51,879 bases of DNA from Polyangiales bacterium (lineage in GTDB: Bacteria > Myxococcota_A > Polyangia > Polyangiales > Ga0077539): NCBI GenBank assembly GCA_044376155.1, contig JBILLI010000001.1:1-51879 (forward strand), read 5' to 3'. Each line of letters starts with the position of its first letter. Position 1 is the stretch's first letter. The translations under genes were made by a program, and so were the position numbers. Below are positions 1 to 51,879 of the stretch, piece after piece. The notes under the pieces were generated by a model. That model was not told the origin of the DNA. It saw only the letters and a program-made list of their open reading frames with translations, and did no database searches.

Positions 1-26
1 GCCGTGCAAAAGGAGTTGATACCTTT

Positions 27-2531
27 GTGAAGACGAGAACCTTCGGTGATCCGTGGAAGGCCCGGGCGCTTGGCGCGCTCGGCCTCCTCGCGGCGTGCGG
101 GGTGCCGGCGTGCACCGACACCGTGCTGCCGCCCCAGACGACCGACGCCGCCGCCGACACCAGCGCCCAGGACGGCGCGCTGCCCGTCGACAACGGGACC
201 GGGCCGACGGACGGCGCCACCCCGGTCGACACCGGCACGCCGGTCGACAACGGCGGGCCCACCCCCGACGTGGTGAGCCCCATGGACGCGGTGACCGAGA
301 CCGACGCCGCCACCGAGACCGACGCCGCCACCGCCCCCGACGCCGCGCCGCCCGAAGACATCGTGATTCCCGACGGCGCGCTCGACGACGTGGTGACCTG
401 CCCGATGGGCCAGTCGTCGTGCGGCGGCGCGTGCATTGACACCACGGGTGACGCCCGCAACTGCGGCGCGTGCAACAACGCCTGCGGCGCGGGCCAGGTC
501 TGCAACACCGGCATGTGCGTCTGCCCGCCGGGCACCACCGCCTGCGGCGGCGCCTGCGTGAACACCGCGAGCAGCGCGACGAACTGCGGCGCCTGCGGCA
601 ACGCCTGCCCGATGGGCCAGGTCTGCAACAGCGGCACCTGCGAGACCACCTGCGGCGCGGGCCTCACCGCGTGCAGCGGCGCGTGCGTGGACCTCAACAG
701 CACCAACACGAGCTGCGGCATGTGCGGCAACAGCTGCGCCGGCGGCTCCACCTGCGTCGCGGGCGTCTGCACCTGCCCCGCGGGCCAGACCCTCTGCGGC
801 GGCGTCTGCGTCGACACCCGCTCCAACGCCGCGAACTGCGGCACCTGCGGCACCGCCTGCGGCACCGGCCAGGTCTGCAACGGCGGCGCCTGCGCGACCT
901 CGTGCGCCATGGGCCTCACCGTCTGCGGGAGCGCCTGCGTCGATACCCGCATCGACAACACCAACTGCGGGAGCTGCGGCCGCAGCTGCACCGCCGGCCA
1001 GAGCTGCGTCGCGGGCACCTGCCAGTGCGCCACCGGCGAGGTCCTCTGCGGCGGTCGCTGCATCAGCACCGCGTCTGACCGACTCAACTGCGGCGCCTGC
1101 GGCAACGCCTGCCCCACGGGTCAGGACTGCGCCAGCGGCGCGTGCGTCACGACCTGCCCCGCGGGCACCGCCACCTGCGCCGGCGCCTGCGTGAACACCC
1201 AGACCAGCAACAGCAACTGCGGCGCCTGCGGCACCGCGTGCACCGGCGGCACCGCCTGCGTGGGCGGCTCCTGCGCCTGCCCCTCGGGCACCACGAGCTG
1301 CTCGGGCAACTGCGTCAACACTCGCAGCGACCCCGCCAACTGCGGCGCCTGCGGCAACGCCTGCAGCATGGGCCAGGTCTGCACCAACGGCGCCTGCATG
1401 ATCATGTGCGGCGCGGGCCAGACCCTCTGCGGCGGCGCCTGCGTGACCCTCGCATCTGACAACGCCAACTGCGGCGCCTGCGGCCGCGCCTGCGCCAACG
1501 GCACCACCTGCCAGAGCGGCATGTGCGCCTGCCCCACGGGCCAGATCACCTGCAACGGGCAGTGCATCGACCCCGCGGTGAACCAGACCAACTGCGGCCG
1601 CTGCGGCAACGTCTGCGCGGGCGCCACCACCTGCAACATGGGCGCGTGCGCCTGCCCCACGGGCCAGAGCGCCTGCAACGGCCAGTGCACCGACCTGCAG
1701 ACCAACCGCGCCAACTGCGGCCAGTGCGGGCGGCAGTGCATCAATGGCTCGGCGTGCGTCGCGGGCAGCTGCACCTTCACCTGCCCCATGGGCACGACGC
1801 TCTGCAACGGCCAGTGCATCAACCTCCAGACCAGCGCCACGAACTGCGGCGCCTGCGGCCGCAACTGCGGCACCGGCGCGACCTGCACCGCGGGCGCGTG
1901 TCAGTGCCCCACCGGCCAGAATGTCTGCAACAACGTCTGCACCAACCTGCAGACCAGCAACACGAACTGCGGACGCTGCGGCGTCGCGTGCGGCGGCGGG
2001 TCCACCTGCGTCATGGGCGCCTGCGCCTGCCCCACGGGCCAGACGCTCTGCAACGGCCAGTGTGTGAACCTCCAGACCAGCAACACGAGCTGCGGCCGCT
2101 GCGGCAACGCCTGCACCGCGGGCGCCACCTGCCAGGCCGGCACCTGCGCGTGCCCGACCGGCACCTCGCGCTGCAACGGCCAGTGCGTGAACCTCCAGAC
2201 CAGCACGTCGAACTGCGGCACCTGCGGCAACACCTGCGCCGGCGGCACGACCTGCGCCATGGGCAACTGCGCCTGTCCCACGGGCCAGACGCTCTGCAAT
2301 GGCCAGTGCGTCAACCTCCAGACCAGCGCGACGAACTGCGGCCGCTGCAGCAACGCCTGCAGCAGCAACCTCACCTGCACCATGGGCACCTGCGGCTGCT
2401 CGGGGAACACCCCGAACCTCTGCAACGGCGCCTGCACGAACACGCAGTTCAGCAACGCGAACTGCGGCCGCTGCGGCAACGCCTGCGGCCAGCGTCAGCA
2501 GTGCGTCTTCGGCGTCTGCCGCGGCGGCTGA
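27..2531 (+). CDS. Cysteine-rich tandem-repeat lipoprotein (17 modules of 41-43 aa, eight Cys each, NCGxCGxxC core)
   Basis: GTG start at 27 is preceded by AAGGAG (10-15). The N-terminus MKTR...LGLLAAC is a signal peptide plus lipobox. A D/T/P/A-rich linker (TETDAATETDAAT) follows, then 17 tandem modules C-x6-C-x3-C-x9-C-x2-C-x3-C-x5-C-x4-C. Codon position 3 is strongly G/C in this frame only. Confidence 0.85.
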   Translation: MKTRTFGDPWKARALGALGLLAACGVPACTDTVLPPQTTDAAADTSAQDGALPVDNGTGPTDGATPVDTGTPVDNGGPTPDVVSPMDAVTETDAATETDAATAPDAAPPEDIVIPDGALDDVVTCPMGQSSCGGACIDTTGDARNCGACNNACGAGQVCNTGMCVCPPGTTACGGACVNTASSATNCGACGNACPMGQVCNSGTCETTCGAGLTACSGACVDLNSTNTSCGMCGNSCAGGSTCVAGVCTCPAGQTLCGGVCVDTRSNAANCGTCGTACGTGQVCNGGACATSCAMGLTVCGSACVDTRIDNTNCGSCGRSCTAGQSCVAGTCQCATGEVLCGGRCISTASDRLNCGACGNACPTGQDCASGACVTTCPAGTATCAGACVNTQTSNSNCGACGTACTGGTACVGGSCACPSGTTSCSGNCVNTRSDPANCGACGNACSMGQVCTNGACMIMCGAGQTLCGGACVTLASDNANCGACGRACANGTTCQSGMCACPTGQITCNGQCIDPAVNQTNCGRCGNVCAGATTCNMGACACPTGQSACNGQCTDLQTNRANCGQCGRQCINGSACVAGSCTFTCPMGTTLCNGQCINLQTSATNCGACGRNCGTGATCTAGACQCPTGQNVCNNVCTNLQTSNTNCGRCGVACGGGSTCVMGACACPTGQTLCNGQCVNLQTSNTSCGRCGNACTAGATCQAGTCACPTGTSRCNGQCVNLQTSTSNCGTCGNTCAGGTTCAMGNCACPTGQTLCNGQCVNLQTSATNCGRCSNACSSNLTCTMGTCGCSGNTPNLCNGACTNTQFSNANCGRCGNACGQRQQCVFGVCRGG
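399..2528 (+). repeat. Coding tandem repeat array (123-129 bp period) inside the Cys-rich lipoprotein gene
   Basis: Module starts (TGC CCx ...) fall at 1530, 1653, 1782, 1905, 2028, 2151, 2274 and 2397. TGCAA(C/T)GGCCAG recurs at 1803, 2049, 2172 and 2295, exactly 123 bp or multiples apart, with a diverged copy at 1926. Confidence 0.9.
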
Positions 2532-2544
2532 TCCCCGCTCCCCC

Positions 2545-4542
2545 TCACACCCGCTGACCGCGCGCGTCCTCCACGAGGGCGCGCAGCGCCTCGCAGTCGC
2601 TCCAGGCCTGCGCGAAGCATCCTCCTGCGCGGTGCGGCGCGTCGCCGTCGTAGACCTCGGGGAGGTGCCCGAGCCCGTGCGCCGACAGCGCCTCCGACAG
2701 CGGCGCGAGCAGCGCGCGCACCTCGACCCGCGCAGACTCCACCGCCGCGGCGTCGCCCGATCGCTCGGCGGTCACCACCCGCGCCCGGGTATACGCCCCG
2801 AGGAGGAAAGGCCACGCCGTGCCCTGGTGGTACGCCCCATCCCGCGACCAGGGATCCCCCTCGAAGCGCCCGCGGTACGACGCGTCGCGGGGCGAGAGCG
2901 TGCGCACGGCGAGGGGCACCAGGAGCTCCGAGCGTGCCCGGGTGAGCACCGCCTCGCAGCGCGTGAGGGGCACGAGCTCCCCCGGCAGCGCGAGGGCGTA
3001 GAGCGCGTTGGGCCGCACGGCGTCGTCGTCGCCCGTGGGGCCGCCCACGACGTCGCGGAGGTATCCCGTCGCGGGGCTCCAGAAGCGGGCGTTGAAGACA
3101 TCGCGGGCGCGGTCGGCCTCGGCGGTGTACCCCGCCGCGATGGTGGGGTCGTCGGCGAGCTCGGCGAGCAGGCGCAGCGCGTGGTGCCAGAGCGCGTTGA
3201 TCTCCACCGGCGCGCCGCGCCGCGGGGTGACCACCCAGTCGCCCACCTTCGCGTCCATCCACGTGAGCTGCGTGCCCTGCTCGCCCGCGTAGAGCAGGCC
3301 GTCGTCGCCCACGCGGATGCCGTAGCGCGTGCCCGCCCGAAAGCTCCGCGCGATCTCCTCCAGCGCGGGGCGCATCACCTCGCGCACGAAGGCCTCGTCG
3401 CCCGTGGCGTCGCGGTAGCGCCGGGTCGCGTAGAAGAGCCACAGCGGCGCGTCGACGGTGTTGTAGTCGGCCCCGCCCGCGGCGCCGTCGGGGAAGCGGT
3501 TGGGCACCATGCCCCCGTCGACGTAGCGCGCGAAGGCCGCGAGCACCGCGCGGCCGTCGTCGAAGCGCCCGGTCACGAGGTACGCGCCCGTGAACGCGAT
3601 GAGCGTGTCGCGGCCCCAGTCTTCGAACCACGGATAGCCCGCGAGCAGCGCCGGCGGGTCTGAGACGCTCGCGCGGTAGGCGTCCACCGCGACGTGCAGC
3701 GCGCACGCCACCGGGTCGAGCTCTGACGGCGGCGGGAGCGAGAGCAACCGCGCGCGCTCGGTGTCCTCGGCGTCGTCGATCTCGTTGTCGGACAAGGGTT
3801 CCGTGCTCATCGCGAGACACACGGTCTCCCCCGGCGCGAGGGAGACGAGGATCTCCCCCGGGGTGAAGAGGTCCTCCCGGGCGTCGAGCCCACGGCCGCG
3901 CTCGAGGGCGTGGTCGAAGTCTCTCCACCAGTCGGGCGACGGGTTCATCACCCCCGGCGCGCGGAGGTGCACCGCGGTGAAGCCGTCGTAGGGCCGCACG
4001 GTCCATCGCCCCTCGCCCGCCGCCTCGGCGTGGATGCGCGCCAGCGGGTTCACCCGCGCGTGCCCGTGAAAGTCGCGAAACGCGCAGAACGGCCGCAGCC
4101 CCAGCAGCACCGAGCGCTCGCCCTCGCGCAGGGTGTAGCGCAGCACGGTGGCGTTCTTGCCGCGCACCATGCACACGCTGCGCTCCAGCAAGGCGTCGCC
4201 GACGCGCAGGGTCCAGGTGGGCAGCGGGTCGAGGGAGAAGCCTTGCACCCGGGTCCAGCCGTCGGGGGTCACCACGTCGGGAAAGGCCCGCGACGAGAGC
4301 GCGGTGGCGCTGGCCCCGATGACCAGCCGCTCGTCGACGTGGCTCACCAGCACGTGCCGCCCGCGCGGCGGCGAGAGCGCGGCCACGAGGAGCCCATGGT
4401 AGCGCCGCGTGGCGACGCCCGACACGGTGCCGCTCGCGAACCCGCCGATGCCATTGGTGACCAGCCACTCGCGCGCCGTGAGCGCCGAGAGGTCGGTGAG
4501 AACATCGTGGCCCAGGGAGAACATCCCCGGACAGTACATCAC
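2545..4542 (-). CDS. Glycogen debranching enzyme, archaeal type (amylo-alpha-1,6-glucosidase family)
   Basis: N-terminal block EWLVTNGIGGFASGTVSGVATRRYHGLL and central block LLAGYPWFEDWGRDTLIAF are hallmark GDE_N/GDE_C motifs. 665 aa. The start could instead be the in-frame ATG at 4524 (MFSLGH...). Confidence 0.85.
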   Translation of the reverse strand: MMYCPGMFSLGHDVLTDLSALTAREWLVTNGIGGFASGTVSGVATRRYHGLLVAALSPPRGRHVLVSHVDERLVIGASATALSSRAFPDVVTPDGWTRVQGFSLDPLPTWTLRVGDALLERSVCMVRGKNATVLRYTLREGERSVLLGLRPFCAFRDFHGHARVNPLARIHAEAAGEGRWTVRPYDGFTAVHLRAPGVMNPSPDWWRDFDHALERGRGLDAREDLFTPGEILVSLAPGETVCLAMSTEPLSDNEIDDAEDTERARLLSLPPPSELDPVACALHVAVDAYRASVSDPPALLAGYPWFEDWGRDTLIAFTGAYLVTGRFDDGRAVLAAFARYVDGGMVPNRFPDGAAGGADYNTVDAPLWLFYATRRYRDATGDEAFVREVMRPALEEIARSFRAGTRYGIRVGDDGLLYAGEQGTQLTWMDAKVGDWVVTPRRGAPVEINALWHHALRLLAELADDPTIAAGYTAEADRARDVFNARFWSPATGYLRDVVGGPTGDDDAVRPNALYALALPGELVPLTRCEAVLTRARSELLVPLAVRTLSPRDASYRGRFEGDPWSRDGAYHQGTAWPFLLGAYTRARVVTAERSGDAAAVESARVEVRALLAPLSEALSAHGLGHLPEVYDGDAPHRAGGCFAQAWSDCEALRALVEDARGQRV

Positions 4543-4548
4543 CCACCC

Positions 4549-5865
4549 TCAGCCGAAGCGCACCCGCAGCCCGCCCTTGTAGCTCGCCGGAAAGCTCCCC
4601 ATGCGCATCGCGAGGTCCTGCGGGAGCAGGGTCAGCGCGGGCCCGCGGAGCAGCTCGGAGAAGAACACCAGCAGCGCCAGGGTCGAGTACTCCACCCCCG
4701 CGCAGCGGTGGCTGCTCAGCGCCTCGCCCGGCCCCTGCGGCGCGAAGTGGTGGGCGCCCTCTCCCTCACCCCGGGCGTAGCGCGCGGGGTCGAAGCGCTC
4801 GGGCGACGCGTACGGCGCCACCCCCGGGACGACGTGGCTGCCGTAGGTCGTCCAGAGCACCAGCCAGCCCTGCGGCACGCGGTGACCCGCGACGGCGAAA
4901 TCCCGCGCCGCCACGCCGATCGCGGTGATCGGGATGAGCATCGCCGTGCGCTTCACCTCGCGCGCGAGGTTCAACAGGGCGTCGCACGCCAGCAGCGCGC
5001 GGCCGTCGGGGTCGGCGGGCAGCGCGGCCACGGCCTCGCGCAGCGACGCGGTGAGCGCGGGGTCTTCCGCGAGCGCCCGCGCGCCGTGGCAGAACCACCC
5101 CCAGAGCCCCGTGGCCGCGAAGATCATGTGCTGCAGCTCCAGCACGAGGTCGTCGGTGGCGAGGCGCTCGCCGTCGACCTCCGAGGCCACGAGGCGCGAG
5201 ACCCCGTCGCCCGTCGGCGCGGCCCGGCGCTGCGCGATGACCTCGCGGAGGGTCGCGTGCATCTCGGCGTTGAACGCCCGGGCGCGGGCCAGGGGGGTGC
5301 CCGGGAGCGCGAAGGGCAGGCCCACGAGGGCCATGCCGAAATCCGCGTAGCCCTGCGCGTAGCGCGCGAGGGTGGCGTCGTCGCGGGTGAGGCCGGCGAA
5401 GTCGCCGAGGATGAGCTCCATCGTGAGCAGCACCGAGGCGTCCTGGAGCTTCATCTCCCCGGCCGCGGCCCATCCCTGCATGCGCCCGCGGACCTTCGCG
5501 CGCATCGCGGGGAGGTAGTGGGCGAGGGCCTCGCGGTCGAGGGCGCGCATGAGGTGTCGCTTGCGCCGGCGGTGCGCGTCGCCGTCGATCTGGTTCACCA
5601 CCCCGGCGCCGAAGAGGGCCGCGGCGTGCGGCGGCAGGCCCCCCGCGCGGCGCACGTTCGCCTCGTCGAGGAACACCGCCGCGGCGTCGGGCCCCGCGAG
5701 GATCGCGAGGTCTTGCGCGAGGAGCTTGCTGCGGGTCACGGCGCCGTGCTTCGCCGCCCGGTCGCGCATGAAGTGAAAGGGGTTGCCCGCGAGGGCGGCG
5801 GCCTCGCCGAGCAGGGGCCACCCCGTGGAGCCGGGCGGGAGCGGGAGCGAAGCGACGTCGGTCAT
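4549..5865 (-). CDS. Cytochrome P450
   Basis: 438 aa. ExxR (EVKR). Cys-ligand loop F-x-PQGPGEALSSHRCAGVEY (HRCAG). N-terminal LPLPPGSTGWPLLGE is typical of CYP N-termini. ATG at 5865. Only 6 bp separate its stop from the GDE start. Confidence 0.85.
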   Translation of the reverse strand: MTDVASLPLPPGSTGWPLLGEAAALAGNPFHFMRDRAAKHGAVTRSKLLAQDLAILAGPDAAAVFLDEANVRRAGGLPPHAAALFGAGVVNQIDGDAHRRRKRHLMRALDREALAHYLPAMRAKVRGRMQGWAAAGEMKLQDASVLLTMELILGDFAGLTRDDATLARYAQGYADFGMALVGLPFALPGTPLARARAFNAEMHATLREVIAQRRAAPTGDGVSRLVASEVDGERLATDDLVLELQHMIFAATGLWGWFCHGARALAEDPALTASLREAVAALPADPDGRALLACDALLNLAREVKRTAMLIPITAIGVAARDFAVAGHRVPQGWLVLWTTYGSHVVPGVAPYASPERFDPARYARGEGEGAHHFAPQGPGEALSSHRCAGVEYSTLALLVFFSELLRGPALTLLPQDLAMRMGSFPASYKGGLRVRFG

Positions 5866-5931
5866 GGGTCCTCGTGGGGAGAGTGCGGCGAGCGAGCAAC
5901 GCCCGTCGCGCGCGAATGGATTGTCGCGCGC

Positions 5932-6873
5932 TCAGTCGAGAAAGTCGTTGACCGGCGTGAGCAGCGGGGGGAGCTCGTCTTCGCCGAGGCTCTGCCGGAG
6001 GTTCACCTCGATCATGCGCGAGATGGCCCGCAGCGGGAGGTCGTTGTAGTCGCACCCGAAGGGCATCTCGATCTCCTCACCGACCACGTCGAGGCCGAAG
6101 AACGCGTAGGCCACGATCACGCACACGAAGGGGGTGTAGATCCCCACCGCGTCGACCACGCCGAAGGGCAGCGCGTAGCAGTACACCGCGGTGATGCGGT
6201 GGATCAGGGTGGTGTACGAGAAGGGGATGGGCGTGGACTTGATGCGCTCGCACGCGCCCTGAATGTCCGTGAGCGCGGTGAGGGAGCCCTCGAGCACGGA
6301 GAGGTGCATCGGGTGCAGCAGCCCCCCGCGCCAGGCCCGCTGCAGCCGGTCGCCGGTGCCCTGGTTGATCGCGAAGGGCCGGTTGCGCTCATTGGCCAGC
6401 GCCTCGACCTCCTCGCGGGGCAAGAAGTCGGCGAGCTCGGAGAGGTCCTGCTCGTCGCGGAGCGCGAGCCGCAGGGCGTGCACGAAGGCGATGACCCGGT
6501 ACACCAGCTCTCGTCGCAGGGCGGGGAGGTCGGCCGTGGGGGAGGCCTCTCCGGGCTGCGGCCCGAGCAGCGTGAGCACCTGCCGCGCGCACGAGCGCGA
6601 GGTGTTCACCAGCGCGCCCCAGAGCTTGCGGCCCTCCCACCAGCGGTCGTAGCTCGCGTTGTTGCGAAACCCGAGGAAGATGCCCAGGGCCACGCCCACG
6701 AGCTGGAAGGGGAGCGGCGTGAGCCGTGGGTGCCAGTCGTGCTTCACCTCCAGCACGGTGACCACCACGCTCACGACGGCCACCCCGAGGATGCGCCACT
6801 TGGTCCGTGGCAGCTCGCTCCCGCGGTACGTGAGCACACGGCCCCACCAGTTCAGCCTCGACGGCACGAGCAT
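5932..6873 (-). CDS. Bestrophin-like (UPF0187/YneE) anion channel
   Basis: TM helices plus GFRNNASYDRWWEGRKLWG, the signature of the bestrophin/RFP-TM family. ATG at 6873 is preceded by GGAGGA 11 nt upstream. The longer ORF to 6927 lacks an RBS. Confidence 0.8.
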   Translation of the reverse strand: MLVPSRLNWWGRVLTYRGSELPRTKWRILGVAVVSVVVTVLEVKHDWHPRLTPLPFQLVGVALGIFLGFRNNASYDRWWEGRKLWGALVNTSRSCARQVLTLLGPQPGEASPTADLPALRRELVYRVIAFVHALRLALRDEQDLSELADFLPREEVEALANERNRPFAINQGTGDRLQRAWRGGLLHPMHLSVLEGSLTALTDIQGACERIKSTPIPFSYTTLIHRITAVYCYALPFGVVDAVGIYTPFVCVIVAYAFFGLDVVGEEIEMPFGCDYNDLPLRAISRMIEVNLRQSLGEDELPPLLTPVNDFLD

Positions 6874-6960
6874 CGCGCGTGAATCCTCCGACCGGGGCGG
6901 ATACACGCATCTCCCCGGGCAGCGCAACGCGGTCGCGGCCCGGGCGCTTGATCGCGCATT

Positions 6961-9027
<2,067 letters not shown>

Positions 9028-9071
9028 TGTCGCTTGACACCCGTCGCGCCGACGTGTTCTCACCCTTCGCG

Positions 9072-9386
9072 ATGTACCTCGGGCGCGTGATCGGCACCTG
9101 CGTCGCGACGGAGCGCGCGGCGGGACTCGACGGGGTGAAGCTCCTGCTGGTGGAGCCCGTGAACACCGCCCTCGCCCGCACCGGCGCGCCCTTCGTGGCC
9201 GCCGACACCGTGGGCGTGGGCGTGGGCGAGGTGGTCTTCCTCGTGGGCGCCCGCGAGGCGTCGCTGGCCCTCGATCCCAGCTTCGTGCCCGTCGACGCGG
9301 CCATCGTGGGCATCGTCGACGAGGCCACGCGGGTCGACGGCGCGAAGGAGTTCCTGCGCGGGCGCGACGACGGAGGCGCGGCGTGA
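9072..9386 (+). CDS. Bacterial microcompartment vertex pentamer protein (BMC-P, EutN/CcmL family), copy 1
   Basis: 104 aa. MYLGRVIGTCVATER...GVKLLLVEP...DTVGVGVGEVVFLVG...VDAAIVGIVDE matches the conserved blocks of EutN/CcmL. ATG at 9072, 44 bp after the activator stop. Confidence 0.85.
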   Translation: MYLGRVIGTCVATERAAGLDGVKLLLVEPVNTALARTGAPFVAADTVGVGVGEVVFLVGAREASLALDPSFVPVDAAIVGIVDEATRVDGAKEFLRGRDDGGAA

Positions 9387-9661
9387 AGCTCGCGAAGGTC
9401 GTCGGCACGCTCACCGCCACGGTGCACGAGCGCTCGTATGACGGGCAGACCCTGCTGCTGTGCGTCCCCGTGGGGGGCGACGGCGCGCCCGTGGGAGAGG
9501 TCTTCATCGCCGTCGACCGCGCGCAGGCCGGCGAAGGCGACACCGTGCTGGTGAACGCCGAGGGCGGCGGCGCGCGGCAGGTGTTCGGCATGAAGGCCAC
9601 CGACCGGCTCGCCATTCAAGACGTGATCGTCGGCGTGGTCGACGCGGTGACGGAGCGGTGA
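9383..9661 (+). CDS. Bacterial microcompartment vertex pentamer protein (BMC-P, EutN/CcmL family), copy 2
   Basis: 92 aa. MKLAKVVGTLTATV...QTLLLCVP...AVDRAQAGEGDTVLV...VIVGVVDAV. The GTG start overlaps the stop of copy 1 (GTGA at 9383-9386). Confidence 0.85.
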   Translation: MKLAKVVGTLTATVHERSYDGQTLLLCVPVGGDGAPVGEVFIAVDRAQAGEGDTVLVNAEGGGARQVFGMKATDRLAIQDVIVGVVDAVTER

Positions 9662-10302
9662 TGGAGGCGAAGGTCCGCGAAGAGATCGTGCGCGCGTCGC
9701 AGGAGATGGCCGCGCGGGGTTGGGTCGCCAACCACGACGGCAACGTGTCGGCCCGCGTCGCCAGCAACCGGCTGATCTGCACCCCCACGGCGACCCACAA
9801 GTCCCGCGTGCGCGCGCAGGACCTCGTGGTGACCGACGCCCAGGGCAAGCAGCTCTCGGGGCGCGGAAAGCCCTTCTCCGAGTTCGCGATGCACCTCGCG
9901 ATCTACAAGGCCCGCGGCGACGTCGGCGCCGTGGCCCACGCGCACCCGGCCTTCGCCACCGCCCTCGGCGTGAGCGGGCGCGAGCTCCTGTGCTTTCTCC
10001 CCGAGAGCGTGGTCTCGCTCGGCACCCGCGTGCCGCTCGTGCCGCTCGCCCCACCCGGCGCCGCCGCCGTGACTGCGATGGAGCCCTTCTTCAAAGACTT
10101 CGACGCCGTGCTCGTGGCGGGCAACGGGGTCTTCACCTGGGGCGATGACGTCGAGCAGGCGCTGCTGCGCCTGGAGCTCGTCGAGCACCTCGCCACCATC
10201 GCGTCGCACGCCTCGGCCTGGGGCGGCCCCCAGCCGCTGCCCCGCGACATGGTCGAGAAGCTCCTGGAGGCCCGCAAGAAGGCTTTCCCGCGACGCGCGT
10301 AG
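9661..10302 (+). CDS. Class II aldolase/adducin-domain protein (FucA/AraD-like)
   Basis: 213 aa. GWVANHDGNVSAR, FAMHLAIYKARGDVGAVAHAHP (His cluster), VLVAGNGVFTWGDD. ATG shares one nt with the BMC-P2 stop (TGATG at 9659-9663). Confidence 0.85.
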   Translation: MEAKVREEIVRASQEMAARGWVANHDGNVSARVASNRLICTPTATHKSRVRAQDLVVTDAQGKQLSGRGKPFSEFAMHLAIYKARGDVGAVAHAHPAFATALGVSGRELLCFLPESVVSLGTRVPLVPLAPPGAAAVTAMEPFFKDFDAVLVAGNGVFTWGDDVEQALLRLELVEHLATIASHASAWGGPQPLPRDMVEKLLEARKKAFPRRA

Positions 10303-10411
10303 CGACGCGTCCGCAGCGCATCCGTCGTGAACGGCGAGCGTTCCATCGTGCCGCCCGCGCGCGGTGCAGGTAGAACGACGCCCCCTGTTGCCCCGATGGA
10401 GCGCACCCCGC

Positions 10412-11155
10412 ATGACGAAGCTCGCCCCCATCCTCGAAGCGTCTGCGGTCCACGACCGGCGGATGCTGAGCGTCTGGCTCACGGCGACCTTCTCCGCGGG
10501 CATGGTGAACACCATCACCTTCCTCGCGTGCCAGCGCTTCGTCACCCACGTCACGGGCCACCTCACGCTCATCGGCAAGGACATCCACCAGGTCGTGCTG
10601 ATGCTCGACTACGTGCTGGTGCTCCTGAGCTTCATCGCGGGGGCGATGCTCTCGTACCGCCTCATCGACGGGCGACGCGTGCGCGGCATGGACCCATGGC
10701 CCACGGCGCCCCTGGGCTTCGTGGGTCTGGGCCTCGCCTCGGTGGCCGTGCTCGGCGAGTTCGGGGTCTACGGCCCCTTCGGGCAGACCGTCGAGACCCG
10801 CGGGGACTTCGAGCTCCTCGCGATGCTCGCCTTCGTCATGGGGCTGCAGAACGCGTCGGTGGCGACCACCACGGGGATGATCGTGCGCACCACGCACATG
10901 ACCGGGCCGGTGACCGACTTCTCTGTGGCCCTCGCGGCGTGGCTCTCGCCCGCGCCGGATGCCATTCGCGAGACGGCGCTGGAGTCGGTGAAGCTCCGCG
11001 GCGCGAAGATCCTGGCCTTCGCGGCCGGGTGCGCCTTCGCGGCCCTGGTGGCGCCCCGGCTGCAGTACGCGGCGTTCTTCATCCCCGCGCTGCTGATCGC
11101 GATCTCAGGCCGCTGGCTGCACACGCACCTGCAGCTCCTGAAGCCCAGGGAGTGA
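10412..11155 (+). CDS. DUF1275/YoaK-family membrane protein
   Basis: Polytopic. Blocks SAGMVNTITFLACQRFVTHVTGH and GLQNASVATTTGMIVRTTHMTG are typical of the family. Internal ATG at 10412 is preferred over the ORF start at 10364. Confidence 0.7.
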   Translation: MTKLAPILEASAVHDRRMLSVWLTATFSAGMVNTITFLACQRFVTHVTGHLTLIGKDIHQVVLMLDYVLVLLSFIAGAMLSYRLIDGRRVRGMDPWPTAPLGFVGLGLASVAVLGEFGVYGPFGQTVETRGDFELLAMLAFVMGLQNASVATTTGMIVRTTHMTGPVTDFSVALAAWLSPAPDAIRETALESVKLRGAKILAFAAGCAFAALVAPRLQYAAFFIPALLIAISGRWLHTHLQLLKPRE

Positions 11156-11165
11156 CCCGCCGGGC

Positions 11166-11963
11166 TCAGGCCCCGCGCGTGTCGACGCGGCTCGTGCCGA
11201 TGGAGGGCACGAACGCGTCCCACCCCTCGGGCTCGGACCAGAACAGGAACGCGCCGAAGCGCCGCACGCTGTCGTAGTCGCCGAGCAGCGCGGTGAACGC
11301 CCGACGGCGGAGCTCCTCGGACCCCAGCGTGCCCTCCCCCGGACGCTGCGCCGCGGCGAGCGACCCGAGGCGCGCGAGCATGCGCGTCGCGAGGGCCGCG
11401 GCTTCGTCCACCTCGGCCGACTCCACGCTGGTTCGCCCCTCCACCTCGGACCAGTGCGCCCGGTACCACCCCGCCATTTCGTTGAGGTCGTTGGCCTTGT
11501 CGCGCACGGAGTTGTCCCCCGCGCGCACGTCCTCCACCAACCGCTCGGGCGCCCGCTTGCGCCGCACCTGCGCCGCGAGGTCGAGCAGGAGCATCCCCCG
11601 GAGCTCGTTCGCGCGCGGCAGGATGTCGGCGAAGTTCACCGTGGTGTCTTGCGCCGCGCGGTGCAGCAGGTCGGCGTGCTGCGCGGCGTGGGCGAGGTCC
11701 TCGATGCCCTCCAGCACCGACCAGGGCACGTCGCGAAAGCTCTGCGCCAGCGCCGCGCGGCGCGAGAGCACGTTCTCCGCGCCGGCGAGGGCCACCGCGG
11801 CGGCCACGGTGAGGTCCAGCCGCGCGTCGCGCACGGTCGCGGGGTCCATCGCCAGCAGGCGCGGCGAGACCCGCGCGAAGGCGGCCTCGGTGACCGGTAG
11901 CTCAAGCTCGATGGTCAGGGGCTCTGCGTGCAGGGAGTGCGCTTCGATCGTCTTGGCTGACAT
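11166..11963 (-). CDS. Hypothetical protein (helical, no recognisable domain)
   Basis: 265 aa ORF with strong GC3 bias. ATG at 11963 is preceded by GGAGGTGA 8 nt upstream. Confidence 0.7.
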   Translation of the reverse strand: MSAKTIEAHSLHAEPLTIELELPVTEAAFARVSPRLLAMDPATVRDARLDLTVAAAVALAGAENVLSRRAALAQSFRDVPWSVLEGIEDLAHAAQHADLLHRAAQDTTVNFADILPRANELRGMLLLDLAAQVRRKRAPERLVEDVRAGDNSVRDKANDLNEMAGWYRAHWSEVEGRTSVESAEVDEAAALATRMLARLGSLAAAQRPGEGTLGSEELRRRAFTALLGDYDSVRRFGAFLFWSEPEGWDAFVPSIGTSRVDTRGA

Positions 11964-12041
11964 GACCCATCACCTCCGTCGACGGCGCGCACGGTAGCAC
12001 GGCGACCCGAGGCGCTTGACGTCCTCCGAGGCTGTGACCGA

Positions 12042-13241
12042 ATGCGCGTCGTCGTGGACGAGGAGCGCGCGAACCTGGAGGTGTGGGCGGAGGCGTTCGG
12101 CCGGGTGCTCGGCTGGGCGCCGCGAGTGGTCGACGCGCCGGGTGACCCGCCCGGCACCGCGCTGGTCTTTCACGGCCCCGTCGAGCCCGTGGAGATGCTC
12201 GGGAGCACCGGGCACCTCGCGCAGAGCCCCGCGCTGCTCGCGCACGCGCGCGTCATGGGCTTCGGCTGGGACGCGTCGGGCGTGGTGCGCACGGTCCCCT
12301 CGCCCGACACCTTCAACCGTCGCGCGGCGCGGCTGCTCCCGCCGGGCGCGGGCTACCGCATGGGCTACGACCGCAGCGAGCGGCGCAACATGGCCCTCGG
12401 GGGCTTTCTGCTGCGCTACCTCGACGGGTGCGTCCCCGTGCAGCTCGCGCCGCCGTCGTTCTACCGCGAGGTGCTCGCGCGCGCGGGTGAGGTCACGGCG
12501 GGCGAGCTGGGCTTTCACTTCACCTCCTTCGCGCACGACCTCAGCGTGCACGCGCTGAATTATCAGGTCGTCCCCGCGGGGCTGCGCGCGGCGATTCGCG
12601 CGCGGGTCACCACCGCTCTGCCCGCGCGCGTCGCGGCGTGGGAGGGCCCCGAGGCGCCCGGCCCGCTCACGCTCACCGCCTTCTTCGACAACGACGTCAA
12701 CCGCTTCTGCTACGCCGTCTGGACCGCCAGCGACACCGTCGACGAGGCCCTGCGCGTGGCCGAATCCCACAGCGCGCAGCTCCTCGCGTGCCTGGACCAC
12801 CGCATCGCCGAGACCCTCGCGGGCAAGGGCGACGTCGCCAGCGGCGACACCCACGACCTCGATCCCCTCGCCCCGTGGGCCTTCGCGGTGGCGCGCGCCG
12901 TCCCCGCGACCGCATCCCCCGCGACGTCCTCGCGCGACCCCGCCCGCAGCGCGCGCCTCGCGGCGGCCCTGCTCGGCATCGCGTCCCTGCCGTCGGATCT
13001 GCCGGGGCTGCGCGCGCGTCTGCTCGACGTTGACCTCGACGGCGACCGCGCGGTGCTCCGCGTGGGGTGGGAGAACCCCGTGGCGGCCGTGCTCCTCGCG
13101 CCCGACGGATCGGTGGAGGTGCGCGAGCTCCACCCCAGCGCGGCGCGCCTGCGCGAGGGCCTGCGCGCGCTCGCGGCGGCGCTCCCGCGGCGGGTCACCC
13201 CCGAGGCGCTGCGGGCGGCGCGCGCCCGGGAGGGCGACTGA
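12042..13241 (+). CDS. Hypothetical protein (no recognisable domain)
   Basis: 399 aa ORF with coding-like GC3 bias. Divergent from 11166-11963 across 78 bp. Its stop is 5 bp before the next gene's candidate start. Confidence 0.7.
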   Translation: MRVVVDEERANLEVWAEAFGRVLGWAPRVVDAPGDPPGTALVFHGPVEPVEMLGSTGHLAQSPALLAHARVMGFGWDASGVVRTVPSPDTFNRRAARLLPPGAGYRMGYDRSERRNMALGGFLLRYLDGCVPVQLAPPSFYREVLARAGEVTAGELGFHFTSFAHDLSVHALNYQVVPAGLRAAIRARVTTALPARVAAWEGPEAPGPLTLTAFFDNDVNRFCYAVWTASDTVDEALRVAESHSAQLLACLDHRIAETLAGKGDVASGDTHDLDPLAPWAFAVARAVPATASPATSSRDPARSARLAAALLGIASLPSDLPGLRARLLDVDLDGDRAVLRVGWENPVAAVLLAPDGSVEVRELHPSAARLREGLRALAAALPRRVTPEALRAARAREGD

Positions 13242-13246
13242 TCCCC

Positions 13247-14311
13247 TTGCCGCGCAAGGACTTCGCCGCACCGCTGCCCTGGCTCTTCTCGCCCGCGTGG
13301 GACCTCGCGGTCTTCGGGGGCAGCGCGCTGATCGCGCTCGCGGTGGCGCTCGGGGCGTGGTCGACGGGGCGCGCGGAGGTCGAGACATCGTCGTGGGGTT
13401 GGGTCGCGACGGTGCTGCTGGTCGACGTCGCGCACGTGCACCTCACGTGGTTTCGCACGCACCTCGACCCCGCCGAGCGCGTCGCCCACCCGTGGCGCAC
13501 CTGGGCGGTGCCCGCGGCCTGCGCGGCCCTCGCGGTGCTCACGATGCGCCTGGGCGAGGCGATCTTCTGGCGCGCGCTGGCCTACGTCGCGGTCTTTCAT
13601 TTCGTGCGGCAGCAGTGGGGCTGGGTCGCGCTCTACCGCGCGCGCGAGGGCGACCGCGACCGGGGCGGTGCATGGATCGACCGCGCGGCGATCTACCTCG
13701 CGACGCTGCACCCGGTGGTGTGGTGGCACGCGCACCTGCCGCGGCGCTTTCACTGGTTCGTCGAGGGCGACTTCGTGGCCCTGCCCGCCTGGGCGCCGAC
13801 GATCACCGCGCCCTTGTGGGCGGCCGCGCTGGTCGGATACGCCCTCCGCGCGCTCACCCGCGGCCTGCGCGAGGGTCGCTGGAACCCGGGCAAGGACCTC
13901 GTCGTCGCGAGCACCGCGGCGTGCTGGTACGTCGGCATCGTGGTCTTCGACGGGGACTGGGTGTTCACCGTGACCAACGTGCTGATCCACGGCGTGCCCT
14001 ACTTCGCGCTGGTCTGGCGCGACGGCGCGCGGCGCTACGTCACGCGCGGCGACGGCGCGCGGGTCTTCGCGATGGGCGCGTGGGCGCTGCTGGGCGCGGC
14101 GTGGGTCATCGCCTACGCCGAGGAGCTGCTCTGGGACCGCGCCGTGTGGCAGGAGCGCGCGTGGCTCTTCGGCGAGGGGTGGTCCCTGCACGCGTGGCGG
14201 GGGTGGCTCGTGCCGCTGCTGGCCGCGCCCCAGCTCACGCATTACGTGCTCGACGGGTTCATCTGGAAGCGCCGCGACACCCGCGAGATCCGCGAGGGTT
14301 CAGCGGGCTGA
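13247..14311 (+). CDS. Polytopic (about 10 TM) membrane protein with membrane-embedded His motifs, unknown family
   Basis: Candidate TTG start at 13247 (no ATG or GTG nearby in frame). Hydrophobic segments carry VDVAHVHLTWF, FHFVRQQWGW, LHPVVWWH, IHGVPYFALVW and THYVLDGFIWKRR. Confidence 0.6.
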   Translation: MPRKDFAAPLPWLFSPAWDLAVFGGSALIALAVALGAWSTGRAEVETSSWGWVATVLLVDVAHVHLTWFRTHLDPAERVAHPWRTWAVPAACAALAVLTMRLGEAIFWRALAYVAVFHFVRQQWGWVALYRAREGDRDRGGAWIDRAAIYLATLHPVVWWHAHLPRRFHWFVEGDFVALPAWAPTITAPLWAAALVGYALRALTRGLREGRWNPGKDLVVASTAACWYVGIVVFDGDWVFTVTNVLIHGVPYFALVWRDGARRYVTRGDGARVFAMGAWALLGAAWVIAYAEELLWDRAVWQERAWLFGEGWSLHAWRGWLVPLLAAPQLTHYVLDGFIWKRRDTREIREGSAG

Positions 14312-14512
14312 CTCGGGGAGCACCAGGGGCGGTGCCCCCGGACGTCGCGCGGGCTCTTGCGCCTCGGCGGACTGCGCGCGCATCCAGAGCGCCGCGGTGA
14401 CCGCGAGGGCGGCGCACGCGAGCAGGAGCTGCGGCGCGAGGCCGCCGGGGTGTCGGAGCGAGGGGCCGCGGTGGCCCACCGGGAGCCCTGTGTCGAGGTC
14501 GACGCCTGCCAT
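14300..14512 (-). CDS. Possible small single-TM protein (70 aa)
   Basis: ATG at 14512 (MAGVDLDTG...LLLACAALAVTAALW...). GC3 is high by manual codon reading. It overlaps the 3' end of the upstream + gene by 12 bp. No homology is recognisable. Confidence 0.35.
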   Translation of the reverse strand: MAGVDLDTGLPVGHRGPSLRHPGGLAPQLLLACAALAVTAALWMRAQSAEAQEPARRPGAPPLVLPESAR

Positions 14513-14604
14513 GGTGTTCGGGTTGGACCGCGCGCGACCGCGAAGGTTCCCGACGCCGCGCCTTCCCCTCACGGCGGGGAGCGCCTATATGCGAGCGCAC
14601 CTCC

Positions 14605-14907
14605 ATGTCCCTGACCGATGCCCGCCGCGAGACGCTCCAGGCCCGCCTCAAGACCCTCGACGGGCTGCTCGCGGGCCTCGACCTGGACCTCCAGCGCATC
14701 CCGAGGATGCTCGTGCTGCTGGTGCTTGCGGTGCCCGCGGGGATCTTCGTGAGCTGGGTCGCGGTGGTGTTCGTGGTCTTCTCGGTGCTGATGCTGGTGA
14801 GCGTGTCGATCTACGTGACCTGGGGTCACCAGAACGAGTACCGCGCCGAGCGCGACCTCATTCGTCGGGAGCTCGTCGACGGCGAGCGCTCCCGCGACGG
14901 GCTGTGA
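14605..14907 (+). CDS. Small membrane protein (100 aa, two hydrophobic helices)
   Basis: ATG start. Nearly every codon ends in G/C. MLVLLVLAVPAGIFVSWVAVVFVVFSVLMLVSVSIYV is a TM hairpin. Its 3' end overlaps the convergent rhomboid gene by 50 bp. Confidence 0.55.
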   Translation: MSLTDARRETLQARLKTLDGLLAGLDLDLQRIPRMLVLLVLAVPAGIFVSWVAVVFVVFSVLMLVSVSIYVTWGHQNEYRAERDLIRRELVDGERSRDGL

Positions 14908-16282
14908 CCGCGCCGACGAGCGCGCCGACGAGCAGCCCTCCGAGGTGCGCCGACGCGCTCACCCGCGGGCTCCACAGGTCGAACGCGCATTGCCCCGCGA
15001 GCAGCGCGAGCAGGCCCAGGAGTTCCTGACGCCCCTCGGGGGTGCGGCGCAGCGCGGGCTCCCGCGCGATGTGCGCCACCGACGCGCCCACCAGCGCGAA
15101 CACCGCGCCCGACGCGCCCACCACCACGGTCCCCGGGGTCGCGCGCAGCAGCGCCAGCGCGCCGCCCCCCGCCGCGCCCAGGGCGAGCGTGAGGGCGAAG
15201 ACCCCGGCGCCCAGGCGGTGCTCAATGAAGCGCCCGAAGAACTGCAGGGTCAGCACGTTCACCATCAGGTGCATCGCGTCGGCGTGCAGCAGCGCGTAGG
15301 TGAGCAGCCGCCACGCCTCGGCCGCAGAGGTCAGCGGCGCGGTCAGCCCCCCGCCGCGCACCAGCGCCTCGGCCGACGGACGCGCCGACCGCAGCACCCC
15401 CACCTGCGCGACGAACAGCGCGACGACCGCGCTCCGCGTCGCGGGAACGGGCGCGTAGCTGTGATGCCACCCGAGCTCCGCCAGCGCCTCGCGCGCCGCG
15501 ACGCTCGCGCGCACCGTGTCGATCACCCGTGCGACCCGCGCGGTGCACGCCGCCGTCGGCAACGGCGTCGCGCGCAGGGCCTCGAAGCGACGGCGCCACA
15601 CCGACGACAGATCCCGCGTGTGCAGGGCCTCGTCGGCGAGGCGACGGGCCTCGTCGGGATGTCCCGCGCGGCAGCGGGCCACGCAGCGCCACCACGCGCG
15701 GCGGCCGCGGGGGGTCACGCTGCGGAGGTCTTCGAGCAACGTGTCGGTCTCGTGCACGAGCCCCACGCCCGCCGCGAGGAGCATCAACACGTAGGTGTCC
15801 GCGGCCCGCGGGAGGAAGCCCGGCGGCGCGAGGCGCTCAAACGCCGCGCACATCACCTCGGCGTCGCGGGCCTCGCCCAGCACCGCGAGGAGCAGCGCGA
15901 TCTCCCCCTGGGCCAGGGCCGCGGCGAGGGTCTCGGGGTCGTCGAGCCGACGCGCGGCGGAGGGTATGTCTCCGCGCCACGCGTCGAGGCTCACGGCGAA
16001 GACCGCGCGCTCCGAGGCCAGGGTGTGCCGCAGGGTGAGCACGGCGCGGTCGACGTCGAGGTCCTCGCCCGACATCGCCCGCACGGCGAGGTTGAGCCGC
16101 GGGATCTCCCTGGGGCGCAAGGGCCAGAGCACGTGCTGCGCGGTGGCCGCGACGCGCGCGAGGCGGAGCTGATCCCGCGCGAGGCAGCGCCATGCGAGGT
16201 CGTAGAGGTATCGGGCGGAGAGGAACGCGACCCCGGGGAGCAGCGCGAGGAGCACGCACCACGTCGTCGCGTCACCGCACAC
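14858..16282 (-). CDS. Rhomboid-family intramembrane serine protease with a roughly 290-aa N-terminal TM plus helical extension
   Basis: The C-terminal rhomboid core has HADAMHLMVN (TM2 H/N), GASGAVFALVGA (catalytic Ser) and SAHLGGLLVG (catalytic His). GTG start at 16282. Confidence 0.85.
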   Translation of the reverse strand: MCGDATTWCVLLALLPGVAFLSARYLYDLAWRCLARDQLRLARVAATAQHVLWPLRPREIPRLNLAVRAMSGEDLDVDRAVLTLRHTLASERAVFAVSLDAWRGDIPSAARRLDDPETLAAALAQGEIALLLAVLGEARDAEVMCAAFERLAPPGFLPRAADTYVLMLLAAGVGLVHETDTLLEDLRSVTPRGRRAWWRCVARCRAGHPDEARRLADEALHTRDLSSVWRRRFEALRATPLPTAACTARVARVIDTVRASVAAREALAELGWHHSYAPVPATRSAVVALFVAQVGVLRSARPSAEALVRGGGLTAPLTSAAEAWRLLTYALLHADAMHLMVNVLTLQFFGRFIEHRLGAGVFALTLALGAAGGGALALLRATPGTVVVGASGAVFALVGASVAHIAREPALRRTPEGRQELLGLLALLAGQCAFDLWSPRVSASAHLGGLLVGALVGAVTARRGSARRRRAPDE

Positions 16283-16321
16283 GCGCGGGTTGTACCAGCA
16301 GGGTCGCGCGGGAGGCGAAGA

Positions 16322-16942
16322 TCAGGCGGCCGCGAGGGCGCCGATGCGGCGGCGCAGCGCGTGACGAATGCGGTGCGTGCGGGTGTAGACCGTCTTCACG
16401 CTCATGCCGAACTCCGCGGCGACCTCGTCGGGCGTGGCCTCTTCGACGTAGATCTTCACGATCACCGAGCGGTCGCGGTCGCTCATCTCGCTGACCGCGT
16501 CGCGCAGCCGGGAGAAGGCCTGCCGCGAGGCCGCCCGCTCCACCGGGTCGAGGTCGCTCGGCAGCGTCGCCGCGACGGACTCCAGGGGCGACGCGCCGGG
16601 GCGACGGGTCACCGCGCGGAGGTAGTCCCGGGCGATGTTCGTGGTGAGCAGGGCGATCCACGTCGCGAGCTTCGTGCCCTTGCCCGGCTCCCAGTACCGC
16701 AGCCGGTGCATCTCGTTCGAGAGCAGCGCGGCGTAGAGGTTCGCGTGGATCTCGTCGAGGTCGGCCACCGAGAGCGACTTCGGAAAGGCCGCGCCCAGGC
16801 GGTGGATCTGCAGCCAGACCAGGCGGTCGTAGCGGCGGTGAAACTCGCGCCAGGCGCCCTCGTCGCGAGACAGCATGCGGTCACGGAGTTCGATCTCGGA
16901 AAGGCTCACAAGCGAGTGGTTCACGGCGGTCTCCTCCGTCAC
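16322..16942 (-). CDS. ECF-type RNA polymerase sigma-70 family factor
   Basis: 206 aa. Region 2 (FHRRYDRLVWLQIHRL...LATWIALLTTNIARDYLR) and region 4 HTH (ATPDEVAAEFGMSVKTVYTRTHRIRHALR). It lies 39 bp upstream of the rhomboid gene. Confidence 0.85.
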   Translation of the reverse strand: MTEETAVNHSLVSLSEIELRDRMLSRDEGAWREFHRRYDRLVWLQIHRLGAAFPKSLSVADLDEIHANLYAALLSNEMHRLRYWEPGKGTKLATWIALLTTNIARDYLRAVTRRPGASPLESVAATLPSDLDPVERAASRQAFSRLRDAVSEMSDRDRSVIVKIYVEEATPDEVAAEFGMSVKTVYTRTHRIRHALRRRIGALAAA

Positions 16943-17142
16943 GCGCGCTGCCGTCCGGCCCTCTCGAACCGGTGCGCCGTCGCGTCACGAGATCCCTCAA
17001 AGCACCGCCCGTGCCGAGCGTCGCAGACCGAGCTTTTTCGGGTGAATCGGCACCGTCCCGCGCCCGTCGGTGCGGCGCCCGCGCCACCCCGCGCCTCCTC
17101 CCCGGGGGCGCGTTGAGAATCGCCGTTCACGCTTCGGGTCTG

Positions 17143-17172
17143 GGGTGTGTCCCGCCGTCCACGGGCACACCG
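17143..17172 (-). terminator. Candidate stem-loop immediately downstream of the matrixin gene stop
   Basis: GGGTGTGTCCCG...CGGGCACACC is an imperfect inverted repeat that starts 7 nt past the stop (17179-17181). There is no U-tract, so intrinsic-terminator function is uncertain. Confidence 0.3.
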
Positions 17173-17178
17173 GAACCG

Positions 17179-18111
17179 TCAATCGGCGTTCACGCCCTCG
17201 GAGCCCGTGCTTGTACGCCGCCCGCGTCGCGATTTCTTCACACCCCCGGCGAGCGCCGCGAGGGCCACGAGGGCGCCCGCGAAGCCATCGCCGCGCGCGC
17301 CCGGCCTCGCCGAGCACTTCGCCCCGACCACCTCGGTGCCCCCGGGGAGCGTCGCGAGTCCGCCGTAGGGCACGGGGTTGCACCGCACGCCCACGGGCGC
17401 CGCGGCGGGGGGGTAGGCCGCGCAGATCCCGGCCGCGTCGTCGGAGGTGAGGTCGCGCCGGGCCTCGCCGCGCCCCGCCTCGGGCCACATGATCGCGCGG
17501 TCGTTGGACGAGTGCGCGATGCCGTGAAAGTGCCCGAGCTCGTGCACGATGATGGTTTGCAGGTCGACCGCGTCGGGGCCGGGCAGGCGCGAGGTCGAGA
17601 ACTCGAACCCGAGCTGGTTGGTGCGGTCGTTGTAGGTGTTCATCTCGATGTCACCGTCGAAGATCTCGCCGGTGAACGAGTCGTAGCTGACGATGGTGAT
17701 GGCGATGACGCCCTCGCGGTGCAGCGCGTCATCGCCCCACTTGCTGCGAAAGCTGATGGTGTTCGCGTTGGCCCCGGTGGTGCTCCACCCCGAGAGCGCC
17801 AGCGTGGGGGCGAGCTCGCGCACCTCGAAGTACTGCCGTTCGAGGCCGTTCTCGTCGCAGGTGGCGCTCGCCCACGACGACGACGACGCGCGGGTGATGT
17901 CGACCATCTGCTGCCACGTGAGGTTCGCGGGCAGGCCCGTGCGAAAGAGCGAGTAGCCCGTACATCGGCTGCGCCACGCCAGCGGCACGCCCACCATGTT
18001 GCAGTCGTTGGCCACGCCCCCGCGGGTGCGCGACGTGGTCGTGCGGCACCACGCCGACGCGGTGAGCGGCGCGAGGCTCAGCGCGAGCGCGAGCGCGAGG
18101 CCGCGCCTCAC
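17179..18111 (-). CDS. Matrixin-like (M10) zinc metalloprotease with MYXO-CTERM sorting tail
   Basis: HELGHFHGIAHS zinc motif, Met-turn AIMWP, DDAAGICAAY. The C-terminus has GAKCSARPG...GFAGALVALAALAGG-VKKSRRGRR (Cys, Gly-rich stretch, hydrophobic helix, Arg cluster). GTG start at 18111 overlaps the upstream stop (GTGA). Signal peptide RRGLALALALSLAPLTASA. Confidence 0.8.
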   Translation of the reverse strand: MRRGLALALALSLAPLTASAWCRTTTSRTRGGVANDCNMVGVPLAWRSRCTGYSLFRTGLPANLTWQQMVDITRASSSSWASATCDENGLERQYFEVRELAPTLALSGWSTTGANANTISFRSKWGDDALHREGVIAITIVSYDSFTGEIFDGDIEMNTYNDRTNQLGFEFSTSRLPGPDAVDLQTIIVHELGHFHGIAHSSNDRAIMWPEAGRGEARRDLTSDDAAGICAAYPPAAAPVGVRCNPVPYGGLATLPGGTEVVGAKCSARPGARGDGFAGALVALAALAGGVKKSRRGRRTSTGSEGVNAD

Positions 18112-18644
18112 CGCGACACCGCGGCGCGAACGGTGCCCGCGAAGGTGCCCACGGGCTGCGCGAGCAAAGGCGACTGCGCGGTCTGGCGGAGACCCGTCGC
18201 CGAGCCCACCCGCGCGACGCCGTCGGCGCCCACGCGCACCGGGACCACCGCGGCGGTCATGTGGGCGAGGAGCCAGCGGCCGTCCTCTTGCCCCTGAAGA
18301 AAGAACACCGCGGTCTCGCCCGCGTGGGGGATGGGCGCGTCGGGCACCATCTGCCCGATGCCGTCGACCTCGCCGCCCGCGACGCGCACGCCCACGGTGG
18401 CGCCGGCGCTCACCGGGCCCTTGAGCACGGCCTCGACCCTCACGTCGCAGTCGGTGACGATGAAGCGCTCGCGCCACTGCGACGATGCTGCGCGCACGGT
18501 GCCGAGCACCACCAGCTCGCTGCGGCGCGTGAGCGCGTCGACGGTGATCGGAACGACGGTGGTGCTGTGGGCGCGACGGGCGCGGAGACCGACGCCGAGG
18601 GCGCCGAGGGCGGTGAGGAACGACCGGCGGGAGAGCGCGCGCAT
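18108..18644 (-). CDS. Hypothetical exported protein with Tat-like signal (SRRSFLTALGALG)
   Basis: 178 aa, ATG at 18644. Twin-Arg-like motif. Translationally coupled to the matrixin gene. Confidence 0.7.
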   Translation of the reverse strand: MRALSRRSFLTALGALGVGLRARRAHSTTVVPITVDALTRRSELVVLGTVRAASSQWRERFIVTDCDVRVEAVLKGPVSAGATVGVRVAGGEVDGIGQMVPDAPIPHAGETAVFFLQGQEDGRWLLAHMTAAVVPVRVGADGVARVGSATGLRQTAQSPLLAQPVGTFAGTVRAAVSR

Positions 18645-18657
18645 GGCGCGTCGGACG

Positions 18658-21327
18658 TTACGCCTCGCCCTGCTTTTCTGCCACGCCCCGGGCCGCGAGG
18701 GCGGCCTGCGCGGCGGCGAGGCGCGCGACCGGGACGCGGGGCGGGGAGCAGCTCACGTAGTCGAGTCCGACCTTCGCGAAGAACGCGATGGAGCGGGGGT
18801 CGCCGCCGTGCTCGCCACACACCCCGATCTTGAGCCCGGGACGCGCCGCGCGCCCCCGCGTCACGGCCATCGCCACGAGCTGCCCGACGCCCGTGACGTC
18901 GATGGACTGAAAGGGGTCGTCGGGGAGGATCCCGTGGGCGAGGTAATGCGGGAGAAAGCCCGACACGTCGTCGCGGGAGATGCCCAGGGTCATCTGCGTG
19001 AGGTCGTTGGTGCCGAAGGAGAAGAACTCGGCCGAGCGCGCGATGGCGTCGGCGGTGAGGGCCGCGCGGGGCACCTCGATCATGGTGCCCACGAGGTGCG
19101 GCACGCGGATCCCCTCGGCCGCGAAGACCTCCTCGGCCACGCGGCGCACGACCGCGCACTGCGCGTCGAACTCGGCCACGTCACCCACCAGCGGGACCAT
19201 GACCTCGGGGTGCACCTCGACGCCCTCGCGCGCGACCGCGCACGCGGCCTCGAAGATCGCCCGGGCCTGCATCTCGGTGATCTCGGGGAAGGTGATCCCG
19301 AGGCGGCAGCCGCGGTGGCCGAGCATGGGGTTGCTCTCGGCGAGGGCGCGCACGCGGCGGCGCACGGCGCCTTCGTCAACACGGAGCACCCGCGCCATCT
19401 CCTCGACCTGCGCGTGCTCCTGCGGGAGGAACTCGTGCAGCGGCGGGTCGAGCAGACGGATGGTCACGGGGAGCCCGTGCATCGCGCGAAAGATCCCGGC
19501 GAAGTCCGCGCGCTGCAGCGGGAGGAGCCGGGAGAGGGCCTCGCGGCGCCCGGCCTCGTCGTGCGCGAGGATCATCTCGCGCATCACCCGCAGGCGGTCC
19601 TCTTCGAAGAACATGTGCTCGGTGCGGCAGAGCCCGATGCCCTCGGCGCCGAGGGCCCGCGCGCTCGCGGCGTCGCGGGGCGAGTCGGCGTTGGCGCGCA
19701 CCTTCATCGCGCGCACCTCGTCGACCCAGGCCATGAAGGTGCCGAAGTGCTCGCTCACCAGCGCGTCGGTGAGCACCTCGCGCCCGAGGATCACCTCCCC
19801 CGTGGTGCCGTTGAGGGAAATCCAGTCGCCCTCGCGCACCGTGGTCTTTTCGCTGGAGACGGTGCGCGCGCGGTAGTCCACCGCGAGGTCGCCGCAGCCC
19901 GCGACGCAGGGCTTGCCCCAGCCTCGGGCGACCACCGCGGCGTGCGAGGTCATCCCCCCGCGGGTGGTGAGAATGCCCTTCGCGGCGTGCATCCCCGCGA
20001 CGTCTTCGGGCGAGGTCTCGGCCCGCACCAGGATCACGGCCTCGCCGCGCGCGGCCCACGCCTCGGCGTCTTCGGCCGTGAACACCACCCGCCCCACGGC
20101 CGCGCCGGGCGACGCGTTGAGCCCCTTCGCCATCACCCTCCCCTCTTTGCGGTAGGACTTCTCATCCGCGAAGCCCGGGTGCAGCAGCTGGTCGAGGTGC
20201 GCGGGCTCCACGAGGTTGCGCACGGCGTCTTCGTGCGTGACGAGCCCCTCGCGCACGAGGTCCGCGGCGATGCGCACGGCCGCGGCGCCGGTGCGCTTGC
20301 CGTGCCGGGTCTGCAGCAGAAAGAAGCGCCCCTCCTGCACGGTGAACTCGATGTCTTGCACGTTGCGAAAGTGCGTCTCGAGCTGCGCGGCGAGGCGCAC
20401 CAGGGTGGCGTGGGCCTCGGGCATCTCCTGCGCGAGCGCGGCGATGGGCGACGGGGTGCGGGTGCCCGCGACGACGTCCTCGCCCTGCGCGTTTGCCAGG
20501 TACTCCCCGTAGAGCACCTTCTCGCCCGTCGAGGGGTTTCGGGTGAAGCACACGCCCGTGCCCGAGGTCGCGCCCATGTTCCCGAAGACCATGGCCTGCA
20601 CGTTCACCGCCGTGCCCTTGAGCCCGCGGATCTTCTGCACGTCGCGGTACTTCTTCGCGCGCTCGCTGTTCCACGAATGGAACACCGCCAGCACCGCCTC
20701 GCGGAGCTGCGCCCGGGGGTCTTCGGGCACGTTGTCGCAGCGCCCCACGGCGTCGTAGGGGACCTTGTAGTCCCGCACGAGCGCGCGGAGGTCGTCGACG
20801 TCGAGGTCGGCGTCGCGGGTCACCCCCCGGGCGTGTTTGCGGGCCTCGAGGAGGTGCTCGAAGTGCGCGCGCGGCACGCCCCGCACGACGTTGGCGAACA
20901 TCTCGATGAAGCGCCGGTAGGCGTCCCAGGCGAAGCGGGGGTTGTTCGTGCGCGCGGCGAGTCCCTCGGCCACGGCGTCGTTCATCCCGAGGTTGAGCAC
21001 CGTGTCCATCATCCCGGGCATCGACACGGCCGCGCCGCTGCGCACCGAGACCAACAACGGCGCCGCGGGGTCGCCGAAGCGCAGCCCCAGGGCGGCTTCG
21101 ACCTCGGCGAGCGCCGCGTCGACCTCGGCCCACACCGCCTCGGGGACGATCCCCCCCACGGCCAGCACCTCGGCGCAGACCTCGGTGGTGAGGGTGAAGC
21201 CCGGGGGCACGGGCAGCCCCGCGGCGGCCATCTCGGCGAGGTTCGCGCCCTTGCCGCCGAGGAGGTCCTTGAGCGCGGCGCGGCCGTCGGTGTGCGCTGC
21301 GCCGAAGCGATACACGGAGCGTTGCAT
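18658..21327 (-). CDS. ppdK: Pyruvate, phosphate dikinase
   Basis: MQRSVYRFG...LLGGKGANLAEM (ATP-grasp N-terminus), GGMTSHAAVVARGWGKPCV (phospho-His domain), FFSFGTNDLTQ and CGEHGGDP (PEP/pyruvate TIM domain). ATG at 21327 is preferred over the ORF start at 21435. Confidence 0.95.
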   Translation of the reverse strand: MQRSVYRFGAAHTDGRAALKDLLGGKGANLAEMAAAGLPVPPGFTLTTEVCAEVLAVGGIVPEAVWAEVDAALAEVEAALGLRFGDPAAPLLVSVRSGAAVSMPGMMDTVLNLGMNDAVAEGLAARTNNPRFAWDAYRRFIEMFANVVRGVPRAHFEHLLEARKHARGVTRDADLDVDDLRALVRDYKVPYDAVGRCDNVPEDPRAQLREAVLAVFHSWNSERAKKYRDVQKIRGLKGTAVNVQAMVFGNMGATSGTGVCFTRNPSTGEKVLYGEYLANAQGEDVVAGTRTPSPIAALAQEMPEAHATLVRLAAQLETHFRNVQDIEFTVQEGRFFLLQTRHGKRTGAAAVRIAADLVREGLVTHEDAVRNLVEPAHLDQLLHPGFADEKSYRKEGRVMAKGLNASPGAAVGRVVFTAEDAEAWAARGEAVILVRAETSPEDVAGMHAAKGILTTRGGMTSHAAVVARGWGKPCVAGCGDLAVDYRARTVSSEKTTVREGDWISLNGTTGEVILGREVLTDALVSEHFGTFMAWVDEVRAMKVRANADSPRDAASARALGAEGIGLCRTEHMFFEEDRLRVMREMILAHDEAGRREALSRLLPLQRADFAGIFRAMHGLPVTIRLLDPPLHEFLPQEHAQVEEMARVLRVDEGAVRRRVRALAESNPMLGHRGCRLGITFPEITEMQARAIFEAACAVAREGVEVHPEVMVPLVGDVAEFDAQCAVVRRVAEEVFAAEGIRVPHLVGTMIEVPRAALTADAIARSAEFFSFGTNDLTQMTLGISRDDVSGFLPHYLAHGILPDDPFQSIDVTGVGQLVAMAVTRGRAARPGLKIGVCGEHGGDPRSIAFFAKVGLDYVSCSPPRVPVARLAAAQAALAARGVAEKQGEA

Positions 21328-21452
21328 GGCGTGGATTTCTAGCCCCTCGGGGCGCCGCTTGACCAGCGCGGGAGAGCTCCAGGGGTGTGTTGTTTCACCC
21401 GGGCGTTCGCGTGACAGCCGTGGGCAAGGGTGCACACAATGTAGGCCTCGTC

Positions 21453-22088
21453 ATGAACCAACGGCTGCGATCGATGCTGGGCCCGCTCTTCGGGTTGGCG
21501 CTGGCGCTGTCGGCCTCTCCGGCCCGCGCCGTCGAGGGCGCGCCCGAGACCACGGTGACGGTGCACGTCGAGCCCGCGACGGAGGGCAACCTCTCCTTCG
21601 CGCGACGCGTCGAGGTGCGCGCGCGGGGCGCGGCGGCGCTGGTGCGTGAGACCGACAGCGACGCCGGGGTGATGCTCGCGCGCATGCAGCGGGTGTGGTC
21701 GCTTCCCGACGGCCGCGCGGTGGTGGCGGGCGAGGCGGTGTTGGGAGAGTCGACCCGCACGATGCAGGTGTGGCTCATCGCGGTGCGCGACGGGCGGGTG
21801 ACCCTGCTCGACGAGCTCACGCTCACCGTGGCGCGCTCGGCGCCGCTGGGCGGCGTGGTCGAGACGCGCGGGCGGGTGCGGGTGATGGTCCCGGCGCCGG
21901 CGATGGCGCGCGCGGAGATCGAGGAGTGGGAGCTGGTGGTGCACGAGCAGGAGGCCGACCGCGAGCGCCTGCGCTTTCGCCCGCTGCTGCACAGCCGCGA
22001 GGGCGTGCGCGCGGGGCGTCGCATCGCGTGGGTCGACGTCGACCTCACCCGCGACCGCTTCGTCACCCGCACGAGCCGCCGGCGCTGA
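21453..22088 (+). CDS. Hypothetical secreted protein
   Basis: ATG at 21453. Signal peptide MNQRLRSMLGPLFGLALALSASPARA. No recognisable domain. Confidence 0.65.
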   Translation: MNQRLRSMLGPLFGLALALSASPARAVEGAPETTVTVHVEPATEGNLSFARRVEVRARGAAALVRETDSDAGVMLARMQRVWSLPDGRAVVAGEAVLGESTRTMQVWLIAVRDGRVTLLDELTLTVARSAPLGGVVETRGRVRVMVPAPAMARAEIEEWELVVHEQEADRERLRFRPLLHSREGVRAGRRIAWVDVDLTRDRFVTRTSRRR

Positions 22089-23182
22089 GCACCGCCTCGA
22101 CGCCGCGGTCGATCTCGTCGTCGGTGGTGTAGGGCGCAGGGCCCACGCGCAGCAGCTCGCCGCGGTGGTCGACGAAGATCCCCCTGGCGCGCAGGGCGTC
22201 ACAACGCGCGGCCGCGTCGGCGAAGCGCACCGACACGAAGCCCCCGCGCGCGGCATCGGCGAGGGGCGTGCGCACGTCGGCGCCCGCCGCGAGGAGAAGG
22301 TCCATCACCCGTCGGGTCTGCGAGAGAGAGCGGGCGCGCAGGGCCTCGACGGTGAGACCTTGCGCGTCGAAGAACTCCGCCACGGCGCGGGCGCGGTAGT
22401 GGCTCGCGGGGTCGTACGTGGCGCCGGCGAAGCGATCGGCGCCGTCATCGCCGTAGACGGTGCGGCTGCGGTCGGGGTCGGTGATGTGCGCGAACTCGGC
22501 GAACCAGCCGGTGAGCACCGGGCGCAGCGCGCACCCCGCGGGCGCGACGAGGAAGCACACGCCCTCGCCGTACTGCGCGTACTTGTACCCGCCGCTGACG
22601 AGAAAGACCTCGGGGCCGAGGTCCGCGAGGCGCAGGGGCACGACGTTGAAGGCGTGGTAGGCGTCGACCACGAAGATCGCGCCGCGGGCGCGGCAATGCG
22701 CGGCGAGCTGCGCGAGGTGCGGCACCACCGACGCGGTCTCGAAGAGCACGGCCGACGCGAGCACCGCGCCGGTGTCGGGGCGCACGCGCAGGGCGAGGCG
22801 CTCGGCGAGGGTCTCAACGGGGTCGACCTCCACCACGTCGACCTCGACGCCCTCTTCTCGCAGGCGCCCGAGCTGCCGACGAATGGCGTGGAACTCTCCA
22901 CCCGTGGTCACCAGGTGCCCGCGGCGCCCCGCGGGGATGCACGAGAGCACCCGGGTCACGAGCTCGTGGGTGTTCTGCCCGAGGGCCACATCGCGCGCGC
23001 GGGCGCCCACGCGGGCGGCGATGGCACCGCGTACGGCGTCGGCGGCCTCGAAGGCGCACGACCACTTGTCGTCGACGTGCCGCGCAGCGTCGTCGAAGGA
23101 GCGCGTGAGGGCTTCGCGGGCGAGGTCGGGCCAGGCCTGGTGGGAGTGTCCCGTGAGCAGGATCCGGTCGTCGCGCAGGAAG

Positions 23183-24949
<1,767 letters not shown>

Positions 24950-25103
24950 GGGGTTATGGTTCCGGCAGCGGGCGGGCGGAGGCTCGACGCGCCCGGGGTC
25001 GGTGTCTTCTTTCTACGGCCCGGAGCGCCGAGGGCTTGAGCCGCGCGGCGCTGGGCGGTGGCGGCGAGGCGCGAGATGGAAGTATCGTCCGCCGCGGTCC
25101 ATC

Positions 25104-26303
<1,200 letters not shown>

Positions 26304-26458
26304 GGTCAGCCCATTCGCTGCGCGATCCCACCCGAGCATGACGTACCGCACGCGACGCCGAAGACGCACGCCCGAGGTCCCTTGCGTGCCGAAATCATTG
26401 CGCGGTACAGGAGAGTATCTTCGGAGCGAAGGGCAGGGTTCGCGCCCATGGTGTTGGC

Positions 26459-27871
26459 ATGAACGCGCGCTTCTCAACAGCGGCGGCTTCTGACGATTCT
26501 GATCTGATTTCCTCGATCGACGCGATGTATGGGCGTCTCGGCGGGACCTACTTCGAGATCCTTGGGGTGTCCCGCGGGTGCGACGCCACGGCGCTCCGCC
26601 GGGGCTACCGGCAGGTGTGCGAGCGCTTCCACCCCGACCTCTACGCGGGGATGGACCTCGGCGCCCGACGCCCGTTGTTGGACGTGATCCTTCGCGAAGC
26701 GACGAACGCCTTCATGGTGCTTTGCCGCCCCGAGCTCCGCGCGGAGTACGAACGCGAGCTCGCGCCCTCGGCCGAGCCCTACGGTGTCGCGACACCCCCG
26801 ACGCCCGCGACGGCCGTCGCACCGGTGGCGCAGTCGGTGATCGCGTTCGGTGATCGCCCGCCGGAGAGCCCCGCGCCCCCGCCGCCCGCACCGTCTCCGG
26901 CATCGTCGAGCAGCCCCTCCTCGCTGCGCGTGCCGACGCCGGTTCTTGGCGTGAGCACCGCGGAGCCGCTGTCGGTGGCCGAGCCTCCTTCGGCGCGTGC
27001 GCTCGCCGCCTCGAAGCTGAAGCGCACGCCGATGGCCGCGATGCACGCCCCGTTGACCCCGACGGCGCAGCGCCCCGACGCGCCGCCGCCGCCCCCCAAC
27101 GCCACGCGCGCGGAGGCGGCCCGTCCCGCGGCGAGCGACCCCGCGCAGGCGCCCGCGGAGCGACACACCTCGCGTCCCAGCGTCGGCGCCGCCGACGAGC
27201 GCCCCTCTTCGCGCCCGTCCCTCCACGCCGCGAGCGAGCGGCCCTCCTCCCGCCCCAGCATGCGCGCGGAGGCGGAGCGCCCCACCTCGCGCGATGTCGA
27301 CTCCACCACCGCCACGTCGCTCCAGCGAGGGCGCGCGGAGATGCTGCTCCGGCAGCGGCGGCAGATGCGAGAGGAGCTCGACGCGCAGGTCTCCGCGGCG
27401 ATCGCCCGCGGCGACACCGAGCGCGCGATGCAGACCCTGCGTCACGCGCTCACCCTCACCCCCGACGACGAGGCGCTCACCCGGCGGCTGCAGCAGCTCG
27501 ACGCGGCGGCGAAGTCCGACGACGTCGACCGCATCGTGCAGGCGGCGAAGGGTCACGAGCGCGCCGGCCGATGGGAGCTCGCGGCCCAGACCTGGTCACG
27601 CGCGGCGGCGCAGCACAGCCAGGAGTACAGCTATCACCTGTACGCGGCGCAGGCGTACTGCGAGTCGGGCAACGAGCTGCCGAAGGCCGTCGACCTCGCG
27701 CGACGCGCGGCGCGGCTGCGCCCCGACGCGGTCGAGCCCCACCTCTGCCTCGCGCGCGCGTTCTTTCGCGCCGGCAGCGTCGCGAGCGCGAAGGCCGCGC
27801 TGGAGCAGGCGACGAAGCTCGCGCCGCAGAACCCTGCCGTGATGGAGCTCGCGCGGCAGCTCCGCATCTGA
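26459..27871 (+). CDS. J-domain (DnaJ-like) protein with low-complexity repeat linker and C-terminal TPR region
   Basis: YFEILGVSRGCDATALRRGYRQVCERFHPDLY (HPD motif). Pro/Ala-rich linker with ERPSSRPS repeats. C-terminal TPR-like helices. Confidence 0.8.
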   Translation: MNARFSTAAASDDSDLISSIDAMYGRLGGTYFEILGVSRGCDATALRRGYRQVCERFHPDLYAGMDLGARRPLLDVILREATNAFMVLCRPELRAEYERELAPSAEPYGVATPPTPATAVAPVAQSVIAFGDRPPESPAPPPPAPSPASSSSPSSLRVPTPVLGVSTAEPLSVAEPPSARALAASKLKRTPMAAMHAPLTPTAQRPDAPPPPPNATRAEAARPAASDPAQAPAERHTSRPSVGAADERPSSRPSLHAASERPSSRPSMRAEAERPTSRDVDSTTATSLQRGRAEMLLRQRRQMREELDAQVSAAIARGDTERAMQTLRHALTLTPDDEALTRRLQQLDAAAKSDDVDRIVQAAKGHERAGRWELAAQTWSRAAAQHSQEYSYHLYAAQAYCESGNELPKAVDLARRAARLRPDAVEPHLCLARAFFRAGSVASAKAALEQATKLAPQNPAVMELARQLRI

Positions 27872-28075
27872 GCGCCTGTCGATCCGTCCCTCCCGTCGTC
27901 GGCCTCGCCGATCGACCTCGCGACGCGGCGTCGTGACGACCCACCGCGCAGGGCGTGCGGCGTCATCGTCGCCCGTTGCCTGGCTCGCCGACTCGGTCCG
28001 GCGACGGATCGACCGACGCGGAGCATGAAAGGAGGTTCCCGCGGCGGCGCTGGATGGTGTAGCCCATGAGGGGAC

Positions 28076-28456
28076 ATGTCCTCGACGCGCCTCGCCTCCC
28101 TCGCGCTCGCGACGCTCGCGCTCGCCGCGTGCGACCCCCCGGCACCGCCCACGCCCGCCCGCGCGAGCACGTCGGGCGCGGAGCAGGCCGTGACCGCGCC
28201 GACGCCCCAGGATCCCGAGTCGGTCCGCCGGGGGCGCACGCTCTTCGAGGCCGCCTGCGCGGGCTGCCACGAGGGCGACGAGCCTCGGGGCGGCCGGCTG
28301 ACCGACCTCCACCGCACCGGCGCGCAGGTCGTGCAGGCGCTCCACGCGGGATCTGAAGACGGCGGTCTCATGGCCGCGGTGGACCCCACGGCGCTGCGCG
28401 AAGAGGACCTCCCCGCGCTGCGGGCATACCTCCGCTCCATCGGCGCGGAGCGCTGA
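28076..28456 (+). CDS. c-type cytochrome lipoprotein
   Basis: Signal peptide plus lipobox LALAAC. Single heme motif CAGCH. 126 aa. Confidence 0.75.
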   Translation: MSSTRLASLALATLALAACDPPAPPTPARASTSGAEQAVTAPTPQDPESVRRGRTLFEAACAGCHEGDEPRGGRLTDLHRTGAQVVQALHAGSEDGGLMAAVDPTALREEDLPALRAYLRSIGAER

Positions 28457-28614
28457 CGCGACGGACATGTGAAGCGATTCCCCCGAGGCCTCGTCGGAGG
28501 GTCATCAGCGCGCCGCCGATGCGGGTCCCTTGCACCGATCGCGGCGGCGTTGTTCAACTGCGCGCGACGCGACCCCTTCGGGCGCGGCGAACGATCGTCG
28601 GAGGTACCTTCAGC

Positions 28615-29856
28615 ATGCTTCAAGGCGCACGTGTCTGGATCTGGGGACTGCTCGCCGCGCTCACCGTGAGCGCATCGGCGGAGGAGGCATCGGCGCAGCG
28701 CCGCAGCCGCGCGCGCTGCGTCGCACCGCAGCACGAGAGCGCGGACCACTGCTGCGACAACGGCGCCGAGTGGGTCGAGGCCCGCAACCGCTGCGTGTGC
28801 CTCGACGCGTCGCAGTGCGGCGACAACGCCTCGGCGCCGCCGCCCGCAGCGACCCCGCCGCCCGCGCCCCCTCCCCCTCCCCCCGTGGTGAGCACCCCGC
28901 CGCCCGCAGCGACCCCGCCGCCTGCAGCGACCCCGCCGCCCGCGTCGCCCGCGACGGGCGATGCGCTGCGCTGCCCCGACGGGATGGTGCTGGTGCAGCC
29001 GCGACCCTTCATGATGGGCGCGGTGGCGGGTCAGGGCGGCGCGACCTCCGCCGAGGGCCCGCCCCACCGCGTGACCCTCTCGCCGTACTGCATCGACCGC
29101 ACCGAGGTGACGGTCCGGCAGTACCGCGAGTGTGTGCAGTCGGGCGCGTGCACGGTGTACAGCACGGTGAACTTCCCTGGGCTCTCGGTGGCCGACGCGC
29201 AGTTCTTCAGCCAGTTCTGCAACGGCGCGCGCAACGACCGCGACCTTCACCCGATGAACTGTGTCGACCACGCGCAGGCCGCCGCCTACTGCCGCTCGCG
29301 CGGGGGCGCGCTGCCCACCGAGGCGCAGTGGGAGCTCGCGGCGCGAGGCCTCGAGCCCCGGCGGTACCCCTGGGACGACCGCGCGCCGGGCGGGCAGCTC
29401 GTGAACGGCTGCGACGCCGAGTGCCAGACCCTCATGGAGCGCCCCGGGCAGCCTCGCCGCCCGACGCTCATCGCAGGCTCCGATGGCTTCGGCGCGACCT
29501 CACCCGTGGGCACGTACGTGGGTGGCTTCTCGCCCTTCGGCCTCGCCGACGCGTCGGGCAACGTCGCCGAGTGGGTCTCGGACTGGTTCGGCGCCTACGT
29601 CGCCACGCCCGTCACCGACCCCGCGGGGCCCTCGTCGGGCTCCGAGCGCGTGATCCGCGGCGGTCACTGGTTCGCGAACACGGCCAACCAGTTCAGCACC
29701 ACCGCGCGCTCGCCGCTGGGCCCGTCGGTGCGCCTCGCCACCCTGGGTCTGCGCTGTTCGCACGCGCCCGAGGTCGCTCCCCCGCCTCCGCCGCCCCCGG
29801 TCGAGGAGCCCCCTCCCCCCGCCGAGGAGCCAGGCCGCCGCCGTCGGCGCCGCTGA
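28615..29856 (+). CDS. Formylglycine-generating enzyme (FGE/SUMF1) family protein, secreted, with Pro-rich linker
   Basis: ATG at 28615 with signal peptide. PPPAATPPPA-type linker. FGE-sulfatase blocks (IDRTEVTVRQY, HPMNCVDHAQAAAYCRSRGGALPTEAQWE, GNVAEWVSDWF, RVIRGGHW). Confidence 0.85.
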   Translation: MLQGARVWIWGLLAALTVSASAEEASAQRRSRARCVAPQHESADHCCDNGAEWVEARNRCVCLDASQCGDNASAPPPAATPPPAPPPPPPVVSTPPPAATPPPAATPPPASPATGDALRCPDGMVLVQPRPFMMGAVAGQGGATSAEGPPHRVTLSPYCIDRTEVTVRQYRECVQSGACTVYSTVNFPGLSVADAQFFSQFCNGARNDRDLHPMNCVDHAQAAAYCRSRGGALPTEAQWELAARGLEPRRYPWDDRAPGGQLVNGCDAECQTLMERPGQPRRPTLIAGSDGFGATSPVGTYVGGFSPFGLADASGNVAEWVSDWFGAYVATPVTDPAGPSSGSERVIRGGHWFANTANQFSTTARSPLGPSVRLATLGLRCSHAPEVAPPPPPPPVEEPPPPAEEPGRRRRRR

Positions 29857-29921
29857 CTCCCCACAGGGCCCGCGCGCAATCTGTTGGACCTGCGCGGCGG
29901 CGCGCGGCGAAGATACCTGCC

Positions 29922-30254
29922 ATGTCCCTCGCGCGTGTGCTCTGGGTCGCCCCGCTGATGCTGGGGTGCTTCTCGTCCGCTCACATCGTGCGGCGCATCG
30001 AGGCGCGTCGAACGCCGCGCACGGAGGCGTGCACGACCGTTCCGCTCTACTCCGACCGCGGCCCATCCACGGGGCGCGTCGCCATCGCGGTGGTCACCGC
30101 GGAGTGTCGCACGTCGAAGGAGGCCGAGTGCCGCACCCACCTCCAGCAGGCGGGTTGCGAGGCCGACGCCGACGCCGTGGTGGAGGTCACGCGGCGGTCG
30201 GCCGACGGGCACCTGCGCATGGTCGGCACGGCGGTGGAGTTCCTCGCGGAATGA
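29922..30254 (+). CDS. Small lipoprotein (110 aa)
   Basis: ATG at 29922. Lipobox PLMLGC. High GC3. No recognisable domain. Confidence 0.6.
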   Translation: MSLARVLWVAPLMLGCFSSAHIVRRIEARRTPRTEACTTVPLYSDRGPSTGRVAIAVVTAECRTSKEAECRTHLQQAGCEADADAVVEVTRRSADGHLRMVGTAVEFLAE

Positions 30255-30481
30255 CCCGCGCCGTCGCGCTGTGGCTCGCGCAATCACTCCTGGGCGCCGC
30301 GTTGGCGCTGGGGTGGTTCGCGGCCTCACGCCGGGCGAAGGTCCTGGGCGCTTCGCGGGCGGCGCGTTGGCTGTTCCCCTGGGCGGCGCTGTGGGCTGCG
30401 GGGCGCGTCGGGCTGCTCGTGGCCGAGGCGTCGGCGCTGGCCGGATACGTCGCCTGCGCGTGGCTCGCCCGCGCGTCGTGA
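30251..30481 (+). CDS. Small membrane protein (76 aa)
   Basis: ATG overlaps the upstream stop (ATGA at 30251-30254). Two or three hydrophobic helices. Confidence 0.5.
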   Translation: MTRAVALWLAQSLLGAALALGWFAASRRAKVLGASRAARWLFPWAALWAAGRVGLLVAEASALAGYVACAWLARAS

Positions 30482-30497
30482 GGCGTGTTACAGCTCA

Positions 30498-31244
30498 ATG
30501 ATCATGGCGAAGGTGCAGTCGCCCCAGCTCGGTTACAACACCAACGTCCGCCACAAGGGCAAGCTGTTCCACATCCAGACCGAAGACTCGGGGGTGGCGC
30601 GGCCGCACATCATCACGCACCTCTTCGTCGACGGCGGGCGGATCCTCAAGTCGGTGAAGTCGAGCTACGCCGACTCGCTCGAGGAGGCCGACCTCATCGC
30701 CTACATCCGTCGGCGCATGCAGGAGCAGCACAAGGCGATGTTCGTCGCGCTCCGCGACGGAGAGTTCGACGCGCTGCTCGAACCCGCGGAGGTCCCGCCC
30801 ATCGCGGAGCCCATCGAGCCCCGCATCACCGCCCCGCCGCCACCGCCCGTGGAGGCGCCGACGATGCGCTCCCTCGCGCCGCCGCCGCGCTCCACCCTGA
30901 GCCCCGCGGCCGGCACGCCCACGCCCGCCGCCCGCGTCACGTCGTCGCGCTCCACGGGTAGCCTTCGCGCGACCGGGGCGCGCACGGCCGACGTCGCGGT
31001 CGCCGCGCGGGAGGTCCCGGCGGTGCCGGGCTCGCTGCTGCCTCCGCGGCTGCCTGCGGTGGAGCGGCCCCCGTCGAACCCGCCGGTGTTCAGCAACTCG
31101 ATGCGCTACACGGCGCCGCGCGTTGCCCCGCCGTCGCTGGTGCCGCCGCCGCGAGAGCGCGCGGGCGTCACGGAGCGCGTGGTGCGTGAGTCTTCGCTCA
31201 ACGAGCTCATCCTTGCGATGCTCGCTGAAGAGGTCCCAGGGTGA
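30498..31244 (+). CDS. Hypothetical protein: roughly 100-aa folded N-terminal domain plus Pro/Ala-rich disordered tail
   Basis: MIMAKVQSPQLGYNTNVRHKGKLFHIQTEDSG...HIITHLFVDGGRILKS. Coding-like GC3. I cannot name a family. Confidence 0.7.
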   Translation: MIMAKVQSPQLGYNTNVRHKGKLFHIQTEDSGVARPHIITHLFVDGGRILKSVKSSYADSLEEADLIAYIRRRMQEQHKAMFVALRDGEFDALLEPAEVPPIAEPIEPRITAPPPPPVEAPTMRSLAPPPRSTLSPAAGTPTPAARVTSSRSTGSLRATGARTADVAVAAREVPAVPGSLLPPRLPAVERPPSNPPVFSNSMRYTAPRVAPPSLVPPPRERAGVTERVVRESSLNELILAMLAEEVPG

Positions 31245-32073
31245 GCGCGACGCGCGCGTCGGTCCCACGGGACGCGCGCGGCGCGAGGCAGATGGCGCCG
31301 CCGAGGGACGCGGCGATGACCCCGAGGGTCCACAGGCCGCGGCTCGCGCGGTGGGGGCTGCGTCGCCACGTCGCGAGGCCGAGGGAGTCGCGCCACGCCG
31401 GCTCCACCCCCGGGCCGTCGTCGAGGACCCGCAGCACGAGGAATCCGTCGCTGACTTCGACCGAGGCCTGCGCCTCGACGCCGCCGCGTTGCAGCGCCTG
31501 CAGGGCGTTCTCAGCCAGGATCACCAGCGCGCTCTGCAGGGCATCTCCGCCCACCGTCGCGAGCTCGCCCGCGGGTTGATCGAAGCGCCAGCCAAACCCG
31601 TGACGCGCGTACTCCCGCTGGAGCGCGTGCTCGACCCGGTGGAGGCCGCCGGGGTCGTCGACGAGGCGGTCGCACACGCGCGGGAACCGCTCCGCGCGCA
31701 TCGATTGCACCGCGGCGAGGTCGTGGAGCAGGGACGCCGCCTCGCGCAGGTCGGGGTGGTCGAGGTCGGCGATCTCCACGCGCCCCAGCGCGGCGCCGAG
31801 CGGCGCTTGCAGGTCGTGCACGAGTCGGCGCGACGCGTCGGCGGCGAGCTCCACGGAGCTGCGCTCGCGCGCGTGGTCCGTCGGCGGGTCGAGCGAGACC
31901 CGCCAGCGATCGTCGCGCACCGCACGCACCATCACGGCCTCGCCGTCGGTGACGGTGGCCGAGAGCACCAGCGCGCCGGGGCCCAGGGACTCCCACGCCG
32001 GGGGGATGCGTGACGCGACCCGCGCGCCGGGCGCGTCGCCGAAGGCGTCGACGAGGCACTGGGCCAGCGACAT
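31207..32073 (-). CDS. Soluble histidine kinase (short sensor region, HisKA plus HATPase_c)
   Basis: H-box LVHDLQAPLGAAL. ATPase boxes (ILAENALQAL, LDDGPGV). ATG at 32073 is only 7 nt after the giant gene's stop, with GGAGG inside that gene's last codons. Confidence 0.75.
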   Translation of the reverse strand: MSLAQCLVDAFGDAPGARVASRIPPAWESLGPGALVLSATVTDGEAVMVRAVRDDRWRVSLDPPTDHARERSSVELAADASRRLVHDLQAPLGAALGRVEIADLDHPDLREAASLLHDLAAVQSMRAERFPRVCDRLVDDPGGLHRVEHALQREYARHGFGWRFDQPAGELATVGGDALQSALVILAENALQALQRGGVEAQASVEVSDGFLVLRVLDDGPGVEPAWRDSLGLATWRRSPHRASRGLWTLGVIAASLGGAICLAPRASRGTDARVALTLGPLQRASQG

Positions 32074-32080
32074 GTGGGGC

Positions 32081-35000
32081 TCAGCCTCCGACGAACAGAC
32101 GGGGGTTCGCGGGTCGCGCCCAGGCCACGGTCACGCCGAAATCGCTGCACTGGGTGTCAGGCGCGTTGATCTGCTGCGGGTTCACGCTGATCGCCGAGGC
32201 GCCGCCGCGGTAGATGCGCACCGCGAAGCTCCCGCTGAACTCGCAGCCGGAGTCAGGAAAGCCCACGATCATGTCGTCGCGCAGGTCGCCGTTGGTGTCG
32301 CCCGCGGAGGCGACGGCGTCTCCGTGGGCCCATCCGCTGACCCGAATGTCCACCGACGTGGCGCCCGCGCCGGCGGCGCCGCCGCTGTAGACGCGGAGCA
32401 TGGTGCCCTGCGCCGCGACGACCACGTCGCCGTAGCCGTCGCCGTTCACGTCGTCGATGCCCGACGCGGCGGCGTCGTTGCTCGGGAGCGACTCGGTGTA
32501 GGTCCGCGCAGGCGACGTGGTCATGCCCGCGCTGCCGCCGTGGTGCACGTTGGTCACGTGGAGCCCGTTCTGCCCCACGCGAAAGAGCCAGGTCGCGACG
32601 ATGAGGTCGGCGCGGCCATCACCGTTCACGTCGCCCGCGCTGTTGATGTCGCGGATGTTCGCCAGCGGCACGTAGTTCGTCGCCCCCGTGTTGGCCCCGA
32701 GGAACACCGACCAGCCCGTGGTGGAGGTGACGGCCACGTCGGAGAGGTCGTCGTCGTTCACCGTGCCGAGGCCGCGCACGAGGGTGCCGAAGCCCGGCTG
32801 CGTCGAGGCGAGCGTGCGCGCCGGGGTCGTCGAGATGCCCCCCGCGGCGCCGGCGTAGACCAGCGCGCGCAGGGCGCGGTTGGCGCCCACGATGACGTCG
32901 CCGTAGCCGTCGCCGTCGGTGTCGCCCGCCCACGAGGCGCTGACGCCGAAGCCCCCGGTGTTGGGGTTGCTCAGGGTCGTGCGCGTCGGGCTCAGACCCG
33001 TCGACGCCCCCAGGAACACGTGCGCCTGCTCGCGAGTGCTCTCGGCGACGAGGAGGTCGCCGAAGCCGTCGCCGTTCACGTCGCCCGCGCTCGAAACGGT
33101 CGAGCCAAAGCGCCCGCCGCTGACGGCGCCGTTGAGCGTCAGGCTCGGCGCCGAGGGCGGACCATTGATCGAGCCGTAGTACACGTACACCCGGTCGATG
33201 TTCGGCGCGCCCACGACCACGTCGGCGATGCCGTCGCCGTTGAAGTCGGGCACCGTCCCGCGCGCGGTGGATCGCGTGGCGGTGCGCGCCCCCACGAAGA
33301 ACTCCCACACCGGCGACGCGAGCGTGCCCACGTTGGTCCCGACGCGGCCGTAGAGGCGCCAGAAGTAGACGCCCTGCGCGAGCGTCGTGGCGAGCGTGTA
33401 CGAGGTGCCCGTGAGGTCCTGCTGGGTGATCACCGTGGCGCACGCGCGGTCCTGGCACACCTGCAGGCGCACGCCGTCCACCGGCGCGGCGGCGGCGGCC
33501 CAGCGCAGCGTCGGACGCTGCGAGGTCACCCGCGAGGTCGACATCGGGAACAACGGTCGGGGCGCGGCGATGCGCGCGCACCCGCTCCCCGTGTCGTAGA
33601 ACCCTGCGCTGCAGACGTATCCGCACACGCTGTTCACGCACGTCGCCGAGCCGCCGCCGACCCGCGGGCAGACGTTGCCGCAGGCGCCGCAGTTCGAGAC
33701 GTTGCCCGTGAGGTTGAGCTCGCAGCCATTGGTCGCGCCGCCGTCGCAATTGCCCCAGCCGCTGTTGCAGGCGCCGAGCCCGCAGCGGCCCGAGGTACAC
33801 ACCGCCGCGGCGTTCGCGTAGGAGCACGCGTTGCCGCAGGCGCCGCAGTTCGTCGCGCTGGTGTTGGTGTTGGTCTCGCAGCCGTTGGCGGCGTTGTTGT
33901 CACAATTGCCGAAGCCCGTGAGGCACGCCGCGATCGCGCAGACCCCGGCGGCGCAGGCCGGCGTGGCGTTGGGCAGGCTGCACGCGTTGCCGCAGGCGCC
34001 GCAGTTCGACGCGCTGGTGCTCGTGCTGGTCTCGCAGCCGTTGGCCGCGTTGCCGTCGCAGTTGCCGAAGCCCGCGTTGCAGCTCCCCACGCCGCAGACG
34101 CCGGCGCTGCACGCCCCCGTGGCGTTCGCCGGGGCGCAGGGCAGGCCGCAGCCGCCGCAGTTCGACGCGCTGGTGTTGGTGCTGGTCTCGCAGCCGTTGG
34201 TCGCGTTGCCGTCGCAGTTGCCGAAGCCCGCGTTGCAGGCGAAGCCGCAGGTCGACTGGAGGCAGACCGCGGCGGCGTTGCTGCGCGGCGGGCACACCAC
34301 CCCGCAGCCGCCGCAGTGGGACGCGTTGCGGGTGGTGTCGACGCACACGTTGCTGCAGTTGGTGAGGCCCGCGCAGTCTCGCGTGCACACCCCCGACGCG
34401 CAGAAGAACCCAGTGGCGCAAGCGTTTCCACACGTGCCGCAGTTCGCCGCGCTGGTGCTCGTGCTGGTCTCGCAGCCGTTCGACGCGTTGCCGTCGCAGT
34501 TGCCGAAGCCCGCGTTGCAGCTCCCCACGCCGCAGGCGCCACCGGCGCAGGCCGGGGTGGCGTTGGGCACGGTGCAGGCGTTGCCGCAGGCGCCGCAGTG
34601 GCTGGCGCTGGTGCCGGTGTTGGTCTCGCACCCGTTCGACGCGCTGCCGTCGCAGTTGCCGAAGCCCGCGTTGCAGCTCCCCACGCCGCAGGCGCCCGAG
34701 GCGCAGGTGGGCGTGGCGTTCGCGAGCGCGCACGCGGCGGCGCAGCGCCCGCAGTGCGAGGGGCTGGTGAGCAGGTTGGTCTCGCAGCCGTTGGAAGGGA
34801 CGCCGTCGCAGTCGCCCCAGTTGGTCGCGCAGCTCAGCACCACGCACGCGCCGGCGCTGCAGCCCGGCACCGCGTTGGGCAGGGAGCACCGGGCCCCGCA
34901 GCCGCCGCAGTGGTTCACGTCGCCGCGCGTGTCGGTCTCGCAGCCGTTGGTGACGCTGCCGTCGCAGTTGCCCCACCCCGCGGCGCACGTGATGCCGCAG

Positions 35001-38000
35001 GCGCCGCCGCCGCACGAGGGCGCGCCGTTGACGGCGCTGCACGCGTTCGCGCAGCGGCCGCAGTGCGACACCGAGGTGCTGGTGCTGGTCTCGCAGCCGT
35101 TGGCCGCGTTGCCGTCGCAGTCGCCGAAGCCCGCGTTGCAGCTGGCCACGGTGCAGGCGCCCGCGCTGCAGCCCGCGACGCCGTTGGCCGCCGCGCAGCC
35201 CTGGCCGCACGCGCCGCAGTGCGACACCGCGGTGCGCACGTCGGTCTCGCAGCCGTTGGCCGCGCTGCCGTCGCAGTTGCCCCATCCCCCGCTGCAGGTG
35301 ATGCCGCAGACGCCCGCGGCGCAGGTCGCCGCGCCGTTGGTGGTGTTGCACGCGTTGCCGCAGGCGCCGCAGTGGGCGGTGGCGGCGCCGAGGTTCGTCT
35401 CGCAGCCGTTGGCCGCGTTGCCGTCGCAGTCGCCGAAGCCCACGTTGCAGCGAAAGCCGCACATGCCGCCGCCGCAGGTGGGGGACGCGTTGGCGCGGGC
35501 GGGGCACGCGGTGCCGCAGCCGCCGCAGTTCGCGGGGTCGGTTCGGAGGTCGAAGCACTGCCCGGCGCAGAAGGTCAGCCCCGTGCCGCAGACGTTGCCG
35601 CACGCGCCGCCCGAGCACACCATGCCGGTGGTGCAGCCGACGCCGCAGGCGCCGCAGTGCGCGTTCGACGTCCGCGTATCGGTCTCGCAGCCGTTGGTCG
35701 TGCTGCCGTCGCAGTTGCCGAAGCCGGCGCTGCAGCTCGCCACGGTGCACGCGCCGCCCGCGCAGCCCGCGACGCCGTTGGCGACGCTGCACGCACGCCC
35801 GCAGGCGCCGCAGCTTGACGGGGTCGCGCGCAGGTCGGTCTCGCACCCGTTGCGGGGGTCGCCGTCGCAGTCGCCGAAGCCCGCGCTGCAGCTCCCCACC
35901 CCGCACGCACCGGCCACGCAGGCGGCGGTGGCGTTGGGCACGCTGCACGCACGCCCGCAGGCGCCGCACTGCGCCGTCGCGGTGTTGGTGTTGGTCTCGC
36001 ATCCGTTGGCGGCGTCGCCGTCGCAGTCGCCGAAGCCCGCGTTGCACGACGCCACGCCGCAGCGCCCGCCCGCGCAGCTCGGCGCGCCGTTGGCCACCGC
36101 GCAGGAGCGGCCGCAGGCGCCGCAGCTCCCGGTGGAGGTGCCGGTGTTCGTCTCGCATCCGTTGGCGGCGTCGCCGTCGCAGTTCCCGAACCCCGACGCG
36201 CAGGTGATGCCGCAGGCGCCAGACGCGCAGGTGGCCGTGCCGTTCGCGCTGCTGCACGCGCGCCCGCAGGCGCCGCAGCTCGTGGGGGCGACGCGGAGGT
36301 CGACCTCGCAGCCGTTGGCGGGGTTGCCGTCGCAGTCGCCGAAGCCCGGGTTGCAGGCGGCCACGGTGCATCGCCCGGAGCCGCAGGCCGCCACCGCGTT
36401 GGGGAGGTTGCAGGCGCCTCCGCAGCGGCCGCAGTGCGCCGTCGCGGTGTTGGTGTTGGTCTCGCAGCCGTTGGCGACGTTGCCGTCGCAGTCGCCGAAG
36501 CCCGTCGCGCAGGTGATGGCGCAGGCCCCCGCGCGGCACGACGCGGCGCCGTTCGTCGAGGGGCAGGCGTTGCCGCAGCGGCCGCAGTGGGAGGGCGTCA
36601 CCCGCGTGTCGACCTCGCACCCGTTGCTGGGGTTGCCGTCGCAGTCGGCGAAGCCCGCGCTACACGACGCCACGCCGCAGCGGCCACCCGCGCAGGTGGC
36701 GGTGGCGTTGGGGAGGCTGCAGGCCGCGCCGCAGGCGCCGCAGTGCGGGGCAGCGGCGAGCAGGTCGGTCTCGCAGCCGTTGGCCTCGTTGCCGTCACAG
36801 TCTCCGCGGGTGGTGGGGGCGCACACCCGCGTCGACTCGCAGCGCCCCGCGGCGCAGCGCGCGCCCGCGTTGGGGAAGGAGCAGGCGGTGCCGCACGCGC
36901 CGCAGTGCAGGGTGTTGACCCGCGTGTCGACCTCGCAGCCGTTGGCCGCGTTCCCATCACAGTCGCCGAAGCCCGCGGCGCAGGTGATGGCGCAGGCCCC
37001 GGCGCTGCACGACGCCGCGCCGTTTGTCGAGGGGCAGGCGTTGCCGCAGCGGCCGCAGTGCGCGGGGGCGCTGCGGGTGTCGACCTCGCACCCGTTGCTG
37101 GGGTCGCCGTCGCAGTCGGCGAAGCCCGGGTTGCACGAGGCCACCCCGCAGCGCCCCGCGGCGCACGCGCCCACGGCGTTGGGCGGCGCGCAGGCCATGC
37201 CGCAGCCGCCGCAGTTGCGCGCGTCGGCGCGGGCGTCGACCTCGCAGCCGTTGGTGGGCGCGCCGTCGCAGTCGGCGTACCCGTCGGCGCACACCGGGCT
37301 GCAGCGCCCCGCGGCGCACACGGCGGATCCGTTGGCCGGGCGGTCGCAGCGGGTGGTGCAGGTGCCGCAGTGGTCGGCGTCGGTGCGGGTGTCGACCTCG
37401 CAGCCGTTGCGGTCGTCGAGGTCGCAGTTCGCGAATCCCGGCGCGCAGACCAGCGCGCAGCGCGCCTCGGCGCACGAGGCGGTGGCATTGGGCCCCAGGG
37501 GGCACGCCGCCCCGCACGCGCCGCAGTGCGACGCGCTCATCGCCAGGGTCACCTCGCAGCCGTTGGTGGCATCGCCGTCGCAGTCGGCCGCGCCCGCGTC
37601 GCAGCGGAGGCCGCAGGTGCCCTCGTCGCACACCGCGGCGCTGGCCGCCCCCGCGGGGCAGACGTTGTCGCAGCGGCCGCAGTGACGGGGATCGGAGGTG
37701 CGGTCGGTGCAGACGCCGGCGCAGAGGTCTGGCGAAGGGGCGTTGCAGACCGCGGCGCAGCGAAAGCGCGGGCCGGCGCCCGTGGACGGCGCGCAGAGCG
37801 GGGCCGGGGGCATGCAGCGGGTGCCGCAGGCGCCGCAGTTCGTGGGCAGGGAGAGGTCCTCTTCGCAGCCGTTGGCAGGGTCGCCGTCGCAGTCCGCGAA
37901 GGGCGCCTCGCAGACGAGGTCGCAGCGCCCGGCGGTGCAGGTGGCGCGGGCGTTCGCCGCCGACGGACACGCGGTGCCGCACGCGCCGCAGTGGTCCACC

Positions 38001-38455
38001 GAGGTCGCGGTGTCGGTCTCGCAGCCGTTGCGGTCATCGTTGTCGCAGTTGCCGCGCGCCGGGTCACAGACGACCCGACAGACCTGGCCCTCGACGCAGC
38101 GCGTGAAGGGGTTGATCACCCGGCAGTCGTAGTCGGCCACGCACTGCGGTCGACACTGCCCGTCGCGGGTGCAGATCTCGTTCGGTCCGCACTCCGAGGC
38201 GTAGCGGCAAGGCGCGGGCGCGCCGGCGGGCACACAGATTCGACGGCTCGAGACCGGGTCGACGTGGCAGGTGCCGCCCGCGCAGTCGGCGTCGGTCATG
38301 CACGCCGTTCGGCAGCTCCCCGCGGCGCAGACCAGCGGCCGCTCGCAGTCCGAGTCGAAGGTGCACTGCAGGCCCCCTCCCGGCGGCGCGGTGCAGGCCA
38401 CCGCCGCGAGCATCACCCCAACGATCCAGGCCCGAACCAGCACGACCCCACGCAT
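32081..38455 (-). CDS. Giant (2124 aa) secreted Cys-rich repeat protein with C-terminal seven-blade FG-GAP/integrin-alpha-like propeller
   Basis: Signal peptide with possible lipobox (MLAAVAC). About 26 modules C-x2-GF[GA][DN]CD[GN]-x3-NGCE-x9-CGxCGxxC by my count. A fibronectin/Ig-like segment follows, then seven Ca-binding-type repeats. Confidence 0.9.
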   Translation of the reverse strand: MRGVVLVRAWIVGVMLAAVACTAPPGGGLQCTFDSDCERPLVCAAGSCRTACMTDADCAGGTCHVDPVSSRRICVPAGAPAPCRYASECGPNEICTRDGQCRPQCVADYDCRVINPFTRCVEGQVCRVVCDPARGNCDNDDRNGCETDTATSVDHCGACGTACPSAANARATCTAGRCDLVCEAPFADCDGDPANGCEEDLSLPTNCGACGTRCMPPAPLCAPSTGAGPRFRCAAVCNAPSPDLCAGVCTDRTSDPRHCGRCDNVCPAGAASAAVCDEGTCGLRCDAGAADCDGDATNGCEVTLAMSASHCGACGAACPLGPNATASCAEARCALVCAPGFANCDLDDRNGCEVDTRTDADHCGTCTTRCDRPANGSAVCAAGRCSPVCADGYADCDGAPTNGCEVDARADARNCGGCGMACAPPNAVGACAAGRCGVASCNPGFADCDGDPSNGCEVDTRSAPAHCGRCGNACPSTNGAASCSAGACAITCAAGFGDCDGNAANGCEVDTRVNTLHCGACGTACSFPNAGARCAAGRCESTRVCAPTTRGDCDGNEANGCETDLLAAAPHCGACGAACSLPNATATCAGGRCGVASCSAGFADCDGNPSNGCEVDTRVTPSHCGRCGNACPSTNGAASCRAGACAITCATGFGDCDGNVANGCETNTNTATAHCGRCGGACNLPNAVAACGSGRCTVAACNPGFGDCDGNPANGCEVDLRVAPTSCGACGRACSSANGTATCASGACGITCASGFGNCDGDAANGCETNTGTSTGSCGACGRSCAVANGAPSCAGGRCGVASCNAGFGDCDGDAANGCETNTNTATAQCGACGRACSVPNATAACVAGACGVGSCSAGFGDCDGDPRNGCETDLRATPSSCGACGRACSVANGVAGCAGGACTVASCSAGFGNCDGSTTNGCETDTRTSNAHCGACGVGCTTGMVCSGGACGNVCGTGLTFCAGQCFDLRTDPANCGGCGTACPARANASPTCGGGMCGFRCNVGFGDCDGNAANGCETNLGAATAHCGACGNACNTTNGAATCAAGVCGITCSGGWGNCDGSAANGCETDVRTAVSHCGACGQGCAAANGVAGCSAGACTVASCNAGFGDCDGNAANGCETSTSTSVSHCGRCANACSAVNGAPSCGGGACGITCAAGWGNCDGSVTNGCETDTRGDVNHCGGCGARCSLPNAVPGCSAGACVVLSCATNWGDCDGVPSNGCETNLLTSPSHCGRCAAACALANATPTCASGACGVGSCNAGFGNCDGSASNGCETNTGTSASHCGACGNACTVPNATPACAGGACGVGSCNAGFGNCDGNASNGCETSTSTSAANCGTCGNACATGFFCASGVCTRDCAGLTNCSNVCVDTTRNASHCGGCGVVCPPRSNAAAVCLQSTCGFACNAGFGNCDGNATNGCETSTNTSASNCGGCGLPCAPANATGACSAGVCGVGSCNAGFGNCDGNAANGCETSTSTSASNCGACGNACSLPNATPACAAGVCAIAACLTGFGNCDNNAANGCETNTNTSATNCGACGNACSYANAAAVCTSGRCGLGACNSGWGNCDGGATNGCELNLTGNVSNCGACGNVCPRVGGGSATCVNSVCGYVCSAGFYDTGSGCARIAAPRPLFPMSTSRVTSQRPTLRWAAAAAPVDGVRLQVCQDRACATVITQQDLTGTSYTLATTLAQGVYFWRLYGRVGTNVGTLASPVWEFFVGARTATRSTARGTVPDFNGDGIADVVVGAPNIDRVYVYYGSINGPPSAPSLTLNGAVSGGRFGSTVSSAGDVNGDGFGDLLVAESTREQAHVFLGASTGLSPTRTTLSNPNTGGFGVSASWAGDTDGDGYGDVIVGANRALRALVYAGAAGGISTTPARTLASTQPGFGTLVRGLGTVNDDDLSDVAVTSTTGWSVFLGANTGATNYVPLANIRDINSAGDVNGDGRADLIVATWLFRVGQNGLHVTNVHHGGSAGMTTSPARTYTESLPSNDAAASGIDDVNGDGYGDVVVAAQGTMLRVYSGGAAGAGATSVDIRVSGWAHGDAVASAGDTNGDLRDDMIVGFPDSGCEFSGSFAVRIYRGGASAISVNPQQINAPDTQCSDFGVTVAWARPANPRLFVGG
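32084..33253 (-). repeat. Seven FG-GAP-type repeats (beta-propeller) at the C-terminus of the giant protein
   Basis: DFNGDGIADVVVGAP, GDVNGDGFGDLLVAE, GDTDGDGYGDVIVGA, VNDDDLSDVAVTS, GDVNGDGRADLIVAT, DDVNGDGYGDVVVAA, GDTNGDLRDDMIVGF. Confidence 0.8.
33572..38068 (-). repeat. Coding tandem array of roughly 47-aa NGCE/CGxCG Cys-rich modules
   Basis: NGCE[TV][DNS] followed 9 aa later by [HNSQ]CGxCG recurs about 26 times. Interspersed are modules of the type seen in the 27-2531 gene (e.g. CGTGLTFCAGQCFDLRTDPANCGGCGTAC). Confidence 0.85.
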
Positions 38456-38565
38456 GGCTCACCCCTACCCCGACGGGCTCGCGCGGTCCACCCGCGCCCG
38501 ACAGGTGAGGAGAGTTCGCACGGGACCGTTGAAGGGAGATACAGTGTCCCTTCGTCTTGTACCTC

Positions 38566-39573
38566 ATGCGCCCCCTGCGTCCCCTCATCGCCGCCGCGGT
38601 CCTTGCCCTCGGTGGCGCCGTCTCGGCGCAAGATCCCTCCCTCCCCGAGAACCCGTACCAGCGCTCGCCCGACGACGTCGCGCACACCAACGCGGCGGCG
38701 CCCGGGAGCGCGACCCTCCTCGCGGCGGTGCCCGACCCCACGCGGCGACGGTACGCGGGGGTGTCGGAAGAGGACATCATCCGCGCGTTGCGCGCGCAGC
38801 CGGTGCTGGCGATGCGCGAGGTGGGCAACACGTCGATCAATCTCCGGTGCGACCTCGGGGGCGACATCGACGGGGCCTACAAGCCCTCCGAGACGCTGCA
38901 CCTCGAGCATTTCCGCGGTGAGATCGGGGCCTTTCGGGTCGCGCAGCTCCTCGGCGTCGAGCGCGTGCCCCCCGCGGTGCTGCGGCGCTTTCGCCGCGAC
39001 GAGCTCCCCAGCGGCGCGGCGCTCTCGCGGGTGCGCTTTCGCGAGGGGGTCTCGTGGGGCGCGATGATCTACTGGGTGCCGGTGCTGCGCTCGGCGCAGA
39101 TCTACTCGGGGCCCACCCTCGACCGCTGGACCCGGCTGCTCACCCAGGGCGAGGCCATCCCCGACGGCGAGCGCAACCGCGCCGAGGACGTGTCGACGGT
39201 GATCGCCTTCGACTTCCTCATCGGCAACTGGGACCGCTGGCACGGCACCAACACCCTGCAAGACCGCGACGGCCGCCTGGTGTTTCGCGACAACAACGGC
39301 GCGTTCTACGAACCCATGCCGCGGGGCCGCTACGAGATCATCCTCGCGTGGTTCCAGCGCGTGCAGCGGTTCTCCCGGTCGTTCGTGGCGCACGCCCGCG
39401 GGCTCACCCTCGAGGCCCTGCGCACCAGCATCGCCGACGACGCCCTGGCCGATGAGCCGCTGCTCAACGACGCCCAGCTCCGCGGGGTGCTGCGCCGACG
39501 CGACACGCTGGTGCAGTACGTCGACGCGCTGGTGTCGATCCACGGCGAGGCCGAGGTCTACGCGTTCCCCTGA
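38566..39573 (+). CDS. Secreted FAM20/Four-jointed-like protein kinase-fold protein
   Basis: Signal peptide MRPLRPLIAAAVLALGGAVSAQD. The blocks GAYKPSE, GEIGAFRVAQLLGVERVPPAVLRRF, AFDFLIGNWDRWHG and VFRDNNGAF parallel human FAM20C blocks (recalled) [45 protein letters not shown] and IHLDNGRGF. ATG 38566 is preferred over TTG 38557. Confidence 0.65.
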   Translation: MRPLRPLIAAAVLALGGAVSAQDPSLPENPYQRSPDDVAHTNAAAPGSATLLAAVPDPTRRRYAGVSEEDIIRALRAQPVLAMREVGNTSINLRCDLGGDIDGAYKPSETLHLEHFRGEIGAFRVAQLLGVERVPPAVLRRFRRDELPSGAALSRVRFREGVSWGAMIYWVPVLRSAQIYSGPTLDRWTRLLTQGEAIPDGERNRAEDVSTVIAFDFLIGNWDRWHGTNTLQDRDGRLVFRDNNGAFYEPMPRGRYEIILAWFQRVQRFSRSFVAHARGLTLEALRTSIADDALADEPLLNDAQLRGVLRRRDTLVQYVDALVSIHGEAEVYAFP

Positions 39574-40310
39574 TCGAGCGCGGCGAGGTCGAGGCGGTGG
39601 GTGCGCAGCGTGGGGGGCGCGCCGCGCACGCCCCAGGCCACGGAGAGGGTGTGCTCGGGCGTGGGGTCATGGCGCGCGAACCACCAGCGCTCGGCCTGGT
39701 CGTCGAAGCCTGGCGCGAAGGCCACGCCCCGCGGCGTCTCGTCGTCGTCGACGTGAAACGCGAAGCGCTGCAAGGGGATCGCGAGCCCCAGGGCCCGGGC
39801 CTTGATGTACGCCTCCTTGAGGGTCCAGAGGGTGAAGAAGCGCGGCCGCTGGCGGTGCGCGGGCAGCGCGCGCAGCGCATCGAGCTCCGCGGGGGCGAAG
39901 TACCGATGGGCGACGGCCACGGTGTCTCCCCGCCGCGGGTGCCACTCGACGTCACACCCCGCGTCGGCGCTCCGTGAGACGACCATCGCGAGCATCCCGC
40001 GGGTGTGCGAGAGGTTGAAGTGCAGCGGGCGCGGGAGCGATGGGGCGGCGACGAAGGGGCGACCGTGCGCGTTGGGCGAGAAGCGCCACGCGTGCGGCGC
40101 GACGTCGGCGTAGTGCGACAAGACGTGGCGCACCATGCGGCGCGCGCGCAGGTGCTCGTCGCGGGCGCGGGGGTGGTTCATCGCGTCGTGCCGCGCGCGC
40201 TCCTCGGGGGAGAGCGCGGTGAGGCCGTGGGTGAGCTCCCGCGCGTCGCAGGGCTCCGGCGCGTGCAGCAGCCAGAGGTCGAGGTGGTGGTCGTCGAGGG
40301 GCAAACGCAT
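39558..40310 (-). CDS. Sfp-type 4'-phosphopantetheinyl transferase
   Basis: 250 aa. FNLSHTRGMLAMVV, GCDVEW, FTLWTLKEAYIKARALG (W/KEA motif). Confidence 0.85.
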   Translation of the reverse strand: MRLPLDDHHLDLWLLHAPEPCDARELTHGLTALSPEERARHDAMNHPRARDEHLRARRMVRHVLSHYADVAPHAWRFSPNAHGRPFVAAPSLPRPLHFNLSHTRGMLAMVVSRSADAGCDVEWHPRRGDTVAVAHRYFAPAELDALRALPAHRQRPRFFTLWTLKEAYIKARALGLAIPLQRFAFHVDDDETPRGVAFAPGFDDQAERWWFARHDPTPEHTLSVAWGVRGAPPTLRTHRLDLAALDQGNA

Positions 40311-40401
40311 GGGCGCGGCGTCGCCGAGAGAGACCCCATCGAGGGCCCCTCGTCAACCGTCGCCCCTGGACGCCGCCGCGACGCCCCGGCACCCTCGCGC
40401 G

Positions 40402-41160
40402 GTGCGCGATCCTGTGACCCTGGTCCCCATCGGTGTGATGCGCACCGAGGCGCGGGAGAAGTCCGAAGCCGCGCGGCAGCCCTACGCCGCCGACGGGGCC
40501 CGCGGGGTCATTGAACTCTTCCCCGGACACGGCTTCGAAGACGCCCTCTGCGACCTCGACCGCTGGACCCACGTCTGGGTGCTCTTCGTCTTTCACCGCA
40601 ACGACTCGTGGCGCCCCAAGGTGCTGCCGCCGAGGAGCCGCGGGGTGAAGCGCGGGGTCTTCGCGACGCGCTCGCCCCACCGCCCGAACCCCCTGGGCAT
40701 GAGCGTGTTGAAGCTCCTGCGGGTCGAGGGTCTGTCGGTGCACGTCGAGGGCGTGGACCTCCTCGACGGCACCCCCGTGGTCGACCTCAAGCCCTACGTG
40801 CCCTTCGTCGACGCGATCCCCGACGCCAGCACGGGGTGGATCGCCCAGGACCCCGAGGCCCCCTGGTTTGTCGCGTGGTCCGAGCGCGCGGCGGTGCAGC
40901 GCGACTGGCTCGCGGCCCACGGCGAGGACCTCACCGCCCCGGTGGAGCGCGCGCTGCGGTTGGGACCGGCGCCCCACGCCTACCGCCGCATCCGCGCGAC
41001 CCCCGACGGCCACGAGCTCGCGGTGCGCGACTGGCGGGTAGACTTCACCGCGACGGAGCGCACGCTCACCGTCGCGGCGATCCGCTCGGGCTACCGCACC
41101 TCAAGGCGCGACGAGGCCCCGGCGCTGCACCGCGCCTACGCCGATCACTTCGTTCGGTGA
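40402..41160 (+). CDS. trmO: tRNA (m6t6A37) methyltransferase TrmO (YaeB/TsaA-like)
   Basis: VTLVPIGVMRTE..., THVWVLFVFHRN, RSPHRPNPLGMSVLKLL, LLDGTPVVDLKPYVP. GTG at 40402. The exact start is uncertain. Confidence 0.8.
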   Translation: MRDPVTLVPIGVMRTEAREKSEAARQPYAADGARGVIELFPGHGFEDALCDLDRWTHVWVLFVFHRNDSWRPKVLPPRSRGVKRGVFATRSPHRPNPLGMSVLKLLRVEGLSVHVEGVDLLDGTPVVDLKPYVPFVDAIPDASTGWIAQDPEAPWFVAWSERAAVQRDWLAAHGEDLTAPVERALRLGPAPHAYRRIRATPDGHELAVRDWRVDFTATERTLTVAAIRSGYRTSRRDEAPALHRAYADHFVR

Positions 41161-41170
41161 GGGGTCACAT

Positions 41171-41189
41171 CCCCCTGCGGCGCAGGGGG
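41171..41189. terminator. Perfect GC-rich hairpin between convergent genes (candidate bidirectional terminator)
   Basis: CCCCCTGCG-G-CGCAGGGGG (9-bp arms). It lies 10 nt after the trmO stop and 14 nt from the stop of the convergent lipoprotein gene. No U-tract. Confidence 0.45.
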
Positions 41190-41203
41190 ATCGGTGAGGG
41201 AGG

Positions 41204-43900
41204 TCAGCGCAGCCCGAAGCCGCCGCCGAGCACGAACAGGCCCGAGCCGTGGCTCAGCGTGGGAGACGTGATGCCGAGCTCGCGGCCCGTGGGCAGGCCG
41301 TAGGTCGACAGCGAGCTCGGGATGGCGAAGCCCGGGATGGGGATCGCGGGCAGCGCGTCGTTGAGCGAGCGCGTGAGCAGGTCCTCGACGATGAGCCGCA
41401 CGGCGCGGGTGAGCGCGGTGCGCTCGGTGCCGGTGATCGACTGGCTCTCCAGCGAGATGTGCAGCTCGTCGAGGGTGATCCCGCCGAAGCGCAGGTCGTT
41501 GCCCATGAGGGTCACGGCGAGCGACGCCCGCGCGCCCACCGACACCGCGAAGGGCTGCGACGCGCCGGGCAGCGGGATCGACGCCGTGAGCCCACCGAGG
41601 TCGACCCCCATGCGGCCGTCGGTGCGGAGCTGCGCCACCGGCGGGAGCGCCGTGTCGATGCGCACGCGGGTGCCCTGCGGAAAGACGTCCCCGAGGCTGC
41701 CGACCGAGATGCTCGCGTCGAAGAACCCGCCGCGCCACAGCGCGTGGAGGGCCCCGTTGAGCACCGCCGGCTGCAGCGTCACGGTGGCGGGGCGGGTCAG
41801 CGCGACGGTGTCGCTCACCGCGGGCGGCAGGGCCACGCCGCGGCTGGTGGTGCCGCGCACGGTCATCGCGGTGAAGCGCGTGCCCAGGCCCAGCGACAGC
41901 CGCGAGGTGTTCGCGCTGAGCGACGAGAGCCCGAGGCCGAACTGCAGCGGGAGGGTGCCCATCCCATCGAGCCGCGGGACGTTGAAGCTCGCGCCGAGGC
42001 TGGAGACGTCGAGCCCGCCGAGCACGCCGTCGAGCACGCGGGTGAAGTTGTCGCTCACGTAGCTCCGCAGGGCGTCAGACACGAGGTTGCGCACGATGCC
42101 CTGCGCGAGCGAGGCCACGACGTTCACGATGACCCCGGTGAGGCCGCTGAAGTCGGTGCTGATCTGCCCCACGCTCACGGTGGTGGAGTTGGGTCGCACC
42201 ACCGCGCGCGGTCGCCCGCCCGAGGCGCTGAGGTCGAAGATCACCCCGACATCCACGGAGCGCACGGTGACCCACCCCGAGGTGCTGAGCGTGCCCGAGA
42301 TGCGCAGGCGCACGCGCACGTTCTCGAAGCGCACGTTGGCGCGCAGGCCGCCGTCGACCAGGGTCAGCGCGGTGGTGTTGGGCCCGTTGATCTCGCTGCC
42401 GTCGTAGTCGACCCGCGAGCGGAAGATGCACGAGCACCCCACGAAGGGCACGCAGACCTCCTGATCGCAGGAGTTCTTCAGCGGGTTCGCGGCGCGCAGC
42501 GCGGTGTCGAGCTGGGTGCGCAGCCCGGTGCTGTTCACCACGGTCTGGAGCACGTCGTCGAGCGAGGTGATGGGCGACACGGGGTCGCCGTCGTCGAGCG
42601 CCGACTGCGCGAGCCGCAGCGACACGCCGTTGTCGAGCAGCGAGGTCTCGGCGAGCCAGCGGTCCGACACGAGGTACGTGCAGGTGCGGCTGTTCTCCAG
42701 GCCGTTGGTGTCGGTGGCCTCGACGTCGACGAAGACCATGCCGAAGCGCGAGGGCACCGTGGCGGTGAACGTGCCGTCGTTGCCCGGGGTCACCGCCGCG
42801 CCGTTCACCGTCAGCGAGCGCACCCCCGAGGTGTCGCGCAGCGTGCCGCGGATCATCAGCGGCGCGCCCGGCGCGTGGTTCACCATGGTGACGTTGCCGG
42901 GCACCGTGCACGAGATCGCCGGGCCGCTGGAGTCGACCGTGAACGAGGTCGACTCCGAGAGGGCGACGCCCCCCTCGGTCATCCCTGTGACCCGCACGGT
43001 GATGGTGTAGCGCCCCTCCTCGGCGTAGCTGTAGACCCCGGGGCGGATGTTCATCCCCTGGGTCGCGGTGGCGTACTCCAGCGCGGGCATTTCGACGCGG
43101 TTGCCGAAGCGGTCGGTCACCGTGGCGACGACCTCGACCTCCTGGCCCGTGCGGTACAGCGGCTGATCGGGCGAGCGCGCGATGACCAGCCGCGCGGGCA
43201 GCGCCGCAGAGACCGTCAGCGTCGCCGGATCTCCCTGCGCCCCAGGCACTTCGCAGCGGACCATGAAGCTCCCGCTGCGCTCCGCGCGCACGGCGTTGCC
43301 GGTGACCGCCACGCCGTCGCCCGAGGGGGTCACGGCGACCCGCGGCGTCGCGTCGGTGATGGCGTTGCCCTCGGCGTCGGTCACCGCGCAGGTGGCGGTG
43401 GCGCTCTCGCCCGCGGTCATCATCGCCCGGTCGAGGGTGGTGGTGACCCGCGCGGGCGCGCCGGCGTCGACGCGAATCTCGGCGGGGGTGGCGTCGCTGA
43501 GCGACCCGAGGGCGCAGCGCGCGGTCACCGTGCCCACGCGCACCGCGGTGTACGTCGACCCGCTCGCGCGCACCGCGTCGGCGGGCGCGAAGGTCAGCGT
43601 CGGGGTCATGCCCGCGGGGGGCGCCACGTCCATGCCCGCGGCGTTGCGCAGCACGCAGCGCGCCATGATGACCTCGCCCGCCCGCACCCGCGTGGGCGCC
43701 TCGGTCTCGATCTGCGTCGCGGTGAGGTCAGGCCCGGTGTCGGCCGGACCCGCGTCAACCTCCTTCGGACCGGTGTCTGCGACCGCGACGTCGGCCGACC
43801 CGGCGTCGCCGGGGGTGTTGTCGATCACGGTCTCGCCCGACGTGTTGCTGCACGCGGCGACGAGGCAAAGCCCCAGGAGCGCAAGAGAGAGACGCGTCAT
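41204..43900 (-). CDS. Large lipoprotein: N-terminal Ig-like domains plus C-terminal tandem BPI/LBP/CETP-like (TULIP) domain (tentative)
   Basis: Lipobox LGLCLVAAC. Three similar roughly 90-aa beta-rich repeats (..ARCALG../..ATCAVTD../..VRCEVPG..). The C-terminal 480 aa shows a BPI-like order of motifs (see finding). The CDS itself is well supported by GC3 and length. Confidence 0.8.
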   Translation of the reverse strand: MTRLSLALLGLCLVAACSNTSGETVIDNTPGDAGSADVAVADTGPKEVDAGPADTGPDLTATQIETEAPTRVRAGEVIMARCVLRNAAGMDVAPPAGMTPTLTFAPADAVRASGSTYTAVRVGTVTARCALGSLSDATPAEIRVDAGAPARVTTTLDRAMMTAGESATATCAVTDAEGNAITDATPRVAVTPSGDGVAVTGNAVRAERSGSFMVRCEVPGAQGDPATLTVSAALPARLVIARSPDQPLYRTGQEVEVVATVTDRFGNRVEMPALEYATATQGMNIRPGVYSYAEEGRYTITVRVTGMTEGGVALSESTSFTVDSSGPAISCTVPGNVTMVNHAPGAPLMIRGTLRDTSGVRSLTVNGAAVTPGNDGTFTATVPSRFGMVFVDVEATDTNGLENSRTCTYLVSDRWLAETSLLDNGVSLRLAQSALDDGDPVSPITSLDDVLQTVVNSTGLRTQLDTALRAANPLKNSCDQEVCVPFVGCSCIFRSRVDYDGSEINGPNTTALTLVDGGLRANVRFENVRVRLRISGTLSTSGWVTVRSVDVGVIFDLSASGGRPRAVVRPNSTTVSVGQISTDFSGLTGVIVNVVASLAQGIVRNLVSDALRSYVSDNFTRVLDGVLGGLDVSSLGASFNVPRLDGMGTLPLQFGLGLSSLSANTSRLSLGLGTRFTAMTVRGTTSRGVALPPAVSDTVALTRPATVTLQPAVLNGALHALWRGGFFDASISVGSLGDVFPQGTRVRIDTALPPVAQLRTDGRMGVDLGGLTASIPLPGASQPFAVSVGARASLAVTLMGNDLRFGGITLDELHISLESQSITGTERTALTRAVRLIVEDLLTRSLNDALPAIPIPGFAIPSSLSTYGLPTGRELGITSPTLSHGSGLFVLGGGFGLR

Positions 43901-43955
43901 GGGGGCGCATCCTAAGGGCCTTTGCGCGCACCCACCAACGGCGCGCCGACGAACG

Positions 43956-45725
43956 TCAGGCCCCGGCGCGCGTGAGCGCGTAGGAGAGCGTCACGCAGCG
44001 CAGGCCCAGGATCCACACGCGGTGCTCGGCGCGCAGAGACTCGCCGTCGGCCCACACGTCGATGCGCTCTCGCAGCGGCAGCCGCAGCGCGCCCAGCGGT
44101 GTCACCAGGAACATCCCCGCGTCGTCGCCCCTGCACTCGCTCGTGAGCGAGAGCCCGCCCGCCCGCGCGCCCTGCTCGAAGCGCAGCAGCCCCAGCAATG
44201 AAGCGAAGGGCAGCGGGAACGCGCAGGAGAGGTACATCCCGCCGCGGCCGGGCTGCGCGGCGTAGGCGGCGACGTAGTTCGCCCGGGTGTTCTCCCCCGC
44301 GCCGTACGCCCGCACATACCCCCGCGCCCCGGCCCGGCCGTCCCGCGCGTCGTCGAGCGCGAAGAGCCGCGTGTGCACGGTCTCCCCGTGCTCATCACGC
44401 AGCGGGAGCTCGAGCTGCCCCAGGAGCCTTCGCGCCGCGCGACGAAACAGCGCCGCGGGCGCACGGAAGGGCGCGTGCCACACCGCCTCGGCCCGCAGCG
44501 CGTGCACCGCCGTGCGCTCGTAGAACGCCCTCACCCGGGGGTCTACCCGCGCGGGGTCGAAGCCCTCTCGCGCGAAGTCGTCGAGGTCATCGAGCTGCCC
44601 GCGCACCGGCCGCGAAGAGTCCACCGCGCCCACGCGGTCGAAGAAGTCGACCCCCACGAAGCCCCGCGCAGAGAGCCTTGGGCGGGTGAAGCGAACGACC
44701 CCGTGGGCGGCGGGCGGACCGCGGAGCGCGAAGGCGAGCAGCCCACACAGGGCGAAGCCCAGGGCGTTGGCCGCGCCGTGCACCGCGGCCATCAGGTGAA
44801 AGGAGATGCGCCCGCCCGGCGCCGCGCGCCCGGCCGAGCCGGTCATCGCGAAGGCCACGGCGAAGCCCATGGAGAGCACCAGCGAGAGGCCCGCGACGCC
44901 CAGCAGCGCGCCGCTCACGCGGGCCCACCCCGTCTCAGACCGCAGTCGACGCAGGCCCTCTCGCAGGAGCAACCACGCCCCCACCAGCATCCCCGCGCCG
45001 AGGACCACCGCGGACGGAGACTCCAGCGCCCGCGAAACGGTGATCCCGACGGCGACGAGGGGCACACCCGCCATGACCACCACCGCAGCGACGCCGTACC
45101 AGACCGCGAGCGCGCCCCGAGCCGCGACCCCATCGGGGAACAGTGACAGCCCGAGGAGCCCGAGCACCACCGGCGCGGCGAAGCCTGCGTAGTGAAAGTG
45201 CGCGGCGGTGTAGAGCACGATGGGCTCGAAGAAGCCCATGGGCGAGACGCCCGCCCGCGACGCGAGGAGCCAGGCGCCGCCCACCGGGAGGTAGAGGTGA
45301 CCGAGGTCCACCGCGAGGAGCGCGAGGGGGGCCGCGCCGCGCACCGCGAGCCGCTGCCAGCCCCGCAGCGCGACGGCGAGCGTCGCCAACATCCACACGC
45401 CCGCGAGCACGCCCGCGAGCGCGCCCACGGCAGGCACGAAGCTCGCGAGGCCGAAGGGCGCGGCCACCGCGAGCAGCCGTTGCAGCGCGCGCGCCTCGCG
45501 GCCCTCGTCGCCCATCGCCCTGCACGCGACCGACACGCCGAGGGGCACGACGCACGCGACCGCGAGCGCCACCAGCGCCTCGCCCGGGTCACGGAACACC
45601 CCCAGCGGAAGCATCGCGGCCCAGAGCAGCGCGCCCAGCGCCGCGGCGTGTTCCCCGAAGCGCTCCCTCGAAATCGCTCGATCTCTCTGCGGTGCAACGA
45701 GTTCGGGTGACACGCGGGATCCCAC
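43956..45725 (-). CDS. Polytopic membrane protein with soluble C-terminal domain (possibly YndJ-like; tentative)
   Basis: 589 aa. The N-terminal 330 aa hold about 9 hydrophobic helices, and the C-terminal 250 aa are soluble. GTG start at 45725. The family call is from weak recollection only. Confidence 0.65.
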   Translation of the reverse strand: MGSRVSPELVAPQRDRAISRERFGEHAAALGALLWAAMLPLGVFRDPGEALVALAVACVVPLGVSVACRAMGDEGREARALQRLLAVAAPFGLASFVPAVGALAGVLAGVWMLATLAVALRGWQRLAVRGAAPLALLAVDLGHLYLPVGGAWLLASRAGVSPMGFFEPIVLYTAAHFHYAGFAAPVVLGLLGLSLFPDGVAARGALAVWYGVAAVVVMAGVPLVAVGITVSRALESPSAVVLGAGMLVGAWLLLREGLRRLRSETGWARVSGALLGVAGLSLVLSMGFAVAFAMTGSAGRAAPGGRISFHLMAAVHGAANALGFALCGLLAFALRGPPAAHGVVRFTRPRLSARGFVGVDFFDRVGAVDSSRPVRGQLDDLDDFAREGFDPARVDPRVRAFYERTAVHALRAEAVWHAPFRAPAALFRRAARRLLGQLELPLRDEHGETVHTRLFALDDARDGRAGARGYVRAYGAGENTRANYVAAYAAQPGRGGMYLSCAFPLPFASLLGLLRFEQGARAGGLSLTSECRGDDAGMFLVTPLGALRLPLRERIDVWADGESLRAEHRVWILGLRCVTLSYALTRAGA

Positions 45726-45799
45726 GGGAGCGTGTGTGTACCACGACCTCGACCCCGTCGCTTCCCGCGCCCGTCGCCGAGGACTACCCTGCGCCCATC

Positions 45800-46912
45800 A
45801 TGGCCCGACCCGGCGCACCGAGCATCGAGTTCTCTCCCTCCACGCGCTCCTTCGCGCGCAGCGCCTTGTTCACGATCATGGCGCTGGTGGTCGCGTGCGT
45901 CGTGGGCTCGGCGTCGTGCACCCGCGTCGACCCGGGGCACGTCGGCGTGCGGGTGAAGCTCGCGGGCTCTTCGCGCGGGGTGCAGAACGCGCCGATCGTG
46001 ACGGGCTGGGTGGTCTACAACCCGCTCACCGAGCTGGTCGTGGAGTTCCCCACCAGCGTGCAGAACGTGGTGTGGACCAAGGACGTGCACGAGGGCTCGC
46101 CGGTGGACGAGTCCATCTCCTTCGCCTCCTCTGAGGGCGTGACGGTGAACGCCGACGTGGGCCTCGCGTTTCACATCGAGCCCGAGAAGGCCCCGCAGCT
46201 CTACGGGCGCTTTCGCCAGCGCGACCTGATGGTCCTCGCCCACGGGTACGTGCGCAACGAGGTGCGCGAGGCCATCAACGACGCCGCCGCGCGGCGCCCC
46301 GTGCAGGAGATCTACGGCGCGGGCAAGACCGCGCTGATCAACGAGGCCCTGCGCAGCGTGGTGGCGCGGCTGTCGCAGTACGGCTTCGTCATCGACCAGC
46401 TCACGTTCAACTCCGCGCTGCGCCTCCCCGACAACGTCATGGGCGCCATCAACCGCGCGATGGAGGCCACGCAGAACGCCATCCAGGCCGAGAACCGCGT
46501 GCGGCAGATCCGCGCCGAGGCGGACCAGGCCATCGCCCGCGCGCACGGCGAGGCCGAGGCCGCACGGCAGCGGGCCCAGGGCGAGGCCGACGCGCTGCTC
46601 ATCCGCGCGCGCGCCGAGGCGCAGGCCAACGAGATCATTCGCCTCTCGGTCACCCGCGAGGTCACCAGCTACCGCGCGCTCGAGCGCTGGGACGGCCACC
46701 TCCCCGTGGTCTCGGGCAGCAGCAACCCCATGCCCATGCTCACCCTCGACGCCGCGCAGGTCACGCAGCTCCCCGAGGCCGAACGGCGCGCGCGGCTGCG
46801 AGAACTCCTGGGCGCCGCCCCCATCCCCGCAGCACAGCCCGCGACGCCCCCCACGCCCACCGCCGAGACGCCCACGCCCCCGGCGGGCCCGACGGCGCCC
46901 GCGCGCCCCTGA
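45800..46912 (+). CDS. SPFH/band-7 (prohibitin-like) domain membrane protein
   Basis: ATG at 45800. N-terminal TM (ALFTIMALVVACVVG). SPFH core (VDPGHVGVRVKL...). Ala/Glu/Arg coiled coil (AENRVRQIRAEADQAIARAHGEAEAARQRAQGEADALLIRARAEAQANE). Pro-rich tail. Confidence 0.85.
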   Translation: MARPGAPSIEFSPSTRSFARSALFTIMALVVACVVGSASCTRVDPGHVGVRVKLAGSSRGVQNAPIVTGWVVYNPLTELVVEFPTSVQNVVWTKDVHEGSPVDESISFASSEGVTVNADVGLAFHIEPEKAPQLYGRFRQRDLMVLAHGYVRNEVREAINDAAARRPVQEIYGAGKTALINEALRSVVARLSQYGFVIDQLTFNSALRLPDNVMGAINRAMEATQNAIQAENRVRQIRAEADQAIARAHGEAEAARQRAQGEADALLIRARAEAQANEIIRLSVTREVTSYRALERWDGHLPVVSGSSNPMPMLTLDAAQVTQLPEAERRARLRELLGAAPIPAAQPATPPTPTAETPTPPAGPTAPARP

Positions 46913-48370
46913 TCACCCTCGCAGCAGCGCGTTCGCCGCGAGCCACTCCAACGCGTCTTCGAGCCGCGCGGCGCAGTCGCCGTCCCGCGCGGTCCAGGGG
47001 AGCGCGGCAAGCAACGCGGAGCGGTCCCGCGCGCCATCGAGCAGCCGCAGCACCGCGTGAGGATCCGCCGGGAGCTCCACGCGCGTATGCCGCAGGGTGG
47101 TGACCACGTCGTCGCCCACGGCCTGCGAACGGGCGAGCGGCGACGCCTCCGGCCGCAGCCCCGCGCCCCCCGCGTAGCGCGCCGGACCGAGGTGCGGCAG
47201 CACCGCCCCATCGAACAGCAGGTCGAGCACCCCCGACGCCCGCGCGGCCGCCTCGCGCAGCGCCTTCGGCCGGGCCACCCCCCGCCGCGCCCCCACCGCG
47301 CTCGCGAGCTCCGCGAAGGCCACGGGGCGTCGCTCGGCCTCGACGAGGCACTGCATCGCCTGTCGCAGCCACGGGTCCGACACCACGACCTCGCCGCCCT
47401 CCCAGGCGAAGCGCGCGCCGCCCACCGCCGCGAGGGCCTCGGGCGCCAGGGGCTCGGCGCGTGTCGAGAGCGAGAGCCTCGCCACCCCCGCGGGCTCGCC
47501 GCGCCCGGCGCCCTTCTCGGCGTGTTGCAACAGCGCCGCGCGAAATCGTCGGTTGCGGGTGTAGTCCACCGACTGCGCGAGATCGACGGCGTCGCCCGGC
47601 CCCGGGGCCATGAGCGCGCGGCCCACGCGCAGGTCTGCGTCGCCGAGGTGCACGAGGCCGTGGGCGCGGGCCGCGGCGTCGAAGGACCGCAGGGTGAACG
47701 CGTCGTTCACCTCTTCGAGGTACTCGTGAAAGAGGTAGGCGTCCTCGGCCTCGGCGATGCCCGTGAGCTCGTCGCGCATCCACGCCGCCCAGGGGGAGCC
47801 ATCGGTCTGCAGCGACGCGCGCCACACCGCGAGCGCCCGGCGTGCGCGCAGAACCCGTTGCGCCGCAGGGCCTTCGTGCGCGTGCTCGGCAAGGTACTCC
47901 CGGATCGTGCGCAGCGCGTTCCACCCCGGCAGGGCGTTGTATGAGACGTAGGCGACCCCCTCGGGGCGCAGCCGCGCGCGGCACACCCGCAGCACCGCGT
48001 CGCGCACCGCCGCGGGCACCCACGAGTACACCCCGTGACAGACCACGTAGTCGAAGTCGCCGAGCTCGTCGCCGACCTCGGTGATGGAGCACGCGACGAA
48101 GCGCGCGTTGCGCAGCCCGAGCGCCTCGGCGCGGCGCGAGGCTTCGTGGACCTGCGTGGCCGAGAGGTCGACGCCCACGAATTCCCCACCGGGGAGGTCC
48201 AGCGCCATGGGGAGGAGGTTCGCGCCGCGGGCGCAGCCCAGCTCCAGGACGCGGCACCGGGAGACGTCCGGCGGGCTGCGGCCGCAGAGCACGGCGATGG
48301 CCGCGAGGCGCTCGGGGTGGGAGCGCTCGTGGCAGTAGTCCGCGTAGGGGAGCTCGTCGTAGGTGTTCAC
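46913..48370 (-). CDS. Class I SAM-dependent methyltransferase with C-terminal methyltransferase regulatory domain
   Basis: YDELPYADYCHERSHPERLAAIAVLCG, motif I VLELGCARGANLLPMA and DYVVCHGVYSWVP are typical of this family. The GTG start overlaps the upstream kinase stop (GTGA at 48367-48370). Confidence 0.85.
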   Translation of the reverse strand: MNTYDELPYADYCHERSHPERLAAIAVLCGRSPPDVSRCRVLELGCARGANLLPMALDLPGGEFVGVDLSATQVHEASRRAEALGLRNARFVACSITEVGDELGDFDYVVCHGVYSWVPAAVRDAVLRVCRARLRPEGVAYVSYNALPGWNALRTIREYLAEHAHEGPAAQRVLRARRALAVWRASLQTDGSPWAAWMRDELTGIAEAEDAYLFHEYLEEVNDAFTLRSFDAAARAHGLVHLGDADLRVGRALMAPGPGDAVDLAQSVDYTRNRRFRAALLQHAEKGAGRGEPAGVARLSLSTRAEPLAPEALAAVGGARFAWEGGEVVVSDPWLRQAMQCLVEAERRPVAFAELASAVGARRGVARPKALREAAARASGVLDLLFDGAVLPHLGPARYAGGAGLRPEASPLARSQAVGDDVVTTLRHTRVELPADPHAVLRLLDGARDRSALLAALPWTARDGDCAARLEDALEWLAANALLRG

Positions 48371-49251
48371 CCCGCCACCGCCTTCGCGAGCATCGCCGCG
48401 GCAGCACGCGGACGTCGGTGACGCGCCTCGCCCAGCGCGCCCACCATCGCGTCGCTGTCGGCGAAGCGCGCCGCGGGGTCCTTCGCGAGGCAGGTGCGCA
48501 CGAGCACGGCGAGGTCCTCGTCGACGCCCATCATCGCCGGGGGCACAGCCTCGCGCACGCGCTCCATCACCTCGACGGGCCCCTCGCCGTCGAAGGGGCG
48601 CGCGCCCGTGAGCATCTCGTGCAGGGTCACCCCGAAGGAGAAGCGGTCACTGGCCGCGCTGAGCGCCTCGCCCCTCACCTGCTCGGGCGACATGTACGCG
48701 TACTTGCCCTTGCGCACCCCCCCTTGGGTGACCTCGGCGCGCAGGGTCGAGCGCGCGATGCCGAAGTCGCCGAGCCGCACCTCGCCGTCGCGCGAGAGCA
48801 GCACGTTGGCGGGCGACACGTCGCGGTGCACGATGCCCATGGAACGTCCGTCGTCGCCGCGCAGCGCGTGGAGGTACGACAGCGCCGCCGCGACCTCCTC
48901 GGCGATGAAGAGCGACAACGGCGCGGGCAGCGGACCACGCGCCAGCAGGGTCGCGAGGTCGGTCCCCTCGACGAGGTCCATGCGCACCCAGTACGTGCCC
49001 TGCGCGACGCCGAGGTCGTGCACCTGCACGAGGTTGCGGTGGTGAAAGCGCGCGGCGATGCGGGCCTCGTCGATGAGGGCGCGCTCGTAGTCGGGGTCGC
49101 CCTGCAGCGCCGGCAGCAGGGTCTTCACCGCCACGCGCCGCTCGAAGCCGCTGGCCCCGTGCGCCACGGCGAGGAACACGTCGGCCATGCCCCCGCGCCC
49201 GAGGTGGCGCAGCACGCGAAAGGGGCCGATCTGCCGGGGGAGCGTCTCCAT
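48367..49251 (-). CDS. Ser/Thr protein kinase, catalytic domain only (294 aa)
   Basis: ATG at 49251. GRGGMADVF, VAVKTL, HRDVSPANVLL (Ser replaces the canonical catalytic-loop Lys), DFGIA, MSPEQ. Confidence 0.85.
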   Translation of the reverse strand: METLPRQIGPFRVLRHLGRGGMADVFLAVAHGASGFERRVAVKTLLPALQGDPDYERALIDEARIAARFHHRNLVQVHDLGVAQGTYWVRMDLVEGTDLATLLARGPLPAPLSLFIAEEVAAALSYLHALRGDDGRSMGIVHRDVSPANVLLSRDGEVRLGDFGIARSTLRAEVTQGGVRKGKYAYMSPEQVRGEALSAASDRFSFGVTLHEMLTGARPFDGEGPVEVMERVREAVPPAMMGVDEDLAVLVRTCLAKDPAARFADSDAMVGALGEARHRRPRAAAAMLAKAVAG

Positions 49252-49261
49252 CGCGGGAACG

Positions 49262-50632
<1,371 letters not shown>

Positions 50633-50637
50633 TCGGG

Positions 50638-51183
50638 TCAGTTGTTGTAATCGGGCAGGGCGCGCCCGGTGCGCGGGTCGATGCCCGCGTTGCGCAGCCC
50701 CTCGTCGAGGGTGCGGGCCTGCACCGCGGCGCCCTGCACGACGCTGCGGTTCCACACAGTCACGAGGGTGCGGTCGCCCTCATCCCTCACGCCGACATCG
50801 ACCACGAGTCGCACGTCAGCCTCGGTGACCTGCGCCCCGCGCACCATCGCCGCGAGGGGGTGGATGTCCGCGGTCTGAATGCGCAGACGCTCCTGGAGGT
50901 AGGCCATCACCCGGTGCATCGGGGCCTCGACCATGAACATCTTCATGCCGCCGCTCTGCAGGCGCGGCGCCGAGCGCATGGGCATGCGCAGACCGAAGGC
51001 GCTCTCGTTTCCCGGGAGCAGGCGCTGCGGGTCGGCGGGCTCCTCGGCGGGGGGGGCCGCCGCGGGTTCGGCGATCATCGGCGCGCTCATCGCGGGCTGC
51101 ACCACGGGGCGAGCCCGGCGGCGGCAGCCCAGCGACGCCGCGCCGACGCAGACGAACATGGACCAGCGGAGGACGGCGCTCAT
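50638..51183 (-). CDS. Lipoprotein, unknown function
   Basis: ATG at 51183 overlaps the upstream stop (ATGA). MSAVLRWSMFVCVGAASLGC lipobox. 181 aa. Confidence 0.65.
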   Translation of the reverse strand: MSAVLRWSMFVCVGAASLGCRRRARPVVQPAMSAPMIAEPAAAPPAEEPADPQRLLPGNESAFGLRMPMRSAPRLQSGGMKMFMVEAPMHRVMAYLQERLRIQTADIHPLAAMVRGAQVTEADVRLVVDVGVRDEGDRTLVTVWNRSVVQGAAVQARTLDEGLRNAGIDPRTGRALPDYNN

Positions 51184-51879
51184 TCGAACACCGTCGCCCA
51201 CGAGTCGATGCGCGCGGGGAAGATCGGCGTGCTCAGCGGGCGCGACACGCTCTGCGTGCGGGTGCCCATGTTCATGCCGGTCTGTACGATGTTCAGGTAG
51301 AGCCGATACTCGCCGCCGTTGGACGAGCTCACGAAGCTCCGCGGCTGTCCCGTGAGGGGGTCGCTGGAGGTCGTGGTCACATTGCACGACGCGCGGCGCG
51401 CGGCGGTCACGCCGAACAGGATGGTGTTGGCGTCGTCGGTGTTGTCGGAGTTGTTGTTCAGATCCCGCGTAGACCGCACGATGTCGTTGGTCGTCGCGGG
51501 GTTGCCGTCGAGGTCGAGGCGCGCCAGGGGCGTGACCGAGTTCGCGCCGTCGGCCTTCGCCATGTCGACGCCCCAGAGCCGGGCGAAGCCGATGTCGCAG
51601 GGGTCCGTGCCGCTCTGAGGGACGAAGGTGCCGAAGTACAGCACGTTGTTGAACAGCGTCAGCTGCCCCGTGAGCCGCTCGCCCGCAAAGAGCCCGCGGG
51701 TGGTGTCCATGTCCGGGCGCAACTCCCAGATCGCCTGCACGTCAATCGCCGAGGCCAGGCCGTTGCCGTCCACCGACGCGGCCTCCAGGATCGACGCGAC
51801 CCGGTTCTCGTGGGTGCCTTCGAGGAGGTCGGGGTCGCCAGAGCCGAAGGCCACGAGGGTTCGCCCCTGGCTGTCGACG
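51180..51879 (-). CDS. C-terminal part of a PilY1-like (type IV pilus tip adhesin-like) beta-propeller protein; 5' end lies outside the window
   Basis: The frame stays open to the window edge (no stop between 51855 and 51878). VAFGSGDPDLL, NNVLYFGTFVP...DPC and ARLWGVD resemble the PilY1/PilC C-terminal domain. Assignment is tentative. Confidence 0.5.
   Translation of the reverse strand, partial: VDSQGRTLVAFGSGDPDLLEGTHENRVASILEAASVDGNGLASAIDVQAIWELRPDMDTTRGLFAGERLTGQLTLFNNVLYFGTFVPQSGTDPCDIGFARLWGVDMAKADGANSVTPLARLDLDGNPATTNDIVRSTRDLNNNSDNTDDANTILFGVTAARRASCNVTTTSSDPLTGQPRSFVSSSNGGEYRLYLNIVQTGMNMGTRTQSVSRPLSTPIFPARIDSWATVFE

Follow-up and report, generated by a model that had tools for sequence, protein, structure and literature searches.

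The kinase locus

The DNA analysed in this study (the window) is a 51,879-nucleotide stretch of contig JBILLI010000001.1 of a Polyangiales bacterium. It contains a gene encoding a predicted exported kinase of the FAM20 type and, adjacent to it and divergently oriented, a gene for a large protein with Cys-rich repeats and FG-GAP modules. The features of the locus are listed in Table 1.

Table 1. Features of the kinase locus and of the predicted kinase, with positions in the window
Feature	Position	Strand	Basis
FAM20-like kinase gene, 335 aa	38566..39573	+	ORF and translation; stop codon included
Predicted Sec signal peptide, residues 1-21 (MRPLRPLIAAAVLALGGAVSA), cleavage before Q22	38566..38628	+	Sequence
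Pro/Ala-rich linker, residues 22-60, low-confidence, with LPENPY motif	38629..38745	+	AlphaFold pLDDT
Predicted FAM20-like kinase domain, residues 61-335 (~275 aa)	38746..39570	+	Profile; pLDDT mostly >90; Foldseek
K106, putative ATP-binding Lys of YKP	38881..38883	+	Aligned with the Lys of FKP in FAM20C
E114 to E119 (EHFRGE)	38905..38922	+	Acidic-pair spacing equal to E213/E218 of ceFam20 (ERHNAE)
Putative catalytic-loop block DFLIGNWDRWHGTN (D216, N221, catalytic D223, R224, N229)	39211..39252	+	Aligned with FAM20C
Putative metal-binding D242 in DNNG	39289..39300	+	Aligned with DNGR (FAM20C) and DNAK (FAM20B)
Gene for 2124-aa Cys-rich-repeat/FG-GAP protein (context only)	32081..38455	-	Translation and FG-GAP Pfam matches
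Divergent intergenic region, 110 bp	38456..38565	.	Sequence

The kinase ORF runs from an ATG at 38566 to a stop codon ending at 39573, with a GC3 of 0.94. A TTG start is possible three codons 5′ of this ATG, but in close relatives the called protein starts with MRP, as here. The identity of the relatives to the window protein ranges from 93% down to 33%. The ORF had been described in the first-pass annotation as a 335-aa protein with a signal peptide, which is borne out by its translation and by the features of its N-terminus. The latter (MRPLRPLIAAAVLALGGAVSA followed by QD) is positively charged and combines a hydrophobic core with a V-S-A cleavage motif, with predicted cleavage between VSA and Q.

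The signal peptide of the window protein was judged by eye and those of its relatives by a simple, crude heuristic; by these measures, the export signal proposed earlier is present in the window protein and also in most relatives. Signal-peptide-like N-termini were recognized by the heuristic in 225 of the 252 full-length members, and across the family the hydrophobic segment ends recurrently in A-x-A-Q. A Tat-like SRRxLLALGLGA motif occurs in approximately 25 members, and a lipobox was found in a distant clade that includes the cultured Labilithrix luteola, whose homologue (strain DSM 27648) occupies positions 7788-8882 of locus L052. The linker that follows the predicted signal peptide is disordered in the model (mean pLDDT of 47-74 over residues 21-60, with the minimum at residues 31-50) and varies in length across the family alignment. 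Forty-nine of the 252 members contain a P.NP[YF] motif.

Homology to FAM20 kinases and predicted fold

FAM20 kinases produce most of the secreted phosphoproteome of animals and control proteoglycan synthesis. Comparison of the window protein with 177,635 PDB sequences (phmmer) retrieved FAM20 proteins only, of which FAM20A was the best match (E=1.5e-5). A profile built from 51 family members and compared with the same 177,635 sequences gave six matches, all to FAM20A, FAM20B or FAM20C (E from 1.8e-16 to 8.2e-8); the values for the individual proteins were 1.8e-16 for FAM20A, 4.9e-16 for FAM20C (matched over both lobes) and 3.3e-15 for hydra FAM20B. The alignment to human FAM20C spans profile positions 57-319. 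FAM20A (a secretory pseudokinase; PDB 5wrr), the best PDB match of both sequence and profile, is aligned mainly over its C-lobe. No solved structure of FAM198/GASK1 or of Four-jointed, which are further FAM20-like kinases of the secretory pathway, was present among the PDB sequence and fold matches.

The Pfam Fam20C model (PF06702) does match the window protein (E=7.6e-4), but at 19.6 bits, i.e. below the gathering score of 26.8, and the match is confined to the C-lobe. The same model matches 17 of the 51 members at E<0.01 (best 1.4e-6), and for one relative (P0033) a PF06702 match had been precomputed. The FAM198 model (PF15051), which does not match the window protein, is matched by 24 of the 51 members at E<0.01 (best 2.7e-6). 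Such FAM198 matches among the relatives indicate the broader FAM20-like group rather than GASK1 in particular.

The AlphaFold (AF2) model of the protein has a pLDDT of 87.4 and a pTM of 0.82. When this model was compared with known structures using Foldseek, ranks 1-27 were all occupied by FAM20A, FAM20B or FAM20C chains (E from 4.4e-12 to 3e-9). The TM score to FAM20 is approximately 0.6, for a query that is a predicted model including about 55 disordered residues.

It is very unlikely that the protein is a relative of the type II phosphatidylinositol 4-kinases or of SCO1664-like proteins that phosphorylates lipids or small molecules and whose likeness to FAM20 reflects only a shared atypical kinase fold. 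PI4KII alpha and beta do appear as second-tier Foldseek matches (E of 4.6e-8 and weaker, TM 0.4-0.5), but the FAM20 structures precede them by four orders of magnitude in E-value, and all significant sequence matches are to FAM20 or FAM198, with no sequence match to PI4KII or PI3K. In NCBIfam, the sole match was to the SCO1664 family (TIGR03843); it is insignificant (E=0.073), and its score is far below the cut-off (12.4 vs 172.4 bits). A non-protein acceptor is in any case covered by the explanation that we favour (see below), because FAM20B is a sugar kinase.

Among bacterial proteins, the spore-coat kinase CotH of Bacillus and HipA are atypical kinases that have been classed near FAM20 (PMC9758233), and the window protein falls within the same broad group of atypical kinase folds. 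CotH and HipA were absent from the PDB sequence matches and from the 50 best fold matches, and the HipA_2 model was matched by one of the 51 members (E 0.0096). Both CotH and HipA act in the cytoplasm or mother cell, without signal-peptide export.

Conservation of the catalytic residues

A detailed inspection of the HMMER and BLASTP output revealed that all five motif blocks listed in the first-pass annotation align with FAM20 as claimed: (i) AYKP aligns with FAM20 ALFKPMK, (ii) EHFRGEIGAFRVAQLLGVERVPPAV with a 26-residue FAM20 block, (iii) FDFLIGNWDRWH with a 12-residue block, (iv) RDNNGAF with LDNGRGF and (v) the C-terminal helix PLLNDAQLRGVLRRRDTLVQYVDALV with a further block of 26 residues.

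Among 276 relatives, the Lys, the Glu and the two Asp residues (catalytic and metal-binding) are conserved in 91-99%. The position of K106 is occupied by Lys in 251 of the 276 members and by Arg in 22. E119 is kept in 273 members, D223 in 272, N229 in 273 and D242 in 274, while D216 and R224 are present in all 276. The near invariance of K106, E119, D223, N229 and D242 is the pattern expected of an active site under selection. The first acidic residue of the EHFRGE pair is more variable: the E114 position is Glu or Asp in just 109 of the 276 members, although it is kept in the clade of the window protein. The roles of the equivalent pair of ceFam20, E213 and E218, are described in PMC5865150.

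This variability bears on whether the kinase fold transfers phosphate at all. The protein could be a pseudokinase or scaffold like FAM20A, which is the top PDB match of the single sequence, or it could use the nucleotide differently; proteins with a kinase fold and intact catalytic residues sometimes carry out other nucleotide-dependent reactions, such as AMPylation by SelO or glutamylation by SidJ (cited in PMC7948968). The position of ceFam20 E213 is occupied by Gln in FAM20A, which partly explains why FAM20A is a pseudokinase, and FAM20A binds ATP in an inverted orientation (PMC5865150). Unlike FAM20A, the window protein keeps Glu (E114) at this position together with all the other catalytic residues, and five of these (K106, E119, D223, N229 and D242) are almost invariant in the 276 members. 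We consider a fold devoid of phosphotransfer activity unlikely.

The window protein has an intact-looking kinase core, which is predicted to be catalytically competent. The earlier claim that it is a true FAM20 homologue is upheld by the agreement of sequence profile, predicted fold and catalytic residues. Judged from its sequence and modelled structure, the protein belongs with the FAM20-type kinases of the secretory pathway, and we regard this homology as solid.

Comparison with FAM20B and FAM20C

The window protein shares approximately 24-25% identity with FAM20B and FAM20C over 206 aligned columns. With FAM20C, the Golgi casein kinase (human, zebrafish and C. elegans; PDB 5yh3, 5yh0, 4kqa), it has in common the kinase fold and (i) the Lys of FKP, (ii) the Glu of AEIAAF, (iii) the catalytic loop FDFLxGNxDR, (iv) the Asp of DN and (v) the C-terminal helix. 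Both proteins carry an N-terminal signal for export, which in the bacterial family is of the Sec, Tat-like or lipoprotein kind.

Several elements of the animal enzymes are missing. The Cys-rich N-lobe insertion of FAM20C is absent, so that the bacterial profile, when aligned with FAM20C, shows two gaps of approximately 25 and 16 residues. The D/N-F-F-Y-F-S-D loop is also missing, and the loop between Lys and Glu comprises 7 residues, compared with about 21 in FAM20C. The C-x-Y-Y-C motif and all four FAM20 disulfides (for the disulfide pattern, see PMC5865150) are lacking in the window protein, whose kinase domain contains a single Cys; among 252 relatives, this domain contains none in 142 and one in 78. 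The earlier description of the domain as minimal is apt, as it amounts to a bare kinase core of approximately 275 aa.

The predicted specificity pocket of the window protein differs from those of both FAM20B, a xylose kinase, and FAM20C, an S-x-E protein kinase. Three residues past D242 there is Gly (G245), in place of the Lys of FAM20B and the Arg of FAM20C; this Arg, which follows DNG, is a specificity residue of FAM20C, and the DRHH of that enzyme is replaced by DRW. FAM20B, the glycosaminoglycan xylosylkinase (hydra Fam20, PDB 5xom/5xoo), is a monomer and is considered to be ancestral among the animal forms; its specificity elements are T114/Q115, Y148-E-G-Y151, H301 and K321 (PMC5865150). 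The Thr of its G-x-T-Q/S loop is kept as T89. In the remainder of the Gal-Xyl pocket, Q115 corresponds to S90, the Y148-E-G-Y151 loop is absent, H301 is replaced by W225 and K321 by G245. Since these pocket residues are not kept, specificity for xylose cannot be deduced.

Genomic context

The first-pass annotation had noted a 110-bp divergent spacer separating the kinase gene from the giant gene, and the spacer was confirmed, the giant gene starting with an ATG at 38455 on the minus strand. It had also nominated the giant Cys-rich/FG-GAP protein as a candidate substrate, but this proposal is not supported; the pairing is conserved in the closest relative (locus L001) alone. A scan of positions 38300-39800 for sigma-70-like promoters and terminators found neither.

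To analyse the wider context, ten neighbours of the kinase gene in the window were compared with 80 related loci by tblastn, followed by de novo clustering of ORFs. Adjacency of the kinase gene and the giant gene was found only in L001 (79% identity), whose equivalent spacer has 81% column identity with that of the window. Cys-rich repeat proteins are encoded within 8 kb of the kinase gene in 7 of the 80 loci (tblastn), and the ORF clustering placed Cys-rich proteins in 7 loci and the window. No family-wide gene partner was detected among the 80 loci, in which synteny is clade-specific only: (i) in the clade with 52-62% identity, the kinase gene is followed by genes for a sigma54 regulator and a sensor kinase, (ii) in the Polyangiaceae/Labilithrix clade, it is preceded by an alpha/beta hydrolase gene and (iii) in the Sandaracinaceae clade, by an acyl-CoA dehydrogenase gene.

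These observations make it quite unlikely that the kinase specifically phosphorylates the divergently encoded 2124-aa protein, or an associated polysaccharide, as one of a pair under a common control region. The two genes do lie only 110 bp apart in divergent orientation, L001 retains this arrangement together with much of the spacer, both products carry export signals, and Cys-rich repeat proteins recur in the vicinity of the kinase gene in the 7 loci mentioned above. Conservation in the nearest relative only is, however, ordinary synteny at 79% identity, the neighbours in other clades are unrelated, and it may simply be that these genomes encode many Cys-rich/FG-GAP proteins. Moreover, the giant protein contains no S-x-E sites, against a mean of 2.7 in shuffled sequences, and the residues governing substrate choice in FAM20B and FAM20C are absent from the kinase. 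The S-x-E count is a weak test, because the specificity elements of FAM20C are absent in any case. The pairing with the giant surface protein is a poor guide for experiments.

Proposed function

It is probable that the window protein is a Sec-exported FAM20-type kinase core, belonging to a family of the Polyangia, that phosphorylates hydroxyls of extracytoplasmic macromolecules. The predicted Sec signal peptide would export the bare kinase core across the cytoplasmic membrane, and the enzyme would then act in the periplasm, at the cell surface or in the medium. The phosphate donor would be a nucleotide (probably ATP, together with Mn2+ or Mg2+), and the acceptor would be a hydroxyl of an extracytoplasmic macromolecule, on either a Ser or Thr of a protein or a sugar of a glycan. 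The sub-threshold PF06702 score, the variability of E114 across the family and the absence of a family-wide gene neighbour among the loci compared weigh against this explanation.

The Gram-negative periplasm is generally held to lack ATP, which makes the donor and the compartment proposed here tentative. If the proposed function is correct, the source of the nucleotide donor outside the cytoplasm becomes a question of its own. We know of no extracytoplasmic phosphorylation of proteins or glycans of this type that has been characterized in Gram-negative bacteria; with this protein, such phosphorylation and the puzzling origin of its phosphate donor can be put to a direct test. The protein also provides a stripped-down model of the FAM20 core, of approximately 275 residues and devoid of disulfides and glycans, which should be easy to express.

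Size, distribution and age of the bacterial family

FAM20 is treated in the literature, in reviews and kinome surveys, as metazoan or eukaryotic (PMC9758233; PMC7948968), in agreement with the earlier statement that the family is essentially metazoan. The accompanying statement, that FAM20-type phosphorylation is not known to have been characterized in the bacterial periplasm or extracellular space, has to be qualified as regards bacterial counterparts: a phylogenomic preprint of May 2026 mentions FAM20B, in one line, among possible contributions of Myxococcota to eukaryotes, although the bacterial proteins are undescribed there. A search of the literature on FAM20 in combination with bacteria, myxobacteria or CotH found no characterization of the bacterial proteins.

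The sequence comparisons revealed a family of 393 clusters at 50% identity (E<=1e-30). The library matches total 2549, the best 150 of which are all strong and bacterial. There were 148 genome matches; the 80 listed are all from Myxococcota, and those with names are from Polyangia. At least 18 genomes among the matches listed carry two paralogues. Wherever the source of a member is named, its annotation is 'hypothetical'. Pairwise distances within the bacteria have a mean of 1.31 and a maximum of 2.36, and the distance from bacterium to animal is 2.46. The deepest bacterial distances thus approach that between bacteria and animals, which indicates that the family is old and diverse. It is a large, old family of the Myxococcota (Polyangia), in which many lineages have long had two or more paralogues per genome, and it adds to the FAM20 kinases a deep bacterial branch that is predicted to be exported and has intact catalytic residues.

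In a neighbour-joining tree of 157 bacterial representatives and three animal FAM20 sequences (the latter reconstructed from HMMER output), the animal proteins form one long, separate branch. The direction of transfer cannot be read from this unrooted tree, as it has no outgroup and was not inferred by a likelihood method. The regard in which FAM20 is held as an animal family, and the fact that myxobacteria are predators secreting many proteins, could be taken to suggest a recent acquisition from an animal, the product serving as a mimic effector in the secretory pathway of a eukaryotic host or prey. This origin is highly improbable: identity to FAM20B and FAM20C is approximately 24%, compared with 49% between FAM20B and FAM20C, and the bacterial proteins form a deep, diverse family in which many lineages have paralogues. 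In addition, the gene has a GC3 (0.94) in line with that of the host genome, its product lacks the insertion and the disulfides specific to eukaryotes, and the animal sequences are set apart on their long branch.

The opposite direction is also conceivable. The proteins of the Polyangia may be both active extracytoplasmic kinases and the prokaryotic source lineage of the eukaryotic FAM20, Four-jointed and GASK1 proteins, a possibility that we put forward tentatively and consider doubtful as a whole. If it is true, the Golgi casein kinase would have its ancestral form in the bacterial 'minimal FAM20'. The bacterial family makes the origin of the animal FAM20 enzymes testable, and its sequences provide concrete material for asking, as the 2026 preprint does, whether eukaryotic FAM20B came from Myxococcota.

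The Labilithrix luteola protein, tried with each of three possible start sites, had no identical entry in the collection searched. L. luteola DSM 27648 is a cultured carrier of the family.

Homology to FAM20-like secretory kinases

The kinase gene of the window (335 codons, ATG start) has a third-position G+C content (GC3) of 0.94, equal to that of the other real genes of the window (G+C 73-75%). Its product is on record as a "hypothetical protein", and its 90% cluster includes the Polyangiales MAG protein MFO0625454.1. A search with this single sequence against 177,635 distinct PDB sequences returned five matches, all of them FAM20 proteins (best FAM20A, E=1.5e-5). The Pfam Fam20C match that the first-pass annotation had proposed to look for was found, as the sole match (E=7.6e-4), but it covers the C-lobe only and its score of 19.6 bits lies below the curated cut-off of 26.8.

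Among 5.8 billion proteins, 95 relatives (33-93% identity) were found, and every one named by its source is labelled "hypothetical". A family profile was built from an alignment of 51 of them (A1). Compared with the PDB, this profile matched FAM20 proteins alone, with E-values much stronger than those of the single sequence: FAM20A (E=1.8e-16), human FAM20C (E=4.9e-16; profile positions 57-319, both lobes), hydra FAM20B (E=3.3e-15), zebrafish Fam20C1 (E=8.1e-13) and C. elegans Fam20 (E=8.2e-8). When the 51 members were scanned one by one, Pfam reported FAM198 (GASK1) in 24, Fam20C in 17 and virtually nothing besides. All five blocks that the first-pass annotation had paired with FAM20C were aligned as proposed by HMMER and BLASTP.

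The AlphaFold2 model obtained from A1 has a mean pLDDT of 87.4 and a pTM of 0.82, poor prediction being limited to the first ~55 residues. With this predicted model, ranks 1-27 of a Foldseek search of the PDB were all FAM20A, FAM20B or FAM20C chains (E 4.4e-12 to 3e-9; TM ~0.6, full-query normalised). Type II PI 4-kinases (from E 4.6e-8) and then PI3K-like kinases formed the second tier, and neither CotH nor HipA occurred among the first 50 matches. The sequence, profile and Foldseek matches thus establish the homology to FAM20-like secretory kinases that had been claimed. The protein shares ~24% identity with human FAM20C and hydra FAM20B over 206 aligned columns; these two share 49% with each other.

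Active site and differences from animal FAM20

Residue conservation was counted across 276 aligned relatives. Two residues, D216 and R224, are invariant; N221 is kept in 275 members, the metal-binding D242 in 274, the helix-C E119 and N229 in 273 each, and the catalytic D223 in 272; at K106, the Lys of the "KP" motif, Lys occurs in 251 and Arg in 22. Purifying selection on an active enzyme would leave such a pattern of conservation, and from it we infer that the protein is probably catalytically active. A second acidic residue forms an ion pair with the Lys in ceFam20 (E213) and hydra FAM20B (Asp152), and Gln at the E213 position is part of the pseudokinase state of FAM20A (PMC5865150). The window protein carries E114 there, with an identical five-residue spacing to E119 (EHFRGE vs ERHNAE); across the family, only 109/276 members have E or D there.

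The bacterial domain is a minimal core. Compared with FAM20C, its profile is devoid of (i) ~13 residues of the Lys-to-Glu loop, which in animals contains the D/N-F-F-Y-F-S-D motif of FAM20C or the sugar-binding Y-E-G-Y loop of FAM20B, (ii) ~25 residues of the Cys-rich N-lobe insertion and (iii) ~16 residues ahead of the C-lobe. The single Cys of the window protein, and the lack of any Cys in the domain of 142/252 relatives, make the four FAM20 disulfides impossible. The His that follows the catalytic DR in animal FAM20 is replaced by Trp (W225; W in 200/276, F in 56/276), the residue three positions past the metal Asp (Lys in FAM20B, Arg in FAM20C) is Gly (G245), and Gln115 of the FAM20B G-x-T-Q loop is Ser (S90). 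T89 (Thr) is the sole substrate-deciding FAM20B/FAM20C position common to the window protein. Because the positions that separate sugar from protein kinases are altered, the acceptor is not readable from FAM20B or FAM20C. Strict Pfam membership failed, and the disulfides, insertion and specificity elements of animal FAM20 are absent; the protein is therefore a bacterial variant of FAM20-like kinases, not a FAM20 orthologue.

Export signals

The N-terminus of the window protein (MRPLRPLIAAAVLALGGAVSA, followed by QD) is organised like a Sec signal peptide, V-S-A being the predicted cleavage site, so that sequence inspection agrees with the clean signal peptide of the first-pass annotation. Close relatives, as called, also start with the residues MRP. 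A simple heuristic of hydrophobicity and cleavage motif detected a signal-peptide-like N-terminus in 225 of the 252 relatives with a complete N-terminus, and in the relatives' alignment the family signal consensus ends in "A-x-A-Q". A twin-arginine-like SRRxLLALGLGA motif is present in ~25 members, mostly of a clade that shares 52-62% identity with the window protein, and a more distant clade, including the homologue of Labilithrix luteola DSM 27648, has a lipobox. The occurrence of three different export signals, as read by sequence inspection, within one family argues strongly that the kinase domain would act outside the cytoplasm. In the sister clade (52-62% identity; proteins P0010-P0029, loci L005-L012) the twin-arginine-like signal takes the place of a Sec-type one.

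LPENPY (residues 26-31; 38641-38658 of the window) lies in the disordered linker that joins the signal peptide to the kinase domain. One to three copies of a P-x-N-P-[YF] motif, which could serve in docking or anchoring, are found in the same linker of 49/252 relatives (e.g. P0008-P0039).

The finding is real: the window encodes an exported, minimal and apparently active FAM20-like kinase, as judged from its sequence. The likeliest mechanism, and a probable one, is that this enzyme would phosphorylate a protein or glycan outside the cytoplasm in a nucleotide-dependent reaction, with donor, compartment and substrate all putative.

Distribution and evolution

The window protein belongs to a large, uncharacterised family of Polyangia. 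Among 1.84 billion cluster representatives (50% identity), the A1 profile matched 2549 at E<=1e-3, 1074 at <=1e-10 and 393 at <=1e-30. With each of 185,579 species represented by a single genome, 148 stretches were found to encode relatives; the best 80 of these 148 are all from Myxococcota (Polyangiales, Polyangiaceae, Sandaracinaceae, Labilithrix, and MAGs labelled Myxococcales or Deltaproteobacteria). The closest locus among the matches listed is L001 of Polyangiales MAG ABC2.114 (79% identity). At least 18 assemblies have two loci each, one copy being 50-79% and the other 42-47% identical to the window protein, which indicates a long-standing duplication.

A neighbour-joining tree (213 columns) was built from 157 bacterial representatives (<62% identity) and three animal sequences (human FAM20C, zebrafish Fam20C1, hydra FAM20B) reconstructed from HMMER alignments. 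The animal sequences share a single long branch (1.09). Among bacteria, pairwise distances average 1.31 (maximum 2.36); between bacterium and animal they average 2.46. Recent transfer from animals is excluded by this branch and these distances; the tree, distance-based and lacking an outgroup, does not give the direction of transfer.

FAM20 is treated as an animal family in reviews (PMC7948968), the structural and evolutionary study searched animal genomes only (PMC5865150), and a kinome survey termed the FAM20 cluster "eukaryotic- or Metazoa-specific" (PMC9758233). Our literature search found no paper that brings FAM20 together with myxobacteria. The Myxococcota relatives were already glimpsed in a May 2026 phylogenomic preprint, which mentions FAM20B in one line as a possible Myxococcota contribution to eukaryotes, without description or test of the bacterial proteins. 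An exported bacterial FAM20-like kinase would be a surprise for the secretory-kinase field, tempered by this mention and the lack of a functional clue; it makes two matters testable, phosphorylation outside the cytoplasm in bacteria and where FAM20 came from.

Genomic context and the proposed substrate

Features of the window around the kinase gene
Feature	Position	Strand	Remarks
FGE-sulfatase (formylglycine-generating-enzyme) domain protein, 445 aa	28519-29856	+	E 2.6e-44
HATPase_c protein, 288 aa	31207-32073	-	histidine-kinase-type ATPase; E 2e-5
Giant gene, 2124 aa	32081-38455	-	divergent, upstream; ATG 110 bp from kinase gene
Shadow ORF, 1284 aa	33831-37685	+	antisense to giant gene
Kinase gene, 335 aa	38566-39573	+	ORF and translation
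4'-Phosphopantetheinyl transferase (PPTase), Sfp-type	39558-40310	-	convergent, downstream; overlaps last 16 bp of kinase gene
TrmO-domain ORF	40135-41160	+	as called; 176-bp overlap with PPTase 5' end
898-aa protein	41204-43900	-	weak Glucodextran_B and MG2 matches
YndJ-like membrane protein	43956-45725	-	E 3e-46

The spacing between the kinase gene and the giant gene is as first described. The N-terminus of the giant protein (…MLAAVAC) resembles a signal peptide or lipoprotein signal and is accompanied by ~26 tandem Cys-rich modules ("NGCE...CGxCG"; …CDG..NGCE….CGxCG..C…; 12% Cys, 15% Gly) and C-terminal FG-GAP repeats; Pfam recognised the FG-GAP part and, weakly, a Stig1-like stretch, but nothing else.

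Ten window neighbours were compared with the 80 loci by tblastn. Of these, only the giant protein, a 248-aa protein and, beyond it, the HATPase_c protein recur, and in L001 alone, where the kinase-giant spacer is 81% identical in alignment; the PPTase recurs in none of the 80. The HATPase_c gene starts 8 nt past the end of the giant gene on the same strand, an arrangement also found in L001 (44% identity), and may be co-transcribed with it. De novo ORF clustering over all loci revealed clade-specific synteny only: (i) a sigma54-type response regulator and then a ~800-aa sensor histidine kinase downstream on the same strand in the 52-62% clade (~nine loci), (ii) an alpha/beta hydrolase upstream of the kinase, at ~16 bp in most loci, in the Polyangiaceae/Labilithrix clade, (iii) an acyl-CoA dehydrogenase ahead of the kinase in the Sandaracinaceae clade and (iv) yet other neighbours in the paralogue clade. 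Tblastn placed Cys-rich repeat proteins within 8 kb of the kinase in 7/80 loci; ORF clustering likewise gave 7 loci, with the window in addition.

The giant protein had been put forward as a candidate substrate. The neighbour survey leaves this reading resting on the pairing of the two genes in a couple of close relatives (the window and L001), against the different neighbours of the other clades, and the giant protein contains no S-x-E sites, where shuffles gave an expectation of 2.7; we consider it a highly improbable substrate.

The shadow ORF (GC3 0.97; Ala/Pro/Gln/Leu-rich product) arises from the high third-position G+C of the giant gene, and an annotation could mistake it for a gene. 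The TrmO domain begins only at residue 113 of its ORF, so the true start is probably further downstream than called. The YndJ-like and 898-aa genes are conserved beside the kinase in no related locus. Homologues of the FGE-sulfatase protein lie close to a kinase paralogue in two loci (L030 and L021), probably by coincidence.

The cultured strain L. luteola DSM 27648 (chromosome CP012333) encodes a family member of 37% identity (locus L052, 7788-8882) with the lipobox LSALALAAC and, immediately upstream, the homologous alpha/beta hydrolase gene of its clade; it offers a practical entry point for genetics of the family.
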